Of a stretch of 15,405 bases of DNA, positions 1 to 15,405 are shown piece after piece (the stretch's first letter is position 1; the number at the start of each line of letters is the position of its first letter). Below the pieces are notes generated by a model. It ran no database searches. It was not told the DNA's origin and saw nothing but the letters and a program-made list of their open reading frames with translations. This DNA is from an uncultured Bacilli bacterium. GTDB taxonomy: Bacteria; Bacillota_I; Bacilli_A; RF39; UBA660. Both the position numbers and the translations under genes were made by a program. The DNA lies in contig CANQQV010000028.1 of NCBI GenBank assembly GCA_947626095.1, positions 1-15,405 on the forward strand, in the 5' to 3' direction.

Positions 1-76
1 AATAAAAAAATTATTCAAAAAAAATTACGCATAAAAAAACCTCCAGAAAAAATCTGGAGGTTTGTCTACACTCTGA
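1..76 (+). mobile_element. Possible right end of an insertion sequence (IS1182-like), with a transposase C-terminus possibly running in from upstream
   Basis: Hairpin AAACCTCCAGA/TCTGGAGGTTT (37-63) runs into GTCTACACTCTGA. Frame +1 is open 1-144 (NKKIIQKKLRIKKPPEKIWRFVYTL...). I recall FVYSL/FVNSL-type tails and TTTGTCTACAnTCTGA ends from Firmicutes IS1182-type elements. The transposase itself is not in the window. Confidence 0.4.
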
Positions 77-109
77 ACTATTTAAATAAATATTTAAATA
101 GTTTTTTTT
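76..109 (+). terminator. AT-rich hairpin followed by T-run, putative intrinsic terminator
   Basis: AACTATTTAAATA (76-88), AA loop, TATTTAAATAGTT (91-103), then TTTTTT. Confidence 0.5.
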
Positions 110-158
110 ACTATGCAAATTATTTTGGAGAGAATAAATTATGATAGGGGAGGTATTT

Positions 159-578
159 ATGAATAATAACACTAATTGTTTATTGCAATCAGCAAGACAA
201 AAAATAAATAATTATAATGCAAATAATAATTCATCTAATGGAACTTGTTGCGGTTTTAGAGATTTATCAGTTGGTCCACAAGGCCCAACAGGTCCTCAAG
301 GTCCGACAGGACCAACGGGACCTCAAGGTATTCAAGGTGTCCAAGGTATTCAGGGAATTATAGGACCGACTGGTCCTCAAGGTATTCAAGGAATACAAGG
401 TAATCCTGGAACGGTTGGAGCGACGGGAGCACAAGGACCAATAGGACCAACCGGAGCTACAGGTCCAACTGGTCCAGCGGGAGCTACGGGACCACAAGGA
501 ATTCAGGGGTTAATAGGTTTAACAGGTGAAACAGGACCAACGGGACCTACTCATACTCTTAAAAGTGAAAGTAATTAA
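159..578 (+). CDS. Collagen-like protein, 5' part of a split gene (native sequence ends at 550; HTLKSESN* tail comes from the inserted element)
   Basis: SD GGGGAGGT (147-154) precedes ATG 159. Asn-rich N-terminus with Cys-Cys, then 31 consecutive GXY triplets (273-551; GPT/GPQ/GIQ-rich) that stop abruptly at the element boundary. Confidence 0.9.
534..570. repeat. attL-like junction: collagen half-site, AC core (549-550), element arm (551-570)
   Basis: GGACCAACGGGACCT-AC-TCATACTCTTAAAAGTGAAA. The arm 551-570 is the reverse complement of 3777-3796 at 19/20 positions. Confidence 0.9.
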
Positions 579-664
579 AATTATATTTTATTAGTTTTTT
601 ATTAAATTGTTATTATTTTTAATAAATAAAAAAGCCGTTAGCATAAGTTTAAATAGGTGAACTT

Positions 665-778
665 ATGAAAATTACAAGTACATTTAATGAAAAAGGTAAA
701 ACGTTGCAAGAAATAATGGAGCAATTTTTAATTATATTTTATAGTGAAAATATTAGTAAAATAAGATACAAGGATTGA
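665..778 (+). CDS. 37-aa micro-ORF upstream of the recombinase; candidate recombination directionality factor
   Basis: SD-like AGGTGA (655-660), ATG 665, MKITSTFNEKGKTLQEIMEQFLIIFYSENISKIRYKD*. Its TGA (776-778) lies 4 nt before the recombinase ATG. Absent from the supplied ORF track. Function is inferred from position only. Confidence 0.6.
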   Translation: MKITSTFNEKGKTLQEIMEQFLIIFYSENISKIRYKD

Positions 779-782
779 AAGT

Positions 783-2366
783 ATGAGTATTAATGAAACT
801 TATAAAGTTGGTATATATTTAAGATTATCTCGTGATGATTTGAAAGATGATGAAAGTCAAAGTATAAGTTATCAAAGAGATTATATAATGAATTATATTA
901 CACGAAATAATCTAGGATTGATTGATGAATATGTTGATGATGGTGTAAGTGGTACGGAGTTTGATAGAAATGGTTGGAATAGACTAATTGAAGATATAGA
1001 ACGTGGTCGGATTAATATGGTTATTACAAAAGATACAAGTCGTTTAGGTCGTAATATATCACAGAGTTTATATTATTCCACTGAATATTTTCAAGAAAAA
1101 AATGTAAGATATGTTGCTTTAACAGATGGAATAGATACATTTGATAAATCACAAAATACGGATATGTTAATGTTTAAAGCATTTTATAATGAAATGTATG
1201 TAAAAGATATATCTACTAAAATTAAAGCAACTTTAAACTCTCAAAAAAGAAATGGCAAGTTTATGGGTGGTATAGCACCTTATGGCTATGAAAGAAACCT
1301 ACCATACGATAAGCACGAACTTATTATAAATGAAGAACAAGCAACCATAGTTAAAAGAATATATGACTTATTCATAAATGGTATGGGTATCAAGAAAATT
1401 GCTAATCTACTAACTGATGAAAATGTGCCTATACCAAGCATACAAAAAAATCTTAATCGTGGTGTTAAGTCTAGTGTATATGGAATTTGGCAGGAAACAA
1501 CTATAAGTAGTATACTTACTAATCCAACTTATAAGGGAGATTTAACACAATGTCGTGAGTATAAGGTTAGTTATAAATCGAAGAAAAGAAGAAAAAATGA
1601 TAGAAAAAATTGGATTATAGCAAAAGGTGCTTGTCCGGCTATTATTGATGAAGAAACCTTTAATATCGTTCAAGATATGTACTCTAAAAATAAAAATAGA
1701 ACCGATAACTCATTAGAATATCTTTTAAGAGGATTTTTGGTATGTAAAGAGTGTGGACACACTATTTCAATAAGCCAATCGAAATGGTCTTGTAATGGAG
1801 TAAAGAAAACAAAAAACATTTGTTATTGCAACTATTGGAAAAAGTTTTCAAAGTATGATGTATGTACTCCCCATAAAATTGATTATGATGAGTTAGAACA
1901 AGAAGTATTAAAAGATATTAGAAATAAATGTAGAGCATATTTAAAAACAAGTAATTTTGAGGAATTACTAAAAAAAAGTGATAGAATGAATAAGATACAA
2001 TTGGATTTAGAGAAACAATTAACAAAAATCAAAAAAGATATAAAGGAACAAACATTTTTCTTTGATAAATTATATAAAGATAAATTAAAAGGATTAATAG
2101 ATGAAGGAATATTTAAAAGACAATATAACAACCTTACAATTGAAACATTAAACTTAAAGAAAAAAGCAAACGAAATTGAAACAAAGTTATATGCAATTAA
2201 AAATCAAATGACTAATAAAAATAGTATGAAATATAAAAGTATAATTAAAGAGTTTTTATCTTTAAAGAAACCTAGTAAAAAACTCTTAGCATCATTAATT
2301 GATAAAATAGTGATAGACGAGGAACAAAATGTTAATATTTGTTACAAAATAAAATCGTTATATTAA
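783..2366 (+). CDS. Large serine recombinase / serine integrase (resolvase + recombinase + zinc ribbon + coiled coil; SpoIVCA/CisA-like architecture)
   Basis: Catalytic YLRLS motif, DDGVSGT, KDTSRLGRN, APYGY and ILTNPTYKG of the recombinase domain, LLRGFLVCKECG...C...C zinc ribbon, C-terminal coiled coil and LIDKIVI. Confidence 0.96.
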   Translation: MSINETYKVGIYLRLSRDDLKDDESQSISYQRDYIMNYITRNNLGLIDEYVDDGVSGTEFDRNGWNRLIEDIERGRINMVITKDTSRLGRNISQSLYYSTEYFQEKNVRYVALTDGIDTFDKSQNTDMLMFKAFYNEMYVKDISTKIKATLNSQKRNGKFMGGIAPYGYERNLPYDKHELIINEEQATIVKRIYDLFINGMGIKKIANLLTDENVPIPSIQKNLNRGVKSSVYGIWQETTISSILTNPTYKGDLTQCREYKVSYKSKKRRKNDRKNWIIAKGACPAIIDEETFNIVQDMYSKNKNRTDNSLEYLLRGFLVCKECGHTISISQSKWSCNGVKKTKNICYCNYWKKFSKYDVCTPHKIDYDELEQEVLKDIRNKCRAYLKTSNFEELLKKSDRMNKIQLDLEKQLTKIKKDIKEQTFFFDKLYKDKLKGLIDEGIFKRQYNNLTIETLNLKKKANEIETKLYAIKNQMTNKNSMKYKSIIKEFLSLKKPSKKLLASLIDKIVIDEEQNVNICYKIKSLY

Positions 2367-2469
2367 AGTAAATAATCTTAAAAAATGTTAGTAATAAATA
2401 TTTATTATTTATAAAATAACTTCAAAGTGTAAAAAAAATTATAATTTTTGGATGATTATACAACATTTA

Positions 2470-2498
2470 TTGTAAACATATAAAATTTAGTGTAAAAT
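2470..2498 (+). promoter_or_regulatory. Putative sigma-A promoter for the cargo genes
   Basis: TTGTAA (2470-2475), 17 nt, TAAAAT (2493-2498), followed by SD-like AAGGTAGG before ATG 2524. Confidence 0.5.
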
Positions 2499-2523
2499 TT
2501 ATGTAGAAAGGTAGGTTAAATAA

Positions 2524-3069
2524 ATGAAAGGAAAGACAGTTGGAAAAATTGTTGAATGGGTTGAAGAAAACAATGAACATTATCCTGTATTTTTGTTTAC
2601 AACGAATGATAATGTGGAAATAAAATCAAGATGTAAAGTTAAAATAGATAATGAAATATTAGAATCAAGTTTAGAAAGCTTATATGCTTTTGAAACTGTT
2701 AATAAAATATTATTAGTTCCTCTTCCTCATGAGGGAATATATATTTCTTATGATGTTGAAAATCCTAATAATTTTTGCGCAAAATGGGATGTTGATCCTA
2801 AATATTATTTAAATCCAGAAAGTAATAAAAATGAGGAAAAAGAAACAATAATACAACTTATTGGATATTATTTAGCATTAGTTGTATTTCTTATAGTTCC
2901 TTTTTTGGGCCTATTTCTGCCTGGTATGGAGTTGATGCGTTATAAAAACAAATATGAATATGAGCATGAGAAAAGTGCATTACCAAAATTAATTTTGTTT
3001 TCGATATTAATTGTCCTTGAAATTATCTATAGTATTACTTTTATAGTCTTAAATTATATTATTAAATAG
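2524..3069 (+). CDS. Hypothetical membrane protein (element cargo 1)
   Basis: 181 aa with SD. Soluble N-terminal region loosely like DUF3592-type proteins (GKIV...YPVFLFTT...ISYDVENP), plus two C-terminal hydrophobic helices. Confidence 0.75.
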   Translation: MKGKTVGKIVEWVEENNEHYPVFLFTTNDNVEIKSRCKVKIDNEILESSLESLYAFETVNKILLVPLPHEGIYISYDVENPNNFCAKWDVDPKYYLNPESNKNEEKETIIQLIGYYLALVVFLIVPFLGLFLPGMELMRYKNKYEYEHEKSALPKLILFSILIVLEIIYSITFIVLNYIIK

Positions 3070-3079
3070 GAGTAAAATT

Positions 3080-3628
3080 ATGATAGAAAGAATATATAGT
3101 TATAATGATAATAATAAATATTTAAAATTAAATACACTAGATAAGATTGCCATAGCTTTAGGCATTTTTGGTTTGTGTTTTACTTTACTTATTTTAACTT
3201 TGGTTTTAATTGAAGATGACGGAGAATTTGCATATGTAATAGCAATATTTATGGTAATGGAAGTTGTTCCTTGTGCATTATTTTTAGTCGGTTCGAAAAA
3301 TAGGCATTTACATTTGTTAGATACGTGGGTAGTAACTTCAAATAAGGAAATATATTTTATTGAGCCGAACGACTTGGCATTAGAAAAAGAGTTTAGAGAT
3401 ATAAATTATTTAAATAGATTAATTCAAGTTTCTAATAATGCTGATTATGTTTGTTACTATAAACTGGAACAAATTATTGCTATTGAAGAAAATAAAAATT
3501 ATGTTAATGTTAAATTCGTTGGTAAAGGAAACTTTGATCAGAAAAGTGTTAATAAAAATGTTTATGTTATGAAGTCTATGCCTAATTTTAATGAATTAAT
3601 GGAAGATTTAAAAAAGATACATAATTAA
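3080..3628 (+). CDS. Hypothetical membrane protein (element cargo 2)
   Basis: 182 aa, SD AGGAG immediately after the previous stop, two N-terminal hydrophobic helices followed by a soluble domain. Confidence 0.78.
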   Translation: MIERIYSYNDNNKYLKLNTLDKIAIALGIFGLCFTLLILTLVLIEDDGEFAYVIAIFMVMEVVPCALFLVGSKNRHLHLLDTWVVTSNKEIYFIEPNDLALEKEFRDINYLNRLIQVSNNADYVCYYKLEQIIAIEENKNYVNVKFVGKGNFDQKSVNKNVYVMKSMPNFNELMEDLKKIHN

Positions 3629-3720
3629 GGAAAGATTGTTGAAGTAAAAAATAATATATATGATATTTTTTAGTCTATACCATAAATATTATTATAATTA
3701 TTCAACTAATTATAAAATAG

Positions 3721-3747
3721 AAATGATGATACTTTCATCATTTTTTT
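3721..3747 (+). terminator. Intrinsic terminator closing the cargo operon
   Basis: AAATGATGA (3721-3729), TACTT loop, TCATCATTT (3735-3743), then TTTT. Confidence 0.65.
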
Positions 3748-3776
3748 GTTAAATTTTTATGCAAGTAAAATATTCT

Positions 3777-3813
3777 TTTCACTTTTAAGGGTATGAACAG
3801 GTCCAACTGGTCC
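3777..3813. repeat. attR-like junction: element arm (3777-3796), AC core (3797-3798), collagen half-site
   Basis: TTTCACTTTTAAGGGTATGA-AC-AGGTCCAACTGGTCC. Confidence 0.9.
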
Positions 3814-4021
3814 TACAGGACCTATTGGTGAGACTGGTCCACAAGGTGAAACGGGAGCAGCAGGAGCTGATGCACCAACACCAACAATAACTATTGGGAC
3901 AGTAACTACTGGAGCACCAGGATCAACTGCTACGGCTACTTTAACGGGAACAGCACCAAATTATACTTTAGATTTAACTATTCCACAAGGTCCAACTGGG
4001 CCAGCGGGAGCTGCTGCATAA
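3797..4021 (+). CDS. Collagen-like protein, 3' part of the split gene (no start codon of its own)
   Basis: Translates [74 protein letters not shown] (TAA 4019-4021). It is preceded by an in-frame TGA (3794-3796) and is missed by the ORF track. Confidence 0.9.
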   Translation, partial: TGPTGPTGPIGETGPQGETGAAGADAPTPTITIGTVTTGAPGSTATATLTGTAPNYTLDLTIPQGPTGPAGAAA

Positions 4022-4047
4022 TAAAAAGACTTTAATAAGTCTTTTTA
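4022..4047. terminator. Bidirectional intrinsic terminator between the collagen 3' end and the CAP-domain gene
   Basis: TAAAAAGACTT-TAAT-AAGTCTTTTTA with A-run and T-run flanks, directly after the collagen TAA. Confidence 0.8.
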
Positions 4048-5631
4048 TGTTGAGAAAATTTGAACAATATATGTTTTTTTATTGAAGGTCATTTTACCGA
4101 TTCCGGTTTTGGTATACATACCTGTTAAGATAATCTCACGGTGTGGTGGGGAATTCATTAAACCATTAAATGCTAATTTATCTGTTGCGAAGTTGTAGGC
4201 GATTATTTCTGCACGAGCTGAAGGTACTGATAAACCATATTCATCCCATAAAGTTATCCAATAAGTACCATCGGGACGATTATGTCCTTCGAAAGGAATA
4301 TTAGAGTAAACTAATTCCATAGCTCGCATTGTTGCGACCATACATAAGTGATAGTTTAATTCGACTTCATTTAATCCGGCATTTTTACGAACTTGATTAG
4401 TATAATTCATAAAGTTAACTAGAACTTCACCATATTCTTTATTTTCTGTATTTCTAGTATTATAGATATACATAGCTTCTTCTAACATTGTTTTAGCTCT
4501 GCCATTAAATTTATTAAGAGCATAATTAACACTGGTTGAAGGGTAGCCACTGTAATCAGTTATACTATAATGACAGCTAGCATCTCTTTTATATTCGACA
4601 TAGTTAAATGTAATATTTTCTTTTGTACCATAATGATCGATTGATAAAGTGTAGTTATTTGCTTTTTTACTTTCAACAGAGCAACTACGTTTTTCTGGGG
4701 TTATTACGTTAGAAGCATTAAATGAATGAACTGAACTTGGCTTTTTAGATCCACCACTAGGTTTGGTAGTAGAACCACTGCTAGGTTTAGTTGTACTGCC
4801 ACCACTAGGCTTGGTAGTAGAGCTACCACCACTAGGTTTGGTAGTAGAACTACCACCGCTAGGTTTAGTTGTACTGCCACCACTAGGGGTTTGAGGTGCT
4901 GTAATAGTTAGTTTAGTAGTACCTTCATTACAATTATTAGCTATATCACAGACGATTAATGTAACATCTAAGATATTTGCTTTACTTAAATCATATTCTT
5001 CTTTAAAACTAACTGTATAATCGTTTATTTGACTATTATCACTATAGGTATCAACAAAATCTTTGAGATTTAATTCCTTACCAGCTTCAATTGATAATTC
5101 TTTTAAAGTGAAAGTAGGAATAATAGTATCGACAATTGATAGTTTGGTTTCATATTCGTAGTCACCAAAGATAACAACATCGATTGTTCTAATTCCTTTT
5201 AAATAGTAGTCGCCATCTTTTTCATAAGTGAATTGCTCAAGATTTAAAGAATTTTTATTTTCAAAATATTGAGCGGATATATTATCTGGTAGTTCATAAT
5301 CTTCACGAAAATAGTCTTTTAATTCAGGAAGAATGGTTCCTGTTTCAACTACTAATTCTTCTTTTATGTAACCATCTACCAGTTCAATATATTTAATACC
5401 GTCCTCTTCTATATATCTTAGTTTACTTTCATTTTTATTAAGAAGAGAGCTTAAACCAATTGTTATATTAAAGACTGTAAGAATGAAGATAGTTATAGTT
5501 ACGGCAAGGGTAGTATTACTGAATTTTTTACGTAGTTTATCTGTGTCTTCTTGATCGTTATAAGAAATAATATTAGATAATTTTTGGGGAATAGATTTTA
5601 TTGTATTAGTAATCTTATCTATAACTTTCAT
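4045..5631 (-). CDS. Membrane-anchored CAP/SCP-domain protein with S/T/G/K/P linker
   Basis: N-terminal TM helix and low-complexity linker. C-terminal CAP motifs: TNQVRKNAGLNEV, ATMRAMEL, HNRPDG, AEIIA, LMNSPPHREIIL, TGIG, YIVQIF. SD AAGGTG. Confidence 0.88.
   Translation of the reverse strand: MKVIDKITNTIKSIPQKLSNIISYNDQEDTDKLRKKFSNTTLAVTITIFILTVFNITIGLSSLLNKNESKLRYIEEDGIKYIELVDGYIKEELVVETGTILPELKDYFREDYELPDNISAQYFENKNSLNLEQFTYEKDGDYYLKGIRTIDVVIFGDYEYETKLSIVDTIIPTFTLKELSIEAGKELNLKDFVDTYSDNSQINDYTVSFKEEYDLSKANILDVTLIVCDIANNCNEGTTKLTITAPQTPSGGSTTKPSGGSSTTKPSGGSSTTKPSGGSTTKPSSGSTTKPSGGSKKPSSVHSFNASNVITPEKRSCSVESKKANNYTLSIDHYGTKENITFNYVEYKRDASCHYSITDYSGYPSTSVNYALNKFNGRAKTMLEEAMYIYNTRNTENKEYGEVLVNFMNYTNQVRKNAGLNEVELNYHLCMVATMRAMELVYSNIPFEGHNRPDGTYWITLWDEYGLSVPSARAEIIAYNFATDKLAFNGLMNSPPHREIILTGMYTKTGIGKMTFNKKTYIVQIFST
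4735..4887 (-). repeat. Coding tandem repeat (PSGGS[S]TTK, about 6 units of 24/27 bp)
   Basis: PSGGSTTK-PSGGSSTTK-PSGGSSTTK-PSGGSTTK-PSSGSTTK-PSGGSKK-PSS in the CAP protein. Confidence 0.9.
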
Positions 5632-5654
5632 GCTTACACCTTCTACTATATGTA

Positions 5655-5663
5655 ATTATATCA
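5655..5663 (-). promoter_or_regulatory. Extended -10 sigma-A promoter of the CAP gene
   Basis: Minus strand reads TGATATAAT about 24 nt upstream of ATG 5631. Confidence 0.6.
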
Positions 5664-5716
5664 TATTTGACGTTAATATAAAGAAAAAAGAAGCATAAAG
5701 TATAGTGGGTGGTTAG

Positions 5717-6820
5717 ATGAAAAAACATAAAATAACAGTATATGCAATCACGAAAAATGAAGAAAAAAATGTTAAAGAATGGTATCAATCAATGAAAGAA
5801 GCTGATGAGATAATTGTTTTGGATACTGGTTCAGATGATAATACTGTTAAATATTTAAAAGAATGTCCTAAAATAAAAGTGTATGAACAAGTAATAAAGC
5901 CTTGGCGTTTTGATGAAGCAAGAAATTTATCTTTGTCTTATGTATCTTTAGATACTGATATATGCGTGTGTACTGATTTAGATGAAAGATTTAATAAAGG
6001 TTGGGCAGAATTAGTAAGAAAAGAATGGAAGGAAGGAGTAACAAGGGGAAGATATTTATATAATTGGAGTTTTGATAAGTATGGAAAACCAGGAACAACT
6101 TTTTATATAAATAAAATTCATTCACGAAATGATTATATATGGAAACATCCAGTTCATGAAGTATTAAGTTGTCTTACTAAAGAAAAGGAAATTTCAATAC
6201 CAAATTTAGTGTTAAATCATTATCAAGATTATAGTAAGGCAAGAACAAGTTATTTGACGTTACTAGAATTATCAGTTAAAGAAGATCCGGCGGATGACCG
6301 AAATATGCACTATTTAGGTAGAGAATACATGTATTATAAGGAATATGATAAAGCAATAGATACTTTACATAAACATTTAGTTTTACCTTCGGCTACTTGG
6401 AAAGATGAGAGATGTGCATCGATGAGATATATGGCTTATTGTTATTTTAATAAGGGATATATTGAAGAAGCTATTATGTGGAATAAAGAAGCAATTAGAG
6501 AAGCGCCATATTTAAGAGAACCTTATTTTGATTTAGGAAATTTATTTTATTTAATTAAAGATTATGTAAATAGTGAATATTATTTAAGAAAGGCTTTGCA
6601 AATAAAAAAGATAAGTTATACATATATTAATGAGGAAAAAGCTTGGAATGAAACAATATATGATTTATTAGCTTTTGATTGCTATCAAAATAAGAAATAT
6701 AGTGAAGCATATAAATATATTAGAAAAGCAATTAAAATTAATAGTGATGATGAACGATTAAGAAGAAACTATGAAATAATTAAAGAAAAATATCTTAAAA
6801 ATAAAAATAGAAGAGATTAA
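5717..6820 (+). CDS. Family 2 glycosyltransferase with C-terminal TPR repeats
   Basis: ITKNEE, ADEIIVLDTGSDDNT, FDEARNLSL, DLDE (DxD), HPVHE motifs, followed by TPR-like helices (HYLGREY...AI, PYFDLGNLFY). Confidence 0.92.
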   Translation: MKKHKITVYAITKNEEKNVKEWYQSMKEADEIIVLDTGSDDNTVKYLKECPKIKVYEQVIKPWRFDEARNLSLSYVSLDTDICVCTDLDERFNKGWAELVRKEWKEGVTRGRYLYNWSFDKYGKPGTTFYINKIHSRNDYIWKHPVHEVLSCLTKEKEISIPNLVLNHYQDYSKARTSYLTLLELSVKEDPADDRNMHYLGREYMYYKEYDKAIDTLHKHLVLPSATWKDERCASMRYMAYCYFNKGYIEEAIMWNKEAIREAPYLREPYFDLGNLFYLIKDYVNSEYYLRKALQIKKISYTYINEEKAWNETIYDLLAFDCYQNKKYSEAYKYIRKAIKINSDDERLRRNYEIIKEKYLKNKNRRD

Positions 6821-6832
6821 TTCTCTTCTATT
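6806..6832. terminator. Hairpin formed from the 3' ends of two convergent genes, with the shared TTAA stops in the loop
   Basis: AATAGAAGAGA (6806-6816), TTAAT, TCTCTTCTATT (6822-6832): perfect 11-bp stem. Confidence 0.6.
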
Positions 6833-9800
6833 GTATTTATAATTAAGTTTACTTCTTTAGAAGCACGTTCATCATATGGTAAGATGTACTTAATATAATT
6901 ATTCTTTTCAGTTACGAATAAGACAAAATCATCACCTAAGTAGATAGTTTTCATTACACTTAGAGAAACATCTTCAATTAATTCATCAGGATTTTCTAGT
7001 TGCCATAAATACATAATAGCACTTATTTTATCTAAGTATTCTTCACCAATATTATTACTTAATTTAATAACTGTATTTCTTTTTCTTAAGTATTTAGCAT
7101 CAGCATCATAGTATTTAAAGTTGTTTTTATCAACAATGTCATTACTAGCAAGTAGAGTACTTATATTATCTTCATAATTAGTATATATATCATCAGGATT
7201 AAGTAAATTCTTATTAGAAGCAAAATCATCGTAATCAATATATACTTTATTAATTGGATTATTAATAATAGGACATAATGTTGTATCAACATTTAAGCCA
7301 TTACGACTTTGATAGATATTATTATTAACGATAGTAACGTATTCTATTGGTTCGTTATTATCTTTAGTAATACTTATTAAACGCATTGCAAAGTTTCTTA
7401 AAAGTTCATTGTATTCAGTATCTTTACAACCTTCTAAAGCGTTTAAGTATAATGTATTACCATTTCTAAGACCTAAGATTTTAGCAACTAATGTATTGTT
7501 ATAGTAAATTCCTAGTTGAATACCATTTTTATCTAAAATAGAATAATGTAAGAAATCGTTACCAATAGCACCGACTTTAAATAAAGAACCTTTAATACTT
7601 TTTAAGATATCTTGATTATAGTTATCTAAAACTTTTATTTCATAATCATTATCAATGTAGTTTAAATATGGAATAGTACTACTAATCCTTTTAAATGAAT
7701 CTTTAAATAAGTTCATAAGAATTTCAATACGTTTATTTAGATCTAAGACTTCATAGTAACCATCGTCATATGTGGCTTTAATAATATTTTTATCTAAGAT
7801 TTTAGATAATGGATTGTTATCGAAGTTAATTAAAGTAAGAATATTTTCAATGTTAATTAAAGTCATGCTGTTAATATCTAAATCAAGATTAGTGATATAT
7901 TCTTTTATTTTTGGCCATTTAGAGATAATAACGCCCAAGTTATCAACAATACCATCGTAATAACCATCAGCAACCATAATTAAATTCTTTTTATCGATTA
8001 AGAAAGTCTTTAATTCATCATCTATCTTTTGATAGTTGAGTAAATCATAACCATTAAAAATATTTTCAATATCTTTTAAAGATAGAACACGTTTTTTTAG
8101 CTCATAGTATTTAGTAGTAATAGGGAAGGTGAATTCTTCTTTTTCTAAAGCTTTTAAATAGTCATGATTAAAGGCATTTTTAACTTTTTCAGTACTAATA
8201 TTGCGGTTGGCGTAATTAGCTGTTTTGGTGATAATATCATCTAATATTTCTATGTAATTGTTATATTCAATAATTTCGTCAATATTATAAATATCAATAT
8301 TATCTTTATAAATAAACTTATAAGTATTTTTATCGATATATATTTCACCATTTAAGTTTTTTACTAGTTCTTGATATTTATTAATTAATTTTTTAGTCGT
8401 AGGAGTTATTTTAAAAGATAATTCTTCTTGATAGCAGATAGTATTCATTATTTCTAATACTTCATTATCTTTATATGTACTTCTTAATCTTTCAATTTTA
8501 GCATTTAACTCGGTAATACTATTAATATCTTGAAGATACTTTATATAAATATCAGCATCTTTAGGTTTTTTAATACCTAAGTGGTTTAAACAATTCTCTT
8601 TATCAAAGCGATCATTAATAATAGGGGTTAAAACATGTTCTAAGATACTATCAAAATCGACATCTTTACTAGCTAGTAATTTAAGATATTTATCTTTAAT
8701 TTTATCGATTGGATAATTATCTTTAAAATAGGGAATATAAGATTCTTTGTTAGGATCAGTTAAGGCTCTAACAAAGAGTTTGAACTTTAACTTGTTAATA
8801 TACAAATTACCAAATTCTTTTCTTTTGGTATAAATAACTCTTTCTTTAGGCTTAAAGTTTTTCATTATTAATTTATCGAAGTTACTGTTATATTCATTAT
8901 ATTTATTATCAATATATAAAGTAGTGAAGGCGTTGGTATAATCGTATAGTTGTTTTTTAGCGTTGTAGTTATCATAAGATGAATATTTTAGATAATCATA
9001 AAATTTATCAATAATCGAATTATATGTATCAAAATTATTATCTAACATAATATATATAACATTGTCTAAGTAAGTATTTTTTCTTATTTCATTAGCAAAT
9101 TCGTTAATGTTGTTAGTAGGTTCAATATTTTTTAAATTATTTATAATTTTTTTCGCCATATTTTGAAAAATAGATGAATTGTTTTCTTTAAAGATAAGAA
9201 TTCTTTCGTTAATAATATCGTGTTGTAAAGTTTGGATTTCATTTAAAGTTATATTCATATTACCATTATTAACGATTTTTAAAGTTTCATCTAAGCCAAG
9301 AGTTAGATAACTAATTAAAGTACTTTTATAACTTAAAACAGATGGTTTGAAATCTTGTTTAGATAATAATGATTTCATACGAATTGTTTCATATAAATAA
9401 CTAACTTCATCAAAATCTATTTCGTTTATTTGGTCATCACTTAAGTTGAATAACTTTTTAATTAATTGACGATTTTTAAAGATTTTTAAGTCTATTTTTT
9501 CTTCAAAGTAACGATCAATATAAGATATTGTATCAGTTGTGTTAAAAGTATTTAATATTTCCGGAATATCAAAAATCTTGTTTATATTAAGTTTTTTGTT
9601 AAGACATAAATTAATTATTTCGTAATTACTTAATTTATCTAAAATATATGGAAGGGTTATAAAATATAAAACGTCTTCACTATCTAAAAGATTAAGCATT
9701 TCATAAACCATGTTATGTTCTGATTTATAAATAAGAATAGGGCTATCTAAGAAACCTTTAACAAAGATTGCATCTTTATCTGTAACTTTAATATGAAGAT

Positions 9801-10986
9801 TATTAATCTTATCAAAGATAATTTTTCTTTGTAACATATTGAAAGCAGCTTTGAAACTTAATTTGTTAATTAATAATTCAATGGCATATGAACTGGTATC
9901 ATTAATAAAATTATCATCTCTTAAATTATTGACGATATCTTCTTCAGAAAATTTATTATTAATCGCTTCGATAATGATAGTATCGATGAAACGATTAAAT
10001 AGGGAGTAATCATTAAATATTTGAGTTTGTAAATCTTTACTTAGGTCTTCAAAAGGATATACACTAATACTATCTTTAGGACATCTCTTTAAATTATCAA
10101 GACTAAAATAAGTATTAGCATCTTCATTATTATATTTATATAGCTTTTGGATAATAGAACTAAATGATTCGTCGTCTAAATGTTTATCTTTGCTTATTTT
10201 AGTTATTTCGATAATATTGAATAAATCAAGATATTTATGGTTAAACTTACCGATAAAGTTAGGATTAGTTAATAGAAAGTTGTAAATATTTTCATTATCA
10301 ACATTATTAAAAATTAAACCATTAGGTTCGATATAATCATATATTTCTTTATTACTTGTATATAGGTTATAGAAATCTTCAAAATTTTTACATTTCTTTA
10401 ATAATATTTTAGTAAATGATTCTTTAGTTAAGATACGACATGTTTCATTGTTGTTAAGATTTAAAAGAGAAATAACAGAATATGAGCAATTGATATGTAA
10501 ACTAGCAGAAGGTATCTTAGCTATTAATTCATTATCTTTAATAATAGTAGCTAAGAATTCATTATCTTTTAAGTTAATATTATTAATTTCTTCATTAATA
10601 AACAAAATATCTGTATCATTATATCTTTTTTTATCTTTTAGATATGATAGTTTATCATCAATATCTAAAGTATTCCATAATGAAAGGAAAAGACTATTGT
10701 CTTTAATAACTTCTTCATATTCTGTTTGATTATATATAATAGATAATCTTTGTTCTTTATTTAAATTAACGAGAAAATCATTTAGATATTGATCATACAT
10801 ATAATAATTTTCATTAGTTTTAGTTGACATTAGAAGACGTAAGTCTTCAAGAAGATTATCACTATTTTGTAAATACTTAATAATTGCTTCGAGATTATTA
10901 TTATCCTTTTTTGATAGTTTAGAACTCTTGTATAATAAAGAATGAATAATATTTTCTAAGATTACTTTTAATTCATTTATATTCAT
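6817..10986 (-). CDS. Large hypothetical protein (1389 aa), probably cytoplasmic
   Basis: 4.2-kb uninterrupted ORF with SD GAAGGGG. No signal peptide or TM segment seen. No family recognised with confidence. Confidence 0.85.
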   Translation of the reverse strand: MNINELKVILENIIHSLLYKSSKLSKKDNNNLEAIIKYLQNSDNLLEDLRLLMSTKTNENYYMYDQYLNDFLVNLNKEQRLSIIYNQTEYEEVIKDNSLFLSLWNTLDIDDKLSYLKDKKRYNDTDILFINEEINNINLKDNEFLATIIKDNELIAKIPSASLHINCSYSVISLLNLNNNETCRILTKESFTKILLKKCKNFEDFYNLYTSNKEIYDYIEPNGLIFNNVDNENIYNFLLTNPNFIGKFNHKYLDLFNIIEITKISKDKHLDDESFSSIIQKLYKYNNEDANTYFSLDNLKRCPKDSISVYPFEDLSKDLQTQIFNDYSLFNRFIDTIIIEAINNKFSEEDIVNNLRDDNFINDTSSYAIELLINKLSFKAAFNMLQRKIIFDKINNLHIKVTDKDAIFVKGFLDSPILIYKSEHNMVYEMLNLLDSEDVLYFITLPYILDKLSNYEIINLCLNKKLNINKIFDIPEILNTFNTTDTISYIDRYFEEKIDLKIFKNRQLIKKLFNLSDDQINEIDFDEVSYLYETIRMKSLLSKQDFKPSVLSYKSTLISYLTLGLDETLKIVNNGNMNITLNEIQTLQHDIINERILIFKENNSSIFQNMAKKIINNLKNIEPTNNINEFANEIRKNTYLDNVIYIMLDNNFDTYNSIIDKFYDYLKYSSYDNYNAKKQLYDYTNAFTTLYIDNKYNEYNSNFDKLIMKNFKPKERVIYTKRKEFGNLYINKLKFKLFVRALTDPNKESYIPYFKDNYPIDKIKDKYLKLLASKDVDFDSILEHVLTPIINDRFDKENCLNHLGIKKPKDADIYIKYLQDINSITELNAKIERLRSTYKDNEVLEIMNTICYQEELSFKITPTTKKLINKYQELVKNLNGEIYIDKNTYKFIYKDNIDIYNIDEIIEYNNYIEILDDIITKTANYANRNISTEKVKNAFNHDYLKALEKEEFTFPITTKYYELKKRVLSLKDIENIFNGYDLLNYQKIDDELKTFLIDKKNLIMVADGYYDGIVDNLGVIISKWPKIKEYITNLDLDINSMTLINIENILTLINFDNNPLSKILDKNIIKATYDDGYYEVLDLNKRIEILMNLFKDSFKRISSTIPYLNYIDNDYEIKVLDNYNQDILKSIKGSLFKVGAIGNDFLHYSILDKNGIQLGIYYNNTLVAKILGLRNGNTLYLNALEGCKDTEYNELLRNFAMRLISITKDNNEPIEYVTIVNNNIYQSRNGLNVDTTLCPIINNPINKVYIDYDDFASNKNLLNPDDIYTNYEDNISTLLASNDIVDKNNFKYYDADAKYLRKRNTVIKLSNNIGEEYLDKISAIMYLWQLENPDELIEDVSLSVMKTIYLGDDFVLFVTEKNNYIKYILPYDERASKEVNLIINTIEEN

Positions 10987-11010
10987 ATGAACCCCTTCTT
11001 ATTATATTTA

Positions 11011-11019
11011 ATTATAACA
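11011..11019 (-). promoter_or_regulatory. Extended -10 sigma-A promoter of the 1389-aa gene
   Basis: Minus strand TGTTATAAT about 25 nt upstream of ATG 10986. Confidence 0.6.
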
Positions 11020-11027
11020 TATAAAAG

Positions 11028-11057
11028 AAAAAGACTTAAGATAATTTAAGTCTTTTT
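11028..11057 (-). terminator. Intrinsic terminator after the sortase gene
   Basis: AAAAAGACTTAA (11028-11039), 6-nt loop, TTAAGTCTTTTT (11046-11057). Confidence 0.75.
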
Positions 11058-12654
11058 ATGAACTTTGTGTAGTTTCATCGGGATTAATGGTTGTTTCTTC
11101 AACTAGAACAGCGTGGACTACTAAACGATTATTATTATCTAAACAAGTAGATAGAGTAACTATTTTATCGTTGCTAGTTAGTTCGACGTCAAATTTTATT
11201 TGACTTCGTTTTTGTAATTTATTGTAGAATTTAAGACGATCGTTGTCCTTTAAGAATGAAGTATATAGATAATCGTTTGTAACATGAATACCATAAACAG
11301 AGAAGATACGCCATTTATAACCATGTTCCATAGTATTATAAGTAATATAATTATTTTCTTCTTTTTCAAAGAAAGATTTTTTACGAAGCTTTTGTAAAGT
11401 ACCAAACATAACACCACTAGAGAAACGGTTATGACCAAAGATAATAGTATTATCTTCTAAATCTTTAGGATTATTACGATAATCCATAAATAACCAGCCA
11501 TTAAAGTCAGTTTCATTATAGAAATTATGATCTAAGTAGTATGCGTTGTCTTCACTTTGAACAACAGGATAATCGACTTTAGTTCCAGGAATCATTAACC
11601 AACCAACCATGTTCTTATTGACTTCTAATAGAGCATCATAAGAACCGGGGATGAAGTATGAAGTATTAACTTCTTCAATATTTTTTGATGTTTCATCACT
11701 AATAATCTGATCGATATCTTGACGAATATCGTTGACTTTTAATTCTGAGTTATAGTTATTATAGAAGATATATCCTAAGACAGAGGCGATTATTATAAAA
11801 ATAATAGAAGCACAAATCTTTAAGGTTGTAAAAATAACTTGTTGTAAATAATTCTTCTCTAAATAATCATCAGAATAGATTAAAGATATTTTTACTTTAT
11901 ATCGATGTTTTAAATCTTTATTAATATTTCTTAATCTAATAATAGCATTTTCATCGTCAATATCATCATGTAATTGAATAGAAAGATTTTTCTTTTTAAC
12001 CTTTTTAATAATGTTGACAATGTTTAGAATATTTTCTTCAGAGTATTTATCAAAATGGATAACTTTAAGATATTTATTAATACTAAAGAAAGTTTCGATA
12101 TCTTTTAAATCATCAACAGTTAGAGTATTAGGAATTCTAACGTTGGTCTTATAATAAATTTTAGAAAATGATGTAAGGTTGTTGGAAGACATGAAGTTAC
12201 TAGTAAATAATACTTCGTAACGAGATTCAACTTTAATATCATTTTTATCCAATAATTCGATTAAGAATTCAGGGATACTATAGCAATCAATTTTTTTAAT
12301 GTTTTTAGCTTTAATTATTTTGTCACATAATTCATAAGAAACTACTTCATCTTCTGTAATAACAAAATTAGTTATTAAATTTAAACGAGATATTATGTCA
12401 ATTATTAGTAAAGCTATTTCTAATGAACTTACTTTAATTTCAGTTATTTCTCTAATCTTAGCTAGATCAGAAAGGAATAAACCAACTAATTTAGAATTTT
12501 CTTTTAAATATTCATCACTAAATACTAATTCGTTATTAGATATAACATTAGTATTTAAAAGATTAGTTGCAACTGGTTTATTAGTACGATACTTAAATAT
12601 TAGGGAATTATCTTGAATTTGAACAGTTATTTTTTTCATCGTACTCATCTCCAT
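11056..12654 (-). CDS. srtB: Class B sortase with a ~270-aa N-terminal extension
   Basis: VGWLMIPGTKVDYPVVQ, DNAYYLDHNF, NTIIFGHN (His), MFGTL, VTLSTC (Cys), RLVVHAVL (Arg). Single TM helix at about residues 272-298. Confidence 0.9.
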   Translation of the reverse strand: MEMSTMKKITVQIQDNSLIFKYRTNKPVATNLLNTNVISNNELVFSDEYLKENSKLVGLFLSDLAKIREITEIKVSSLEIALLIIDIISRLNLITNFVITEDEVVSYELCDKIIKAKNIKKIDCYSIPEFLIELLDKNDIKVESRYEVLFTSNFMSSNNLTSFSKIYYKTNVRIPNTLTVDDLKDIETFFSINKYLKVIHFDKYSEENILNIVNIIKKVKKKNLSIQLHDDIDDENAIIRLRNINKDLKHRYKVKISLIYSDDYLEKNYLQQVIFTTLKICASIIFIIIASVLGYIFYNNYNSELKVNDIRQDIDQIISDETSKNIEEVNTSYFIPGSYDALLEVNKNMVGWLMIPGTKVDYPVVQSEDNAYYLDHNFYNETDFNGWLFMDYRNNPKDLEDNTIIFGHNRFSSGVMFGTLQKLRKKSFFEKEENNYITYNTMEHGYKWRIFSVYGIHVTNDYLYTSFLKDNDRLKFYNKLQKRSQIKFDVELTSNDKIVTLSTCLDNNNRLVVHAVLVEETTINPDETTQSS

Positions 12655-12672
12655 TTTACTATTTACTATTTA

Positions 12673-12700
12673 ATAATATCATAAAATGTAAAATTTTCAA
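12673..12700 (-). promoter_or_regulatory. Putative sigma-A promoter of the sortase gene
   Basis: Minus strand TTGAAA, 16 nt, TATTAT, with TG at the extended -10 position. Confidence 0.5.
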
Positions 12701-12728
12701 AAAAAATTCGCACAAGATATTTTTTTCA

Positions 12729-12737
12729 TGCTACAAT
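12729..12737 (+). promoter_or_regulatory. Extended -10 promoter of surface protein copy 1
   Basis: TGCTACAAT, at the position equivalent to TGTTATAAT upstream of copy 2. Confidence 0.55.
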
Positions 12738-12775
12738 TATTTTAATAATAAAATAATAAGTATAGGAGATGTATT

Positions 12776-13627
12776 ATGAAAGAAATTAAAAATGTATTAT
12801 TGGTTCTTTTAATGTCTGTTTGTTCATTATTAATAGTCAACGTTATGACAGTTAAAGCGCAAGCTGGTATTGGTTTTAGTAATTTGAACCCAGTTTGTGA
12901 TCCAAGTGAAGATTTAAAGCTAGGAGAAAAAACAACTTGTTATGTACTTGGTAAAGGTACAGTAACAGTACCAGAAGGTGACAATGCTGAAAAGCAAGGT
13001 TTAACACACGGTTTTGTTGTAAGAATGTATACAACAGATGGTTTACTTTTTGATGAAGTTCAACCATATATAAATAACACTAATGCTGTTGCTTATTCTG
13101 CATCTGCAGGAAGTGATACACAGAATAGTTTTAAAGCTGGCGATGAAACAGTTAATTTTACTTGTTCATTTAATGGTAATTTAGCTGCTGAAAATTCTGC
13201 TTATCAATTTGAAGCTGGCGATATTTATAAGTGTGCTATTTATTATTCAAATAGTAAAGATCCATTAATTACTGTAAAATCAGGTGAACCAACAACTAAC
13301 ATTCAAGGACTTACAGGAAAAGATAATGGTATCATGGTTATTGGTAAAGTAATAGCTCATATTGATGAAAATAAAAAAGGTGAAACAAGCTGTGGAGAGT
13401 TATGTGTATATTCTACAGAAATAAAAACTACTAGTGAATATCAAAATGGATTACAAAGCTCAGAAAGATATTTATGTACAGAAGTTCACTTCAAAGATGA
13501 TAGTAGTACTTCACCTGGACCAAATACAGGAGCATTTGCCTCATATGCATTATTAGCTGCTGGTGCTTTAGTAGCAATTGGAGCAGTAACAATTGCTAGA
13601 AGAAATAATAAATTCTATAAAGTTTAA
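12776..13627 (+). CDS. Secreted Cys-rich surface protein with sortase sorting signal (GPNTG), copy 1
   Basis: SD AGGAG, signal peptide ending VKA, 7 Cys in the mature part, C-terminal SPGPNTG + hydrophobic helix + RRNNK tail. Confidence 0.88.
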   Translation: MKEIKNVLLVLLMSVCSLLIVNVMTVKAQAGIGFSNLNPVCDPSEDLKLGEKTTCYVLGKGTVTVPEGDNAEKQGLTHGFVVRMYTTDGLLFDEVQPYINNTNAVAYSASAGSDTQNSFKAGDETVNFTCSFNGNLAAENSAYQFEAGDIYKCAIYYSNSKDPLITVKSGEPTTNIQGLTGKDNGIMVIGKVIAHIDENKKGETSCGELCVYSTEIKTTSEYQNGLQSSERYLCTEVHFKDDSSTSPGPNTGAFASYALLAAGALVAIGAVTIARRNNKFYKV

Positions 13628-13650
13628 AAAAGGCCTTTGGTCTTTTTTTT
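13626..13650 (+). terminator. Intrinsic terminator after copy 1
   Basis: AAAAAAGGCC-TTT-GGTCTTTTTTTT. Confidence 0.7.
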
Positions 13651-13712
13651 ATATGTTAAAGTAGGTTAGTTATGTAAAATAGATAAAAATATTTCCACAA
13701 TACATATTTTCA

Positions 13713-13721
13713 TGTTATAAT
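13713..13721 (+). promoter_or_regulatory. Extended -10 promoter of surface protein copy 2
   Basis: Consensus TGTTATAAT about 40 nt upstream of ATG 13761. Confidence 0.65.
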
Positions 13722-13760
13722 AATAGCAGAATAAGGAAGAATAAGTATAGGAGATGTATT

Positions 13761-14612
13761 ATGAAAGAAATTAAAAATGTATTATTGGTTCTTTTGATAT
13801 CTGTTTGTTCATTATTACTAGTTAATGTTATGACAGTTAAAGCACAAGCTGGTATTGGTTTTAGTAATTTGAACCCAGTTTGTGATCCAAGCGAAGATTT
13901 AAAACTAGGAGAAAAAACAACTTGTTATGTACTTGGTAAAGGTACAGTAACAGTACCAGAAGGTGACAATGCTGAAAAGCAAGGTTTAACACACGGTTTT
14001 GTTGTAAGAATGTATACAACAGATGGTTTACTTTTTGATGAAGTTCAACCATATATAAATAACACTAATGCTGTTGCTTATTCTGCATCTGCAGGAAGTG
14101 ATACACAGAATAGTTTTAAAGCTGGCGATGAAACAGTTAATTTTACTTGTTCATTTAATGGTAATTTAGCTGCTGAAAATTCTGCTTATCAATTTGAAGC
14201 TGGCGATATTTATAAGTGTGCTATTTATTATTCAAATAGTAAAGATCCATTAATTACTGTAAAATCAGGTGAACCAACAACTAACATTCAAGGACTTACA
14301 GGAAAAGATAATGGTATCATGGTTATTGGTAAAGTAATAGCTCATATTGATGAAAATAAAAAAGGTGAAACAAGCTGTGGAGAGTTATGTGTATATTCTA
14401 CAGAAATAAAAACTACTAGTGAATATCAAAATGGATTACAAAGCTCAGAAAGATATTTATGTACAGAAGTTCACTTCAAAGATGATAGTAGTACTTCACC
14501 TGGACCAAATACAGGAGCATTTGCCTCATATGCATTATTAGCTGCTGGAGCTTTAATTGCTGTTAGTGCTGTTGCTATTGCAAAGAAACATAATAAGATT
14601 TATAGAGTTTAG
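13761..14612 (+). CDS. Secreted Cys-rich surface protein with sortase sorting signal (GPNTG), copy 2
   Basis: Same mature sequence as copy 1. Differs only in the signal peptide and in the TM/tail (LIAVSAVAIAKKHNKIYRV). Confidence 0.88.
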   Translation: MKEIKNVLLVLLISVCSLLLVNVMTVKAQAGIGFSNLNPVCDPSEDLKLGEKTTCYVLGKGTVTVPEGDNAEKQGLTHGFVVRMYTTDGLLFDEVQPYINNTNAVAYSASAGSDTQNSFKAGDETVNFTCSFNGNLAAENSAYQFEAGDIYKCAIYYSNSKDPLITVKSGEPTTNIQGLTGKDNGIMVIGKVIAHIDENKKGETSCGELCVYSTEIKTTSEYQNGLQSSERYLCTEVHFKDDSSTSPGPNTGAFASYALLAAGALIAVSAVAIAKKHNKIYRV

Positions 14613-14613
14613 T

Positions 14614-14640
14614 AAAACGGAGTTAGAGCTCCGTTTTTTT
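14614..14640. terminator. Intrinsic (likely bidirectional) terminator
   Basis: AAAACGGAGT-TAGA-GCTCCGTTTTTTT between convergent genes. Confidence 0.8.
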
Positions 14641-14676
14641 GTGGATAAATGTAAATGTCATTTATATTTTTAATAT

Positions 14677-15405
14677 TTATGAAATCGGCATACTAAGTCG
14701 TTTAGATAATTCTTCTTTTGACATACCTGAATTAATAAGCTTTAGTAAATTTGCTCTTTCTTTTTGTCTTCCAGTTTTAATGCCTTCTTTTATACCATCT
14801 TCTTTAGCTTCTTTTAAATCAGCTTCTAATACATCTTTTAAATATTTTTGTTCTTCGTATTCTCTTTGCATAGCTTTATATTGATTTACGATTTTCTCCA
14901 TGTCTTTCATAACACTCTCCCTTTCTTTATTTCCTTTAGCATATATCGTCATCTCTTTAAAACTAGTTGCATCAAACATTACATAATCTAATTGTTTTTC
15001 CATGTCTTGATTATAGCATAAGTTAGACAATATTGGTATATAAATATTAATTATCTTAATACTATTTAAATCTAAATTATTATCTTTATCTTTTAATGTA
15101 TAGATAGATGTTCCTATCTCTTTTCTATCTTTAGAATAAAAGTTATTTAAGTTTACTTGAATAACTTTTATTTTATCGATATAACTTGTTTGATTATCTT
15201 TAGCATAGTATTCTCCGGCTATCTTATAGAGATATGATTCATTACGATTACTTAGTCCTTTATTATATTTAGTGTTAAGCTCAATATTTATTTTTATCTT
15301 TTTATCAGGTGATTCTAATAAGATATCAACTATATTACCTTTACTATCTTTTCTTTTAATAGGTAGTTCATTAGGGATTAAGATAAAGTTACTAATATCA
15401 AAGTT
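14677..15405 (-). CDS. Rpn-family PD-(D/E)XK nuclease (putative transposase), 5'-truncated by the window edge
   Basis: The frame of the 117-aa ORF stays open to base 15405: NFDISNFILIPNELPIKRKDSKGNIVDILLE...INIELNTKYNKGLSNRNESYLYKI...VIQVNLNNF... It ends in the typical KEDGIKEGIKTG repeat and HTH-like LINSGMSKEELSKRL. Confidence 0.8.
   Translation of the reverse strand, partial: NFDISNFILIPNELPIKRKDSKGNIVDILLESPDKKIKINIELNTKYNKGLSNRNESYLYKIAGEYYAKDNQTSYIDKIKVIQVNLNNFYSKDRKEIGTSIYTLKDKDNNLDLNSIKIINIYIPILSNLCYNQDMEKQLDYVMFDATSFKEMTIYAKGNKERESVMKDMEKIVNQYKAMQREYEEQKYLKDVLEADLKEAKEDGIKEGIKTGRQKERANLLKLINSGMSKEELSKRLSMPIS

Follow-up and report, generated by a model that had tools for sequence, protein, structure and literature searches.

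The window, by which we mean the whole 15,405-nucleotide stretch analysed, comes from a 1.6-Mb MAG (G000; 91% complete, 7.9% contamination) of an uncultured rabbit-gut bacterium, and contains a collagen-like gene in two pieces, both on the plus strand. The 5' half (159–550; Pfam Collagen, E 4.3e-17) encodes a 38-residue cysteine-containing N-terminal part ending in CCGFRD, followed by GXY triplets whose codons break off at ...GGA CCT AC (550) and restart at A GGT CCA ACT (3799), the gene being split within a Thr codon. The N-terminus is conserved among orthologues, and 141 was set aside as the start since these conserve the one at 159. The 3' half (3799–4021; reading frame from 3800, stop codon 4019–4021) carries 12 GXY triplets followed by a short C-terminal domain and then a tail, and it shares 89% identity with the C-terminal end of the orthologue in the sibling genome G005. 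A scan for start-codon ORFs of at least 50 residues found none over it, so that codon reading and ORF scan agree with the original prediction of a gene divided at 550/3799 whose 3' half has no start of its own.

As integrated, the 5' frame runs on into the inserted DNA to a stop at 576–578 and gives a truncated protein of 130 residues plus nine that are element-encoded. Deletion of 551–3798 by script yields an in-frame ORF of 204 residues from the ATG at 159, with 39 GXY triplets without interruption and then a tail beginning TPTITIGTVTTG, which is the exact restoration of frame that had been claimed. The terminator proposed to follow the stop is borne out in part: a terminator-like hairpin (4021–4050), common to this gene and a convergent CAP/YkwD-like gene, has a 12-bp stem with a dG of -13.8 kcal/mol (z -6.0; none of 200 shuffles as good), but it is not among the sites listed by a stricter terminator scan. 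We regard the structural part of the prediction, a collagen-like gene split by an element, as almost certain.

The split gene is the only collagen-like gene in G000, and uninterrupted alleles exist in relatives. Four sibling species (G010, G005, G009 and G018) have single-ORF orthologues of 188–223 residues that adjoin the same CAP/YkwD-like neighbour, and tblastn places the two gene halves contiguously beside this neighbour in seven sibling genomes in total. Such syntenic conservation in at least seven siblings argues that the gene matters.

The inserted element (551–3798, plus strand) is 3,248 bp long, a count that leaves one copy of the dinucleotide AC, identical at 549–550 and 3797–3798, with the gene. 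On the plus strand, attL (529–575) comprises a gene-side arm, the crossover AC at 549–550 and the element-side arm TCATACTCTTAAAAGTGAAAGTAA (551–574), and attR (3772–3819) an element-side arm to 3796, the crossover AC at 3797–3798 and a gene-side arm beginning AGGTCCAACTGGTCC. No inverted repeat of the region is longer than the one made by the two junctions (533–575 against 3772–3814, 43 nt, 81% complementary); of the first 22 positions, 20 match between the element-side arms, while between the gene-side arms all of the first six and 13 of the first 16 do. Imperfect inverted half-sites that flank one and the same 2-bp crossover, the target being otherwise unduplicated, are what a large serine recombinase (LSR) leaves at its junctions. 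The insertion point is the AC of a Thr codon inside a codon palindrome formed by GPT-GPT triplets, for which the minimal motif is GGNCCNACNGGNCC. This motif occurs nine times in the 1.6-Mb assembly, every time inside the collagen gene, and the rebuilt gene holds ten candidate sites.

The element encodes an LSR of 527 residues (783–2366, plus strand) with the catalytic Ser16 in YLRLS, invariant in 12 sequences, and with Pfam matches to Resolvase (PF00239, 3e-23), Recombinase (PF07508, 9e-24) and Zn_ribbon_recom (PF13408, 5e-8), all above cut-off. It matches the phrog_95 integrase (1e-95), and its residues 10–119 match the catalytic domain of TnpX (2mhc, E 2.5e-23), the closest solved structure; the best NCBIfam match is CcrB, which scores 134 bits where the cut-off is 900. 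Matches in plasmid and phage collections are all below 60% identity, and the Pfam and PHROGs scans revealed no phage genes. The element is thus the serine-recombinase element with att-type junctions that was predicted, and a minimal, phage-free one. Directly upstream, by 4 nt, lies an ORF of 37 residues (orf37, 665–778, plus strand; MKITSTF.E.GKTLQEIMEQFL...), with no family match in Pfam, NCBIfam, PHROGs or PADLOC. Its alignment has a coding signal (variable columns per codon position 12/6/23 of 28), it is directly upstream of the LSR in all 13 elements of the family described below, and distant homologues precede LSRs of 36–42% identity and the LSR of an element in spoIVA; we consider it a candidate accessory or directionality factor. 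Two plus-strand cargo ORFs of 181 residues (2524–3069) and 182 residues (3080–3628), with two hydrophobic segments by eye at the C-terminal and N-terminal ends respectively, are putative membrane ORFs; they have no match in the same four collections and are absent from other elements of the LSR family. No terminator-like site or strong fold was found across 578–665, and Pfam, NCBIfam and PHROGs identified no replication gene in the 3.2 kb.

A family of elements in collagen-like genes

Twelve further loci, one of them in a genome of the same genus (G013), contain LSRs of 75–91% identity that form a monophyletic clade with that of the window (100/100 support), and all members lie within collagen-like genes. 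This is a real, new family of collagen-targeting LSR gene-intervening elements, and all clade members use the collagen codon palindrome as attachment site. The original prediction knew of no described case with a collagen target, and a literature search likewise found none published for such elements. Thirteen related elements end in arms of the same type, and at the 11 loci with visible flanks the junctions are always in GXY codons at a coding-strand AC. Where both junctions are available, in-silico excision leaves the frame open in triplet register (nine of nine loci) and gives an apparently complete protein in all but one; no stop or frameshift is seen at any of 14 insertion events, the window counted, despite LSR divergence to 75% identity.

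The family is otherwise variable. Its elements are 2.6–10 kb in size and differ in orientation and cargo, the latter including genes for a uracil permease with UPRTase, transglutaminase-like, phospholipase-C-like and HTH_3 proteins, and larger members have a Cro/CI-type HTH gene as in ordinary inducible mobile elements. Two elements are present in each of the collagen genes at L063 and L068, and at three of the 12 further loci (L063, L072 and L073) the element is opposite to the gene. Across the family both the collagen gene that is hit and the position within it differ, and only two of 27 genus genomes contain a member. At L069 the 3' part of the target is short and may have decayed. A spacer of 31–100 nt separates orf37 from the LSR gene in 10 of the 13 elements, and six of these ten spacers have, by eye, an extended -10-like TGnTATAAT. 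The varied orientation, double insertions and sigma-A-like promoters fit an actively hopping element no less than they fit a fixed developmental switch.

Spore-related features of the host and its genes

The proposed check of the genome for spo0A, sigE and sigK gave a Spo0A_C match, a sigE-like gene (244 bits) and a sigK-like gene (290 bits, just below the sigK cut-off). Together with SpoIVA_ATPase, a Peptidase_U4 (SpoIIGA) gene adjoining the sigE-like gene, and SpoVAC/EB, there are five kinds of sporulation gene that mark G000 as an endospore former; searches of the MAG, which is 91% complete, turned up neither SpoIIID nor the alpha/beta SASP families. All 12 genomes that host the family have SpoIVA.

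The window protein resembles BclA in its GPT-rich triple-helix region (39 triplets after joining, Pfam Collagen), in a neighbouring glycosyltransferase, in its spore-forming host, and in that neither signal peptide nor wall anchor is apparent by eye. The neighbour is a GT2 glycosyltransferase-TPR fusion (5717–6820, plus strand; Pfam GT2 6.6e-12, TPR_2, TPR_P4H 28.7 bits), which lies outside the element and has counterparts adjoining the interrupted collagen genes at L066 (12426–13511) and L064 (12352–13434). The likeness extends to BclA_C/C1q-like C-termini in three sister targets, where sub-threshold matches to BclA_C (L064, E 1.6e-7; L066, E 2.7e-8) and C1q (L067) are confined, but the window protein instead has a short, Ig-like C-terminal domain resembling those of phage tail fibres; residues 18–71 of the 3' half match phrog_4120 'minor tail protein' (E 2.9e-9), and PF18573 (BclA_C) has no match in the window's halves or the G010 orthologue. 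A second difference is the cysteine-containing N-terminus in place of a B. cereus-type exosporium leader: for the 5' half and the G010 orthologue NCBIfam, which we take to contain an exosporium-leader model, gave only collagen-adhesin models. Matches to sigE and sigK consensus sequences of the B. subtilis type are absent ahead of the collagen gene, of orf37 and of the LSR gene, and their counts across 1–4200 are at or below shuffle means. The collagen-like gene is probably a spore-surface gene.

LSR elements also interrupt true mother-cell sporulation genes of the same lineage. A 4,280-bp element with an LSR of 36% identity and an orf37-like ORF splits spoIVA, its in-silico excision gives a SpoIVA of 494 residues, and a second genome shares the split site. 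The spoVD gene is split in five of 27 genus genomes, the 3' half of yabG adjoins an LSR gene in a sibling genome (L055), and the spoIVA, spoVD and yabG halves beside these LSR modules are intact. A non-sporulation gene for an ABC-transporter ATPase is split as well (at L045 and on G000 contig C1). An LSR clade dedicated to collagen-like genes, together with the BclA_C/C1q-like ends of some targets and the splits of spoIVA, spoVD and yabG, strengthens the interpretation originally offered.

Known gene-intervening elements and a model for excision

The closest parallel is gin, in gerE of Bacillus cereus ATCC 10987, with the LSR GirC and the RDF GirX, the latter only 6.5 kDa and often unannotated according to PMC5595907. 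Both are small non-phage LSR elements with a very small partner protein alongside, inserted in a short coding region that exact excision rebuilds (in silico here). They differ in target, a collagen-like repeat gene as against gerE, in the number of LSRs (three in gin, one here), and in that the attachment site here is a repeated codon palindrome, which provides a large number of candidate sites and genes. For gin, excision, its timing and the function of the RDF have been demonstrated; for the collagen element they are predictions from sequence.

The skin (sigK) and SPbeta (spsM) elements of Bacillus subtilis and skinCd of C. difficile likewise interrupt genes of endospore formers by means of an LSR; in those systems the genes are mother-cell genes, and a small factor distinct from the LSR determines directionality (PMC4191935, PMC5499854, PMC5025042). 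Those elements are prophages or remnants of tens of kb at a single fixed site, whereas the collagen element is 3.2 kb (relatives to 2.6 kb), is free of phage genes, and comes from a family with many independent insertions. A target added more recently is yabG of Clostridium botulinum, with a prophage-like insertion element (Douillard et al. 2023, as cited in PMC12286644); it parallels the L055 arrangement but differs in being prophage-like and in its target.

Tn4451/Tn5397 (TnpX/TndX) and SCCmec Ccr elements are also small non-phage elements moved by an LSR, although identity to them is low and far below family cut-offs, and the central AC and collagen codon palindrome set the present element apart. 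It also has none of the resistance or mobilisation genes of Tn4451/Tn5397, and it does not fit that transposon type, as only the catalytic domain is TnpX-like and the cargo ORFs have no family match.

The interpretation as an excisable element has partial support, from the split gene, the LSR att junctions, the in-frame repair and the sporulating host. In the model, the LSR would cut at both AC dinucleotides and rejoin the ends, releasing a circle and restoring the gene for a 204-residue BclA-like collagen glycoprotein, with the 37-residue ORF product perhaps serving as its directionality or accessory factor. That kindred elements lie in collagen genes of a dozen related bacteria suggests that clean excision could rebuild the gene. 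In the window, orf37 and the LSR gene directly follow the 5' half with matching orientation, and no terminator is detectable in the gap, so that excision could be driven by transcription of the collagen gene itself; as a general trigger, however, such read-through is ruled out by the three loci with opposite orientation. Least certainly, excision might, like that of skin, SPbeta and gin, be timed to the mother cell during sporulation, in which case the germ line would retain the element and the spore would receive the collagen. We hold the whole chain, including this timing, to be plausible and put it forward tentatively.

Alternative accounts of the insertion

The strongest alternative is a selfish site-specific element with no developmental programme, for which the collagen palindrome is a conserved, dispensable landing site and the gene is simply knocked out. 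Excision would then be sporadic and serve to move the element to another host or site, and intact halves would reflect recent insertion. Such an element would account for the patchy distribution, the different genes and positions, both orientations and double insertions, the accessory-type cargo, the sigma-A-like promoters ahead of the LSR in six relatives, the absence of a match to the B. subtilis-type sigE/sigK consensus, the L069 target and the ABC-ATPase gene. It also accords with TnpX, the recombinase of transposon Tn4451, being the closest solved relative; TnpX is not known to need an RDF for excision or insertion. However, eight of nine rebuilt targets are complete, and the 14 insertions are free of stops and frameshifts across LSRs that have diverged to 75%. 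The interrupted gene is, moreover, the sole, syntenically conserved collagen gene of G000, and the halves of spoIVA, spoVD and yabG are intact even though permanent knock-out there would abolish sporulation. We consider this account possible but doubtful.

A reversible ON/OFF switch in growing cells, with phase variation by excision and re-integration, is unlikely. It would create subpopulations with or without surface collagen, for example escaping phages or host immunity, and is compatible with the intact LSR and att-type arms, with the ten candidate sites, and with expression of orf37 and the LSR being possible whenever the gene is expressed. However, an excised 3.2-kb circle with no replication gene would be lost at division, which makes the switch one-way, the protein with neither signal peptide nor anchor by eye is not an obvious vegetative surface protein, and the assembled contigs of three sequencing runs all represent the integrated form.

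A chimera or assembly artefact is close to refuted: the window is a short MAG contig with some contamination, in which collagen repeats make mis-assembly likely, but the junction anatomy is exactly that of LSR sites and is seen again in 12 further assemblies that stem from several projects, and independent Logan contigs, built from the three runs on two samples of one study, span both junctions without differences (432–791 and 3519–3838 in X3, 2877–3859 in X1, 3033–3812 in X2), so that the insertion is no product of the MAG assembly.

A collagen-like gene divided by a serine recombinase element

The window is one entire contig (C28) of a metagenome-assembled genome (G000; 1.62 Mb in 34 contigs, 91% completeness, 7.9% contamination, ~28% G+C), and it contains a collagen-like gene in two parts (159-550 and 3799-4021) separated by a 3,248 bp element at 551-3798. 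In our reading of the window the collagen (GXY) codons extend over 273-550 and begin again at 3800, and removal of 551-3798 by script yields a 204-residue ORF with its ATG at 159 and 39 GXY triplets without a break, in agreement with the original prediction that deletion restores the frame. The 3’ half has no start codon of its own, which was also anticipated and is borne out by the ORF reading, and a strong hairpin lies directly after its stop. The dinucleotide AC is present at both element ends (549-550 and 3797-3798), and the arms around the two junctions are inverted: the element-side arms are mutual reverse complements at 20 of 22 positions, the gene-side arms agree at the first six positions and at 13 of the first 16, and no inverted repeat within 100-4100 is longer than that formed by the junction pair (43 nt, 81%). 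Between the junctions are a 37-residue ORF (orf37, 665-778), a large serine recombinase (LSR) of 527 residues (783-2366), and two cargo ORFs of 181 and 182 residues (orf181 and orf182); the cargo ORFs and orf37 have no family match in Pfam, NCBIfam, PHROGs or PADLOC. The LSR has all three Pfam domains, and together with the AC dinucleotides and inverted arms this upholds the proposal of a serine recombinase element inside the gene. Contigs assembled independently from three rabbit-gut metagenome runs (two samples, one study) bridge both junctions, and the insertion is therefore confirmed. The sequencing runs compared as Logan contigs (X1, X2, X3, and X5) show the integrated form across both junctions, and they contain neither a direct 550-to-3799 joint nor a circle junction; rare variants drop out of such contigs, so this absence does not bear on excision. 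We regard this structural reading of the split gene and its element as secure.

The collagen protein lacks a signal peptide or wall anchor, as judged by eye, and has a cysteine-containing N-terminus immediately before the triple helix and a short C-terminal domain (encoded at 3860-4018) that matches phage tail-fibre families (phrog_4120, E 2.9e-9). Targets interrupted in two related loci (L064 and L066) match BclA_C with E values of 1.6e-7 and 2.7e-8, both under the Pfam cut-off, and a third (L067) matches C1q just over the cut-off. Close to the collagen gene, at 5717-6820, is a GT2 glycosyltransferase fused to TPR repeats, whose matches include the prolyl-4-hydroxylase peptide-binding TPR model, and GT2-TPR genes also lie immediately downstream of the interrupted genes in L066 (12426-13511) and L064 (12352-13434). 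We consider GT2-TPR to be a candidate collagen-repeat glycosyltransferase. BclA is glycosylated on the threonines of its GPT repeats, and the pairing of collagen and glycosyltransferase fits a putative BclA-like glycoprotein, although the window’s protein differs from BclA in having no BclA_C domain in Pfam. Two other identities were considered and dropped: a prophage tail-fibre remnant, given neighbours that are chromosomal and syntenic across species, and a secreted Scl-type adhesin, for which the NCBIfam matches are far under the cut-off and involve the repeats only.

The convergent neighbour of the collagen gene encodes a CAP/YkwD-like protein (4045-5631) whose orthologues occur in 13 of 24 further genus members and in none of 16 genomes outside the genus. 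Uninterrupted alleles, which the original prediction had proposed to look for in relatives, are present beside this neighbour: among 20 loci compared by tblastn, the collagen halves are contiguous in seven genomes (G005, G008, G009, G010, G014, G018, and G023). Four of the seven loci were read as ORFs, and each is a single ORF (223, 188, 221, and 190 residues) with the N-terminus of the window’s protein (...CCGFRD) and a GXY run; three of the four share its C-terminal domain, the exception being G009, in which a related domain is situated mid-protein. These contiguous, syntenic orthologues indicate that the split gene is normally a conserved chromosomal gene in the sibling species.

A family of recombinases at collagen-like genes

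LSR matches are found in 17 of the 27 genomes of the genus, and only that in G013 is close (85% identity, with the next best at 45%). There the LSR lies within an 8.8-kb element splitting another collagen-like gene at a different locus, with the same arm sequences as in the window and AC again at both junctions. When bacteria and archaea were scanned with each species represented by one genome, 12 loci had LSRs 75-91% identical to the window’s, all from metagenome-assembled genomes of several projects labelled uncultured Bacilli, Firmicutes or Candidatus Coprovivens. The same arm type is present at the element ends and abuts GXY codons at each of the 11 loci whose flanks are visible, the twelfth being a 1.6-kb contig without flanks, and the crossover is always AC on the collagen coding strand, where it supplies positions one and two of a Thr codon. 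The insertion events number 14 when the window and two double insertions (L063 and L068) are counted, and the elements vary from 2.6 to 10.2 kb. Orientation follows the gene direction in the window and in eight of the 11 flanked loci, and is opposite in L063, L072, and L073; the LSR is mostly ~50 bp from the right arm, with the exception of the window, where it lies to the left with the cargo downstream. In-silico excision maintains frame and triplet register at all nine loci with both junctions and gives apparently complete proteins at eight of them; the 3’ part at L069 is short and may be decayed.

In a tree computed from 29 LSRs, those of the family form one clade (support 100/100); the tree retained ORFs of at least 430 residues with the catalytic motif near the start and left out, among others, those at L059 and L084 (spoVD), L045 (ABC), L050 (SEDS), and L057 (LysM); deep branches of the tree are unresolved. 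Across the whole G000 assembly there are nine occurrences of the minimal target motif GGNCCNACNGGNCC, every one of them within the split collagen gene, which explains the target specificity. The viral contig collection scanned has no family locus, every LSR match in the phage and plasmid collections is below 60% identity, and the single family locus from a metagenome contig collection (L075) is incomplete, with its junctions missing.

Two family elements are stacked within one collagen-like gene at L063 (4740-19186) and at L068 (1-4051), spaced by 11 and 14 GXY triplets respectively, and the second L063 element has uracil permease and uracil phosphoribosyltransferase as cargo. Recognizable cargo is also found in two small family members: L069 has an ORF (4511-5143, minus strand) with a match to the zinc-dependent phospholipase C domain (E 1.6e-7), and L070 has a tandem pair of transglutaminase-like ORFs (7732-9695, minus strand).

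The small upstream ORF and expression signals

A small ORF of 31-37 residues, with the consensus MKITSTFDENGKTLQEIMEQFLIIF.NEN, is located directly upstream of the LSR gene in all 13 elements, and the distribution of its variable columns over codon positions one, two, and three (12/6/23) is as expected of a translated gene. When its profile was searched against 10,630 small ORFs, the best matches outside the clade were in L033, L060, L041, and L038 (E 5e-5 to 5e-3), and each of these four ORFs immediately precedes an LSR gene of 36-42% identity. The recombination directionality factor of the gin element, GirX, is described as a 6.5 kDa protein that is often unannotated (PMC5595907), and by analogy with so small and easily overlooked a protein it is a reasonable inference that orf37 is a candidate accessory or directionality factor.

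The orf37 and LSR genes are contiguous or overlapping in three elements, the window’s among them, and in the other ten the two are 31-100 nt apart, with an extended -10-like TGnTATAAT recognizable by eye in six of the ten spacers. Between the stop codon of the 5’ half (576-578) and orf37 the window has nothing terminator-like, and transcription of the collagen gene may thus run on into orf37 and the LSR gene. SigK and sigE patterns were scanned by script using a B. subtilis-type consensus; with this consensus there is no full match within 1-4200 of the window, -10-only matches there do not exceed the shuffle means, and ten of the 13 elements have no such pattern upstream of orf37. A generic sigma-70 scan performed at chance level (29 found versus 28.6 expected), and a hairpin over the orf37 start is not significant (dG -9.5, z -1.5). 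Alignment of the orthologous upstream regions reveals that an AT-rich box ahead of the ribosome-binding site is conserved; the box was matched to no sigma factor.

Split sporulation genes and plausible models

The developmental part of the original prediction called for spo0A, sigE, and sigK, and G000 indeed encodes Spo0A, SpoIIGA adjoining a sigE-like gene, and a sigK-like gene that scores under its cut-off (290 versus 299 bits), together with SpoIVA and SpoVAC/EB; no SpoIIID or alpha/beta SASP was detected in the assembly, which is 91% complete. Every one of the 12 genomes that host a family element encodes SpoIVA. One of them, G054 (the genome of family locus L074), has spoIVA split by a 4,280-bp element on one contig (L079, G054:C23, 103-5867, minus strand); the break follows ...RTPW, and in-silico excision gives a 494-residue SpoIVA. 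The gene is split at the same codon in G047 (L080/L081), and in G012 only its N-terminal part is present. The LSR of the spoIVA element is 36% identical to the window’s and is directly preceded by a 61-residue ORF homologous to orf37 (hhalign probability 81%), and the element further carries an ABC ATPase and membrane proteins.

Splitting of spoVD (TIGR02214) is seen in five of the 27 genus genomes (G007, G012, G019, G024, and G042, the last at L059). In G007 both parts are on the same contig, separated by 4.2 kb that include an LSR-like ORF and redox-type cargo, and the gene is interrupted inside the GSTFK active-site motif (L084, G007:C29:29000-36000, 425-6551). A yabG 3’ half (residues 109-282, E 5e-65) starts right after an LSR in G012 (L055, G012:C63, 935-1465), and spoIVA, spoVD, and yabG all appear to be interrupted in this genome. 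Parts of SafA/ExsA-type LysM genes directly follow three other LSR genes (L035, L039, and L057), and at two further LSR genes (L038 and L050) the adjoining fragment is the final 31 residues of a SpoVE/FtsW/RodA-type gene. We also note that yabG matches fall in two adjacent ORFs in G000 (C5:87507-88278), G005, G008, and G010, with those in G000 being 95 and 173 residues long and ~80 nt apart, and no element separates the two ORFs in these genomes; this could be either a natural split or a shared frameshift. Two more LSR genes are present on G000 contig C1 at ~42.2-54.1 kb (42237-43859, minus; 51453-52958, plus), where an ABC-transporter ATPase ORF (44456-44878) stops right after its signature motif, and in G010 (L045) the corresponding 3’ part lies against a related LSR. 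One LSR type therefore appears to target a non-sporulation gene, and not every target in the lineage is a sporulation gene.

Interruption of sporulation genes by LSR elements, with excision in the mother cell, is well established (skin, SPbeta, gin, and the yabG element), and for the collagen elements there are several models to consider. One is the full developmental chain with sporulation-timed excision, to which we give not quite an even chance of being correct; the nature of the target, the spore-forming hosts, and the intact halves at every insertion support it, as do the kindred LSR modules in genes that need rebuilding for sporulation. A purely selfish element is a realistic possibility that we judge somewhat improbable, and it would account for the patchy distribution, the use of both orientations, the double insertions, the accessory-type cargo, and the Cro/CI-like regulator in larger family members; the sigma-A-like promoters at the LSR, the lack of recognizable sigE/sigK promoters under the B. 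subtilis-type consensus, and the possibly decayed L069 target point the same way. The selfish and developmental readings are not exclusive, since the host pays no price for an element that inserts into a mother-cell gene and is excised in that cell. Excision acting as an on/off switch in vegetative cells is unlikely, and an assembly artefact is exceedingly improbable in light of the contigs from three runs that bridge both junctions.

A joint reading combines programmed collagen assembly with a dedicated LSR clade, a peptide directionality factor, and a sporulation pathway needing several rearrangements, and we think it somewhat unlikely to hold as a whole. Spore-surface collagen genes of Candidatus Coprovivens and its kin, presented here as uncultured, small-genome, spore-forming gut Bacilli, would be put together in the mother cell through programmed excision of DNA. 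The LSR clade would have become adapted in evolution to recognise the palindrome that GPT codons form in collagen repeats, and would thereby be able to hop among collagen genes and to stack two copies per gene. The 31-37-residue peptide encoded just upstream of the LSR would be the directionality factor, and if so the smallest known. The collagen elements would then be one arm of an exceptionally rich set of LSR intervening elements in spoIVA, spoVD, yabG, SafA-like genes, and possibly spoVE, and sporulation in the lineage would depend on several DNA rearrangements.

The literature searched contains no LSR or intervening element with a collagen-like target, although supplementary lists (e.g. 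those of the Abe papers) could hold one, and it reports neither an LSR that attaches at a repeat-coding palindrome nor an interrupted spoIVA, matters on which supplementary files may also bear. If excision is timed to sporulation, a structural spore-surface gene would join the short list of rearrangement-built genes, a whole family of such targets would be added, and a route for the spread of gene-intervening elements would be shown: with the attachment site imposed by the protein’s Gly-Pro-Thr codons, any collagen-like gene is a landing pad. If excision is unprogrammed, the elements remain a clear example of a mobile element family that has specialised in a motif encoding protein repeats. With spoIVA, spoVD, and yabG also split in its never-cultured members, the lineage resembles a natural laboratory for gene-intervening elements. 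The family’s LSRs are close relatives whose site pairs can be read directly and which have a very small candidate partner; such sets serve genome-integration tools and studies of directionality control.

Elsewhere in the window, a 1,389-residue ORF (6817-10986, minus strand) has no match in Pfam or NCBIfam, and two near-identical tandem genes (12776-13627 and 13761-14612) encode 283-residue proteins with a weak LPXTG-anchor match. Adjoining the tandem genes is a class B sortase (TIGR03064, 185 bits; 11056-12654, minus strand) with an unusually long N-terminal extension of ~280 residues.

Follow-up and report, generated by a model that had tools for sequence, protein, structure and literature searches.

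A probable small mobile element with a large serine recombinase, inserted at an AC dinucleotide in a collagen-like gene of an uncultured Bacilli bacterium

In serine integrases such as those of phiC31 and Bxb1, a non-palindromic core sets the polarity of recombination. Among non-phage elements, the clostridial transposons Tn4451, Tn4453 and Tn5397 use GA as core and insert at targets similar to the element joint; they carry mobilisation and resistance genes and function without a directionality factor. The gin element of Bacillus cereus ATCC 10987 holds 31 genes and three recombinases, has a 9-bp overlap and occupies one fixed site in a sporulation regulator, gerE, which is rebuilt when the element is precisely excised (available part of PMC5595907). 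Large serine recombinases (LSRs) are operationally called multi-targeting when members of a single LSR cluster are integrated into more than three unrelated clusters of target genes, and DUF4368 is reported in 63% of the multi-targeting clade (available part of PMC10083194). The known directionality factors bind the second DNA-binding domain of the recombinase (PMC12286644).

In this study we analysed 15,405 nucleotides of DNA from an uncultured Bacilli bacterium (the window, to which all coordinates refer). Judged from sequence comparison, positions 549-3798 very probably represent an integrated small mobile element with a conserved tiny ORF and a conserved LSR, inserted through AC at a collagen codon dyad. 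AC stands at 549-550 and at 3797-3798 as a direct repeat 3248 bp apart; these coordinates and counts of the original prediction were all reproduced on recomputation. It is the sole sequence common to both junctions, the adjacent bases being T/T on the left and A/A on the right. The left hybrid site, attL (534-570), consists of the host arm B (534-548), the first AC copy, which forms bases 1-2 of a Thr codon, and the element arm P' (551-570), which is kept in related elements. The right one, attR (3777-3813), consists of the element arm P (3777-3796), the second AC copy and the host arm B' (3799-3813). The two sites, whose parts are not assigned to a strand, bound the element, and their inverted half-sites around an identical 2-bp core are those of serine-integrase sites. 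The predicted inversion of the attP arms at 19/20 positions agreed with our recount, and none of 3,000,000 position pairs drawn at random from the window reached this value (maximum 17, mean 6.1). Among the 158 inverted repeats detected between 1 and 4400, the element ends also rank first, with 43 nt and 81% complementarity. In the same interval 14,004 AC..AC pairs lie 500-4000 bp apart, and the 549/3797 pair scores best; the runners-up (16 and 15) represent this junction displaced by 9 and 18 nt inside the collagen repeat. The host arms are inverted at 12/15 as predicted, but the symmetry of attB is mostly a by-product of collagen codons. It is the best of the 33 in-frame AC positions in the rebuilt gene, yet two further in-frame AC sites score 11/15, barely below it. 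This symmetry is little special because Gly-Pro-Thr-Gly-Pro codons form a dyad unaided, and since such a dyad recurs often in collagen-like genes, attB is a motif and not a unique site.

The interrupted gene begins at 159, a start set by alignment to intact orthologs. Its 5' part (159-550, plus strand) comprises an N-terminal region and Gly-X-Y repeats (PF01391 Collagen, 4.3e-17). At present it runs into the element and meets a stop at 576-578, the element arm at 551-570 supplying the truncated protein with its short tail and stop. The 3' part (3797-4021, plus strand; 74 codons and a stop) has kept an open frame and resembles the C-terminus of the orthologs at about 90%. When 551-3798 is deleted, both parts join in one open frame of about 204 aa, which is colinear over its full length with intact orthologs of 188 aa and 223 aa that two congeneric species have in the same gene neighbourhood. 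Precise removal restores the frame, as in the sporulation-specific gene-intervening elements skin, SPbeta, gin and yin. A direct repeat of AC does predict excision, in agreement with the original prediction of excision and not inversion. The genome of the window holds a single copy of the element, and all 9 of its strict motif sites fall in this collagen-like gene.

The LSR gene (783-2366, plus strand) codes for 527 aa, with Ser16 as catalytic residue according to domains, motif and a structure-based match. A Resolvase domain with the serine (PF00239, 3e-23) is followed C-terminally by Recombinase (PF07508, 9.2e-24) and Zn_ribbon_recom (PF13408, 4.6e-08) domains. These three domains bear out the predicted serine integrase with YLRLS, a motif at residues 12-16 (Y12 L13 R14 L15 S16) that is invariant in 13/13 aligned relatives. 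The protein is full length, its catalytic and zinc-ribbon motifs are all invariant, and aligned columns in the clade average 84% identity. Relatives of the LSR were absent from viral contigs (0), and the phage and plasmid collections gave no match to it at 35% identity or above.

Directly upstream lies a tiny ORF of 37 aa (665-778, plus strand), a candidate accessory or directionality factor. Its ribosome-binding site and start codon fall in a predicted RNA hairpin (642-667, plus strand; -9.5 kcal/mol, z -2.7), the DNA of which is conserved in 10/12 aligned upstream regions. An ORF of 31-37 aa precedes the LSR in 12/12 elements, and 934 of its 1436 nucleotide differences are at third codon positions. 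It is also found 5' of LSRs only 47-55% identical and outside collagen genes, and its conservation exceeds that of the LSR, a pattern atypical of directionality factors. Complex prediction with LSR residues 305-527 scored 0.54 (runs 0.73, 0.41 and 0.54), the best of 3 controls 0.00; the runs share at least 68% of contacts, with a partner pLDDT of at least 55. Of 80 solved complexes, 58 attain the mark applied to such scores, as do 2 of 110 mismatched pairs, and values at the mark of 0.60 or less include only 7 of the 80 solved complexes and both mismatches. This model lends weak support to the tiny ORF product as a candidate directionality factor that may bind the LSR. The remaining genes are two cargo ORFs with hydrophobic stretches and no assigned family, one of 181 aa (2524-3069, plus strand) and one of 182 aa (3080-3628, plus strand). 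Neither has a Pfam, PHROG or PADLOC match. The atlas lead for the first is a DUF3592-like cluster at only 0.77, and the nearest atlas clusters of the second are unnamed (0.94); the DUF3592 cargo of a related element (L047) was considered as kin of the window's cargo and rejected (no similarity, E 0.37). The window's element showed no mob gene.

LSRs that share 75-91% identity with that of the window occur at twelve loci in other genomes of uncultured Bacilli. A junction is present in 11/12, the contig of the twelfth (1.6 kb, L052) being too short. With the window included, the junction sets number 13; in each the core reads AC in the collagen sense and the element arms are conserved, and every junction observed is the AC of a Thr codon within a collagen-like repeat. 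The predicted geometry of inverted half-sites around an AC crossover recurs in these 13/13 sets. On the host side the consensus is GGNCCN-AC-NGGNCC, on the element side ACTTTCACT-N7-GTATGA / TCATAC-N7-AGTGAAAG. The frame across the joint is open in 10/10 elements with both junctions, one of which (L048) has a left flank of only 3 nt. The targets differ in their N- and C-terminal parts, on which target diversity was judged. A second insertion in the same genus (G013) lies in another collagen-like gene; this element is 8811 bp long with an LSR 85% identical, the same arm type and an AC core, and its right junction has letters identical to 3799-3813. It is probably one record with another of the loci (L054), which has the same junction letters and the same length. 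Tandem insertions occur at two loci (L049, L044). Only the tiny ORF and the LSR are conserved genes of the element, and cargo varies across the clade: elements measure 2.6-10 kb, and the smallest kind carries swappable single-gene cargo, in one case a candidate phage-defence gene. In the window the LSR adjoins attL with the cargo behind, whereas in all relatives the 3' end of the LSR abuts attR. An attL-type pattern scan of genome contigs gave 82 matches. Among the 27 in low-GC loci the core is invariably AC (16) or GT (11), and 15 of these 27 lie on contigs outside the previously collected loci; the 55 in high-GC loci have cores scattered over 14 dinucleotides.

The LSR has the same orientation as the target gene in 9/12 elements and the opposite one in 3 (L044, L053, L054), in which the arms are unchanged and the core alone is inverted. 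With two nearly symmetric sites, orientation is set by the AC core alone, and relatives with the core flipped relative to the LSR gene sit reversed in their targets. In a tree of 13 LSRs only 1/10 inner branches is supported and the best tree has 3 core changes; a single origin of the flips may be compatible with it. As the relatives are mostly genomes from few gut studies, the insertions are not all independent. More distant LSRs in the related genomes (L009-L026, at most 51% identity) had no Gly-X-Y repeats in their 1.5-kb flanks. A metagenome search with the LSR alignment, in which 80 of 471 relatives were kept, showed no collagen-like flank or arm motif beside the LSR; most of the 80 are 33-55% identical, and one partial contig reaches 85%. 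By these comparisons the clade acts like a motif-targeting (multi-target) integrase, using many collagen-like genes, sometimes with several insertions per gene.

In line with the known serine-integrase mechanism, recombinase dimers would bind both sites and cut both strands at AC with a 2-base stagger, one half-site pair would rotate by 180 degrees, and the ends would then be religated. Integration would in this way have split the collagen-like gene. The reverse reaction, attL x attR, would release a 3248-bp circle with attP and rebuild the gene of about 204 aa. As a first guess, excision might be triggered by the conserved tiny protein acting on the second DNA-binding domain of the recombinase. 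A pattern search for intact attP gave 0 matches in genome contigs and 0 in metagenome contigs. Logan contigs holding the stretch came from 4 runs (2 samples, 1 study, rabbit gut) and listed neither a 550-to-3799 joint nor a circle joint; such contigs drop rare variants and hence say nothing about excision. Joints listed at 1034-1894 and 3495-3636, with 21-nt sides, and a joint 3819-to-285 within collagen repeats were read as cross-matches.

Could the structure be an assembly artefact, or its symmetry chance palindromes? The source is a metagenome-assembled genome with 7.9% contamination, and collagen repeats are prone to misassembly. However, Logan contigs from 2 samples, possibly including the window's source, bridge both the left junction (X3 349-1164, X4 432-791) and the right one (X2 2877-3859, X3 3581-3869, X4 3519-3838), the same architecture is found in 11 other records, and the random position pairs never matched the element arms, which leaves this explanation extremely improbable. 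A fixed, immobile insertion with an inactivated gene and relic att sites would fit the single copy and the lack of an excised form in the contig data examined. We regard it as very unlikely, given a full-length LSR with invariant motifs, arms intact at 19/20, a downstream gene half that is open and ortholog-like, and close LSR relatives in many different genes. A transposon of the Tn4451 type, in which the LSR alone excises and inserts and the tiny ORF is otherwise employed, for example in control of LSR expression, is possible but rather doubtful. The closest solved structure for the catalytic domain is indeed TnpX of Tn4451 (2mhc, 2.5e-23), and the serine integrase of Tn4451 recombines at 2-bp identities and at numerous sites and needs no directionality factor (available part of PMC5704250). 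The many targets, tandem insertions and small size of the clade would agree with this, and the hairpin over the start codon of the tiny ORF suggests regulation. On the other hand, a GA core and joint-like targets would be expected, whereas AC is found in 13/13 junction sets and the host arms (GGNCCN) are unlike the element arms (GTATGA/TCATAC), a difference that in phage-type integrases goes with one-way reactions. The LSR has no DUF4368 match at E<=0.01, and the complex of tiny ORF and LSR passes, weakly, in prediction.

It might also be possible, and this is compatible with the integrated mobile element, that excision occurs in the mother cell at sporulation and rebuilds a spore-surface collagen-like gene while the spore retains the element, in the manner of skin, SPbeta and gin; we propose this only tentatively. 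The host genome has spo0A (114.5 bits) and spoIVA (345.9 bits), the target protein sequence is without a hydrophobic N-terminal signal stretch and without an LPXTG motif, and a glycosyltransferase gene is near; spore proteins of the BclA type have this look. SPbeta, reportedly inserted in spsM, is a precedent. So is gin, which interrupts gerE and whose accessory factor GirX has 42 aa (available part of PMC5595907). Both gene halves are open in all ten two-junction elements, and in the window, where no terminator-like site was found in 551-664, transcription of the target gene would run straight into the tiny ORF and the LSR. Such read-through cannot be general, however, since elements face both ways and the LSR may lie at the far end of long cargo. 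Collagen is the only Pfam match of the target gene, whose role in sporulation is putative, and its neighbours, which comprise CAP-domain and GT2 genes as well, include sortase and LPXTG proteins that suggest the vegetative cell surface. SASP was not found in the host genome (91% complete). No sporulation-type promoter was recognised in the upstream alignments of target gene and tiny ORF or in a promoter scan, which was uninformative (29 sites against 28.0 expected), and variable cargo with multiple insertions per gene looks selfish. An extended version appears unlikely: with the Gly-Pro-Thr-Gly-Pro codon dyad as attB of the clade, the smallest known directionality factor (31-37 aa) would drive mother-cell excision from collagen-like spore-surface genes, and natural AC-to-GT flips, possibly via palindromic GC/AT cores at Ala/Ile codons of the same repeats, would reverse orientation. 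If this were true, each element would combine the roles of selfish cargo carrier and of developmental or phase switch.

Returning to the integrated mobile element, we found no report in the searchable literature of collagen-like targets with a serine recombinase and attB, or with a large serine recombinase. The main text of PMC10083194, as far as available, does not contain the word 'Collagen'; its supplementary tables may list the clade. Four features are absent from the literature searched: a recombinase clade with a repeated coding motif as attB, which would offer many harmless landing sites in one gene class; elements down to 2.6 kb whose single-gene cargo is exchangeable; natural variants in which the core dinucleotide alone is flipped and the element reversed; and a very small conserved ORF as partner. 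As a resource for tool development, the family offers a matched integrase and attP, a set of natural attB variants and a candidate directionality factor, although its attB motif is short and repetitive. The original prediction of an integrase and att pair readable from the sequence is supported; 'ready-made' itself ignores the factor that would control direction. For microbiology, the question is raised whether excision switches surface collagen-like proteins of gut spore-formers.

In conclusion, the chemistry and the geometry of the sites are those well known from serine integrases. The three-domain LSR and the inverted half-sites around a 2-bp crossover are shared with phiC31, Bxb1, A118/LI and SPbeta SprA. 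Unlike these phage systems, the element is non-phage, its family measures only the few kilobases given above, and its attB is a repeated coding motif and not a unique site. Multi-targeting LSRs, which the clade appears to resemble, include one cluster in several unrelated genes with a motif longer than the core, but DUF4368 and AT-rich motifs are common there, whereas the window LSR is without the former and uses a GC-rich coding motif (Durrant et al. 2022, available part of PMC10083194). The clostridial elements Tn4451/Tn4453 (TnpX) and Tn5397 (TndX) are also small and non-phage, with a 2-bp crossover and several targets (available part of PMC5704250); our clade differs in its AC core and in a collagen codon dyad as target that is unlike the element arms. 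With gin (GirC and GirX) it shares a non-phage nature and a serine recombinase inside a coding sequence, and GirX with 42 aa compares with 31-37 aa of the candidate ORF (available part of PMC5595907). In contrast to gin, the clade has one recombinase, a 2-bp core and many target genes.

The collagen-like gene of this contig (15.4 kb, a complete contig of a 1.6-Mb metagenome-assembled genome, 28% G+C) is interrupted by a precise insertion. Its 5' part lies on the plus strand at 159-550 and contains Gly-X-Y repeats (PF01391, 4.3e-17); past 550 the frame enters foreign sequence with a stop at 576-578, and the repeats restart at 3797 in the 3' part (3797-4021, plus strand). Four ORFs, all on the plus strand, lie between the two halves: a tiny ORF of 37 aa (665-778), a large serine recombinase (LSR) of 527 aa (783-2366) with Resolvase, Recombinase and Zn_ribbon_recom domains, and, between the LSR and the junction attR, two cargo ORFs of 181 aa and 182 aa without a family. 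Excising 551-3798 in silico yields a single frame of ~204 aa that aligns end to end with intact genes in two other species of the same genus, G005 and G010 (188 and 223 aa). The intact genes adjoin the same CAP-domain and GT2/TPR genes as the window gene, and so serve as natural empty sites.

The original prediction had reconstructed both att sites around an AC crossover, and the sequence agrees with it: AC is found at 549-550 in attL (534-570) and at 3797-3798 in attR (3777-3813), with a spacing of 3248 bp. The element arms (551-570 and 3777-3796) are indeed inverted at 19 of 20 positions and are the top of 158 inverted repeats in the region; none of 3,000,000 random position pairs reached this match, and the att pair ranks best among 14,004 AC..AC pairs. 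For the host arms (534-548 and 3799-3813) the predicted count of 12 of 15 was reproduced, although the signal is weaker than that of the element arms: elsewhere in the rebuilt gene, two in-frame AC positions reach 11 of 15, because GGN-CCN-ACN-GGN-CC forms a dyad round AC regardless of the wobble bases. If known serine-integrase chemistry applies, recombinase dimers would bind each att site, both strands would be cut at AC with a 2-base stagger, and subunit rotation would be followed by religation of the ends. Recombination of attL with attR would then free a 3248-bp circle.

Scanning a single genome from each species gave 12 loci with LSRs 75-91% identical to the window LSR, all in uncultured low-G+C Bacilli from animal guts. 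No close LSR relatives were found on viral contigs, and phage and plasmid records held no match above 35% identity to the window LSR. In G013, another genome of the genus, an LSR 85% identical to that of the window lies inside a different collagen-like gene, one whose C-terminal domain is larger, and its element (8811 bp) has arms of the same type and AC at its junctions. A junction is present in 11 of the 12 loci, which gives 13 junction sets including the window, not all of them independent insertions. All 13 lie within Gly-X-Y repeats, and when each target is read in its coding sense the core is always AC. The host-side consensus is GGNCCN-AC-NGGNCC, lengthened by more GGNCCNACN units, and the element-side consensus runs ACTTTCACT-N7-GTATGA, with its inverse on the opposite side. 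The elements range from 2602 to 10,198 bp, and an open frame is restored in all ten that have both ends. Scanning genome contigs for the attL-type pattern returned 82 matches. The 27 at low-G+C loci, 15 of them on contigs outside the loci examined before, have AC (16) or GT (11) as core and no other dinucleotide; the other 55, chance matches in high-G+C genomes, are scattered across 14 dinucleotides. The window genome holds all nine of its strict motif sites in the single collagen-like gene that was assembled. The predicted att sites and AC crossover are supported as well as they can be by comparing sequences. The recombinase domains, the sites, a 2-bp common core, precise gene restoration and repeated independent use of one motif are all shown by these sequences.

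Some genes have been entered more than once. At L044:1000-19600 one collagen-like gene on the minus strand lies in at least four pieces with three insertions. Two of these have arms of the window-element type and an AC core: one is the element of the 91%-identical LSR, and the other contains a 476-aa LSR-like ORF (12218-13648). The third (about 1243-4566) differs from them in its arms and contains another LSR (1249-2853, 534 aa). At L049:2566-2720 two elements stand in tandem within a single gene, an attR-type junction being followed by 126 bp of collagen repeat and then by the attL-type junction of the second element. The window genome also carries two further, distant LSR genes (32% and 26% identical), ~8 kb apart, at G000:C1:42360-52880.

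The LSR runs parallel to the target gene in nine of the 12 elements with a visible LSR gene and antiparallel in three (L044, L053 and L054). Read in LSR orientation, the arms of these three are unchanged, and the sole change is a GT core in place of AC. In phiC31 and Bxb1 the central dinucleotide alone sets polarity, and a flipped core with unchanged arms is what this rule predicts. The LSR tree was too poorly resolved to count the origins of the core flip. Architecture varies as well. In all relatives (L045-L055) the 3' end of the LSR lies ~50 bp from one junction (attR) and the cargo is upstream; in the window element the tiny ORF and the LSR directly follow attL, and the cargo ORFs lie beyond them. 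Viewed on the circle, the window layout amounts to an attP on the opposite side of the LSR gene. The stretch between the window LSR and its cargo showed no relic arms.

All 12 elements have an ORF of 31-37 aa in front of the LSR, and such an ORF also precedes LSRs of 47-55% identity outside collagen genes. Among 15 copies, third codon positions hold 934 of 1436 nucleotide differences, so the tiny ORF is translated and constrained. Searching 1.84 billion representative proteins gave 16 relatives, all of 31-71 aa. A conserved hairpin (642-667), predicted in four of six copies folded, holds both the ribosome-binding site of the tiny ORF and its start codon; in two copies its pairing is kept via a G-U change. 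At L009:1294-3087, in a genome of another family of the same order, a 51%-identical LSR keeps both the tiny ORF and a small HTH_17-like gene; no collagen repeats adjoin it, and the next ORF (3109-3840) may represent the distal portion of another split gene. The second DNA-binding domain is where known directionality factors bind, close to the coiled coil (PMC12286644), and one of them, GirX, has only 42 aa (PMC5595907). For these reasons LSR residues 305-527 were chosen for complex prediction with the tiny ORF, a candidate directionality factor, using custom alignments. Support was weak, with a score of 0.54 (runs 0.73, 0.41 and 0.54), the best of three controls scoring 0.00; at least 68% of contacts agreed between runs, and partner pLDDT was at least 55. 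Of 80 solved complexes, 58 reach the mark applied, as do 2 of 110 mismatches, and scores of 0.60 or below that reach it came from 7 of the 80 solved complexes and from both passing mismatches. Binding of the tiny ORF to the LSR is a lead rather than a finding.

Cargo differs between elements. The 2.7-kb element of L046 has a sole cargo gene (8994-9848) that strongly matches the candidate defence family PDC-S13 (1.8e-106, PADLOC) and weakly matches Bro-N, and these mini-elements may ferry defence genes. L050 carries a zinc-dependent phospholipase C-like protein and L047 a DUF3592 membrane protein; the 7-10-kb elements carry HTH_3 and HTH_17-like proteins and zinc-ribbon membrane proteins.

Could the target protein belong to a spore surface? 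The window genome carries spo0A and spoIVA, a glycosyltransferase gene lies near the target gene, and no signal-peptide-like stretch was seen in the protein. BclA-type spore proteins likewise have a nearby glycosyltransferase gene and no signal-peptide-like stretch. However, sortase and LPXTG proteins on the same contig count against this reading. SASP was absent from the matches in the genome, which is 91% complete, and a domain search of the target protein found nothing besides Collagen. At 11056-14612 a sortase-domain protein (531 aa) adjoins a tandem pair of 283-aa paralogs, one or both of which have an LPXTG anchor; together with a 1388-aa ORF at 6817-10986 without any Pfam match, they make up a surface-protein locus next to the collagen-like gene.

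In conclusion, the window element has the sequence-level features of a serine-integrase element and would work like one. Like gin (PMC5595907), it is a non-phage element within a gene, but it has one recombinase and a 2-bp core. It resembles Tn4451 in its catalytic domain and small size, but its core is AC and its host arms are unlike its own arms; the Tn4451 integrase needs no directionality factor (PMC5704250), and the window LSR may need the tiny ORF or, likewise, nothing. The multi-targeting LSRs of PMC10083194 resemble the window LSR clade in having many target genes, whereas the window LSR has no DUF4368 match and uses a G+C-rich coding motif. The main text of that paper does not contain the word 'collagen', and our literature search found no paper on recombinases targeting collagen-like genes. 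The chemistry would be ordinary for serine integrases and the function in the cell is putative; of interest are the coding-repeat attB, the natural core flips, the minimal size and the tiny partner ORF.
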